A DNA stretch of 64,000 nucleotides from Tubulanus polymorphus (lineage: Eukaryota > Animalia > Nemertea). Positions 1 to 64,000 of this stretch are shown piece by piece. How positions within the stretch are numbered: position 1 is the stretch's first letter; the number at the start of each line of letters is the position of its first letter. The stretch is from contig NC_134033.1 in the NCBI RefSeq assembly GCF_964204645.1, positions 14,330,655 to 14,394,654 on the forward strand. Direction: 5' to 3'. A model generated the notes under the pieces. That model was not told where the DNA came from, did no database searches, and saw only the letters and a program-made list of their open reading frames with translations. The position numbers and the translations under genes are program-made.

Positions 1-767
1 GAGATTATTTTCTCAATCCCGACAGTGGTTTGTGAAAAGCATATTCGTATCCCTACGGCGGCGGTATGATATGCGGGTAAACACGATGTACGGAACATTC
101 TGTTTGCCTGCAACATTGCCAACGTTGAATCATCAACATTTATTTATATCTTACACCACAGTATAAGACAGCGGTAACCGAAGTTCGGAGGAATTTATTC
201 TTCATACGATAAAATATAGCATCCCTTCTCCCAGCGGTGATATGTAAACAACCCTAGATGATCGCTCGCACATATAGGCCTACACTCACATACACCATCA
301 TTCCCAGCCAAATCCCGTTATTAGGATATCAAGAGTCATGGTCAATAATTTTCATTATCATTATTGCTAAAATCCAACTTCAACTAGTTTGCGGATATAA
401 TGACATTCGATAGAATAATGAAGCTTTCTTTGGATAATTAACGAACCGGTCCCAACCGCCCTCATACCTCTCAAGAAGATGAGAAATAGCAAATCTGTAA
501 ACGAACAAGTCTAAGAAATCAGCGAAACTATGAATAAGTCGCAGAAGTTGGGTCCATTAAAAAATTAGATATTTTTCCTAAACTTTAGAGGCATGCATTG
601 GAGGCAGTCCGACGTGCTCAATTCGTTTGTGAGATTTTGGGCATTGCTTATGTACGAGAAGGACCCTCCAGGAAGAACTGATGAGCTGATAGGGCGGAGG
701 GAGTTACAGTATGGCCACATTGTAATCATTTGTATTAAGATGTGTGATATTCGTTGTATATTTCTAG

Positions 768-2111
768 ACGTTCGTGACGTATTCGACTTATTCGATTTCT
801 GGGATGGTCGCGATGGAATGATCGACGCTTTCAAGGTCGGCGACCTTCTCCGATGTATCGGCCTGAACCCGACGAACGAGGAAGCCTTGAAACATGGTGG
901 AACGAAAAAGATGGGTACGCCTTGTCCTATGCAGCCCTCATCCTCAATGACCTCATTAACTACATAACTATCAAAGTTATGCAAGATATTATCTCCATTT
1001 TGTGATTTACTCGAGACGGTTTTAAACCTGTTCTGTATATTAATTATGCAAACTTCGTCATTTCAGGAGAAAAACAATACAAATTTGAAGAGTTCCTTCC
1101 AATATACAAAGAGCTCGGTGGTGCAACCGATACCGGAACTTTCGCAGACTTCAACGAAGCTTTCAAAACCTTTGACAGAGAAGGCCTTGGTTTGATATCC
1201 TCCGCAGAATTGCGACACGTGTTAACATCTCTCGGTAAGTATTTCGAGTCTCCACTTCGCAAAATGTGAATCACATAAGTCGTTTCCGGACGTTCCAAAT
1301 CGCTGACACTATAAGTAGTAGAATAGCCACACCCAGACGTGGAAAAATGTCGAAAAAGATTAAAAACGAAATATTTATCAAGATTAAAAGACACCTTTGA
1401 GGGAAATTACACTAGATTGCATCCTGTCGAAGGAAAACTTGTTTATTCAGGTCTTACGAATCTTGTTTACTCTAAAGGTCTAGTTTGCCAATTTTTGCTT
1501 ACTATATCGCATTACCGGCAAATCAAGTAATATACCTGTCTTTTAATACGATTTACCTTCCTTATAATTGTCATATATCTAAAAGATATGTTCTTTTTCC
1601 CCACATCTCGGAACTCCGGTGCCACTATCTTTTCATTTTACCTGGATGTGTATTCCATTCATTTTTTGTCTACAGGCGAACGATTAACGGATAAAGATAT
1701 AGACAATGTGATCACATGGACGGAAACTCATGAAGATATTGATGGAAATGTTAAATATGCCGGTCAGTATCGAGAACATGATAATCGCTCAATGAAACGC
1801 CCACTGTTCGTGTTGTGACGATAGTATTAAATCCCACACAAAGTATTCCTAAGTATAATTGGAGATGACTCTCCAGATATACTGTAGTTAGCCGAACAGT
1901 GGAATGAACTATAACTCATAGGATAATTTTCGGATTACATTGTTATCAATCTTAGACGGGATTTTATTACCATTGAAAACTGCAATATATGATCCTATTA
2001 CGTATGTCTGGTTTGCGGAGCCATATGCTGAATAACGAGACATTACTATGTTTCTCTTTTTCAGACTTCATCAAGAAAATCATGGCCGGTCCTTTCCCAG
2101 ACAAGAAATAG
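768..2111 (+). CDS. Myosin essential light chain, paralog 1 (5'-partial; exon 1 apparently upstream of the window)
   Basis: Exons 768-914, 1067-1234, 1676-1762 and 2065-2111, all GT-AG and phase 1. Translation DVRDVFDLFDFWDGRDGMIDAFKVGDLLRCIGLNPT...FEEFLPIY...FKTFDREG...ELRHVLTSLGERLTD...DGNVKYADFIKKIMAGPFPDKK* matches molluscan-type ELC. AATAAA at 2920-2925. Confidence 0.95.
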
Positions 2112-3054
2112 GCAACTCGATCTTCAAGAAGAACAAAAACTGATATTGGATAAACCTCAAATTATGTACTCATCTCATTTCGCGGTGGAACGAATCGCTC
2201 TCATCGAATTTTGGAATATCGCTGGATCATCTACAATCTTATTGTTCGGGACTGGGACAAAATGGCCGCTTCATGGAGTTGGAATTTCGAGGAAGAAGAA
2301 GGACGTTAACATCGCGTTCGCTATGTATAGTTGCTGAACGGATTTCAAACCACTAGAGTGCGTTAAGTTTTTGCTTTTTGGATTTACGAATACCGCCTTC
2401 AAATGTTTTAAAAATCATGAAATTCAATCGGAATGAACGTTTTGAACGATGCAGCCTATAAATACAGCAGGCCTTATAGTGACAACACCTCGCAACATCA
2501 TCGACGACGAAGGCTTTTTCCAACTGTGTGAACAGGGTGTTGGCATTTTGATCTTTATGTTTGGATTATGGCAATCTCAGTATTATTAGTAACATCTTTA
2601 TTACTCTTGTTAATACTCGTGACAGAGCGGCAACAACAACTTTCAAATCAAATCGACAGCAAAATTTTACACCGGGATTCTACATGTTTTGTGTGGCGTG
2701 GTTAATATATATATTTATTGTTATATTTCTAAGCGATGAAAGTATTAATAATTTGAGTTTTACGTTAATATCAAATCTCTTTTTACGACGTATTGTTTCC
2801 GTACGTATAATGCGAGCGCGTGCTCGCGTCAACGATACTTAAATATCTGAGGAACTATTTTTACACACCAGCGCCCTCTGTGCACAGGCGGCGTATATAT
2901 ACACATATATTTCATTGGAAATAAAACCTGCGGATGTCCCAAAAATCATCTTGATAACTTTCTATTTCACATTTTCTATGAATCGTTCTATTTTCTGTTG
3001 TACCAGTCAAGATGGTTAATTCGCGTACAAAATGGCGACGTCTGCAAATTTTGA

Positions 3055-3395
3055 CTGCCTTCTATGACAAATCAAAGGCTGTCAGTTTTAGGCTATAGAA
3101 AATGATACCTTGTTTCTTCGAATCGGCCGGGTAATTTTGTAAACTGCAATGAAATTTTGTAATCAGTTCATTTCTACAACACCGGTAGCTGTTATGGTCA
3201 ACCTGATCTTGATATTAAACAGTAATGCACAGAGTAGATAGGCCAACTTTAAAGCTCTGCAGTAAGGAGAAACAAGGTATCAATTTTTAAGCTTTATGAT
3301 CAAGAGTAAAGATTAAGAAGTATGCATAGCGAAGCAAAGTTAGGTTCTCATTGGTATATGACCTGAAGCAGTCCTTTCATAAGCTTTGAAGCAGT
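3055..3395. mobile_element. Degenerate inverted-repeat (MITE-like) element between the ELC paralogs
   Basis: aaaatgataccttgtttct (~3099-3117) is nearly the reverse complement of agaaacaaggtatcaatttt (~3268-3287). Weaker outer arms at ~3055-3081 and ~3368-3395. Confidence 0.4.
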
Positions 3396-4442
3396 GCTGC
3401 TATATATCGTATCACACTCGGGATGCGCTGAATAATAGTTAAAAAATAAAAAGTTAAAGACAACTTTTATCTATGATCTAAAAATTATCGGACTATAATT
3501 GTTATCATTAGATTACTCGAAAAGGGCACTATTATCCCCTTGGGGGATGCCCGTGAGGTTTAGAGTAATGCTAGGGGTTCTTTTTCCACCGCCATATTCT
3601 TTTCCTCGTGAGCTCGTGTGTTTTTTTTCAACAACAGCAACAACAGGCGAAATTCATTCTGCATCATCAATCTTTCTTTCTCGCCGCGATCAACATCGAT
3701 TTGGCTCCGGCTGCGTTCGTAAGCTTCACCCCGGCCGAGTAGAGAATACAGTCTTATACCTGTTCTTATCCAGCGCACGGTTTGCTTACCTAAATACGCA
3801 TTTCGTATAGCGCATACCGACACTGTTAGCTCGCTTACAATACGTGATATATTGCGGCTATCTTCTAAGTATAGATTTGAACTTCGAACGCCGTTAAGTT
3901 ATGATATTCTTCAGAAAATTCTGGCTTTGCAGATGATCACTTTTGGAAACTGCTTCACCATATCGCGGGCTGGTTTTTGCAGACGAGTCACTGTCTAATT
4001 TAACGAATTACAAGACGAGGTCTCGATTTCGAATAATTGAAATTTTTGAAATTGCCTCTCAGCATATGAGTTGAAACGTCAAATTCCTATTGCTGTTTTT
4101 CTTTGATTGTGGCTTTTATTCTTCAATTTTTCAGTGTATCGGTAAATTTCAACCCAAATTTGCTTAAATATTTCAATTAATTTTTAAATTTACGTATCGA
4201 GTCTGCTCTTTATTTATCTGATCAGTGGTTTACAGAAGGCTTACTTCGATTTAGACATAACAAACTAAATGTTCTTTTTTAAATTTTGTACTTTAGTAAT
4301 TTTCTTAAACAACAACCCTTTCCCCCGGGTCGGTAATTTATCTAGTTTCCTGGTTGCGAAAAAATCTTCCTTCAAAGCCTTGCTTTATTTTTCACGTCAG
4401 TTCAGCGGTGCGGCTGCTGTTGCTGCTGGGAACGGGGTGCAA

Positions 4443-4517
4443 TGACGTCATCCGTTCCTCTTTTCGAACGACCTTGAAAACTACGAAGAGACGAGATCGG
4501 TTTAAGCGCGCATGCGC
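4443..4517 (+). promoter_or_regulatory. Putative ELC paralog 2 promoter elements: CRE palindrome and NRF1/EWG-type site
   Basis: TGACGTCA at 4443-4450 and GCGCATGCGC at 4508-4517, about 300-360 bp upstream of the ATG at 4808, in a GC-richer patch. Confidence 0.4.
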
Positions 4518-4807
4518 AGTAGAGTTGATTTTAATTAAAGGAAAACTTTCTCGCCGATTTTTCCGAGGCGAGCTTTTCACAGTATGCGAAAGCGCAGTCT
4601 ACCACCCCCGATATCGGGATTTGAATAGACTCACCAGAGCTGTCCGCTGTAAGGGGTTTATCCTGTACGTCGGTTTGTGATTGCCACCGCCGTCAGGAGT
4701 GAAGTACCACTCTCTAGTCGAAGAGATCAGTGTCGTCACGGTCCGGAAGCTGCATAGCAGACGACAGTAGTTACCCTCGGAATCTCCACGCAGCAAGCAC
4801 AACAAAA

Positions 4808-7800
4808 ATGGACGCAGATGAACTAGAAGGTACGTTTATTAATCAAACAACGGGCAGTTTTTTTCTAAAAAGACACCGCAGTTAAAATTTGACTTTGAAA
4901 TAATCAAATGAACTAAACTGAGCTAAATTTGAATCCAAGATTAGATATAATGCGAATCCTGTGAAACAGATTCTAGAAGATTGCAGTAACTGTGATATTG
5001 GGTCAAGATTTTTATAATGATTTTTTATGACTTCAATAACATCAGAAAACTAAAAACCAACTAAAAGCTTCAGATATTGTCGCGATGAACTGGAAAATGA
5101 TAATTCAAATCAACATAATCAAATTGAAAACATTCTATTAAGAAAACAGATGAAATGCACAAATATTCAATTAATAATCGAACACGTAAAATACAGAAAA
5201 GGACTTCTCGTTTTTTATCACGATAAAACATGAATTCAAACGAGCACACGAACCTTGTCAAATATCAAAAACAAACTTTTTTAGCTCTAAAACGTTCTTC
5301 ATTTTTCGAGATGTTCATGCTATTGCAAAAATTATAAGTTTAAACGATAGATAGTCGAAAAAATCATTTAAGGCTGGAAAAAGCTTTTACAAAAACAGAT
5401 TCATTCCTAAGACGATTCGTTTAAGAATTTCGATCATAGAATACGAGGTAAGGTAGCCCACTGATCGTCGATTATTAGATGGCTTCAAACCGGGAGAGCC
5501 TTGAGTTGAAAAGATAAGACCTGATAATCCGTACCATCTGTGATGTTAATCTCAACGAGGATTATCTTTGCCCGCTGTTTGCGCTAATGTTACAACACGA
5601 GTATAGAATGCTAACGGCGGCATTTGAACTTCGATTACCTCATTACACGAAACAACATAGAATGGAATAGTTTCGAGAAGAAGGGTCAAGGGTGATGATC
5701 GGAAAGATTGTCAGTCGGAACCTGATTTCATGGGAAATTAGCCGCCTTTTCTTGATGTGCTTCAGAGAAAAATGATACATTTCATACAAACAAAGTGTAT
5801 TGATTCGAGTTTGCGAGTATTAGTCGTGTAAAGTTTCCGAGTTTTGCGAGAGTTTTGGTACTCATTTCATTATTTCAGTATCATAGCAGTATCCCTTTGG
5901 AACACTTAAAATGATGACCTCGGAAACCCTTCCAATTTCGATGATTTCAAACGACTTTCCTGTTCAAATCATCTTACGACCTGTAACAACTCACCCCAAT
6001 CACCGGTGAATATTGGTCATTTTTACAAATGACGCAATTTATTTTTTTTTGCCTATCAATTAGAAAGTGATAGATTTCATTTTGGGATTTCGATTGAAAA
6101 AATACATTTGAGACTAGGAGTAAATTAAAATGATTTTGAAATGGAAATGGAAAAAAATCGAATCATAGTCAAAGTCCGTTATAAATATCACTGTTGCGAC
6201 CAATGGAAAACATGAGAATTGAAATTAAGATCGTAATCGATTATCATCGATAACACTGGATCCGGCTTCAGGATCCAGTTCCACGGCGTCGGCTAAGATT
6301 TTCCGAAATTAAAACATTGGGAATGAACTAATTTCAACTAGAATTTATAAAATAGCCGACAACTTTTGAACCGGGGCCGGGTCTGTAACAGCAACTCAGA
6401 CAATGGCGCAGCGTCTGCAGATCGTACGTAACAATAGTGGAAACATCAGTGTCTATGATCTGACAAACACATGAATAAACACAGTTCGTAGTAAACATTT
6501 TAGAAAACGATTTTAATTCCTGAATTCTATAATCATCTACGCAATTGTTTATCGATGCAGTAGTTGAATTTTCTGACATCGGCAACGTGAGAGATGGGCG
6601 GAGACAATTCCAACAACGAAAATGATAATCAAGGATGATAATTAGGAAGAAAATCCCACAATAAATGAAAGAAATATGAAAGAAGAAAAGTTATTTTAGA
6701 TGTAGATGTATTTTTATGCAACGTCTCGGCTATGATCTGATAGCCATCATCAGGCGTACAGCTATAGGATACGTTACAGCCGAAACACTGCGTAGAATTC
6801 ATTCACATCTAACTGAACATTTCATCTTTATTTCTTGGATTTATTACGCCATTTTTTACTCATTCATCTTACACGGAAATTGTGTTTTATCTCGACCTAT
6901 AGATGATAACATGCTCTAAATCAAATCTGTTACATGTATTTCTATAAATCCTATTTGTCCAATTAAACACAAAACACACATTTCCAACACGTTTATTATA
7001 TAGACACAAAATGCTTGTCAATATAATCTATTATGGTTATGCAAATACGCTTTTCGTTATTTGATATATGTACAACGATATTTACAATAACTAGTACAAT
7101 ATCAACCTATCAATATACATTACTTTATATATCAATTATACAATTATATATATAAGTAAATCCTAAGTAAATACTAATCCAACTAATGTCACCATCTTTC
7201 TGAATCCTGTAAGATTGCGTAGCACGTCTCAGCTAGAAATGTTGGCCGTTCAAAGAAAACATAATTCGCCAAATGAAACGATTTTCTGTGTGCATGCTTT
7301 CCTTATTTTCTGAATGTTGGTCGAAACCTTGTTAAATACCTATCCTCGGTAGTATAGTGGTGAGTATCCACGCCTGTCACGTGTGAGACCCGGGTTCGAT
7401 TCCCGGCCAGGGAGAGTTTTGCACATTTTGCATACGTTAGATTTTATTCTTACACCTCAGGATCCAGCTGTTCTACAATGCTGAGTTACATTTGACTCGG
7501 CTAAAATCAACTTTAATTCATAACTTTTAAACTGGATCCAGCAGGTCCAAGAAATAGAGGAACTCTTAATAAATAACAGAAAATGGAACGATAACCACAC
7601 TCAAACGTGGTGAACGGATAATAAGATAAAATCCCACTATTTACAGATTAAAAGAATTTAAAAACAAGAATTTATTTATTAAATCTAAAATATTTAAAAG
7701 ACACGACGTTTCGATCTCACCCTAGAGATCATCACACCTGACGATGATCTCTAGGGTGAGATCGAAACGTCGTGTCTTTTAAATATTTTAGATTTAATAA

Positions 7801-10203
7801 ATAAATTCTTGTTTTTAAATTCTTTTAATCTGTAAATAGTGGGATTTTATCTTATTAACATAAAATGGTTTTATGTTGATGGGGCATAGAAATTAAGAAT
7901 CTGATCATGAAACTTAACGACCTGAGATTAGTAATAGGTGTCTGGTGTATATAGTTCGGTTAATGGGTCTATTGCGGAAAGGAATATTACAAACGTATTC
8001 CTAAACGTTTCTGGGGCATCTGTTATTTCCTCGTATTAGCAAATATCGCTAATAAGTGGCCCTATACACTCCATACCGGTAAAGATAAAATAAGTCTTCT
8101 ATAAATCATAAGGTTACACGCAACTAGCATCGGTGTTACCCGACACGTCTACTCCGCTATACCAACGCGTATAACGCATACAACGTCAAAAATAACGCTT
8201 CCTCACCCCCGGCGTATACTGCAGCGTTACTCGGCCTTTTATGGTGCGTTCGTGGTGAACCGACGTTTACCCGGTGGTATCCGGGTATACTGGCGTTATA
8301 CGTACGATTGTGCTCGTACGGCGGTGTGTTGGTGGTGCTACGAATTGCGTACCAAATAAACAGCTTAGAATATACGATACCGCGGCGGTATGAGTAGACT
8401 ACTGATACACTTATTAGAACAAACACGCCTCAAACCCGAACCTGGATCAATAATGACCCAGTTCTTGGTTTATATTTGCTTCTACTGTATCTGAAAATGA
8501 ATTCATTCTAACTCACGAGGTCGCTACACAACCGTGGACTCTCAATAATTATGAGTCCATCCTACAACTCACAAATGAGATCGAAACGTCGTGTCTTATT
8601 TATATTTCAGATTGAATAGATAAATTCTTGCTTTTAATTCTTTTAATCTGTAGATAGTGGGTTTTTATCTTATTAAACTCACAACTGTAGAGCTGGGGCC
8701 AGTTGCACAATCGCGACTTGCACAAGACGGGTCGGAGAGACAATCTTTTTTCTAAAGCCAATCTAACACTTTTGGACTTGAGTCAAACCGACCGGTCTAA
8801 ACCTAAGTCAAATTATTCAGATTAATTCATATCACAATTCACAAAAAAAGGACAAAATAGACATTTTTCTAATTTCGAAAACTATTAGAAATTTCCGATA
8901 AGATATTTCATTCTAGGATTTTACCCTTTTTGCTGACTGTTTTCAGAGGTACGCGATGTATTCGACTTGTTCGATTTCTGGGATGGTCGCGATGGAATGA
9001 TCGACGCGGTCAAGGTCGGTGATCTTCTGCGATGTATCGGTCTGAACCCGACGATAGCCCAGTCGATAAAAGTTGGAGCCACGAAAAAAATGGGTCAGTT
9101 CAAATTGCCAAACAATTATACGCAAATTAACTATTGATATCTTAGATTCGAGCTTCGGCCAATAATCATCTTCATCGATTGCGTATTGTCGTTTTTTTAA
9201 ATTTTCGGTTGTTATCGATGTTTGTTGCAGGCGAAAAACAATATAAATTCGAAGAATTCCTTGCCATCTATAAAGAAATCAGCGAAACTTTGGAACAAGG
9301 CACATTCGCCGACTACAACGAAGCGTTCAAAACGTTCGATCGAGAGGGTCAAGGATTAATTCCATCCGCCGAAATGCGACACGTGCTTACGTCATTAGGT
9401 AACTGTAATTGTAGCGCCCCTGGTGGTTCCTCGCTTGCCACAAGTCGCCTTAACATGATATTGGCATCACACATTCTTTTTCATAAATCTATTCACTGTT
9501 TGTGTTTAGGAGAACGTCTTACCGACAATGAAGTAGACTCAATTATTCAATGGACAGAAACCCATGAAGATATAGACGGTAACGTAAAATTTGCAGGTAG
9601 GCGACATAAAGACTGACAATTTGCGCACAGTTGATAGCACTAGGTTTCCTTAGAATAAAATGTATTGTCATCGTATCAATGCAGAGCAACATTATGCGAA
9701 TATATGATATTTGAAATACATAAAATTAGGAATATGAATATTAGTTACGATGCACTCAATATGATAATCACTTTCATAATGAAGAGCTCCCGGCGATCCA
9801 ATGACCATGCACTCCAAAGTCTAAGACAAATTGCACAATGTTCATAGAACTAGGCTTGAACTTTAATTTTTCGTTGTTATATAAAGCAACACTATGCAAA
9901 ATACATATATATGCATCATATCACACATAAGATTTGGAATTATGGAATTTATAACGTATTATAGTAATCATTGTCACAGTGTAGATCCTATAGAGCCAAT
10001 GACTACTCTAAATTGAACACAATTGGAATTGCTCATTTGGAATATCTTATTGGACTCTAGATGCATTTCATTGATGATCGACTGTATCTATCTTCGTGAA
10101 CGAACAAGTCGTAGCGGCTCGCCTATTTTTCTGTACGTATTTTCATGCATTTTCAGATTTCATCAAAAAGGTTATGGCTGGACCGTTCCCTGACAAGAAA
10201 TAA
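4808..10203 (+). CDS. Myosin essential light chain, paralog 2 (156 aa)
   Basis: Exons 4808-4829 (MDADELE, then gtacgt donor), 8947-9093, 9231-9398, 9510-9596 and 10157-10203 total 471 nt. Exon sizes 147/168/87/47 are identical to paralog 1. Contains DFWDGRDG and ends AGPFPDKK*. AATAAA at 10967-10972. Confidence 0.95.
7343..7414 (+). tRNA. tRNA-Asp(GTC), in intron 1 of ELC paralog 2
   Basis: TCCTCGGTAGTATAGTGGTGAGTATCCACGCCTGTCACGTGTGAGACCCGGGTTCGATTCCCGGCCAGGGAG is 72 nt with A and B boxes, anticodon stem CACGC/GTGTG and loop CTGTCAC. A TTTT run follows. One C-A mismatch in the acceptor stem. Confidence 0.9.
7587..7855. mobile_element. Penelope-like (pseudo-LTR) palindromic element with hammerhead ribozyme core, copy 1
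   Basis: Perfect 115-bp inverted arms 7619-7733 and 7743-7857 with a 9-nt loop. Core CTGACGA-T-GATCTC-tagggt-GAGATC-GAAAC-GTC at 7738-7771. Flanking 13-bp direct repeat taacagaaaatgg (7574-7586) / taacataaaatgg (7856-7868). Confidence 0.7.
8576..8674 (+). mobile_element. Truncated copy of the Penelope-like element
   Basis: tgagatcgaaacgtcgtgtc...gtgggtttttatcttatta aligns to the right arm of the 7587-7855 element. Confidence 0.7.
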
Positions 10204-11280
10204 AACAACAATTGAAACAACCAAGTCAACGAAACAAAGGAGAAGAGAAAAAAACAACACAAACCTCCCTCCATGTACATAGTGAACTAATTTCTGTTTT
10301 ATAAGTTATTTCTTCCGTTTAAATTCAAATTTCCAATGTTTAAATATTTCAAGTTGACCAGTCTCGATCGGTCCACGGAATTTCGATGTTTCTAACGCAA
10401 TCTTGAGTGATTTGTTTCCTATTTTTTCTTGTTACGAAGGAAAGAACGTTTGAAAAGGCAATCGTGTGAGAGAACAAACAAACAAGCAAAATCTAACAAA
10501 TAATTGTACGTGTTTTCGTCTTAATTCTGGATTTTTATTTTCAACTAGTAGTCAGGCTGTTCATTTGCTATAATTATTATGTAGTATTTCATCATATGTA
10601 GTATTTCTAAAGCGATATTTTGTTATATGAAATACGGATTTCGGAACATTCTGTTTCTTACAAGAATTGTGAATCGGGTCAGCCAATTCATAAACGCTGA
10701 TCGGCTAGTTTGCGCCGACATCGTCCTATATAGGCCAATCAGAATATACTCCTCATAACTTCCTGTCCGAAACAGATATTTCGATTTCCTGTATTGATTT
10801 CGTTTATATAATATACGTATGTTGTAGTTTTCTTTCTAATTACGTCAATGCCAGCACGTGCTTGCATATCGAATTTTATGTGATCAACGATCAATGATGA
10901 ATTGCAACTATTTTCGTGAAAAACGCCCTCCGTGCACAGTGGGCGTATTGTATACAAACTAAGCTGAATAAAACCTGCAGCGAATGCCCCACGATAAATA
11001 CATGATTACTTATGTTAGTTCATTTGATTAATCCTGAAATTTGGAACGTTGTTTGACTTTATTTCTTTATGGTCAATGGATATTTTTCCTGAAATCATAA
11101 AGGTTTGGAAATCCCTTCGAATTGGTTACATATAGCGCTACGGTTTGAATTATAGGTTCATCTAGATAGATGGTTATTCCAATCAAATGCCCAATAGTCC
11201 AAGTAATTGATGTCCGATTTACGTTTTGTGTTATTATGCACAGTCTTATTTTGGCTTGTTTAATAGAACTGCAGCAACCC

Positions 11281-12249
11281 TCATTTTAAAGATGGCCCCG
11301 CGTTGCAAATTTTAACGAACATCGTCTTAATCGTATTTCTGATTTGGGAACTAGACACCAAATATATATAGAAATTCGCCGAAAAGTTTAACACTACGAT
11401 TTTATGCGTGACTTCGTAGGGAACGACGAGCGACGCTGCCCATTCCGGATTCGACATCAGATTCAGAACGACCAAATGCGGCAACATGGACGCGACGAAA
11501 AACGCGCACACAGTTATCGACATGATGGTGACCTGTCTGGTACCGGAAGTCGACTTGGTGGAGCTTACTTCCGTCGACGACGACCGTAACGACGCCACGA
11601 TGATCACGTTTGAAATGACTAGGAACGTGATAGGAATGTAGCTCATGCAAATCGGAGCCGCGACCTCGAACGCCGTTTTTCCAGACGGGGTTATGACGCA
11701 GAGGTTTTCATCGGGTAAATATGATATGGTCGTAAACAAAAAGCTATAGACCAAAACTAAAGTTACCAGTAGCAAGAATACGGATATCGACACTACTCGC
11801 GTAGTCCAGAATCTAGGTCCGCGGAACGGGAACCGGACAACCGACAGACGTTCGGCAGAAATCAATACCAGAACACCGGGGCTGTAACAACTAGCGATTA
11901 TGACTAAGTATTCTTTCAGCACGCACGCTATCCACGACGTCGATTCGACCGTACGTACCGAGGTTAACGTATTGATGACGATACAGCTTATGAAGCCGAG
12001 CGCGGCCGCGTCGGACAAGGCGAGCGCTATGAAGAAACGACTGAAAGACATCTTCCACAGCTTGGGCGTCGACATCGTGACGACGATCATCAAATTCCCG
12101 ATCACTCCTAGCACGATAATGCTACCGGTAAATGTCATGTCAATCACGCGGTAAACATGCGGTACATCTTTATCGGGAAGAATCCTCGTCAGAATTTCGT
12201 TATAGGGTAGAACGAAGTCGGCGTGTGTCGTAGTGTTCGGGTCTTTCAT
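11281..12249 (-). CDS. Intronless class A (rhodopsin-like) GPCR, FMRFamide/peptide-receptor-like orphan, copy 1 (322 aa)
   Basis: Seven hydrophobic segments with GVIGN (TM1), LALSD (TM2), ISAER..VRFP (DRY-equivalent), a TM3/ECL2 Cys pair, P in TM5 and TM6, and NFSANFYIY (NPxxY-equivalent). Confidence 0.92.
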   Translation of the reverse strand: MKDPNTTTHADFVLPYNEILTRILPDKDVPHVYRVIDMTFTGSIIVLGVIGNLMIVVTMSTPKLWKMSFSRFFIALALSDAAALGFISCIVINTLTSVRTVESTSWIACVLKEYLVIIASCYSPGVLVLISAERLSVVRFPFRGPRFWTTRVVSISVFLLLVTLVLVYSFLFTTISYLPDENLCVITPSGKTAFEVAAPICMSYIPITFLVISNVIIVASLRSSSTEVSSTKSTSGTRQVTIMSITVCAFFVASMLPHLVVLNLMSNPEWAASLVVPYEVTHKIVVLNFSANFYIYLVSSSQIRNTIKTMFVKICNAGPSLK

Positions 12250-12836
12250 CGTATGAACCAGAAATATCAGACGGAATCCACACCAACTACTGAGATCATG
12301 CCACCTCGTAATCGTGCTTTAGAAAAAAGTTTATTTTAATGATGTACCGAGGCGATTTAATGAGTGGAATATGATATGGATACGTAACCAATTTGTTCAG
12401 AAAAAAAAGTTCGAAGGTTCAAAAATGATTATTTCTCGCTTATAAGATTATAGTGAATGTTAACACCTCGTGTCTTATGGAAGACTGTGGACAAGTGGAA
12501 GCAGCTCCATAAATCCCGGGCATCCATATTACGTTTGAATGTAGATCGCGTTGAAGTTAAGTCCGGTTTAATTCCTTCATGTACTAAAATAGAGGTACGG
12601 TTAGCCTGGTTTTTAAGACGACCTACCATTCATAACGGTCTATTCGTTAAGCTTGTATCGCGTTCATGTAGAGATTCACAGTAATACAACAAACCCAAAG
12701 TAAAACATTCCAATCTGAAACAGCTAAGTAAACCAACTGAACATAATGAGCTACTGAAACATACTAATCCGTACAAAATATGAATAAGATAATTCCCACA
12801 GTGAAGACTAAAAGTTTAAGAAAATTGAAGGGTTTG

Positions 12837-12883
12837 ATTTCATCAAAAAGGTTATGGCTGGACCGTCTCCTGACAAGAAGTAA
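12837..12883 (+). pseudogene. Duplicated orphan copy of the ELC paralog 2 terminal exon
   Basis: Encodes (D)FIKKVMAGPSPDKK* with an F>S change. The native acceptor (tttcag) is replaced by ggtttg. A 3'UTR copy follows with AATAAA at ~13648. Confidence 0.7.
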
Positions 12884-13961
12884 GACAACAATCGAAACAA
12901 CCAAGTCAACGAAACAAATGAGAAGAGAAAAAACAACACAAACCTCCCTCCAAGTACATAGTGAACTAATTTCTGTTTTATAAGTTATTTCTTCCGTTTA
13001 AATTCAAATTTCCAATGTTTAAATATTTCAAGTTGACCAGTCTCGATCGGTCCACGGAATTTCGATGTTTCTAACGCAATCTTGAGTGATTTGTTTCCTA
13101 TTTTTTCTTGTTACGAAGGAAAGAACGTTTGAAAAGGCAATCGTGTAAGAGAACAAACAAACAAGCAAAATCTAACAAATAATTGTACGTGTTTTCGTCT
13201 TAATTCTGGATTTTTATTTTCAACTAGTAGTCAGGCTGTTCATTTGCTATAACTATTATGTAGTATTTCATCATATGTAGTATTTCTAAAGCGATATTTT
13301 GTTATATGAAATACGAATTTCGGAACATTCTGTTTCTTACAAGAATTGTGAATCGGGTCAGCCAATTCATAAATGCTGATCGGCCAGTTTGCGCCGACAT
13401 CGTTCGTATATAGGCCAATCAGAATAGACTCCTCATAACTTCCTGTCCGAAGCAGACGTTTCGATTTCCTGTATTGATTTCGTTTATATAATATACGTAT
13501 GTTGTAGTTTTCTTTTCTAATTATGTCAATGCCAGCACGTGCTTGCATATCGAATTTTATGTGATCAACGATCAATGATGAATTGCAACTATTTTCGTGA
13601 AAAACGCCCTCCGTGCACAGTGGGCGTATTGTATACAAACTAAGCTGAATAAAACCTGCAGCGAATGCCCCACGATAAATACATGATTACTTATGTTAGT
13701 TCATTTGATTAATCCAGATATTTGGAACGTTGTTTGACTTTATTTCATTATGGTCAATGGATATTTTTCCTGAAATCATAAAGGTTTGGAAATCCCTTCG
13801 AATTGGTAGAATATAGCGCTACAGTTTGAATTACAGGTCCATCTAGATAGATGATTATTTCAATCAAATGCCCAATAATCCAAGAAATTGATGTCCGATT
13901 TACGTTTTGTGTTATTATGCACAGTCTTATTTTGGCTTGTTTAATAGGACTGCAGCAACCC

Positions 13962-14930
13962 TCATTTTAAAGATGGCCCCGCGTTGCAAATTTTAACGAA
14001 CATCGTCTTAATCGTATTTCTGATTTGAGAACTAGACACCAAATATATATAGAAATTCGCCGAAAAGTTTAACACTACGATTTTATGCGTGACTTCGTAG
14101 GGAACGACGAGCGACGCTGCCCATTCCGGATTCGACATCAGATTCAGAACGACCAAATGCGGCAACATGGACGCGACGAAAAACGCGCACACAGTTATCG
14201 ACATGATGGTGACCTGTCTGGTACCGGAAGTCGACTTGGTGGAGCTTACTTCCGTCGACGACGACCGTAACGACGCCACGATGATCACGTTTGAAATGAC
14301 TAGGAACGTGATAGGAATGTAGCTCATGCAAATCGGAGCCGCGACCTCGAACGCCGTTTTTCCAGACGGGGTTATGACGCAGAGGTTTTCATCGGGTAAA
14401 TATGATATGGTCGTAAACAAAAAGCTATAGACCAAAACTAAAGTTACCAGTAGCAAGAATACGGATATCGACACTACTCGCGTAGTCCAGAATCTAGGTC
14501 CGCGGAACGGGAACCGGACAACCGACAGACGTTCGGCAGAAATCAATACCAGAACACCGGGGCTGTAACAACTAGCGATTATGACTAAGTATTCTTTCAG
14601 CACGCATGCTATCCACAACGTCGATTCGACCGTACGTACCGAGGTTAACGTATTGATGACGATACAGCTTATGAAGCCGAGCGCGGCCGCGTCGGACAAG
14701 GCGAGCGCTATGAAGAAACGACTGAAAGACATCTTCCACAGCTTGGGCGTCGACATCGTGACGACGATCATCAAATTCCCGATCACTCCTAGCACGATAA
14801 TGCTACCGGTAAATGTCATGTCAATCACGCGGTAAACATGCGGTACATCTTTATCGGGAAGAATCCTCGTCAGAATTTCGTTATAGGGTAGAACGAAGTC
14901 GGTGTGTGTCGTAGTGTTCGGGTCTTTCAT
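13962..14930 (-). CDS. Intronless class A GPCR, copy 2 (322 aa from the ATG at 14930)
   Basis: Near-identical to copy 1, with 2 visible substitutions (HAD>HTD, ESTSW>ESTLW). A possible upstream in-frame start lies at 14978. Confidence 0.92.
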   Translation of the reverse strand: MKDPNTTTHTDFVLPYNEILTRILPDKDVPHVYRVIDMTFTGSIIVLGVIGNLMIVVTMSTPKLWKMSFSRFFIALALSDAAALGFISCIVINTLTSVRTVESTLWIACVLKEYLVIIASCYSPGVLVLISAERLSVVRFPFRGPRFWTTRVVSISVFLLLVTLVLVYSFLFTTISYLPDENLCVITPSGKTAFEVAAPICMSYIPITFLVISNVIIVASLRSSSTEVSSTKSTSGTRQVTIMSITVCAFFVASMLPHLVVLNLMSNPEWAASLVVPYEVTHKIVVLNFSANFYIYLVSSSQIRNTIKTMFVKICNAGPSLK

Positions 14931-14937
14931 CGTATGA

Positions 14938-15355
14938 ACCAGAAATATCCGACGGAATCCACACCGACTTCTGATCATGCCACGCGTGCTTTAAAAAAAA
15001 AAAAATATTTTAATGATGTACCGAGGCGATTTAATGAGTGGAATATGATACGGATATGTAACCAATTCGTTGAGAAAAAAAAGTTCGAAGGTTCAAAAAT
15101 GATTATTTGTCGCTTATAAGATTATAGTGAATGTTAACACCAGAAATTTAGGACGGAATCCACACCGAATACTGAGATCATGCCACCTCGTAATGGTGCT
15201 TTTAATAAAAAAAATCAATTTTAATGATGTACCCAGGCGATTTAATGAGTGGAATATGATACGGATATGCAACCGATTTGTTCAGAAAAAAAGTTCGAAG
15301 TTTCAAAAATTATTGATTATTTCTCGCTTATGAGATTACATTGAATGTTAACACC
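14938..15355. repeat. ~200-bp local tandem duplication immediately 5' of GPCR copy 2
   Basis: The block accagaaat..gacggaatccacaccga...gaatgttaacacc occurs twice (~14938-15141 and ~15139-15355) but only once in unit 1 (~12257-12466). Confidence 0.85.
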
Positions 15356-18329
15356 TCGTGTCTTATGGAAGACTGTGGACAAGTGAAAACAGCTCCATAA
15401 ATCCCGGGTATCCATATTACGTTAGAATCTAGATCGCGTTGAAGTTAAGTCCGGTTTAATTCCTTCATGTACTAAAATAGAGGTATGGTTAGCCTGGTTT
15501 TTAAGAAGTCCTACCATTCATCACGGTCTATATTCGTTTAGCTTGTATCGCGTCCATGTAGAGATTCACAGTAATACAACAAACCCAAAGTAAAAAATTC
15601 CAATCTGAAACAGCAAAATAAACCAACAAAACATAATGAGCTACTGAAACGTACTAATCCGTACAAAATATGAATAAGATAATTCCCACACTTGAGGACT
15701 AAAAGTTTAAGAAAATTGAAGGGTTATCGCGACATTTAGTTGTTTTTTTATATTTCTGAAAGGTTACGTAGCTTGACGAGCTGCATCGCCACGGATACCA
15801 CGATTCAGCTTAGATGAAATGTGATCGCAGCGGTCATTGTCCTAAGCGTATCTGATTCGTGCTATAGGATGATGGCATTACCGCGTGTACCGGAGTAGAA
15901 CGTCGACACACTTCCCGGTTACGACGTAAGGCCACTTAGGTCGAGTGGATATGACGGAAACGGCTGCGGAATACCGGCAGGGCCGTCTAACTCGGATAAC
16001 CGAAGTTCGCCCAGGTCGTCGAGATCCCAGTTGCTTCGCTATCGATCGTGTCGCAGCCCGACGTAAGCTTTAATCATAACTGCCAGTCACAATCAGTCAC
16101 AATCATCAACCTTCAAATACGGGATTAACCTCGGGTTCTGTTCCCTCATTCATGAACCCTTTCACAATCGCGGTGATGTAGTGACCACCGAGTTCTAGCT
16201 GTCAGCTACTACTGCTGCTGCTGCAAAAAAAAATCAGTTTCAAACATTTGCGGTTGTTAAAAATAACGCAATCAGAACAACTTATAAACTACATATAGGC
16301 TTGTCTCTGCTGTCTGAATATATCATTCATATTATACACAACTCCCGACAGCGTGACATCAAAACAAGTGCCAATAAATACAGATAATTACACGTTATTA
16401 CACTTTATGTAACGGTACCTCGAGATAACGAGGTACTGGGCTAAACGTAGTTTTTGTTAACCGTTAGATTTTTAAGCAATAATTTCAAATTATATATACA
16501 CAGCAACACATTGAGATACGCTACATTTCTGAGGATGGGTCTTAGAGGTGCTGTAGCAGAAATAATTTGTTGATGAAAAAAGAAACGGACGGACGCTTAT
16601 CATACCAATCTACCTGTTCCTAGGGGCGGATCCAGAGGGATTTGTGAGGCTTGTACGAGTTGATCAAATCTTTTTCGAGCGCCCTTTTCTATTTTGGAAA
16701 TTAAGATAACTGGTGCATTTCAGTGCAGGTGTTACACATGATATTGCCATTTTGGACATCAAAATGCCCTTTTGGGACGCGATAATTCCTTAGAAATTGG
16801 CCTCTGAATCAGAAATGCATAGACGATTTTGAAAACTAATGCCTGACTAAAAATAAAATGACTTCTAAAATTATACTGAAATCAAGCTTTTGTTCAGATA
16901 AAAACAAGAATATTGAAAAACAACAACAAAACAATCAGTTTTTCACTGACGTTTCGACTCAATATTACGTTTATCCTTTTCCAGAGATTCGCCGAAAAAG
17001 ATATCGATTTCGATTTCGTCACAAATTAGTTTTATATGAGATAATTTGTTAATCATAAGATTAGTTGTTTCTTACTAATCTGAAGGTCAGGTAAGGTTTC
17101 GTTATTCATAGCAACAAACAATTTCTTTTTCGTTCTTGTGACAAAATACTGTTATTATATACGAATATATATATATACTGGTTCGGATCCTTTAATAGTG
17201 CCACTTATATTTCCTTGATTGTTTCGAAATCTTTCACCAGCGTTTTTGGCCTATATTCCTTTCATCGGATCGTGTATAATTGCAAAAACACTACCAGAGA
17301 AAAGAGCCTTTTAATTTTTCGAACGAATAGTTCATATTATCTCCTATAATCCCGGCGGTAACAGAACACATTGAATCGAGTGACAGTAGTTGTATTACAG
17401 TGGATGTATTATTAGCGCTTGCATTTCTCCATAACCGAAATTTAGCCTTAATTTTGTATTTTTGCATTAATGCTTTTCCGTTGAAGACTGTTTGCTTTCG
17501 TATACAGTACCGGCTCGGAATTGGTCCCCAGACGCTCAACGAGGCTCCACCGTTTTCTCAACAGTACTCTCGTCTCGACATTTATTTCCACGTCTTATTT
17601 TACGAATTTTTTTGTTGTTGTTGAAAGTGTTTTTTCAGATCGAGAGGCCCGGTGGCGCACAGGTAGATTGGGCCCTACGCGTAGGTAATTTACAAACAAC
17701 GCCAGCGCGCAGCTGCAATTGACACATAAAATATGCAAAAACGCGTCACGCCGGTGTACTGGAAACTAGGTTAACTTATCATTATTATACGTTATTATTA
17801 TTATTAAGCTTTAGCGTGTCTTTATGGCACTCGTTTTTCGGCGTTGAATAGCGAGAGAGGGACAGCGAATTACTGTCGCGACGTCACTAGCTGTACTCGA
17901 CGCGGTAGACGCCTCGCTGCGTGAAATCTGACCTCTCATCTGCTGTGTGTCAGTCGGACTGTATTCGGCTCGCACCTGAGCGTCACCGTGAAACTCTTCG
18001 GCGCGGTTACCGATTCCGAGGGCGTGTTCGTTCGAATTGCGGTGGTTTTTGGCAGTGATTTTTGCGACGACGGCAGCTAGCGAACATGACGCCGAAATAA
18101 TAAGCGCCGGCTTGGTTTATATTCAACCGCGTTACCTAACAGATTGGTTGTTTTACGCAGAGGCTTTTTGGTATCATCTGTGAATTAAAAAAAAACAAAC
18201 AAACAAAAACAAACGAGTTCACTTCAAGATTGACGGGATTTATATCTTCAAATATATCTAGCAGGATATGCGCAAATCCGAGCTGGTCTGAAAGGAGCAA
18301 CGTTTTTTTCCAGATCTGCAAAAGACAAT

Positions 18330-20746
18330 ATGAAGCCTATCATATCGGGCGGTGCTAGTGTCTCCCCCTGGCTTCTACTGGTCGTATTAATTTGTATCGC
18401 GCAATATGGTAAGTTGGGGTGAATCTCAATGAAGATAACAAAAACGCAGGTGTCTCCCTGAGGTCGAGTGTACCGTTGAATGTGCTTTGAATACGTTGAC
18501 ATCATTGGGAAGCCAATGAAAAACGAGATTTGAAGTAAATTGCCCGATTGATTTTAGAAATATACATGACCGGTTGTTTATAGAAAATTAGCGAGCCCTC
18601 CACATGGGACGGGTCGCCAGATTTCGGTGTATTGTTTTTCATTATGTTCTAAGCACCTGCCTGCCGGTGTTTATGAATATGCAAAAAATAACCGTTAGTC
18701 CAAAGTTCAAAAACGGGACAGTGACTTTTCATTCAGCTAGCCCATTCAAGGCTAGGCATTTTAACGGCTGAAATAGAATGAAAAAACGATTTATTTGAGT
18801 AACTCCGAAAGAGATCAAACACCGTCAGTGGCGATCTTTAGAAATATACACAAATCGTCTTAATTTGTTGAGTCCAGACTTATATACAAATACAATATCA
18901 AGGATCACCCTAGAGATCATCGTCACCTGACGATGATCTCTAGGGTGAGATCGAAACGTCGTATATTCTATATATTTTAGATTGAATAAATAAGTTCTTG
19001 TTTTTAAATTCTTTTAATCTGTAGATTGTGGGTTTTTATCTTATTATCCGTTCACCACGTTTGAGTGTGGTTATCGTTCTATTAAGGAAACGGCGAAATC
19101 TCTTGACCAATTTGCTTCGTTCGAATACTTTTCTTTTAATTTTCGTTGACACCTTTAAATCATATTTCTATAATTTGATTTAGGATCCACTGGGAAGTAT
19201 ATCATTTATAACGACGCTTGCTTTTGAATGGTATCATTTCGACGTGATTTGTGCAGTTATTGTCCCGCGCGCCTATTCACTCGGCGCTGCCAGTTTATAA
19301 ATAAATTTAAAAAAAAGATCTCGCGATTGTCACTTTTTTCAATTCATATCATATATACAAAATATGTGCCTGTACAAAATAACTACGGGGGGCTACGCAT
19401 GAATATTTCGGTGTCAAGTTTTCAACTATTGCACAGCGCCACACAACACTGAAGTGTCCTTCGTGAACGCCTAAAATAACCGCCCGATGTCAACTCGATA
19501 ATTAGCGTTTGTTTATTTGCTGCAATATCTGTTTAAATTCGGTTGAAGCGAATATTTCGCTAATTAATGCTTTAATAATCGACGTGACTTGAATATATAT
19601 ACCTATAGAACCTATACGAACTGAGGACCCAGTTTCATAGCAATAGCGGTGGTGGAAAACTATGAAACGGGTTTTCAATTGTTCGCCATTGACTTTTTAA
19701 CTCGAGGAATTGAATTGTTGCTTCCAGTTGCACCGAATCTCCAAAAGTGAAACGTAGTAATTGAGAGTTCGAGTCCCGAATTTCAAGCTCCCTGTTCTTG
19801 CACACCTGCCATTCACAATACGGTGCAAAATATATCTTGAGAAAGAGTGCTCGTTCATGAAACCCAACTTGTAATACGAAGCGGGAAATAGAACAATGAA
19901 TGAGGAGAATAATAAGCAATAGATTTATATGTTTAAACTCGTACGCATTATGTATCACTGACATACTAGTTGACTATTACTAAAAACAATTAGTCTAGTT
20001 CTTACCAATCTGTTGCGTTTATATAGTCAATTATTTAGCTCGGTGTTAAACTTGAAACTGCTGATACAGGTTCGGAATTATTCACATCTTGAAGTTACGT
20101 AGTTGTCTTCAGTCTGGATTTTGGATATACACAATCCTTAACCCACGTCAGCACCGGCATTAGGTTTGATGTGGATTCTGCCCCACTCATCGGGCGCCAC
20201 TTAGGACGTTCGAGGTTCCCCAAAACAACTGAATACCACTCAGGCAGTATCGGCAGGTCCTTGGTTTTTTCTCCAAGCGCCATGCAGGGTATAATATGTT
20301 CAACACGCTCAGGGTTCCATAACTATATGATTACAACTTAGGGCAGTATGATTAAGCAGACACAATAATGTTTCTTTTCCCACTTCCACTCGGATTCAAA
20401 TCCAAGACTTTCTGGTTTGACGGGGGACCTGTGACCGATTTGTTAAAACCACTCCATCCTCTTTGTTTCAAATGGTATTAATCTTATAAATACGGCGGCT
20501 GGTTGCACAGTCGTGTCTGCACAGGTCCAAAAGTGGTCTTAAATCTTAAGACTGGTCTTAAGTTGTTAGAACCAAAATGAGCTTACATTGGTCTTAAGTT
20601 GCTAGATTAGCTATTGGTCATGGACTACGTAACTGGCCCCTGGTTTGTAATGCTAGTGGCATCAAATTTTGATCATTTAAAAATCATGTAAAACGACGTA
20701 ACACCTGAGAACGTTTCTCAGTAATTATTTCTCCAACCTCCCTGTT

Positions 20747-20782
<36 letters not shown>

Positions 20783-23700
20783 GCACAATATAAAAAAAAA
20801 TATAAAATAAATATTCGTCACTCAATACGTTATAAAATATCAGACGTCGCGGACGCTGATCCTGAAATGTTGCTAAATTCCGATTACATGTTTAATAATA
20901 TACGAATGAAATTTAGCGCTTTAACTGTCGAATTCCAACGCGTGTATAGTAAGTATATCAGTGATTACTAGATAGAAACAGATGGTTTCATTTTGAAACA
21001 AAATCTCTCTATAAATTCATATACGTATGAGGCCTATCTATATACGCGCATATTGGGTGTATTTAAAACGATTATTTGAAATGTAAGATGACCCTTGCGG
21101 TGAACCTGGATAAACCGTGAGGTTCTATAATGCGCCCGATGCCACGGCGCGTCGTATTGGACGTCAAACACAAGCTCGGCGATGATGACCATTTTGTAGT
21201 CGAGCGTTAGGTCTGAAATAAACCTAAGGCTAATATGAAATGATTCCTTGTTTCTCTGGTGGGTCTTTTGTAAACTAACAGTGAAATGATATTGTAATCA
21301 TTTCATTTCTTTAGCTGCCGGGTCTGTTATTGTTAGCCTGATCGTGATTCTAAGAAAATGAATAATTATACAGGGACGGTATAATAGTTGGCCGGGTCAA
21401 CTTTTAAGCTGATCAGAAATGAGAAAAAAAGTATACGTAGTCTTGATATCTTAGGTGAAGTAAAACAGAGTTGTTGAATCTTTATATAGCATGATACTGT
21501 TTTTTTTTTAGATATAAAAACGACCATTACTTTAAAAAGGCCACAATTACAACTGATTTAACTAGATTTTTGTTTTGTTTTACTCGTTCGAGCCTACACG
21601 CGTTCGGTGCTCACTGGCATCATCGATCAACATGCCAGAAAACGTTGGATACTTGATTGGACAGCCAGACAGGTGCATACATTAGGAGTGAGGATTCTGT
21701 ATAGATGGAAAAAAATGCACAATTGCGCGTCGCATTTAGTTTGAATCTGGTCCATTTTACGCCAGTGAAATTGAACAATTTCGCTGTAATTACGAGCGTA
21801 ATTATAATGAAAGACAATCGTAGAATAGATTTCCGCACAATGCGATCACCTAAATATCAACGGTCGCGCTTTACAGCGAATCGACCTGTCACATAAAAAC
21901 TCAAGCGCTATAAACACAGCGTGCGTTTATCAATAAAACTTAAACAACCCGCCCCCAAAAATACGAGACAGAAAGCCACTAACACCGCGCGTAATGGGCA
22001 TAAATCAAAGGGTAATTTATGTTCCGAATCGTTTTCGAGTTAAACGTATCAAATGCCTTTTCAGCATCGCGAAAATGCCGACCCGAAAACCGAGCGTGAT
22101 TGCTACGTAATTGACACGAAAAAAACCTCAAGTCCAATTTTATCGTTTTTAACGTCGTATTGTACACGGTGAACTGACCTACAGAAAGTATTATACCATT
22201 GTATATTATGTAATTGATGCCTATATGCGTTTTGTCTATGTAATTATCGTCGATTTTCAACACTTTTTCGTGGCGCAGTATTATACATATATATATATAT
22301 ATATATTTCATTTTTTTTCTTTCTTAGACCCAATCATGAAGTCGATCCGTCTTGATGTTGAATTGAATTTTTCACGACGTAGATAATACGTTGTTGTTCA
22401 TTCGTATTCATTGTTCGGTCGTAATGAATATCAATTGACGTATTTCATCTGTATTAGGGGCTCCTAAAGAGAACATCGGCAGCTGTTGGCTTCGTATACG
22501 ATCGGAATAGTTTTATTTATACTGAATATAAGCATCTGAACGCGAGCCCTGGTATGACTAGTCATAACGAGCATATCAAAATCTGAAGTGCAGTATCGAA
22601 GCGCTATAAACTTGTCCCTATTGTCCTAATACGACACCTTTTTCTCAGGCGCCACTTCAAATATCTGCGCCTTGATTTTGAAGAGTTTTTCAGTAGGCCG
22701 ATTGTTTTTGGCCGCATTTTGTCGGTTTCGTAACGCAGATCCTGGCTACGTTCTGGCACCAAACACCCACGGAATAGTCGATCGAATATTCAAGTCATAC
22801 CATTTTCGTCGGGAATGTGTTATTAGTAATATGCCTATCTCTAACCCTATCGAGCTGAGGATTGCGTGAGTGGGAGGGGCTAATTATATCTATCGGTAAT
22901 TTGAGTTGCGATGTTTATTTTCAACCTTTGAGCGCCCCTTGATATTTTTGAGCCCACCTCAATGTTTGCAAATATACGAAGAGAGAGGCCCCAAATTGAA
23001 GATAAGTGACAACGCCGTCCCTGGAATGTATGCACGTGGAGTCTCGCAGTTCTCAACTACGTGCGCGCACACTAGGCTAAGCTAGGTAATTAGCAAATAT
23101 ATATCAGCAATTGAAAAAACGAAAACCAATAAATCCTCTGTTTCATTGACGATTGAGTGGCCTCTTCAAGATGAAAAAATCCGAGCCTCGGTCGAAACTT
23201 GACCCGGAATAACTTCTCTTAAATCGATCTGAAATCTAGAAATTCATCGATGATTTTTATTTTCTGATTCATTCAATTGTTATTTCGACGGAATTCAAGC
23301 CTTCGTTAGGTATGAATGCGAAGCCCACACACGCGTAATGTGTACCTACGCATTTTAGAACGAAACAGAACAAGAAAATCAATTTTAATAAATTATTTGA
23401 CACCTGCGAAAAAATGCGAGATTTGGCGTTTGGGTCGTCAAAAAATCGTTAACCCGTGTACTGAAAGTCGACAAAGAATAAAGGATTAGCGTACGAATTT
23501 TGTATACATTTTTCGGTGAGTCGAACGTAGTTTTGCAAGGTTTTAAATGCCCTCCAGACGCCCTCCAGAATTTAAACCTTTTGTTGGACAAGCTGTCTAC
23601 GACCAAATTCAGTAATTAGTAATTCTTATGGCACTACAAGTAACAATGGTGTCTTTACGCGTGTGACTGCTGGCAGGCCACAGAATGATACCTTCAACCG

Positions 23701-26700
23701 TGACAAAAATAAGAAGTCTATGAAAATATCATCAAAAGATGATAATCATGAAAATCCATATGGAAAAAATGTCACATCAGAATTTGTATTTAGTTCTAGT
23801 TAAGATAAGTGAAGAAATATGTTCGCACCAGAATCCGCAGTTTCACTAAGTGAACAGTAGATATTGGCCGAGATCTAGTCTAAATGAGATATCACACTGA
23901 AAAGGTTTGATCCTTTATTTCAGAACACTTCTTTTGTTTTGTAAATCCCACCTCTGAAATTTTAGACGATGTTATTCAAAACACCCGGTAATCTATCTCC
24001 CAACTGAAGTCATCCGGGGACAAAATAGTACATTTCAGTATATTTGTGAGTTGAAAAAGATCATTTGGTTTTTTTTATTCTTATTTAAGTCGTTCCCCTC
24101 AGTCTCGTAGAAAAGCCCTACATAGGCGTCCTAATGTAAACGTAACATATAGTATATGTTGTATGCCTGGTGTGTACGCTTCAAACCTGCAGAATATAAA
24201 CTCGAATGATATATAAATTTTTAACGCAACGAATTCTTTTCAGTATTTTTTTTTTCTTCTTCAAATCGCAATCGCTGGAATGCGCGTTCGTACGGCAGTT
24301 ATTAAATTCGCGATTATGCACAGCGCCCCACGGTATTATTATTTCAATCAATCGGCGGAACTTGAATTCGCGTTTTTTTTTTCTGGTAAAAATAGTAGTA
24401 TAAACGATTGTTCAATAGAAACCGGATTCGCGTTGTTTGCCACGACGAATACAAAGTTGTCGGATATAATGTGTTAAATATGCAAATAACGAGTCGGCGT
24501 TCAATTCATTAACCACGTATTCGTCGTGAACGACAGACAGACATTATTAAGCCCTATTGATAGACATATAAACTTCAATTGCTTACGTCTGGTCATTTTA
24601 AGTAAACAATCTACGTCGACGACACACGACGCGTGGCTAGTGGGCATGGTCGGGAAGCCACGATGACCTCATGAGGCAATTTGCATACGTCGTATTAATG
24701 TGCACAGCCTAGATATATTGGCATAGCGTATGCAAATTACCTGGATGAGGAAAACTTGTGTAGGACCAGGCACTGGCCATTTTTTTACCAGCAAAATAAC
24801 TTAATGTATCAATCAGCATCTCACGACATATGTTTGTAGATAACTTCGTAGATGCTCGAACTTTCATATGCCCGACTTCCGGTTTCACGAACAATTAATG
24901 ATATCCCTAAATCATTTAAGATTCAGCGAATTATGAAGAAATCAAAATCGATTACGGAGCCAATTTATTTTGTGAAGCTAATTCCTGATGAACCGTCGGC
25001 GTCCCTATCATTATCGTTCATTCTAATACCCGCCCAAAGCCAGCCGACCTCCAGACAATTTTGTTTTATATTCCCCAATATCTTATATTAGGATAATGGT
25101 AAACATTGTTTACTTAATAAAAGTCACAAAATTTTCGTAACCTCAATAAACATTTCTGCCGTTATATACGTTAAAGTCAATTGTTTTCAAAAGCACCGTC
25201 AGTGTAATTCAGACTGACACTGAAAATCCCGAAATATGTTCGACAAACATTTTTCAAGTGACAATGGCATTTAGTGATCTCCGATTGTCACTGTCACACG
25301 GGAACGAACCTACAGTACGTAGTAACAATGTGTTTATATATTTCAAGGCTATTCTCAGGCAGCTGCATCGAAGAACGGCGAAGACGCATCGACTGGGCCG
25401 AATGGTATCCATATTGAACTCAAACCAGGAAACCATGACACCGGTGCTGTCGATTATCGAAAGATTACGCCGAAAGAGGGCGCCGTACAAAATGCCAATA
25501 ATCTACAGTACGTGACCGTGAAGGTGACAGAATTAGTGACTCATCATTTCCACAATAAAACCCCGGATATCTTTTACACGGATGCGGCATCTTTGGAGGA
25601 TTTCCTGAGACGGACCGGGTTAAATCGGACAACGATGGCGCAACGTTTCCCATCGCAGAGCAACCGACAAAAACGACAAAATGTGCAGACCGGAGTGATA
25701 TGTAAGTGGATGATTTCATGCATGTTACTTAAGTAATCGGTTGGGATAAAAGATGCGACCGCAGTAGGTCTTTCTAACTGAGTTGGATAAGGGGTGATGC
25801 GATGATGTTGCATTCACTATAAGTGGTGAATGACAAGCAGCGGGTTCGAGTCCAGCTGGCTACTAACAGAAAATTCTTCAAAGTTTACGTCGTGAGGTTA
25901 AATGAACAATACTGTATAGGGACGGACTCGGGAAACCCAGATCCGAACGATGTACAGTAAGCAAACAAGAAAGCGATATCCATACGATAAGCTTAGTACG
26001 ACATAAGGGTAGCAAGGACGTAGATGTAAAGCAAAGGAATTCATTAGGGCATAGTGAAATAAACGATTTCAACCTTTCATCGGTAAATGCAATGATGATA
26101 TACGCGTGATACAACCACTACAGTACATACACTACCTCGAGTAAAGACTGATGCAAAAACTACAGTGTCTGCTCCTAATCTATGAGCATAAGTTAATTGC
26201 TACCGATTCCTATTTCAGCGAGTCCAAGGCTTCGTGTTTTGGCTGATCGTATTGAACGTATCGGCGACGATGTGGCATTATTCTGTAAAGCGGAAGGTAA
26301 CCCACCACCAACGCTGTCCTGGTTCCGTGAGGGAGATACAACGCCTTACGTCGCTGGTCTACAACCGGTAGGTTTTGTGCATCAGCAACATCAACAACCA
26401 GTTTACAGTTCTAGCATTATCTATGTTGCCCACTGTTCTGGCTTTTTTACGACTAGGTATATACCACCATATGGTTGGATAACCGAGGGAACCTATGGCA
26501 GACCCTCACTTGCCTCATGTAGAACCCTCAACCACCGGAGTAGCGTTGTTACAATACCCGCACTCTACCTACTTCAACTATCATCAAACTCGTCATTCGA
26601 CCGGATTTGACCCATCAGCATCATATATACGTATACTACTTTCCTGTTGAGAATAATGTTTCTATTTCACAGACGAATGACCGTATTGAAGTAAGACAAC

Positions 26701-29700
26701 CGACTACAGACGTTCTAACGCTGCACATCACTAACCTTATAGCTACCGATAGTGGTAACTACACGTGCGTCGGTACGAATATCGCTGGCCAAATGAAAAT
26801 GACCAGAGCTCTGCATATTTCATGTAAGTTGACAATAGCTCGACGATTACTGTCTATTCGAAATACCTTTCACAAGCTAAAATTTATTTTATAGATAGAC
26901 CCAAATTCACGTACATGGCCCAGCAAACGTTCTACATCAAAATGGCGGCCGGAGCCATAGGAATGATAAACTGTACGGCTACCGGGTTTCCAACACCCAC
27001 GTATAAATTCTACCGAGCTGGCGAGGCTCTCAACTACAACTCGACTTACAGCTTCAGAGCAGTCGACCAATCGGCTGTTCTTACGGTATGTTGCAACCCA
27101 TCGCGTCGTCATTCCATTATTTGATTCAGGGGCGGCGCAGGAAAACCCTTTTAGCCTAACCGTGGTTAATGGCTTATCCGTTGTTTGGCTGACCAGCTTA
27201 AAATAAGAAGCCACATACGAAGACAATGGTTAGATACCGGTATTTTCCTGCGCCCATTTATGCCTTACCACAGTTTACTAACAACGGTTAGTACTAACAC
27301 AGTTTACAAAATGTCACTACCGCGTATAGGTTCATCTTCGCTCCGCTGAGGATAAATGGATTCTTGGTGCGTACAGATGCCAGGCCGCCAACGCGCACGG
27401 GAGCGATTACATCGATTTACGACTCATCGTCGGAAGTAAGTCACACAACCCCCTAAACTACTCTTCTACCATCTCGAAATCCAAATATTCAAGCCGGAAA
27501 TAAATGTTATTTTGTGATTTTGATGATGACTCGTTCTCGTGAAGGTATTCCATCCGCCGCTGGTTCTGCGATGATAACAGCTGCCTCGGCTAGATGGGTG
27601 AAGATCGCAGTCGTTGGACCCACCACACAAAAACAAGGAGAAGTGGCCGGTTATACCGTGTTTTGGATGAAGAAAATCAAAGCGATCAAAGCTGGAATCG
27701 GTAGGTGACTTGTACATCATTCGACAAATTCTAACTTTAAATCAAGGGTTGATCATTGTCATTCGATCTCAGACGAATCAATGTCTTAAAAATGACGTAT
27801 TTAAGAGCACATGCCAGACTTACCTTCTCACTGACCTCGACATAAGTACGATCGACATTCGCATTACAAGCATCTTCTTATAAGAGATAATGAAATCTTA
27901 GAAATTAGAATTAAATCCTTTCTAATTTAGATATGAACATGGTCGCGCAAAACTCTAAATTGATAGCTAATCTACCAATAGACGGCAGCAAGACTTTCCC
28001 TGTCATAGGTAAGGGACGCAATTCAATTTCAAGAAAGGCTCTTTAACTGATTGAACGTTATCGTAAAACTTTTACTTTTTTCAGGCGTGAGAAAGGAAAA
28101 ACAAGACTCCCCGAGCGATGTGCCTGTCCCATATTGGGAATACGGTAAAGTCCGAAACATTAAAAAGCCTCTTGACATTTTTTTATTTGCTTCATTAGCA
28201 TTTTCTCTGTCATTTGTAGGCGGAACTTTCAAGGTCGACGATCTTGAACCGGAAACCGACTACTATATTCTAGTGAGCGCTACGAATCCTGTCGGCATAA
28301 GCAATCCCGTCTTCACGACGACTAAAACGGCAGCACGTACGTATCAAAATGCATCATGGTTCGGATTAATCTGAAAAACTTAACAACTGATCACGCACGT
28401 AAATCTAATCTTTTGTACCCCTCCCTAAAGACTTAATTCTGCATATCACATATCGGGTTGATCCAGGCAATCAAAATCATTATATCCTAGCCAACCCCAG
28501 ACATGTTTTTAATGTCAAACATATTTCAAAATGATATTCAGATCAGATATGCATTTAAGAAAGGGTACGGATATGCAAAAGCTCCCACTCAACTACAATT
28601 AGTGATCACGATCACAAAAACGGTGATAATCTTCGAAAAATAAGCTTTCGATCTCACGAACAACATTTTCGTGGAGCGTACGTATGAAACTATCACAATG
28701 CTGTTCGGAAGTTGTTCGTCAGAATGAACTGGAAGCTCTTCTTGTTGGACGCTTTCAATATTAAGATGTATTAATTATCATTTTAATTGATTTCTCATGC
28801 TACAGATGGAGCTGGTGTAATAGTCACTGGAGCTGGAGGTACACGATAATTTATAGTGTGCTTTTAACATACATATCATTAACTGCTTTAGCATTATTAT
28901 CTATATCATTTAGAATATTCAGTTTATTAGTTGCGGACAATATTAATCAATTTCATCGCGACTTCATATGCATTATCATTCTATATAGCCGCAGCGATAG
29001 CTTCTTTGACAAAGCAAAATGAACTAAGCGAAACATGCATTCCCTTTCAAATTTACGAATCAGTGTCAGCGTTACTGCAGCAAAACGCAGCACTTCGTTT
29101 CTCTAAAAATGTCTGATGTTACCGCAGTGTCTAGTGTGCCGGATGGCTGGGTACACTGGATTCGACGAGAGTTGTAGAGGACTGTAGATACAGCCACTTC
29201 CAGAGACGGATGAACACTTCGTGTGTTTAGATCACCATTGCTTTTCGTGTTTGTACGTTCGCTTGCATACATCTTTTTGCGATTGCATCTTAACAGCGCA
29301 TCTTATGCGGCCCGCTTTAAAAGTGCTAAATATATGCGACTTGCGATTTACCATATGCGATATTATTTAACACATCATGATGTATGCTATACGAATCAGG
29401 AAGAATTAATTTGCTATCATAACCGCTATATTTTTTATTTTCGTTTACGGTCTTTTAACAGTGAAGTTCTCATTTTCGGTATTTGAAGGAATGAAGAAAA
29501 CCCTGCTGAGAAATTTTAGTTGCTTATTTTTGTAGATGACGGGGATGTTCTAGTAGGCGGTGCTACTAGTAACGTGGGTGGTCATGGCTCTGTTAGTGGC
29601 GGTGCCGCAGTGTACTCAGGCTCTGGGGGAAACTGGGCCCCAGGTTCAGGAGCAGCAGGTTTTTCGTTTATCTTGCCACAATCACATTACTATTGTTTGT

Positions 29701-32700
29701 CTTGGTTGCGTAATGCTAGAAGTAGATTACAGTCGTCCCAGCTTTCCAGGGTTTGATTGAGTTTTACCGGAGCTTACACCAACACATTCCGTTATCGTTT
29801 TGGTGTGAACTTTGTGGCGGAGGCAATCAAACCTGGCGTAGTTGGTTAACCAAGACCTCTTACTGAACTAACTCATGTTTGGATTTCTAGCTCATATAAT
29901 TTCCAACGTTAGGTATGAAGTTCCTGACTTCAGGTTTCGGTGATTGGTGGTGTCTTATTTTCAATTTCCTTTTTTTAAATCCCAAATAACAAAATGTAAC
30001 GGCTGCAATTAGTGCCTGGGTGCTGTTTTTTTGCTGTTTGGTTTTGCGCTATGCTACAGCTGAGCTGCGATTTGATCGCTTTTTCAAACGTCAAAAAAGA
30101 GCTGGCGATTCACATATAAAGAAATCAGTACATGTAGTTATCATTCTGCCGCCAACTGGTTCCTCGTTCGTTGATACATTCTCATCGATCTTGCGATCGT
30201 CCGGTCTCCGCGTGTGTCTAGACCTATACACCGATTGTTTGAAGGGGTACCCGTTCCATGTGGCAGACTCGTATCTGCATTCGTACGGGCGTGGTGATGA
30301 TAAGCGAACATATTCCCGTAACTACTGAAACTGTTTATTTACTATTTCTTGTATTACAGTTGGAGGTGGTGTTGGAGCTGGTGGAGACGGGGCTGGTGCT
30401 GGAGGAGCCGGGGCCGGTGGAGTTGGACTGGTAACCGCCGGATCTGGAGGAGTAGGCGCGTGGTTCTGGTTTTGGGTTTTCTTCATTATTCTGCTGATAT
30501 TCCTCATTTTTGTCGGTATTATCTTGTGTTTGTGGTGTTGCGGTTTCCTAGGAGCTGCCCCGTTGATTTGCAGTCCATGCTGTCTAGCTATGTGTCCTTG
30601 TTGCGTCGATTTATGCGATGCCATGTGCCCTTGTTGCCCGTTGTCAGCTTGTTGTGTATGCTGCGGACGAACGGCGAGTGGAGCCCAGTATTCTGAGGTA
30701 GCTGGGAAGTAAGTATCTCGCTATGAATCAATGAACAAGCAAGACCGAATTTCTCATAATATCTATCTCTCTTTCTAAATCAGGAAACGTGGCGTGTGCA
30801 TCTGCTGTCCGACGGCGGATATGGTGGCGGCCTCGTCCGAAAAAGAAAAGGCCAAACTACTTAACTTACAATCTAATGTATCGAAATCCAAAAAGAACAA
30901 ATCAGGTGAGTAACGACTAGTTGCTATAACGAGCATTTTGGTTGAAATACACGAGTAAGGTTGGTGAGAGTAAATGGTGGACAATAGATATGCTAGTAAT
31001 GTAATTTCAATATTTTAACACACCAAAAAACTTAAAACCAACCGACTACATGGATTTGGGCCTGTAGACACATACACGACGGTGTCCGTCAAAACCACGA
31101 CCCAGTTCCACAGTTGGGGGTTAACGGCAGTTAGCTGTCAAAGTTAACTGCAAAATATTTTGCTCCAGAGTCAAAATCTTTCTAAAAAACTGCAGAACTG
31201 GCTTCGTAGTCTCCATTTTTACAAATCAAACCTAATGATACTGAGTACCATTCGTAGGTTTGACGCGACGACGTTCGAATGCCTTGCTAGCCGCACGTAA
31301 GTGCAGATATTCTATCAAGACTATCTAGACGTTTCCGCCTAGATCTATCGCTCCTTATGTCCTCAGTGGTGCCCTGGCTATCCTTTCAAATTGCCTTCCA
31401 GTACTATGTTTGTGTTTGTTCTTCTATCGTAAGGTTTCATCCTAAAAGACCACAGACAGTTAGAACAAAACAACAGCGGGATACGCGAACACTACGGCTA
31501 CGCTCAGGAAGACGGTATCGCTAGAGCCGAGAGCGTGGCCGTACAAGGTACCACTAACGCCCGCTACTCGCACAAACCAGCGCGCGGAGAATTCATATCC
31601 GACGACGAGGTGGCGCTGTTGAACACCCGAATGGACAACGCCACCTACAGGAAGACGGTAGACAGACAACACAGCGGGGAACGGCGTCATAAGAACATCA
31701 TCGAGAACCACACGACCAGAACGGACGTCCATCACCAGGACACGGTGCTTAGAGATGTCGTACATAAAGACGTCGTACACCACCATCACCACGGGCCTCA
31801 GGTTATCGATCGTCATAGGTATATATCTATTCAGTAAAGTTTGAATGCACTCCTTTGTTTTACCTCAACCCTACACATCTCGCTAAATGAACCAGTCATT
31901 TCTACCTGGGGAGATGTGATACTAGAGCTGCTGCTAAGCACTTGGCAGTCATCTATCATGGAGAGAGCTAGTATCTTGGCTGAAGACGCCACGGTTATGT
32001 AAGGGATTTGAACCCACGACTTTACATCCCAGAGTCGAACGTCCTAACCATTCGCCCACGCCACTCTTCGCCTTCCTATCATTATACTCTAGACATAATG
32101 CATCTAAGTTACATCCACGCGAAAATTAAGCCGCGTTCCTATATTTCACAGGTCACAACGTGAAGAAATCTTCATCGAACACGACGATGCCCCGGTAAAA
32201 CAGGAACACGATTACCGAACCGTCGAGAAACACTACTACGTCGACCACGGCGCTCCGGCTGAAACGGCCAGTGAGGATGTGATCGGTATCGTTCGCAAAG
32301 GACGTTCAATGGACCTTCTAGATGCTGGGGTACGTTACTTTTTACGATTATAGATTACCTTCGAAACGGAACCTAGTTCCGCAAAAAGGAATTAACTCTT
32401 CAACTGTTCATGGCTTCTGTTCATGGAGTTAATTCTTTTCGTGAAACAAATCCTGACAATCAAACATTATATCTAAACAATTAACATCAGGCGTCGGCTT
32501 TGAAATTAGTTTGAATACGGTGAATATTTCGAGATATTCTTCAACCTAAAAGATGCGATCACTGCGATCCATTCAGTTCCATATCGCGCTCGTACGGACG
32601 GTTAAGATTTGCATCTAGAGCTCTGAATCGTTTATGATATTTGATGGAACTGGCCGGATAGCGACCATCTTTATCGCGGCTATCTTAACGAACATTATAA

Positions 32701-35700
32701 ACGCTTAGGACGTTTTGATAACGTTTTCGATTTTTCCGGGGTTGTGATTTGTTGCAGGAAGGTCAGGTTCACCGTGGAACAATGGTGTTCACTGATTCCC
32801 CGATTGTGGACAGAAAGCGTCGATCTAGCGTTGAGATCATAACAGAATACAAAGCCGGGGAATCTCACGTAAGACATTATCGAAAAATTAAAAAAAAAGT
32901 TAGAAAGGGTCGATATTCCAAGCTGCAGTCTCTGTCTTACGAACTCAAATGCTATGGAATTCACGTATTTATATTATTTTACGTCCAGCCTCATTCTATA
33001 TCTTAAGATAAACATTCTACGCTCAGTTGCACGATCGTGTGCTGGAACGAATTTGATTTACCGTACCTAACGTAGTTAAACATATACAAACCAAAAATGG
33101 AATCGGTCTTGAACAACGTTATGAACCTTTTAGCTACATAAACTTTTCATGAATAGATCTTGGATAAATAGGACATAAATAGAAAATAGAAAATTAATAG
33201 AAAATTAAGTTCCTGTTATACAAAAACATATTTTTGGGCCAGCTTGGATAATAGACCCCGCATGTTCGCTTCATCACAACGTATATAATACGCTGCTTTA
33301 TTCACACTAATTACGTCATCAACGCTACCGCGCACACACAGACGCATTCACATTTCCAAAGCTTCATTTGACAGGTTTTTTCTTTATAGATTAAAATGCT
33401 CTACCTGTCCGTGGCCCGCCATATGTTTTTCTAGTTAACCTGTCGTCAATGAGAAGTAGTGTAATAAAAATCATCGTCACGTTCATCACCACTTCATCGC
33501 TTCGTCCAAACGAGCATGCTTCATCACATTTTGTGTCGGCGCATTTTGTTTACAACGTTCGAACCCTTTTCTGATTGTTTAGGCTGACAAACGCGATGCT
33601 AAAATACAGATTTACGCCCTGGACACGGATACCTCTGATTCGGGAGAATTCGGAACCCCGACAGTCGTTCGCGAGGTTCGTACGGTTCGCCGCCATCGAG
33701 GACATCGACGCAGGTAAAGACGCTTCACATGTCGTGTTGAATGTATACATGTATTGCGTATTACTATGATATGATATTCTATTATAGTGAAGTAGATTTT
33801 TACATGTACTTTAATCTGACACGTTTATCTTTAAAAAAAAAGTTCCCTCAATATAACTCTTAATGTTACATGTACTTGATGATTGTACCGGGGGAATATG
33901 CAAATGATGCAGTAAAACAAGCCGCGGCCAGAAAACCACCCCTTTCAGACATGCATAGTTTAGAGGATCCTTTCTGGAATTCAGGCATTTATTGTAAATT
34001 CATTAGTTCACATTCAATCGAAAATGCACGCCAATCAGAAATTTGAAGGAGTGTCCGAGGGGATGGTGCATGCTGCAGATTGATACCTGCATTGAATTCA
34101 CCATAGTGGTGGGATTAAATCTGGAACCTTTAGTGTCTAATAGTTTCATGACTATCCGTTTATTTAGTTTTATTTAAACCTAGTGATATATATCCTTTCT
34201 TTCCTGTTACAGCGCCTCTGCTGAGGACCTACTGTAAATATTTACGACAGTTTAACATTTATATCATTTTTATCTATAACCTGCACTTATTTAATAAGCT
34301 ATTGTACTCCTCTTTCGTTAATGAACTCTCAACTGAATACACTGATTTGATGTTATTCATATGCAAGCACATATTGACCTGATTGGCTGATAGATATCAC
34401 TGACGCCATCACTCTTGCGCGCTCCTAAAAGTGGCAAATCTGGTTGTATTCGGTACACGTTCTGCGAAAGGAGGGTAAACCAAGTTGACACAATACGCTT
34501 TAGACCCGTCATCGGCTTGGCATACTCAAAGTTTAGAGAAAGTTTCAACGCTGAATTCGTCTTTTTTCTGACAACCAGAAAATTCGTCGTATTTATTTTC
34601 CAGCTTAAGCGTCTAAAATGTATAAGACAACATATAAAATGCTTCGATCATCACAGTTTAGCCTTTCACAGTAATCATTGTCACATCAATAAACATATTC
34701 TCTTGTAGCACTGACTCTACTACTTCCTCCAATACATTATCATATATTCTGTATATACCTCTGCTTTTTCAATAATGAAAAACATCTAAGATAGGTAAAC
34801 TCGTCCACTATTTTAGAGATCAAGGCTTATAATATTAAGGGGTTTAAACAAAGTGGTAATGCTATATTCAGACTATATAAATGCAGAATTTGCTAATATA
34901 TATACATAGGGGTAAAATCATGTCGTTGTAATATTTTTCGTACACGTCTTGAATTTGATTCAATTCCAACCTTTCTTTTCATTTAGAAGCGCGTCAATCC
35001 CGAGAAACGCTAAACTACGCGCTGTCTACGATATGGGAGATCCTACCGCTACTGACGGTATAATAGAATACGCTACCGTTCACAAGAAACACGTCAGAAG
35101 AAGCCCATCTCCGGATATACTGTTTGTTGTAAGTAATACCGACTTCATTCAATCATCACTGCAGAAGAAGTATAGATTACCATGCGGACTCATTCACCCA
35201 AGGAGCTTAAGCTCATCATCACCAATAAGATCAGTTAACCCATAATCACTCTTCTGTTTTCACAAGAAGATCTTACTCTTCTTAAACCAATTCAATTTCT
35301 CAAATCGATTTATGATGTTATCCCTTCTGTGAAACACGAGCCGTGAACACGACTCCTCTTCAAACCCTTTCATCATCAATAGATAATTGATCTGATCGAT
35401 CGTATTTTTAGGAGGAAGGTGAACCGGCAGTGAGGACCAGCCGTCAGCGATCAGCCTCGCCCAGTGAAGGACAGAAAGTCGAAACTGTAGTGGTAAAACG
35501 ATCGGGAAAACGTTCGAAGAGTCGCGAGATTCTGGATGATTCGGTGTTCGCCCCGGTTCATCAGATCGACGCGAACGCTACGGCAACTCGAGTCGTACAT
35601 CGTTCCTCGTCGCGACCTCGTACACCGACCACCAGCTACCCCTCCTCGCATTATAAAGCCTACGAAATCGACATCGACCAGGAGCCTGCGAGATACGTCA

Positions 35701-38700
35701 TCGACGATCGTAAAGCGAGGACACTTAGTTTGGGTACGTGATGTAATCCATCATTTCTTACCAGGGCAAATTTTGTTATCGTAGTTAATCAACTATCTGT
35801 GAACTAAGTGAAACCGAATGTCAGCTAGTCAGAACAATAATCTGGAAAATAGCGTACTTTACGGTTGAGCACAGTCGCTAGTTCCAAAATACCTGATCTG
35901 AAATGCGTTAGATCAATTATAAGCTCTGAGCACTAAGCCGTGGACTAACTACGAAAACAGAAGTTCGCCATTCTCCCATACCCTAGCCTTAGTATGCCAG
36001 ATACACCGTTCTGTAGACACAGGCTAAGTACATAATGGTCAACCATGGAAAGGTTTCGTACCATGACCGATGTTAACGATGCCACCACGTTTGAATCTAT
36101 GACGAGGGAGGATAATCCTTGTATCCAGCACAAAACTTGGTCTGCATGGAAAGGTCTTGTATTTGTTTCGATTGCTTAAGTTAATTAAGTTACATGGAGC
36201 TATATATTTTGTATCGTCGGCCAATCCTTTCATTTCAATTGCCAAATCAGGTTGTCACGTTGCTCGTTCCTTTTTCGTAGGACGTGGTTTGGACCCGCCA
36301 GCGGCCGAGAAAACCTACCGCACGACATTAAGAACACAACTGAGCAATGCGGACAAGTCGCCGACTCGTAAATACGTGTCGTCCGAACAGCTTCACATCA
36401 GCCGAAATCTGGAACCGATCGAGATCACCGACGATCCGAATACAGATCGCGTTGTACACGAGATCTGGCATGACAAAAAACCGCGTCACCATCGCAGCCA
36501 AACGAGACTGATCGAGACAACGACGACCGAAAGAGGGCGCAGCAGAACCCCGAGTAGCCAGCGAGAGGAAATAACCTACGTCACTAGTCCACGTGTCAAG
36601 GTAACTAAAAGGCTTTCCAAATAAATGAAAGATAAGATCCCCAAAACCAAAGAAAAATGAGTCCGAAAAGTTTCTTAACCAGCAGTTCAATTGATGGTTC
36701 AGCGATTGATATCGCAATATTCTTCAGTATTACTTAAGATGGCTAATAGGATATAGTCGACATGTCGAATAGAATTTTAGATGACACATGTTTTGAAACC
36801 TGGAACTATTTATTGTGGAATATGTTCTTATGTAATACTTACAACACGGGCACAGTGTTTATGATCGAGGTTATTTTCCAAAAAATTCCAAAACTACTTT
36901 TAAAACCATTCTAATGGAATAGAAGAGGGTATTCATGAGTGTTTTTACTAAATTCTAGGAAATTCGCCGAGAAGAGAAGCCAGTATATCTGGTGGCCGAT
37001 TCGAGACAAAGCGAGGTTGTGGTCGATGCACCGATGTACGTTGTGTCCGATACGTCAACCAGACAGGAGATCGCACGACCATCGACTCCAACCACAACCA
37101 ATCGACCGCTTTATGTCGTAGAATCTAGACAGGTACGTTCCGAAGAAACGTGATATCATGCTGTCCGTCAGAACCTTTTAGTCTATGCTTCATGAAAACT
37201 TACCGAGCCACATAAGAACTAGAATTAGTTATTTCTCAGTCGCTCAAAATAGGATTACCCAACCATTTTAGCCTTCTGGACAATTAGCGGTAAAAAGTTG
37301 GGTGTTAAGAAGCTAAAGCAACGTAAACTAACTTTCTTACCTGCCAGCTTACTGTAAAGGACGATGCAAAAAAATCTTGTAACGAATATGTAAGTAGCCT
37401 CAGCGAGGATCGAACTCGGATCTCTTACGCCGAATGCAAGCGAGCTAACCATTAGACCAATAGTATTAGTATACATGTGCAGTGTGGTTGTACTGCTTAG
37501 GTCATAGTAATTCATGGAATCATGCCTAGCTACCTTTTCTAACCGCATGATGTTATTATCAACGTCATCGCTTTGAAATCTCTATGGCTATGTTTATCGC
37601 TCGTAACAGGACGAACGATCAAGAACAGCGACACCGACAGTCGTACGAGAGAGGGAGGTTCGAAGCCATACGATCGAACCGGCTCCGAAGATGGTAGAAC
37701 GACGTACGACGACTACGAGCACGTCGACAGATCGTCGTTCAGTTGAGGTGGACCATCGAGATCAACAGATGAGGGTACATCGACGTTTTCACTTAAGATA
37801 AATTGACGAGTTGTTCAACTTTAGTCACGCTTTTTTTCTGCGTCGACGTCGAAGAAGAAATGCGTGGCGTAATGTCTCTAGTTACTTACTAAAAACTGAT
37901 GGATAGACCAGAGAGGTGCACGCCTCTTTGGCACCTCCCTGTAGAGACACAGATTATTTTCTTCGTTTGGTTACCTCAATTAAATTTTCAAGGAATTGCG
38001 TATGATTTATATCTTAATTCGTTCAAAGCTTTCAAATTGTTTCTCCTTTCTATTCAAGCTTACTATCAGTATACCGGCAATTCGTGTAAAAAGTCTTTTA
38101 TCTCTTGTCGGGTCATTTTTCCACGATCGACTATCGGTTAAGGTTGGCCTTTTATTGCGCATCATACGCTTCCTCGGGATAAGTTTAAATACCTGCAGCA
38201 CGTTGTTGTTTTAGTCGCATGCCAGGGACCACCGCTATCGGTCTAATCAGTCTGGAAGCGTTCCAATTTTGTACGTGTCGTCTGTTGATGGTGACGACGT
38301 CAGAGATTATGACGACGACGATGACGATATACCGTCTAGCAGCGCCGCCGATGTACGTACAACACAAAATACGTAGATTAGTGATATGCTTAGTGCCGAT
38401 GATTACCCGCGGACCAGCGATATATGAAAGGCTGGTTTCCAACACGTTTTCCAACTGATGCCCGCTACTACTGCATCGCGTATCACAGTTATTTACGCCA
38501 TCAGCTTCAAGCGCCAAACGTATCTTCCAAAGCTACCTTATGCTATCCCAGCATTAGACCCGATATGCTTTTCGGTGTAGGCCTTTGCGGGTGAATATAC
38601 TATACTGTTAATGGGTTTACCACATCAAAACCACGAGCTCGAGTTTACAGGATGCTGACAAATTATGTATCAGGATTAGAATGATGTTGCTTCTATGCCT

Positions 38701-41700
38701 ATTATAGTTGTGGGATGCTTGCTGCTCTTTTTCTCAGCTTCAGCATAAGCTAAAATCTTGAATTAAACTGTACAAAAGCCGTAAATGCCATGGAAAACGA
38801 ATGCCGCATTCAGGGAAGTCGTTAAGGAAGCATAAGTTGCCTATAATGTGTTTGTTAAAATGGCACTTCTTAGTTGTTTTGTTGTAATTTGTCACGCAGT
38901 TGTGAATGATTGTCGCTATGCTTATTTGCTTTATTTTTCATAGTGGCCTTCTGAGAAGCAATTAGTGAAGCCCGTCCCAGTGTACCCCGGGGTAGGTTTA
39001 GCAGGCTCCTTCATAAAACGTCTCTATAACTTTCTAAAATCAAAATATAACATTATCACACCATTTCAATCCCTCGTGATTAGGTCAACGTATATTTTGA
39101 TAAAGCGAACGCAAGATGACAAAATACGTTACGTATATCGAGCTTTTAAGGCTCCACACATTTACAGGCCTTCACATACACATGTCATTCCACGATACCC
39201 CGAAATTCCCCAGGTCAGTGACCCGACGCACCACCATTACTGCTTAGCTGCTCACAAGCTTGTCGTAGCTACCTTTAAACTACTATCTCTAACAAATAGA
39301 AAAATAACTCAGAAATCGGTTTCCAAGTTATAAAACACGGTATAACTGTGAAACCGGTTACTGAATCTTAGTTAACACAAACAAACGTAACGTAATGTAG
39401 TAATGATTTTCCAATCGACCATCCTGAAACTATCAAAAAATACTTCAATTAATTTCTCATACATGTTTGGATTGAGATGTAATTTTACCATTTGTGCTCT
39501 CCTCAAATCGAACTCAACTATCGGTGAAATAACAAATGAAGTGATTTTCCTAATTGATTCAATTAACATCGCGTGTGATTGTTATTTTCTATTGTGTAGT
39601 CTACTTCTCGACATGTACAAGATAACCAACTGAAACTGCCCAAAGATAACCGCACGTCGTTGTACGTCTCAAGTGAGAGTCTGGATAAACTAACCCGTCA
39701 ATCGCCCATACCAAAAATTATAGTGCGTACCACATTCTCATACTTATTAGGGGCCATATTTCAAGTTATTTGGTAACGTTGGTTTGGACGCTTACTGTCA
39801 AAGAGAACTGTTAATATGATTCCATTCCATAATATTTTCTCTGATCACTAATACCAATAACTTTTGATGTGGCCTCAAAGACTACTTGATAGTTTCTAAT
39901 TTCTAATTGCGTAATTGATAACTTAGTTTAACGGTAATACCATCATCAAACTTATCTAGTTTTCTACTTCGCATGTCTATATACATGTATGTGTACAATG
40001 TTCAGAATATTTGATGTCATATTCTTAACCAAATTATTTAGACTCCACAAGACAACAGAACGCAGCGCTATTATTCAGAAGATTCACAACATAGCTCTAT
40101 GCCCGACCAACGTCAATCGACGGCTTACGTCGAGTCTCGCGAAGAGCGTCGATACGTTCAGGCGCCACCGTCGGGAGCTGCTACCGAGCAAAGGGTTGGG
40201 GAAATGTTCAACAGAGCTAGACAAGAGGAGCAACGACGTAAACCTGAAGATTATCAAACTGACGCAACGCAGACCTACGTAAGTAGCCTATAGTGATATC
40301 AGAAAGCATGTATTGAATGTAGCATGGTATCTAGATTTTCCAAACTAACAAGTAAATGAACGTGTAGATGCTTGCATGCAGCAATACCAAAAATTGGAGC
40401 TAATAAAAGCGACAGAGATGACGTTTTTTAAATTTAACATGGTAGCATTGCATCGAAAGCACTCCATTTATGATCAGACGCGTGTACCATCTCGGTAGTC
40501 ACCCTATCGACGTGCACCAACTCCATTCACAATGCTGCTTCAAATTAACTATCCATAGCATGTGTTTATAGTATCTGTCTCTCTACGTATTTAGCGGAAT
40601 ACTAAACGTGCTCCTATAGCCGACATTGAGGACGAATACGCCGATGAAGATTTCTTAGGTTATAATGAAAAGGTAAGATTATCATCGGCGGCGAGAAGAA
40701 ATCCCTTCTAACCTGATATCTTACACGATACTATTGCCAGAAATGTAGGATAGATCTATGAGTACATTGTCTCTGAAAATCTTTTTAATCTGAAATGAAC
40801 ATTCATAAAACTTCTCCTAAACTAGGTAAACAGCTAAAAAATAATGACGACAATTATTTACCACGCGTTTGCCTCATTAGTAAGATAACACGGTTTTTCT
40901 CACTACTAATAGTGCTTACGTTCTGTTAATTTGTTTTCTTCCTATTCTTTCTAACACGATTAACAATAATTTACTTTTTCTATTCTATCGTATATAGCCA
41001 CCTGCCACATACTTACGAAAACGTAAAAAAACTGTTAAGGTATACATGCATGCAAATAAATGTGGCCACATTAATGATAATGCAACAGAATAAATGTGGA
41101 TTTACTATTAAAAACTAATTTGTAGAACGCGTTATATGTAGGTGTAATCTTTTCGTTCTCAGATGTACGAACCACTTACTAACGGAAATTCTCCCCATTC
41201 CCAAGGACGAGTAAATGATCCGCCATCTTCTAAGCAAAAATCCCAGTATAATTCCGAATACCAAAGGGTAGGTTATTGTAACGATTGGATTATCAATTAA
41301 CGATTAGGTTAGATGTCAAACACTATAAAGGTTATCCACAAGAATATCAGGTACAATCGATAGTCCGGAGATCTAGTTTCCATCATCAATCATCATCCTG
41401 TTTTGGCCGTCCTACAAACAATATTTCATTCTCAGGTCTTCAAATATTGATTCGAAGATTATCAAACTTATGTTAAATGTTTGCTTAGTTGAAATGCCCT
41501 ACAGAAGTGCATCTATTCCTAGAATCCCCAGGAACATACTTATTGCTAAAATCAATTCATGAAATTCAATTGGCGTCTTGGCTATTCTAATCTTAGAGGC
41601 CTGTTGTATCGATAAAATAGACCTGCCAAAATTAAATACTTCCTTGTGCAGTCGACCCTAAAATAGGAATTGATACCTAACTCAATGCTGGGCTAGCAAT

Positions 41701-42931
41701 TGCAATAACCATATACTATTTGTGCATGCACTCTTGCCTGCTTAGTCAATCATTGTCTTGCACTTTCTTGTCTTGTTCTCGTATAGCATGACTGTTTTCT
41801 CGAATATTTTCTACAGCTACCATCGCCTATCAGTACAACTACAGTACAATCTACCACCGCCTCGGCATCCACCGCGAATGTCACTAAAACAGCAAGTAAA
41901 CAATCATTAAAGGTGTCTCGTGACAATAGACGATCTTTGCACATATCATCTGATTCACTAGACAAAGAACAGGAGGAGATGACTAAAAAAGTATGTAGCG
42001 GGCAAACCTTTCTGCCTAAGAAAGACGGTGTCGTCTCAAATTACGTATACGCTAAAAGAAATATAGAAATGAAATAGACTCCATTTTTTTTTTTTTTGTG
42101 TTGTTGTAAGTTGAATTGCTTTCTGCAGGTTGAACAAAGATTAGTTGCAACTGATCCGGAAACCTTCGACATGTATGAAGAGGAGCAGCATGAGGAATGG
42201 CAGGTATGCTATCGCAAAGCTCCTTTACCTTATACGTGACTATTTCGATCTGGTGAAAAACTATTCAAGTTTTAGACTGAATCCCGTTACACTGCGCTAT
42301 TCTCAATCCTGAATCTATTTCATAGGTTTAGTTTTCATCAGTTATGCACACAGCAGCTCTGCATGGGTTTGCTTTATTTCAGATACAAAACACTGAAATT
42401 CAGCCGGTAACTTACACGAAGACATATAGTTACGAAACGACAGAAGGGAATGCCCAGTCTAATCAGATGATGTCAGGTGGTACGAACCAAATGATAACTG
42501 GTGGTCAGATGCAGGGTGGTGGTGGCCAGATGATGTCAGGCGGTGGAGGGACCGTCCAAATGATACCAGGCGGCGGAGGTGGCGGCCAGATGATGTCAGA
42601 CGGTGGAGGCTCGACGTCATATAGCTATGAATCTTCCAACCAGCAGTATGGTGATGCGAATATGAAAGGTGTCGTTGGAGGACAGGCGCTGATGCAAGGT
42701 GGTGGAGGCTCTGGTGGAATGGAGATGCAGAGCGGTGGCACGATGATGCAAAGCGGTGGAGGAGGAGGCAGTATGCAAGGAGGAGGTATGGCCATGCAGC
42801 AAGGAGGTGGTCGAATGCAGAGTGGTAGTTCAAGGCAATATTCTAGTAGTTCACAGTATTCATCTGGAGGAGGTGGAGGCCAAGGACAATCTTCTGTCGC
42901 TTCCGGCGGAGCATGGTCCCGGCGATATTAA
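18330..42931 (+). CDS. Single-pass Ig-superfamily (NCAM/fasciclin-II-like domain types) membrane protein, ~1,854 aa, with a very long low-complexity cytoplasmic tail
   Basis: Phase-consistent GT-AG exons: 18330-18408 (signal peptide MKPIISGGASVSPWLLLVVLICIAQY); 25348-25701; 26219-26367 and 26673-26823 (Ig1, LFCKAEGNPPPTLSW...DSGNYTC); 26895-27085 and 27330-27435 (Ig2); 27545-27700, 27931-28008, 28085-28144, 28220-28336 (FN3, DLEPETDY..VSATNPVG); 28806-28838; 29536-29658; 30360-30708 (Gly stalk, TM, Cys cluster); then 30784-30905, 31434-31818, 32152-32329, 32758-32868, 33583-33713, 34987-35128, 35412-35733, 36281-36600, 36959-37132, 37610-37774, 38215-38352, 38944-38991, 39600-39722, 40042-40278, 40595-40672, 40998-41039, 41163-41267, 41817-41990, 42129-42203, 42383-42931. 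The small exons are less certain. Confidence 0.8.
18905..19079 (+). mobile_element. Penelope-like element with hammerhead core, another copy
   Basis: A short inverted segment is followed by cctgacgatgatctctagggtgagatcgaaacgtcg...ccacgtttgagtgtggttatcgttc. Flanks tatcaagga (18896-18904) / tattaagga (19080-19088) resemble a target-site duplication. Confidence 0.75.
20495..20641. mobile_element. Short MITE-like element (GGGGCCAGTT/GGATCCAGTT-type termini); related termini at ~6271, ~7460, ~8695, ~19625, ~31100
   Basis: 5' ggctggttgcacag and 3' ctacgtaactggcccc are imperfect inverted termini. The copy at 8695 starts ggggccagttgcaca. Confidence 0.4.
20749..20779. repeat. (AT)n microsatellite
   Basis: About 15 AT units seen directly. 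Confidence 0.95.
27134..27254. mobile_element. Small MITE-like element in an intron of the Ig gene
   Basis: Perfect 12-bp inverted termini ggcgcaggaaaa (27134-27145) / ttttcctgcgcc (27243-27254). Confidence 0.45.
31895..32066 (-). mobile_element. tRNA-derived SINE-like element
   Basis: The minus strand reads gtggcgtgggcgaatggttaggacgttcgactctggga...gtgggttcaaatccc, with Pol III A and B boxes, no pairing acceptor stem, and a non-tRNA body. Confidence 0.55.
34213..34237 (+). CDS. Probable alternative terminal exon of the Ig receptor (short isoform ending SASAEDLL*)
   Basis: Strong acceptor tcctttctttcctgttacag, phase 2 matching the donor at 33713, then TAA and AATAAA at 34688-34693. Confidence 0.5.
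37395..37465 (-). pseudogene. tRNA-like sequence (pseudo-tRNA or SINE head)
   Basis: The minus strand reads tattggtctaatggttagctcgcttgcattcggcgtaagagatccgagttcgatcctcgctgaggc. A/B boxes and an anticodon-like stem are present, but the acceptor stem does not pair. Confidence 0.5.
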
Positions 42932-45233
42932 CGATAAGCTTAACTTCCTTCCATATTATGGTGCTTCAATATTGATAATAATCGAATGAAAAATGAATAA
43001 ATAGATGTAATAAAAATAACTTAATATATATAGTACGTAGGTAAAAGACACAGAGGAATCGTGTGTCGACAATTCGAAATCTGGCGTGCTTTTTTTGTAA
43101 AGAGCATTCATTATACAACGCTTCAATGCAACGTGGGAATTTACCCGGCTACTTGTCTTCTTACTCTTGAAGCTGCTAATTCAGTTACCTGCACAAAAAT
43201 GGCAGAAATTAATTTGGTCAGAATTCTTGATTTCGTCCGGAATATCAGACCGCGTAACATAATCGGCGCAAATAGAGCGGTCTCTAAAAATGCATCTGCT
43301 AGACCATTCGTTGAATCATATTTATTTTTAAGTCGATACTATGCGCTTTACTAGATATTCATGACACTAGCGACGTACCATAAGCTTAAATATATGGGTA
43401 GAGCGTCATCGACCTTATCAAAATACCATATACTATACATAAACATACTATTTCATGTACTTTGATACTGATTGCTATTTAGAGATACGTAATATGTAAG
43501 GATAATACTAGCCTTTCTTAGTGATACGCCTTGTAAAATTTGTACATTAATTTGTTCATCATCAAGCTAGCATCAACATCTAATATAAGCAATAAACAAA
43601 GGTAGATAGATTTACCTGTATTTTCTATTATGAATCATGTATTAACCGAAGCAGCCACGTTTTGTAAAAAAAAACGCATATAGTGCACATGAATAAAAGT
43701 TGTATTAGTGTGTCATCCGATGTAGGAACTCATTGGGAATGTGCGTGAGCCACGACCTGGGGATACAAATAACGAAATCCTTACGATAAATAAACGAAAA
43801 GTCTACGATTAGTTGGTATGGTCCTACTGTGGTAATCGAAGATCTGCTAGGAGCGCTAGTATGCTTGATACTGTTAAAAACTAACTGGTTGTGTGGTTAC
43901 CTCCGATGCCACAGCATTTCGGCTGATCCATATGAACATTCAGGAAAAGGAAGCAACCGAAGTTCTGTGCCATATTTCGTTATTTCGATTTTCGTAAAAT
44001 CAAGTATTTCGCAGGATTTCGTTATTTGCTCATAGTATAACTCTTTACAAGGACTACTGTTATTAGGTGATAAAATTGATGTTTTATACAGTTGTGATAA
44101 GCAAGCAGATTGTTCAAAGTATAAGAACTGAATGTGCTGACGGTTTACTACTTTTAGTATGAAATGTGTCTCAATATTCTTTATAACTCTTGTAAAAAAT
44201 AAATGCCATGCTTATCAAAAATACTCGCCGTTTGTAGCTTTTTATCTCTTTTTTGCCAAGAACTCGAGTGATCAACTGGGACGGTGAACGAACTTGAATG
44301 CGGTGACGGTCTCGGTTGAGAAGGATCAACACAGTGCTTACGACTCAAATGGAGGGCCAATAACCACCAGAGGACAACATCATGATATGTAGTTTTCCGA
44401 CAACAATAATTCGTCATTGACGAATACAAACAACAATACGATGTTACCAACTCATTTATTTGACCCACTCATTCATTAAGGAAAACAATGAACACATTGC
44501 AGAGTTGAATAAGGCCTCCAACTGGTCTCGCCAATATTCGGTTTTCAGGGTTGGAGCTGTCTTAACAGAGTTTCTTCTTAATAGCCTTATCTGGCTTATC
44601 CCTGCCTTGACAAATGACACGTTCACGAACACTAGTAAAAGAGGTGTGGCTGGTATTCAATCAATGAAAAAAAGTCAACACGAAATGATGTAATGAACAA
44701 CCTGTGACGTATTTTAATGTGTGAAACACGTGCGGACATTTTTACACACTACTCAAAAAGTTCAGTCTGACCAGCTTCACGCAGCCAATGTTTACATTGC
44801 ATGCCACTTGTTTGTTTTGCCTCGTCGGGCAATAACAATGGAAACTCATAATCATCTGCAGAACAACTGAAGCTAAATGAAATTCATTGAATTCATTGAA
44901 TAATTCCCTTTTTGTCCAGTTTATGTTACAAAACAACGCGAATTCATATTCAAATCGAGAAAACGAATGCATTGTGGAAGTAAAGTAAACAAGTTGTTTA
45001 GCCAAAATCGAATGTTTAACTTGTTTAACTTGAAACGTTGGTAGTTAGTTATGTGCGTGGAAAGGCATAGCAACTAGAAATATTCACAGCACTACGGGTA
45101 AGCTTTATTTATCATTACTAATGTTCATGATTATTTTAATGATTGAAACTCACGAAGGTATCGATCTACAGTCTGGATCCACTCCACTTTTTGAAAGTGT
45201 ATGAAGTCTGGTGTGGAAAGTTATTTTTCCACT

Positions 45234-45480
45234 TGAAATATCTCATGTGACGTTCTGATCACGTGTAAAATGTGGATTATCAGTTTTCGTATTGAAAGTG
45301 CACTCATTGATGAAATATCTAATGTCTGGTAATTTTTTGTAGTTCATTTTTCGATTTGAAATATCTCGGTGAAGTTCTAAACACGTCACGTGAAGCGTGG
45401 ATTATCAGTTTTGACAGAGTGATAAAATGTCTAATGTCAATATATATCTTTGTGGGTTCATATTCTATTATCTCGAATGT
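45234..45480. repeat. Diverged ~123-bp tandem duplication upstream of the kringle gene ATG
   Basis: tgaaatatctc...gtggattatcagtttt...ctaatgtc...gttcat occurs twice. Confidence 0.7.
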
Positions 45481-45737
45481 CTCATAAATGAACGTGAACT
45501 GTTGAGTTGATCGTACACTTTGTAAGAAAGTCTGAGGACTGTGGGTCCAGGCAGAGATTGAAACACCTAAATAAAGAGAGCATAAACTTGCTGGAAAATC
45601 GTCCGAAATCGTAGATTTGAAGCGGCTTTGAATTTTAGGATTTATTCTTCACTTCCTATCAAAACAAACGATGCGAACGTCTTAAAAGATTTTTCTTTTC
45701 ATTCCGTTAAATAAGAGAAAATAAACCAACGAAAAAG

Positions 45738-48700
45738 ATGGCAAAACCTTTTTATCTAACGATGTTTGCATTGGTGACAGCGTACGGTATGTATACGATG
45801 CTCCCTTTACCAGGTCAACTCCTAAACATTAAGCCATTAAAGGCTGATTGGTTCAGCTTTATACAAAGGGCTGACCATATACAACCATAACTCGTATGCA
45901 TATATTGATAATCAAAATATTGATTGAAAATTCTGAAGATTTGATTTTCTTATTCTTTTCTTTATCCTTAACTTTGTGAAATGGATATAATTTTATGCGG
46001 ATAACATTGTTATTTCAAACAATACATCGACAACACTGACAACCTGGTATGTAGCGAAATAATTCGGCCCGTTCTAATCTTTCTCTCTAGTAGTATCAGC
46101 TGCGGGGCAGCCAGCAAATGAACCAGTTCGTGAACCAACAGTCAATCCGGTCAGGGAACCAGCGGTCGATTTAGTCGGCGAACCAGGACCGGTTTCGACA
46201 TCACCGCCGCAATCCGGTATCTTATCATCTTAATCATCCTCGATACGAAGTATATGACTTTGAAACCCGAGGCCAATAATCAATAGCTCGCAAACAAGAA
46301 ATCTTAGATTTAAGATCTTGTAGCCAATCTAATCGTTCATATGATTAAACTACTTTTTACTAGACCGTGATTTTAATGGTGAAAAGTTGGCATAATTAGC
46401 AGAATAACAACACTTAAACGTGGTGAAAGAACAATAAGATAACATAAGACATATAACATATATACCATAAGATAAAAACCCACTATATACAAATTCAAAT
46501 TAGGAGTGTTTTAAAATCGAGAAATAATCATAAAAGACTTTTAATTTAATTGTACATAGTTGGTTTTTATCTTATGTAGGCCTAATTGTTGTTCATCGTT
46601 TAGAATATGATATATTTTTCTTCATCACCGACAGTTCCAGCATTGGCTCCTTCGGTATGGAGCGAAACGACGAAAGCGCCACAGCGACCGAACGAGAACC
46701 AAGGAACGACTAGTCCTAAATTTCAAACAGACTTTCGATGTAAATCTATTATCATATTATCCACATTCTTCATATCCGTAATATCCACAATGATCTAGCG
46801 ATAAGTTCAAACATAATCGAGATGAAAATTTAAGCAGAGTGCGAAATGAATGACTAAGATGCTTTTTGATATGCGCTATTTGAATATTTCAAACAAGAAA
46901 AATGATATTCGCAGGTTTAATCTCTCATCGCAGACATATCTTCGAGATCTTCGCCAGTTGATAGTACGTTAACATGTACTTAATGTTTTTTTTCTCTACC
47001 GAACGATTCAAGCTTTGAAAATGATCGAAGCCGACAAGACAGAGAAAGGTAAGATAAATGAATAATCCATCGTTATACATTAATTTCATGCAACCTAAAA
47101 GATTATATCAGATTTGAAAACTGTAGCTCAACGACGCAGGTTAGGGGTTCTTTATTTCACTTGGGTACCGGTTACACTGCTGTGGCAAGCGGAATTTCAC
47201 CATGATCCTCCAGGTGTCGCTAGTGTACAATACGACGTCGACGATTAAAATCTAACAATAATTTCTCAAATTATATGCATTATATATGAAAATCGTGGCA
47301 CATACGAACTCTGAAGAATAATCAGAGTTTATTTTCGATGTGTGATTTGACCAATTTTTTGATTGGAAGTCTGAAAATTCAGATCAAAAACTAATTTTGA
47401 TCGAGTGCGTCTCATATATCAGTGGCGCCATCTAACGGAAAACTGGTAGAACTGACCTGGAACCAGCTACTGTCCACACCCATACAGAATTAGTACTTTC
47501 CAAAATTAAGAACATTTAGGGAATTAAAGAAAATTATTTGAACGGCCTTTTAGGTCAATTTAAATTTGCCTAAACGGTCTAAATGGGACGGGCGAATTTT
47601 GAATGAAGTGTCACTAGTTGGTCTGTTCTAAATTGATTGGTTGGACCAAATGTAGACCGTTCTAAATAAAATGGTGTAAATGCGGTTGTGATAAAGAATC
47701 AGATATTCGGAAAAATCACGCGGGATATTGCGCTAATCAATCAACCAATCGCATTTGACCGCTTATTTGTGGCACATGCCTGCGCGGTATCAACACAGAT
47801 TTCTCATTTCATCTTTGCATTCGTCAAATAATTACCCGACGCTGTTTACAGACTGTGACTGCGCCGACGAGCTGGTTAAACAACCCGACGACTGTATCGA
47901 TATGGTCAACGATCCAAAGGGAAAGAAATACAAGGGTGGAGCGACGACTTCGGAGAATGGTCATACTTGTCAGCGCTGGGACTCGCAGGAACCTAATCAA
48001 CACAATACTCCCGAAGACAGATTCCCGGATGGTGAGAACTTCACTTTTATCTCAACAAAACTTTAACTTAACTTTCCTTTGGCGCGATCTTGATGTTGGT
48101 TTCTTTCAATGAGGAATTGGTAAGTAGATATTTCAGAAATACTAGAAATATACTTTTTGAATGATTCAGATATTTCGTTTCAGAAAATAAAACGGCCGCG
48201 GAAAACTTTTGTCGCAATCCAAATGGTGATGAATTCCCCTGGTGCTTCGTTACGGACGCCGACGTTGGAAAAGATTACTGCGATATTCCAGAATGCCGTA
48301 AGCCTGAACCTATCGACAGATTTCGTTCGGTGGCTCGGGTGAATATTCGGCGTATATTTTTGTCTTTCAGCCGATGAGTGTCTTAGCGATCCGACGGGTA
48401 AATACTACGCCGGGCGAACGTCCGAGACAGAATCGGGAAGGAAGTGTCAACCGTGGGCGTTGTTGAGACCACATTCGCATATACTCGGCCAGTATTATTC
48501 TTACTTCCCCGAGAAAGACATAATAAAAGCCAAAGATTTTTGTCGCAACCCCGACCGATCGCCGAAACCGTGGTGTTTTACAATGGATCCGGATAAGAGG
48601 TGGGAATACTGCAATATCAAGCAGTGTCCAACTGGTAAGTATAATCGTGTCAAAATTGTATATGCCTAAGTCAGATCGCTGTTAGTCGGAAAATTAGAAT

Positions 48701-51700
48701 AGTCGGGTCTTGTAGTTGCCTGGTTAGTTAGTTTCCTCCACAGGTCAGGTTATCCTTATACGTACATAGAGTGATGATGACGTCCTTTATGCATGGTATA
48801 TTCAATTTGGTGTATTTGTTTTGTCAGTCAGAATTTTTCAGTAAATATCCCTAAATCCGGCTTCATACGACATACTTGTATAGTCGCCTTAAACTTAGCG
48901 GGGCATACTTTTCCCAACCGTTTCGATCCACGCAGGCAGTGTTCGTTTATCTTCGAATCAGCGTGACTAAGATATCACAAATGGCAATGTCGTTTATAAA
49001 CATCGCATTTCATATATTAGTTCAGTAAAAAACCGAATGTTGTTATATATAGCAGGAACAACTAGAATAATAGGTGCCGCCACTACAGTGCTACGTGAGC
49101 CAACGGACGCACCGATGGAGACAACCGTTACATCGAAACGTGAGTATACGGCTCCAAAAATCGATAAATCTCCGACAGGTGAGTGAAGCTGGTGATTGAC
49201 CGTTGAAAGGCTGTATAGCAAAAAGCCAAAGCCAAATTCAGACCGCGAGGCACCCGAACGAGTTAACTCCGGCGCTTTGGTAGGCGGAAAGTAACGATTG
49301 ACGCTACGTTTTGTTCAACATTAGGCAGTTATTCATAATCGACGTCAAGGTCGGCTGTCAGCTGACGTCGTGTGACGACAGCTTTTGTTGTTTACATCAT
49401 CGAGCACGACATGCCCTCATTGCCACTAGATGGCGAACTGGTCAGTACTAGCTGCTGTGACTTTATTCAAGACACTCTAATGCTGTCATACAGTCGTTTA
49501 AATGCACAGCGAACTTTTCAGGGAACACTAGCAATGGGCGATTTTAAAGAAAGTGAACAAATGGGAAAACATCAATACCATTGTAGAGTTTTAAACGACA
49601 GATGAAAAGTTCTTTAGAAATGTAGACAATCGCTATGTCAATCGAACCAAACCTGATATATAATTCCTCAACGAATCAGGCGTTTCTAATACTGCGTTCA
49701 AATACCAGGACCAGCATCGATGTATAAAATGTTTCTAATGCTGCTTCTATTTTTGTTTTTTCACCCTCAAGCTCCCGGATGTATAACCCCAGAGGGTGCA
49801 TACGACGGCTCTGTCTCGACCACTGTATCGGGATTCACGTGCCAGAGATGGGATTCCCAGCAGCCGCATAAACATATCTATGCAAACCACCCGAACTTTT
49901 TTCCTGGTAAAACAATTTCTGAAAATGAGAACTATTGCCGCAATCCTTTTCCAAAGTATTCGGAAACTGCTTGGTGTCATACGACTGATAGATGGTTGCT
50001 ATGGGAGTTTTGCAATGTCACCGAATGCGAGCCACCGAAGAAACCAAAGCCAGGTATAGACACGGTTTGCAACCTAAGAATAGCTGATTGTGCTGTTCTT
50101 GGCTAGCATCGATAGTTACACTTAAAAACAAGAAAACAAAATGGAAAGTTTATTATAGACACCTTGAAAAAGAACACACGCAGTGCTTCGGCGAAAATAT
50201 ATACATAGTATAAATCATATGATATAGATAATGACCAACTAAGTAATTTGGATTTGAATTTATCGATGATTGATCGCCAAACAGTCTAACCCCGATATTG
50301 ATAACGTATACTACAAGTCTTAAACATTCAGATTCATAATTGTGAATTTTGGCGTCTATTTTGTAATTGAATAAATATGTCATCAATTTCACAACTCCTA
50401 TTTCCAACGGCTTTTGATAACTTGTTATTTTGAAACGCCGATATTGATGACGTAAAGCACATCGACTCACACAGAACCCCTTGAATAACGTATATTACTA
50501 GATGTATGTATATATTGTGTAACGGTTTTTACGGCGTCAAAAATGTTTTGGCACTATTCAAAACCTGCTGCCAGATAGATAGATGATGGTAATAACGTGA
50601 GAGTTCATAATCTTTTATTTGCTATTTCTGTCAGGTCCCGAGTGCAAGAAAACCGCCGACGGATTAGATTACAAAGGAGTCCAGTCGAAAACGAAGAGCG
50701 GTAAATCGTGCCAGCTTTGGCTAGCCAATTACCCGCACGCAAAGAATTTGCATAAAATGTATAATAATTTTCCCGAAAAATCATTGAAACTGGCGGAAAA
50801 TTACTGCAGGAATCCGGACAAAAGTTCGACCGGACCTTGGTGCTACACTATGGATTCGACGACCGAAAAGGAAACATGTGGCATACCGGACTGTCCAGGT
50901 AATATTGACATTGTTTAAACTTTCTTCCCTGTAAGATTATTATCGATAAGTCATGTTTTTCGTAATGGTTTCGTCAAGCTGTGGGCAGCTCCTTTTCGAG
51001 TCCCTATAGCTTTCCAAAAGATTCTTTGCAAGAATCCTTAAGAATGCTGGAGGTACTAAATACAGCAACAACCCGCGATAAGTTGGTTAGATTTAACCAG
51101 GAGATACATAGTTGACGTAGTGACAATCAAAGTATATTTTTAGTATGTACCCTGGTAATGTATTGGATGGTTATCGTAAACAATCGTTTGGCCAACACTG
51201 TCCCGTGGTATCGATTGGGTTAACCTGGATAAATACAGGATACATACCTTGATGACAATGCAGTCTTGAGTGTCAGTGTTCCACATGTGAATTGAAATGA
51301 ACGATTTGGACAACTGGGATTGATAATATTAAAACGTGGTGACCTCGGGAGAAGACGAATGCGAAACGATGTCATTTTTTTCTATCATTCGATTTCTGAA
51401 TGATATTTCAGAATGCAAGGAGACGAAGAAGGGTTTGAAATACATGGGTGAAACAGAGTACTCATTTTCCGGAATGCGATGCAAGAAATGGTCGACACGG
51501 AATTTCGATGGTGACAATTTTCCAGAAGGGGATGTGGCAGATGCAAAGAACTATTGCCGAAATCCTGATGGGAAGGACGAAGGTCCGTGGTGCTTCATCG
51601 GTCAAACTGACGACGATTGGGAATACTGTTTTGTTCCATATTGCAATCCACCAATGCCACCAGTGCCCGGTAAGCACGTGGTCCATACATTTCATAATCT

Positions 51701-54700
51701 GATGAAAGTGACTAAAACTGAATAATTCATCCGATCAATTCAGATTGATAACTTGCAATATTCATTCCATTTATTAGGATTGAAAGTGAAGTATTGCTTC
51801 TAACGAAATGGTTTATTTTCATATAGATATTTACACAATTAATGAATGTAAAGTAAAATAGAAACAAAACTCCGGTTAGAAATTAGAGATGTAATAGTAT
51901 CAGATGAAGGAATACTTTCTAGAGACAGCTTATACAAATGAAAATATTTTTACGTTTTTGTCATGATGTCATTTTTTCTATAAGTTCACTTTGTTTTTGT
52001 TCTTTTTCATTATCTTGTTCTCTTCGTTTTTTTTTTCTCATGAGGGTGATACATAACACAAGCACCAAGCTTTCTTTGTACCGTTCTCGCTTGCTTTTTC
52101 CTACATTCTATATTTACAGTTTGATAATAATAATAATAATAATTATTATTATAATAGTAATAATATAATAACCATCAGATGAAACAAAAAGAAAATAAGA
52201 TAAAGAGAAAAACTAAAAAGGGAAGTAAGGAAAACCATCCAATACGGAACGATTACTATGATCTTGTATTCTGAATTCACACTTGAATTACACGAAGCTA
52301 GAACAGGGAGTTTGGCTAAACGGTTCTTATAAAGTAAGACTGCATTTTTTTCTTTGCAGGTAGGGAATGCTACGAAGATAACGGCAAGTCATATACGGGC
52401 AGTTCTATGGAAACCCGTACCGGCAAATGGTGCCAGTCGTGGATGGAACAAGTACCACATCGACACGGATATTCAAATGCGAATGATTTTCCAGATGAAT
52501 CGCTGTATGACGCCTCTAATTACTGCAGGAATCCCGACAACAGTGAAGATGGTCCGTGGTGTTTCACAACGGAATCCGATGTCAGGAAAGAGTTTTGTGA
52601 CGTTCCAGAATGCAAAGGTAAGTAGACCATCGTCGAACGATAAATAATATCATTAGCTGTGATCGCAAGAGGTTTTTTTACCCTGCAAAACCGTTCACAA
52701 CCGCCAAACGCATCGTTTCTGTATGACACGATTTAAAAAGTTGGGCAAGTTCCGTGCAAAATCTCAGTTAGGATAGATAATCCGCGTGAAGGCTAACTTG
52801 CTCCGCAAATGACGCATTCGCCGCTTGACGGAACATGTTTCAATGCTGAGTCAGCGGTTTACGTGTGATAGTACTCTCTTATTAGGAATACCTGCCAGAT
52901 TTGACCCCAGGCCACTTTCACCTCCTCCCCCGGTAGGGATTCATTTGAACCTGATGGCGCGCTACGGTACGAAACCATGCAACACTAGCCTGAGCAGCTT
53001 TGATGATGTCATTTTTTGCCTTGCGTTTTCCATTTATAGTTATATGTATAGTTATAGTGTAAAATTAGCCTCAGCGATCATACAGCAGGCGATTTGATTG
53101 GCGCCGCGAGTTTTCGTGCGGCAAACCTGCGCATGTACCTGCGCACGCGGTCTAGTGTGACAGGTTTTCGAGTGTAGCGATGCCATTGGGTTCGAATCCC
53201 TGCCGAGGGAGGATGTTTTGACCCAGTTTTGACCCATCGTCTGCATGTGATTGCAGAAAATGGAAGTTAAGTAAAACTATCAAAAACTAAATTGAATGCG
53301 CATTAATATTGCGATTTTTCCGTGTACCTCGTAGTATGATATATAACCAAACTCACGCGGCTATCTTTGGTTGAATTCGGATACGGGATACGGATTTATT
53401 GATCAATTCTAGATTGCAAGGACAACTTAAAAGGCCACGATTACATCGGCAACAAGACGGAAACTGTGTCCGGCTTCACTTGTGATTTTTGGATCAACCA
53501 CGCCATCACGGTAGATTCGTCGAAGTTTCCGTATGAGGATCTCGATGCTGCTAAGAACTACTGTCGTAACCCAACCGATCAACCCGAGGGTCCGTGGTGT
53601 TACGTCAACCACCAGACTTTAGTATGGGAATATTGTTTAGTGAAACTTTGCAAGAAGCCTGACGAGCCGAGTAAGTAAGAAGCATATATCCTTGTTGGTA
53701 GAAGCAGGGCAACTACTGTTGACACCACGTTTCGGCTCTTGTAGTTCGAAGTTTTGTATATTTATTTCAGTTCGATGTTTATAATTTCTTATAGCTTTTC
53801 AACTCTGTATTGTGCTGCCACCTATCGTTCTTCTTATTTTCCGGTTTTATCACGTCATTTTGGGGTAGCCACATTTGAACGCAGCTGGTTTTGGTTGTAG
53901 CGATATCTTGTCAAAAAAAGCTTTGTTGTCCCAAACGTCTTTGCGTCTTGGTTGAAATTAATGGTCGAATAGACAGTTTGGACGTTGAGAAAAATTCAGT
54001 TTTGGTTGTCAGTAGCAACAACAACTTTTGAGGCATATTCCACAGAAAGCTTCCACCCTCTATGGCCCTATGAGATCACTATATTGCCTTTGTAATGACT
54101 TGCTTTCGTGCTAATTTTGCTTTTAGCTGATGAATGTAAAACGGACGAGCAAGGCTCCGATTACGAAGGGCCCGTTAACGAGGGCAAGATCGGGGGTAAA
54201 AAGGTCGAATGTCAAATGTGGATTGCGCAACATCCGAACAGACATTCGCGACGTGGCGATAGGTTCCCCGAGGGCAGCCTGTTCCTCGCCAAAGACTACT
54301 GCCGCAATCCGGACAACGACCCTAAAGGACCGTGGTGTTACAGTCTTGATGCGCCTTACGGTAAGGCTCATTGCGATATCGAAACATGCCCGACAACACC
54401 TGTGACAACAGAGAAAACGGTGACTGAAGTGACGACTCCGCCGCCTGTCGACTGTAAGTAGCTAAACTGACAGAAAAGATCAGTCATGAATAAGTATGTT
54501 AATATGTAAGTGGATATGCAAAGTGGAAATCACACGACTTGCTTGCCAATGGGGTTCTAGGTTGGAAGTGCATGGCTCTTCAAGCTCGACCGATCCACTA
54601 AAAGCTTTAGGTTTACTAGGTTTAAGAAGCTTCTTCACACATTCCAGTAGAACATCGTCTTGTTAATAATCTAACGATCAAATCTTTTATTTCTTATGAC

Positions 54701-56077
54701 TCAGGTGCCGCTTATATGGAGGCAGACTACGGTACGTTTCTTTTGCAATTAGAAAATAACTGTTTCAACATTTCAAAAATGAATACCTCGTTACACTTGA
54801 GATCGAATTTCATCATCAAAAGATGTCGTGTTGAAGACGATCATCTAAATCATAAATTCATGATGAGGATTTTTTAAGAATTACGTTACAATAAAGTGTA
54901 ATCAGCCGAAGTTTAGACGCTGAATATCTTGTCGAATCGTTTAAACAATTTTTCAGCATTGGTTAGGCAACGTTCGAATCGCGGAAAGAAGAAAAATCTT
55001 CAGTGCGTTTTTCCGTTTACCTATCGAGGTAAACAATACCACAGTTGTATCCTGCACTTTTCCAAAAAACCATGGTGCGCCGTGACTGCCGATTACGACA
55101 TGGACAGGTTGTGGAAATATTGCTCGGGTAAAATTAAACTTATACGTATTACGTCGTACCAAACCCGAGCCAAATTTTATCACGGGACAAAGCGATTGCG
55201 ATTACAAAGCGTTTGAACTTGCTCCAGACTTACTTCGCTTTATTTGAACATTGTTGAGTATCGAGTGAGTGGTTTAAGTGTGAACGCGCTCTCTAATTCG
55301 GCACGGGCCAAATTTGACTCGGGCCTATGATCTGTGCCAATTTGGCCCGGGCCAAATCGGCGTCTCCGTGTGATCACGGCTTAAGATAACCATGTCTGTA
55401 TTATGATCGTTCCATCCCTGAACCGTCTATCTGGCTGAATTATACACGATCCGAAGAAATGCATTAATTTTTTATCTTGTTTTCTACTTTTTCCTTCAAG
55501 CCACCTCTATCATATTAGATGCTCAAAATCATCCTTTTAAGGCTTTGGTCTACACAGAAGCCTTCATTTTTCTCTTTATATGATTTTTTTCCGTTGAAAC
55601 ATTTTTCAAGTGGGACGACGTTATATACGCATCGTCCGAACTATCAATTGTGTGATGGCGCTGATCACACACGCGATTAACTTCTAATATGACGTGTCTG
55701 TCGAAATAATCATGAAATAATCATGAAATTATGGTTAATACGAAATTCGGTTAGTTTTATTTTCCCACGGACATCGAACTAACGGGGTTTGACTGTATAT
55801 CCTAATATTCACGTCGCGAAATAGCAACTGATTATGAATTTATTCAGATCGTATGCCTCGTTATTGTAGATTACACATTAACCATTCACGGAGGATCAGA
55901 TCCTACAGCGTCTAAATGCAGACTGCCTTTCATGTACCTAAATACCGAATATAAGGTTTGTCTCTCCTACCACGGCGAGGAGCCTTGGTGCGGGACAACT
56001 TACAACTTTGACGTCGACAAAAAATGGGCGTACTGTAAAGGTAAGCCGGTTATTATGCCATTTTGATTAATTGGAGT

Positions 56078-56122
<45 letters not shown>

Positions 56123-56661
56123 AATAATAATAATAATAATAATGATTTGATAATAATGTATTTTCCGCGTTAACTCTCGGAAGGACTGCAGCACAAATAA
56201 GTAATGAAAGTAATTGAAATTAAAAATAATGAAAATCGTGATGAATTTGATTCAGATGATTAGCGAAATGAAGAAAACTTTTTTGGGGAAATCACGAGAT
56301 TGAAAATTAAGCTGAACATAACTTTTTGCCAATTTGAAGATTCGAATTGAATTGAGCGTCAACCAGTCTATTCCAAATATTGTCAACTCAATTATTGTCT
56401 CATTGCCATACAACCGGTATTGAAAGTCATCAAATGAAAAAGAAGAGTCATAAAATGTTATCGATTAAAAAATAGATGTTTTAAATGTTATTTTGAAACG
56501 CAGATATATCAATCGTAGTACACATCGTCTCTACGACCTTGATTATAAGGCATAGTAGTTTTGTAACGGTTTTAACGGCGCCAAAATACCAATTCTGTGC
56601 ATCGTACTAATCGAGAGTGTTTATTTGTATTACAGCAACACGTTCCGACACCGTCAGATAA
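45738..56661 (+). CDS. Secreted multi-kringle protein (plasminogen/apolipoprotein(a)-like kringles x8 plus fibronectin type II x2, no protease domain), ~1,013 aa
   Basis: All introns are phase 1. Exons: 45738-45786 (signal peptide); 46091-46216; 46635-46739; 47013-47048; 47852-48031 and 48184-48297 (K1); 48371-48634 (K2); 49053-49178 (Thr-rich linker); 49772-50053 (K3); 50635-50898 (K4); 51412-51669 (K5); 52360-52617 (K6); 53413-53670 (K7); 54127-54453 (K8); 54705-54731; 54957-55127 (FN2, CVFPFTYRGKQYHSC...PWCAVTADYD...WKYC); 55870-56040 (FN2); 56636-56661 (stop). Each kringle has 6 Cys and the (Y/F)CRNP...WC motif. Confidence 0.9.
46403..46576. mobile_element. Degenerate copy of the Penelope-like palindromic element
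   Basis: ataacaacacttaaacgtggtgaa...ataagataaaaacccactat...atagttggtttttatcttat matches the outer arms of the 7587-7855 element. The ribozyme core is lost. Confidence 0.55.
52123..52170. repeat. (TAA)n imperfect microsatellite
   Basis: Seen directly. Confidence 0.9.
55255..55381 (-). mobile_element. Partial copy of the 58462-58760 MITE, inverted
   Basis: gtgtgaacgcgctc...ggcacgggccaaatttga...gggccaaatcggcgtctccgtgtgatcacggct is approximately the reverse complement of 58462-58575. Confidence 0.7.
56079..56143. repeat. (TAA)n microsatellite
   Basis: Seen directly. Confidence 0.95.
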
Positions 56662-57629
56662 ACCTCCTGACGATATACATGTATATTCAAGCAAGGAACG
56701 CTAAACGAATTCATTATCTTCTATATCCATCTTATATGTATCGGTAATCCAGTCAAAGTCCGTTTTAATGCCATCCTCCTTTTGATTAACCCATTGTTCA
56801 CTTAACGCCAACATTTTTCAGAGAGAAACATTTTCTCAAATTCCGATGAGATACTATTCGTTATACGTAGCGCCACTTCCGTTATTTCGCAATGTTTTCC
56901 ATTGGTCCTATCGGTACATTGGACAGTAGTATTTTGACGGATTTATACTGCATATTCAAATATTCCGTGGAAAAATAAAATTTATCTTTTTCGCATTGAA
57001 TGAGATTTCTTGTTTTTTTTTCTGGGAACTTATATCGCGACCTAAACGATGTAAATTTTGAGTTGCGTAACGCAGATATCGTAGCTTTAAATAGTGCGAG
57101 CATTGAATGGATTTCCAAATTTGAGTCTTGCCTGATAGTTATTTCAGTACCTGGAATGACACTAACGATTATGGGCGGACACAACGTCGCCTCAATCGCC
57201 GAAAATGAATCCTTTTTAACAACATTTGTTTACGTAATATCCACGGTGTACCGGTATCCCATTGGGTTCGCTCGGTGTAAAGATATGCGGCCAGAAATAA
57301 CGAACTTTGGCGCCATTGGACATAGAATGCGCTTGCATATTTAACTATAGGGATGACAATGCTTCGATCGATCGTCGAAAGCATTCAGCTGCAGCCGGCC
57401 TTTTGGTATAGGCCGAAACATTGTATTCGTGGAAATAGACATGTAACGTAACTCTGTGGATATATACACGTATACTACGACGTGACGAGGAGAGACTAGA
57501 AGACGTCATTCATCAGCGACCCATACATAAGAGTTAGTTCCGTTATATATTTTGCTCATGAAATAATATATCATAAGATATAAGACTTTTTGCAATTGAG
57601 AAGTAAGATTTTACTCAATCGACATCGCG

Positions 57630-60600
57630 ATGGACAATCGACGACGTAGCCCTTGTATGGATGAGAATGAGGACGTTTTATCGGATGATGAAAATGATAT
57701 GAAGTGGAAAGAAAACGTTTCCGATGCGGGGTATTCAAGCTGGATGCCTGGTACACCTGATGTAAATACAGGGCGGAACGCGGGCAATGAACAAGGTGGT
57801 GAAACAAACAACGACGATTCTAACAGGTTGAGTAGAACGATCGAGGCAAGGTACGAATTAAACCTCTCGTTGCATAGTACGGACAACGTCCGTTATAGAA
57901 CCATCCTTTTTAATGCCATTGTTCACTCAACGCCAACATTTTTCAGAGAAAAAAAATTGTACCAATCCGACTCAAATTCAATGAAAATACTATTCATTTT
58001 AACGCCATATTTCCATCGGTCCCAACAGAGTGGTATTATGACAGACTTCTTTGCAAGCGATAAAAAATCATCGGGTCCAACCCTTAAGTTTTGTCAGTTA
58101 AATACAAATTCGAATTCAAGTGCTCGAAGTAACTCTCGAGTGGAAGTGGGTCACCAATACGTACGCGAGTAAGTTAAACGTTATGCCTTAATATCCCGCT
58201 GTAGGAAATCGGATATCGTCGAGAGGTGGAATGTTACGTCATTGGGTGAGATCTGTGACACGCAGGACACGATCAAATACACAAGGGGTACGTGCCGGTA
58301 TGGATAGCTTCATGAAATTATAATTGACAAGCGTAACTTCTTTAATTGTATTCTTTATTTTAGGAAATAGGACGACACCTACAAATCAAGGTATTGTATT
58401 CAAGTGAAATTCTTACCCTCAATACAATTCAGATCTGCAGTGATCATAAACAGGTTTCCCAAGCCGCGATCACACGGAGACGATTTGGCCCGGAACATAC
58501 TGGCCCGCACCAAACCCCAATCAAATTTAGTCCGTGCTTAATATAAAGAGCGCGTTCACACTAAAACCACCCCTCGTTACTTGTAATGCGATCAGAACTG
58601 CCCGTGATACAATTTTGTACATAACGGGTCTAACGTTTTTGAGTCAGGTCAAATTTGGTTCTCTTCAAACAGGCACGGATCTATTTGGCTTTGGCAACAG
58701 TGTCACGGTTGGTCCGGGCCTCATTTGGTGCGGATCTGAAATACTCGTGTAATCGCGGCTACAATTCCTATTTCACGTTGTATGATGAGTATAGACTGTG
58801 TCTTAACATCAATGACTTCAATAATATGATAATCAGATAAACACAATATGATATCGATTAATCCGTTCCTATGGAATCTTTCTGATCGGATTGTTTTTAT
58901 CTACCAGGTCGGAGACGGTCGTCGACCGCGCGTAGATCTGGCGACGGGTCGTCGTTCACGTGGCACCCGGTAGTACCGATGAAAGCGCCTCGGCCCGTCG
59001 TACAGTCGGACGAACTGTCGCAGAAGCAACACCGTCAACTGCTCAGCTCTATGGAGAAGAAAGAGACCTATAAACGAAGGAAACGCTACGATTTGTTCTA
59101 TTTCGGACCAACAACATCGGCTGAAATAACTGACAAACTAAACAAAGATGAGATACTGGTAACGTTAATGCAGATTGAAAAGATGATAAGTTTTTCTCGG
59201 TGAAAATGATACTTACCCTCAAGTAATCACCATACCCACAAAGTACAACATCTAAAAAGTTGAGGGATATTTTTCAGAGAAACAGTTGTCTTACCGTTTT
59301 ATTACTGTTTCTCGTGCAATACGGAAAGCTGCCAATAAAAGATATCACTTTTATATGTTCTTTTAGGATATAGAAGCCGATATGACTCTCAACGAAAGAA
59401 ACTTCTGGCCCAGAGAGAGTAATGTTCGTTTCGTACGTGGTATATTATTTCGTTTGAAGAATGAAATTACTGTGAATATCGTTTGTCGAGGTCCGTAGCG
59501 TAGGGCGGGCTGGTGATTCGGGTGGTGGTATAACTTCCGCTGATTTCCGATTTAAAACCCTTTCAGCGCTGACTAGTTAATACCCTATAATGCTAGAGAT
59601 AATTTGGAGATTTTCAAAAATTCCAGCCTAGTGTGTTTCATAACGGGAATACCACTATAATGCGTCTACACCGCGGTGCAGTGTATCGTTAGTTACTAGT
59701 ATTTCACTATGTTTGACACGTGCTGCCATCTTTCAATAGAGATAAATACTAATTTTTAATTACATCAATACACCGCAGTGCAGTGTACTAGCGAAATCTA
59801 TCACTGATTTATACACCGCACTGCGGTGTAGACGCACTGAATGGAAATATCAAGCGGACACGTTACACTTGAGACCATTACAACATTAATGCAAGTATAT
59901 TAGTTTCAAATATTCTTAGGACAGGGCCCCGGACCCCCTTTGGTGCAAACTACGTTAAATGAACCTTCGATTGTATTCTACGGGCCTGGGCGTCTCTACT
60001 TAGTAAAGCTTTCGTTATTTCGTACAGGAAATTCTGGCTCTTCCGCCGTTCAGTGACGACGACTTGAAGAATGCTGAAAACTATTGGAATACGGGAACGC
60101 TCGAATCGAGTACAGCCTCGGATGCGAATGATATGTTGATCGAGCAGTTGATGGAATCCTGCAGAAAATGTACGTATGCCTAAACTGAAATACCAAACTG
60201 ATTTCATCCACGTATATACTGAAGTGGATCTCTCGAATCAGAAGTTCTTTGTGACGCCGTTCCTACGTGTGTTGTTAGAATGCATCTTTCGAATTATCAT
60301 TTCAGTATTTTCCAAGATTCCCGATTCGATCAAGGCTCTTCACGAAAATGTCATTGGGTGTGATATAGAACCTCACGCATGGCATCTGCACATGTTACGC
60401 GTAGACCTTACACGTTTTTGGTCCACCGATGCTCTGATTTGGAACTATACGATGACATACGACAGAGATCTCGTCGGAAATCTTGGCTATTTCGTGCACA
60501 GGTTCGTGAGGTTGACCTCGATGTTGTAGATGTGGAATCATGTTTTACTGTTCGATAACTTTCCCGCATAATACATATACACCAACCTGATTACCTAACT

Positions 60601-62620
60601 ACCCCGTTCACCTAATATCTTCCTGTACCTATTCTCACATGTCTGTCTGACTGCTTGCTTGCCTGACTCCTTACCCACCTATTCACCTATTTGCCTACCT
60701 ATTTACCTACCTATCTGCCTACTTGCCCCAACCCACCTACCTACCTACCTACCTACCTACCTACCCACCTACCAACCACCTACCTACCTACGTACCTACC
60801 TACCTATCTATCTACCTACAACCTATGCCTGCCTGCCTACTTGACCACCCACCTGCCTACCTGCCTACTTACCTACCTACCTACCTACCTACCTACCTAC
60901 TTACCTACCTACCTACCTACCTACCTATCTATCTATCTACCTACTACCTACATGCCTGTCTACTTGACCGCCCGCATGCCCACCTGCCTACCTACCTACC
61001 TAGCATATTCTTCATGTGCATTATTTTGTCTCCTGTCGTGTGGTGTATTCTTTAAGCTACCGTTTAAAAATAAATGTTCACCGTTTCCACCCTACAGGAC
61101 GTTAATGATTCTGAAACACCGACCTCTCACTTTTAAACTTTCACCTGACACGATCCCCGAGATTTATCTCCGGAAGGAAGACATCGAGATGATCGCTACG
61201 GTGAACCTGATGCTTAGGTCGTACAAAAAACACATTCGGGAAGGAAGGTAAAGGAAACGCTCGAAGCTCATCCTGATCCAAATGAGATCGATACCAACAT
61301 TGGCCAAACAAGTCTCGTCTCTCGCTTCTCGAACTCGTAATCTATATTCGACCCAAACTCGGAGATATCACGAGGTTTCGCTTCTTTGCTTGCAGACCTT
61401 CGCACGCAATCGACGACATCTTTTCGTTATCGCGATATGGAAACCAATACCTCGGGGCGAATCGGCCGTGGATATCAATAAAAGCAACATCTGAAAATGA
61501 AAGGTTGCGTTATTATCGAATCAAGCGTAGACCGTTTCATTTCCGCAATTTTTAAACGATTTCTATGTTTTTCAGAAAGAAGGCTGGGACAGTACTCGGT
61601 CTATGCGCGAATATTTGCTTGCTGTTGAGTCTATTGATACTACCGTTTTTGCCGCGCACGGCCGCCGACATTCAGGAACAAATAGGTTTTTCTTGGACCG
61701 ATGACGTCATACCTGACTACATCGTCCCTTATCTAGATTCGAGCTCCAAATTAGAAATCGAAAAAGTAAGCCGGTAGGGTATCTTTAGTGTAACTGTTTC
61801 GTTCCCGGCTGGTGTATCGGGTTTGTAAGGGTCGCAAAATTCAAATCAAACCAAGATTGATCAGTCATTCAAATACTATAAGAAGGACGACAATTCCCTT
61901 TTTCTCCAAGGCCTCGGTTTGACACTCATATTACGATTTCCGAGGTCCTGATGATTTTCGTGTGTCACATTCAGTATTTTGGTCTTAGATAATCATCGAA
62001 TAAATCGAATGAAATTAAGATCGAACGCATTTAGAAACAACTATACCAAACAAGTAGATGAAGCTGATACCAGTATAGAAATACAGTCGTTTCTATATAT
62101 GACAAAATCTTTCATACTTAACTCCCCTAATTCTCTGGCGAGACATATGTAAACGATAGATGCTGAAGTAAGGAATACAAACCTCATCCATACACGCGTC
62201 GTCCCGGACACAATGTTAAAAGCCACATAGACAAACAACTATATACTTTGATTCCGATTTCAAAATCAAACCCCCTGTTTCGCTCCTGGCAGGTGTGTTG
62301 GGTTTGTAAGGGACGCTGACTCAAAAAATCAAACGAAATCTACCAATGAAATAGATAACAGGGTTAATCCCTATTCTTAGATAAAAAAAAGCCAGAAAGC
62401 GTGATTTGAATGAATGCGAATTGAAAACCCGTTAGATAGTCGATTCTTTGAGCGATCGGGTCACTGCTTATTTGTATTCCGCTCGTGTACAGATACGTGC
62501 ATGATTTCTAACTAAGCCCCGTTCAAATCGTTTGTCTAATTTTTTCAGGTTCGTCGATTGTTCCTTCCTCTACGCTTCCCGGACGAAGACGAGACTGAAG
62601 TGAACGTAACTTGTGAATGA
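57630..62620 (+). CDS. Methionyl-tRNA synthetase-derived protein: novel N-terminal half plus divergent MetRS anticodon-binding domain, no catalytic domain (~498 aa)
   Basis: Exons 57630-57850, 58205-58287, 58364-58390, 58908-59158, 59367-59423, 60028-60169, 60306-60501, 61098-61247, 61396-61503, 61576-61765 and 62549-62620 splice in frame (1497 nt). C-terminal motifs KLFSKI, DLVGNLGYFVHR, IFSLSRYGNQYLGANRPW and KAGTVLGLCANICLLLSLLILPFLP..AADIQEQI are colinear with the eukaryotic cytosolic MetRS motifs KFSKS, ELLNNLGNFINR, ILTISRHGNQYIQVNEPW and [25 protein letters not shown] (recalled). Confidence 0.8.
58462..58760. mobile_element. MITE (~300 bp, possibly PIF/Harbinger-type) in an intron
   Basis: Inverted termini agccgcgatcacacg / cgtgtaatcgcggct, internal ggcccgg and caaatttg subrepeats, and a second copy at 55255-55381. 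Confidence 0.7.
59661..59836. mobile_element. Palindromic MITE-like element
   Basis: tgcgtctacaccgcggtgcagtgtat (59661-59686) matches the reverse complement of 59811-59836 at 24/26, with a third partial unit at ~59768. Confidence 0.55.
60581..61001. repeat. (CCTA)n tetranucleotide microsatellite, imperfect
   Basis: Long acct/tacc array inside an intron. It generates the spurious PTYL ORFs. Confidence 0.95.
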
Positions 62621-63020
62621 TGTCAATCGTCATTAAAAAAAAACCTTTAAATGACTTTCCCGGCCTTTCAAATCGATCTACTGATACGGAGACGAAACTC
62701 TATCATTAGCAAACGACATTATTCCATTACGGCGCTTTGTTCACTGCTGCAAAACAATGATTTTTCTCAACTCGCGATTTCACCTGACTATAAAAATAGA
62801 GATTTATTTTTGTCTAATGAAAGTTCTTCGGTTACACGTAAACGCGGAAATTAGTAGAATCCTAATATGGACAGTAACGTCGCTTGAAAAAATTCTTTTT
62901 TTAACAATTATCAATTTCTTCGTACAATTCATTTGCCTTTTATATGTATAACTATAGTTTATCGTACGTGACACGTGAACAGAATGTAAACAACAAGTAT
63001 TTTCAAATGCACATATTATA

Positions 63021-64000
63021 TCAGGGCTTCCAGTGAAAATATTTCTGAACGATCGACTTCAAGGATTCGGACCAAGATGGATGTTCTTTCACATCCGTAT
63101 AGTTAAACATCAATAAATCAGTTTCGTAAACTTTACTGAGTCTGTGAATCGATCTCAGAGGAACGTCCTGATAAAATCGTTTCATTTTATTCGCCGTTCG
63201 TTTCGTGTCTGGAATGCCGAAGGTTTTCGCTAGTTGCGGTTTTATGTTCAACCAGTCTAGTATGACTGCTACGTCATCGCCTAGGGAATCCCCGTATCGG
63301 GCGATGACGTCGTAGTCTACGTAACAGGGGTGGCACAGATCTTGGTAGGTGCGCCAATGACGGTCCAGCGGAATACGCTTACGGTACGAATCGATGACGA
63401 ATCGCAGGAACTCGCGGAAGGAAACCCCGCGACCGGTTTTCAAGTCTAGTTCGTTCGGTTTCGTGCGATAGGTCCGTATGATGTAACGCCCGAATTTCTG
63501 CAGGAAGTAACGATCGTGCGATCTGGCCGTGAATTTATCCAGATACGTCGATAGGAGGCGCTCGAGTGGGTTGCGCACGACCATGAATTTGAAGTAGGTG
63601 CTGATGCGAGTATGGCGCTGGAGTGGCGTGTACGCGCCCAGATTTCGTAGGGAGTTCGTGTAGCGTCCATTGTGGACGTTAGCGCGGTCGATTCGCGAAA
63701 GATTAGCGGCGTTGATTTTACCGCTCGAGTGCAATAAGGTCCATTTCCAATTCGTCGAGCCGACCTTGGGGATCTCGCAGTACATGACCTTGTTCACGTC
63801 ATCTACTAGAATATGTCTCAGTGAATTTCCTCCTGTAAGATGAAGATAAGAACAAAATGTTGTATATTCCGGTTAAATTTCTGGATAGGACTAATAGCTT
63901 TTTATTTTCAAGTATCAATTTCTCACGATACACAATATCTACGTACCTGGCAGTTTCGTTCGCGGGCTGCTCCGCAGTTTACCGCAAATCGTTGACACTA
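63021..64000 (-). CDS. Carbohydrate sulfotransferase (Sulfotransfer_2 family, CHST11/HNK-1ST-like), 5'-partial
   Basis: Exons >64000-63947 (VSTICGKLRSSPRTKLP) and 63832-63021. Motifs HILVDD..KVMYCEIPKVGSTNWK (5'-PSB), FMVVRNPLERLLSTYLDKF (3'-PB), HW..Y.DLCHPC.VDYD and VYETDLLMFNY. Confidence 0.92.

Follow-up and report, generated by a model that had tools for sequence, protein, structure and literature searches.

DALRD3, a proven METTL2 cofactor found in all sequenced vertebrates (PMC7237682), is a separate animal gene that keeps the helical anticodon-binding domain of a class Ia synthetase, lacks any catalytic motif and has an N-terminus specific to its lineage. SLIMP is likewise an animal synthetase paralogue with no active site and a tRNA-recognition element kept; it is class II, mitochondrial and widespread, and completes SerRS2, a partner without a tRNA-binding domain (PMC10570016). 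In catalytic-null splice variants and plant aaRS fragments, the catalytic domain is gone and appended or binding domains are kept (PMC7564348). How does LOC141910586 of the nemertean Tubulanus polymorphus, annotated as "uncharacterized", compare with these systems? It resembles DALRD3 in architecture but is derived from MetRS, whereas DALRD3 has an ArgRS-type DALR domain, and it was found in one species; the likeness is one of analogy, not membership. Unlike SerRS2, the MARS1 and MARS2 of this animal are complete. Unlike splice variants and plant fragments, LOC141910586 is not a splice form but a multi-exon locus of its own, which diverged long ago and shows signs of purifying selection, and the Arabidopsis MetRS fragment represents a different MetRS region (PMC7564348).

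The gene lies in a 64-kb window (the whole stretch of DNA that was analysed). From the ATG at 57630 to the TGA at 62620, its 11 GT-AG exons splice into a single open frame of 487 aa:

57630..57850, plus strand: exon 1, with the ATG; acidic, low-complexity; outside the RefSeq protein.
58205..58245, plus strand: exon 2, 41 nt, phase 2 to 1, on which the frame depends; weak acceptor; outside the RefSeq protein.
58364..58390, plus strand: exon 3, 27 nt, frame open; the region's best acceptor; outside the RefSeq protein.
58785..58788, plus strand: candidate RefSeq "MS" start, the sole nearby ATGA directly before a GT; weak donor, score -3.1.
58908..59158, plus strand: exon 4, an Arg/Ser-rich stretch and a basic helix with KRRKR (NLS-like); in RefSeq; coding LLR +30.
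59367..59432, plus strand: exon 5, 66 nt; boundaries match RefSeq.
60028..60169, plus strand: exon 6, probable MARS1 linker helix, then a new helix; the putative deletion junction comes next.
60306..60501, plus strand: exon 7, equivalent to MARS1 exon 14; eroded KMSKS (FSK), stem-contact fold and first anticodon-domain helix.
61098..61247, plus strand: exon 8, equivalent to MARS1 exon 15 (p<=0.001, intron positions identical); anticodon-domain helix and linker-docking patch.
61396..61503, plus strand: exon 9, equivalent to MARS1 exon 16; holds the W725 equivalent; human MARS1 5gl7 E=0.0027, own MARS1 46%.
61576..61765, plus strand: exon 10, equivalent to MARS1 exon 17; 5gl7 E=1.3e-4, own MARS1 38%.
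62549..62620, plus strand: exon 11, equivalent to the start of MARS1 exon 18; retains F802 but has P for K804, and stops after a short acidic tail with no WHEP.

An earlier, sequence-only reading had found these 11 exons in an unbroken frame; its length of 498 aa gives way to 487 aa in the best model (392 aa in RefSeq), and the RKLFSKI element that it placed near residue 258 is present at 248-254 of the 487-aa model. The RefSeq protein, XP_074657379.1 (392 aa), equals exons 4-11 of this model apart from its two-residue start, the "MS" that 58785..58788 may supply. Exon 1 has the region's strongest donor and a coding log-likelihood of +16.4 in frame, versus -17.1 and +0.8 in the other frames and a null maximum of 14.4; several other donors in the gene are weak. 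The genes on both flanks are closed: the upstream kringle/FN2 gene, said to end less than 1 kb away, has its stop near 56661, about 970 bp upstream. Homology-search queries were single exons (2 and 3 being too short) or the 392-aa RefSeq protein, not the joined 487-aa model.

LOC141910586 arose by an ancient duplication of cytosolic MARS1, not of MARS2. Exons 7-11 track MARS1, as had been proposed, from FSK, all that is left of KFSKS, across the helical bundle that binds the anticodon, and all four introns in the homologous region fall at the same codon and phase as those of MARS1 exons 14-18; the phase-1 5' boundary is also common to both, and exon 7 shares phases 1/2 and its 3' boundary with MARS1 exon 14. 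In the tree, the duplicate sits inside animal MARS1 (support 100/100) on a branch of 1.47 versus 0.33, evolving about 4.5 times faster than its parent; its protein is 36% identical to the animal's own MARS1 and 23% to MARS2. The separate full-length MARS1 is intact on another contig (G000:C6:2840500-2849050; complete, 1021 aa), and MARS2 is also intact elsewhere, with HIGH, a KMSKS-like loop and an anticodon domain. A partner gene encoding the catalytic part alone was looked for and rejected: the third match to PF09334 reads as what we take to be a LeuRS-type HIGH exon.

The duplicate has shed most of its parent. The protein has no match to tRNA-synt_1g (PF09334), no H.G (HIGH-like) motif, no Rossmann fold and no zinc knuckles (CxxC: 0, versus 4 in its own MARS1); it has no GST domain, and of KMSKS only FSK is left, within KLFSKI at the expected place. 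No WHEP- or EMAPII-type appended domain was found in the profile search or the window, and the 64 kb hold no catalytic exon or remnant. The lack of HIGH, Rossmann fold, zinc knuckle and appended domain, and the degraded KMSKS loop, had been read correctly from the DNA. Because the catalytic motifs are missing, the protein cannot activate methionine. Its NCBIfam metG score, from a match limited to profile positions 373-510, misses the whole-protein cut-off (52 bits versus 336).

What remains is the anticodon-binding domain. Pfam Anticodon_3 (PF19303; E=1.2e-8, 35.4 bits versus a cut-off of 23.5) is the only domain at E<=1, with no ArgRS-type DALR domain; exon by exon, exon 10 alone matched Pfam (E=0.17). 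Human MARS1 (5gl7) is matched at E=2.6e-21. The helical bundle fold is retained in the AF2 model, which rests on an alignment of MetRS sequences: pLDDT is about 80-98 across residues 191-380, and the best structural match is human MARS1 (VIA Z 23, rmsd 2.7 A, 208 residues aligned to 5goy). An Atlas model gives TM 0.63 to cytosolic MetRS. The alignment behind the AF2 model wrongly set the KMSKS segment against residues ~100-120, so residues 1-185 of that model are not trusted; single-sequence AF2 (pLDDT 34.5) was useless.

The first ~255 residues had been described as apparently disordered throughout and devoid of anything from MetRS. The KRRKR patch is indeed present in exon 4, and HIGH, Rossmann fold and zinc knuckle are missing there, but helices are predicted at residues 131-161, 212-224 and 232-252 of the 487-aa model (low to medium confidence), and exon 6 probably retains the linker helix that in MARS1 docks on the anticodon domain (PMC8216282). 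Aligned with MARS1 241-260, exon 6 is identical at 7/20 positions and similar at 14/20 (pairwise E=3e-4; shuffle p=0.007-0.017), and its L..A...W pattern pairs with human I233/A236/W240 (cf. PMC8216282); the docking-patch positions I242, A253 and I355 are hydrophobic in the duplicate and polar in archaea. A linker helix kept together with a hydrophobic docking patch would suggest that the parental exons 8-13 were deleted from within the gene. An Atlas search with the N-terminal half gave no match.

The duplicate is old and has been kept under selection. Codon-position identity to MARS1 is 50/64/32%, with 8/28 four-fold sites identical and pS 0.84: while 36% of the protein is identical, synonymous positions have reached saturation, and yet the 11 exons show no stop, frameshift or lost splice site, and the codon pattern is not neutral. 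In a neutral simulation that ignored indels, frame and splice sites stayed intact in 0/3000 runs. Searches for an orthologue found none. Among 1.84 billion representatives, exon 10 matched its own protein, a spurious hit to a repeat protein, and fragments of MARS1 scoring 35-47 bits; the whole RefSeq protein matched two archaeal-type MetRS; a metagenome scan and a search for contigs encoding the protein were blank, and the collection of full-length animal MARS1 returned archaeal enzymes alone. With no orthologue found, constraint on the RNA face is not measurable separately. As to expression, the sequencing runs found were three, all DNA-like, with no RNA run among them.

Does the duplicate still bind tRNA? 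Three of the five residues that read CAU in MARS1 are kept: R656, W725 and F802 correspond to R220, W295 and F374 (residues named in PMC8216282), while N652 is replaced by Tyr and K804 by Pro. N652, the A35 reader, is invariant in 96/96 comparison sequences and is changed within exon 7, at whose end the R656 codon is split. The domain's net charge falls from about +6 to +2 (the ranges compared are not identical), the duplicate lacks CP1 and WHEP, both of which strengthen tRNA binding, and many family-conserved surface residues are altered. As judged from these residues, a tRNA-Met binder is only partly supported; the sequence-only proposal of a duplicated, non-catalytic synthetase, kept by selection and no assembly error, stands.

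By analogy, we tentatively favour, at just short of an even chance, a non-catalytic, DALRD3-like adaptor for the tRNA anticodon arm. An old MARS1 duplicate would have dropped the exons for GST and WHEP, and an internal deletion would have removed the parental exons 8-13 with HIGH, the Rossmann fold, CP1 and the zinc knuckles. This would leave a self-contained module, a linker helix docked on the anticodon-binding domain with the eroded stem-contact fold between them, to which was added an N-terminus that is charged, for the most part disordered, and includes a basic helix resembling an NLS. If the gene is expressed, the conserved Trp/Arg pair would hold a tRNA by its C34, while Tyr in place of Asn would loosen or change how A35 is checked. 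The new N-terminus, perhaps in the nucleus, may bring in a partner, for example an enzyme that modifies tRNA, much as METTL2 is recruited by DALRD3.

Could the bundle serve another end? It may have lost tRNA binding and serve as a protein-interaction scaffold, or as a decoy that lures partners and kinases from MARS1, with its Trp and Arg kept for packing or by inertia. The two lost contacts, the lowered charge and the changed conserved surface fit this unlikely but serious reading, as do the retention of fold, linker helix and docking patch on a fast branch; survival of the exposed R656/W725 pair, which reads C34, over 1.47 changes per site better fits a nucleotide that is still read. Less probable again is a duplicate under relaxed selection, weakly expressed now or recently dead, comparable to species-specific plant aaRS fragments, those of Arabidopsis and rice not being common to both (PMC7564348). 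The single-species record, the weak donors and the odd RefSeq 5' end, which may reflect thin transcript support, would suit such a gene; against it stand 11 open exons at saturated synonymous sites (neutral survival <1 in 3000) and coding-type periodicity in exons 1, 4 and 6, all of them non-homologous.

The catalytic domain might instead survive in collapsed form as the N-terminal half, where exon 4 would resemble beta1-HIGH-alphaA-beta2; alternatively or in addition, the protein might partner MARS1 or MARS2 in trans, the relation that SLIMP has to SerRS2. Three ordered blocks of exon 4 align to MARS1 274-357 (p=0.005 regionally, 0.06 against whole MARS1), and exons 5 and 6 have the phases of MARS1 exons 12 and 13; however, this block order cannot be reconciled with the linker-helix match, the stretch lacks two introns of MARS1, the profile test of the resemblance is negative (p=0.16) and the short exon 4 motif also matches Kelch repeats by chance. 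A Rossmann remnant in exon 4 is a weak, unproven resemblance, and complete MARS1 and MARS2 need no complement; both ideas are improbable. That the exons belong to a full synthetase split by assembly or annotation is the most remote reading: nothing positive favours it, though short-read contigs break at two intronic repeats; against it, a contig derived from DNA reads (from a run that may be the source sample) covers 59815-60723 with no differences, spanning the exon 6-7 junction where catalytic exons would lie. The remnant-free window, closed flanking genes and 36% identity to the real MARS1 also argue against it.

If the favoured adaptor is expressed and binds RNA, the DALRD3 route, in which a synthetase is duplicated, drops catalysis and keeps its anticodon reader, has recurred with MetRS, whose tRNAs control initiation. 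A fuller version is somewhat doubtful: the gene would be the second animal case, independent of vertebrate DALRD3, in which a class Ia synthetase was trimmed to an anticodon reader on its own, with no earlier one found from MetRS. Conserved across palaeonemerteans, this adaptor of the nucleus or cytosol would read C34, be less strict or differently tuned at position 35, and pick tRNAs for modification or sequestration. As a natural experiment, the gene suggests linker helix plus anticodon bundle as the minimal stable eukaryotic MARS1 unit outside the catalytic core, and its natural N652Y/K804P pair probes the re-tuning of CAU recognition.

The MetRS-like gene LOC141910586 of the palaeonemertean ribbon worm Tubulanus polymorphus is a real, well-anchored oddity, known from one species. 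Its 11 joined GT-AG exons yield a single open frame; the unbroken frame described in an earlier sequence-only reading is thus recovered, but re-splicing of the same gene gave 487 aa, not 498.

Exons of the MetRS-like gene and the adjacent convergent exon
57630-57850, 58205-58245, 58364-58390, 58908-59158, 59367-59432, 60028-60169, + strand: exons 1-6 of the MetRS-like gene (GT-AG)
60306-60501, 61098-61247, 61396-61503, 61576-61765, 62549-62620, + strand: exons 7-11 of the MetRS-like gene (GT-AG)
63021-63797, - strand: 3'-terminal exon of a gene resembling carbohydrate sulfotransferase 11, identical to XP_074657380.1

Databases were searched with individual exons or with the 392-aa record XP_074657379.1 (‘uncharacterized protein LOC141910586’), which the exon 10 query matched at 100% identity and which corresponds to exons 4-11 of the 487-aa model except for a different two-residue start. 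The RefSeq model omits three exons (57630-58390) with good coding or splice signals. Judged from these signals, its 5' end is probably wrong, and the one proposed earlier (exons 1-3) is tentatively preferred because the sole nearby sequence able to supply the RefSeq start (58785-58788, apparently used as a 4-nt coding exon) has a poor donor, whereas exon 1 has the strongest donor in the region and is clearly periodic in the manner of coding sequence. Three public read runs are DNA-like, with introns covered and no spliced joints. One read-derived contig crosses the exon 6-7 junction with zero differences (the run may be the source sample); a local assembly deletion there is therefore unlikely, and an artefact is barely credible. 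The gene is single-copy in the genome, and the window that contains it spans positions 14330655-14394654 of contig C9.

Where did it come from? A genome search for a separate full-length cytosolic MARS1 found it complete on contig C6 (20 exons, 1021 aa, GST through to two WHEP-type repeats); MARS2, with all motifs present, lies on C9. Exons 7-11 are the counterparts of MARS1 exons 14-18: the four introns among them match MARS1 introns in codon and phase, and exon 7 starts in phase 1, as does MARS1 exon 14, which upholds the colinearity with cytosolic MetRS proposed earlier. For the 392-aa protein, Pfam Anticodon_3 is the only family above cut-off (E=1.2e-8), matching the expectation of an Anticodon_1 or Anticodon_3 hit and no full tRNA-synt_1g, and human MARS1 is the best match (E=2.6e-21). 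In a tree, the protein groups with animal MARS1 (support 100/100); its branch is 1.47 changes per site long, that of its parent 0.33. The AlphaFold model, built on an alignment of MetRS sequences and hence not independent of it, is confident over residues ~190-380 and, as anticipated, superposes on human MARS1 600-815 (Z 23; 208 residues aligned at an rmsd of 2.7 A); the Atlas model likewise matches cytosolic MetRS (TM 0.63).

Most of the missing parts had been named by the sequence-only reading. The protein has no HIGH-like motif and no CxxC (zinc knuckle), the 64-kb window holds no catalytic synthetase exon, and FSK is the sole remnant of KFSKS, the stem-contact motif behind it being eroded; GST and WHEP domains are absent. 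Since HIGH, the catalytic exons and a full KMSKS are missing, the protein cannot form methionyl-adenylate by established class I chemistry. In MARS1 itself (L010:5878-6752, G000:C6), intron 13 (441 nt) can be read through without a stop in the frame of the exons on either side; the open frame across it spans 309 codons, retention would add 147 residues directly before KMSKS, and this may be chance.

The first ~255 residues had been described as apparently disordered, with no HIGH motif, Rossmann fold or zinc knuckle; HIGH and CxxC are indeed absent, but exon 6 probably retains a piece of MARS1. In human MARS1, a linker helix docks on the anticodon domain via I233, A236 and W240 (PMC8216282). 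The start of exon 6 resembles MARS1 241-260 (7/20 identical, 14/20 similar; pairwise E=3e-4; shuffle p=0.007-0.017), with L, A and W at the spacing of the human trio, and the docking patch M672, L674, L682, A683, L744, F785 reads I, L, I, A, L, I. Archaeal enzymes, which have no linker, carry polar residues at three of these six positions (animal rows are few at two of them), and by sequence comparison a CAG codon of MARS1 exon 7 lines up with the acceptor AG of exon 6. A PDB-wide search detected neither the linker match nor the worm’s own MARS1 exon 7. The match is short, and the linker assignment is probable, not certain; the simplest history is then probably an internal deletion of MARS1 exons 8-13 that spared both sides of the linker/anticodon-domain interface. 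A resemblance of exon 4 to a Rossmann-fold start is doubtful: it is weaker, out of order with the linker match, and failed a profile test.

Is the duplicate still in use? Over 208 aligned codons it retains 36% protein identity to MARS1, with nucleotide identity of 50, 64 and 32% by codon position; shared four-fold sites (8/28) are at chance level, and synonymous differences are saturated (pS 0.84), against a dN of about 0.62. When neutral decay was simulated to the same identity, frame and splice dinucleotides survived in 0/3000 runs, even without indels, which argues that the gene was both translated and constrained during most of its existence. A recent loss of function is possible, and sequence-database, whole-protein and metagenome searches found no orthologues; a relaxed or recently dead duplicate is nonetheless rather unlikely.

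If it cannot activate methionine, what might the protein do? Five residues read CAU in human MARS1: N652, R656, W725, F802 and K804 (PMC8216282). Of these, F802 is retained, as is the pair that contacts C34, R656/W725; the protein may still read tRNA anticodon arms with C34. Two contacts are lost: N652, the A35 reader invariant in 96/96 comparison sequences, is Tyr, predicted to weaken or alter discrimination at position 35, and K804 is Pro. The charged N-terminus, with its KRRKR helix, may recruit a partner or direct the protein to the nucleus. A non-catalytic C34 anticodon-arm reader combining these traits is our tentative choice, at nearly an even chance. The two lost contacts would also suit a bundle kept as a protein scaffold with RNA binding lost, a somewhat unlikely reading given the retained pair; a collapsed catalytic core or a SLIMP-like partner protein is improbable.

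The closest working precedent is DALRD3 of vertebrates, which carries an anticodon domain of the ArgRS type, lacks any catalytic motif and directs METTL2 to arginine tRNAs (PMC7237682). Catalytically dead synthetase derivatives as such are already known; others are SLIMP (PMC10570016), splice forms without catalytic function and synthetase fragments in plants (both PMC7564348). The worm protein, annotated only as ‘uncharacterized’, belongs to neither active MetRS, DALRD3 nor SLIMP, and searches of the literature, itself of incomplete coverage, yielded no MetRS-derived anticodon-domain gene in an animal.

Upstream lies a large gene (47755-56661, + strand), probably extending further upstream, that encodes kringle domains in series, one exon each; Pfam confirms three of them, and motifs point to about eight. 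Its 3' end encodes fibronectin type II domains, then a stop, and has no protease domain. The sulfotransferase 11-like gene is convergent, the two stops lying 400 bp apart; it has no relative at E<=1e-20 among 121 candidates. Very high-copy interspersed repeats occupy introns 3 (58461-58494), 5 (59580-59841) and 10 (62252-62330) of the MetRS-like gene, with summed contig depth over intronic repeats of up to 150,000; the repeat at 59580-59841 is MITE-like (26-nt inverted arms, 124 nt apart), and intron 7 contains a CCTA-type microsatellite (60636-60999).
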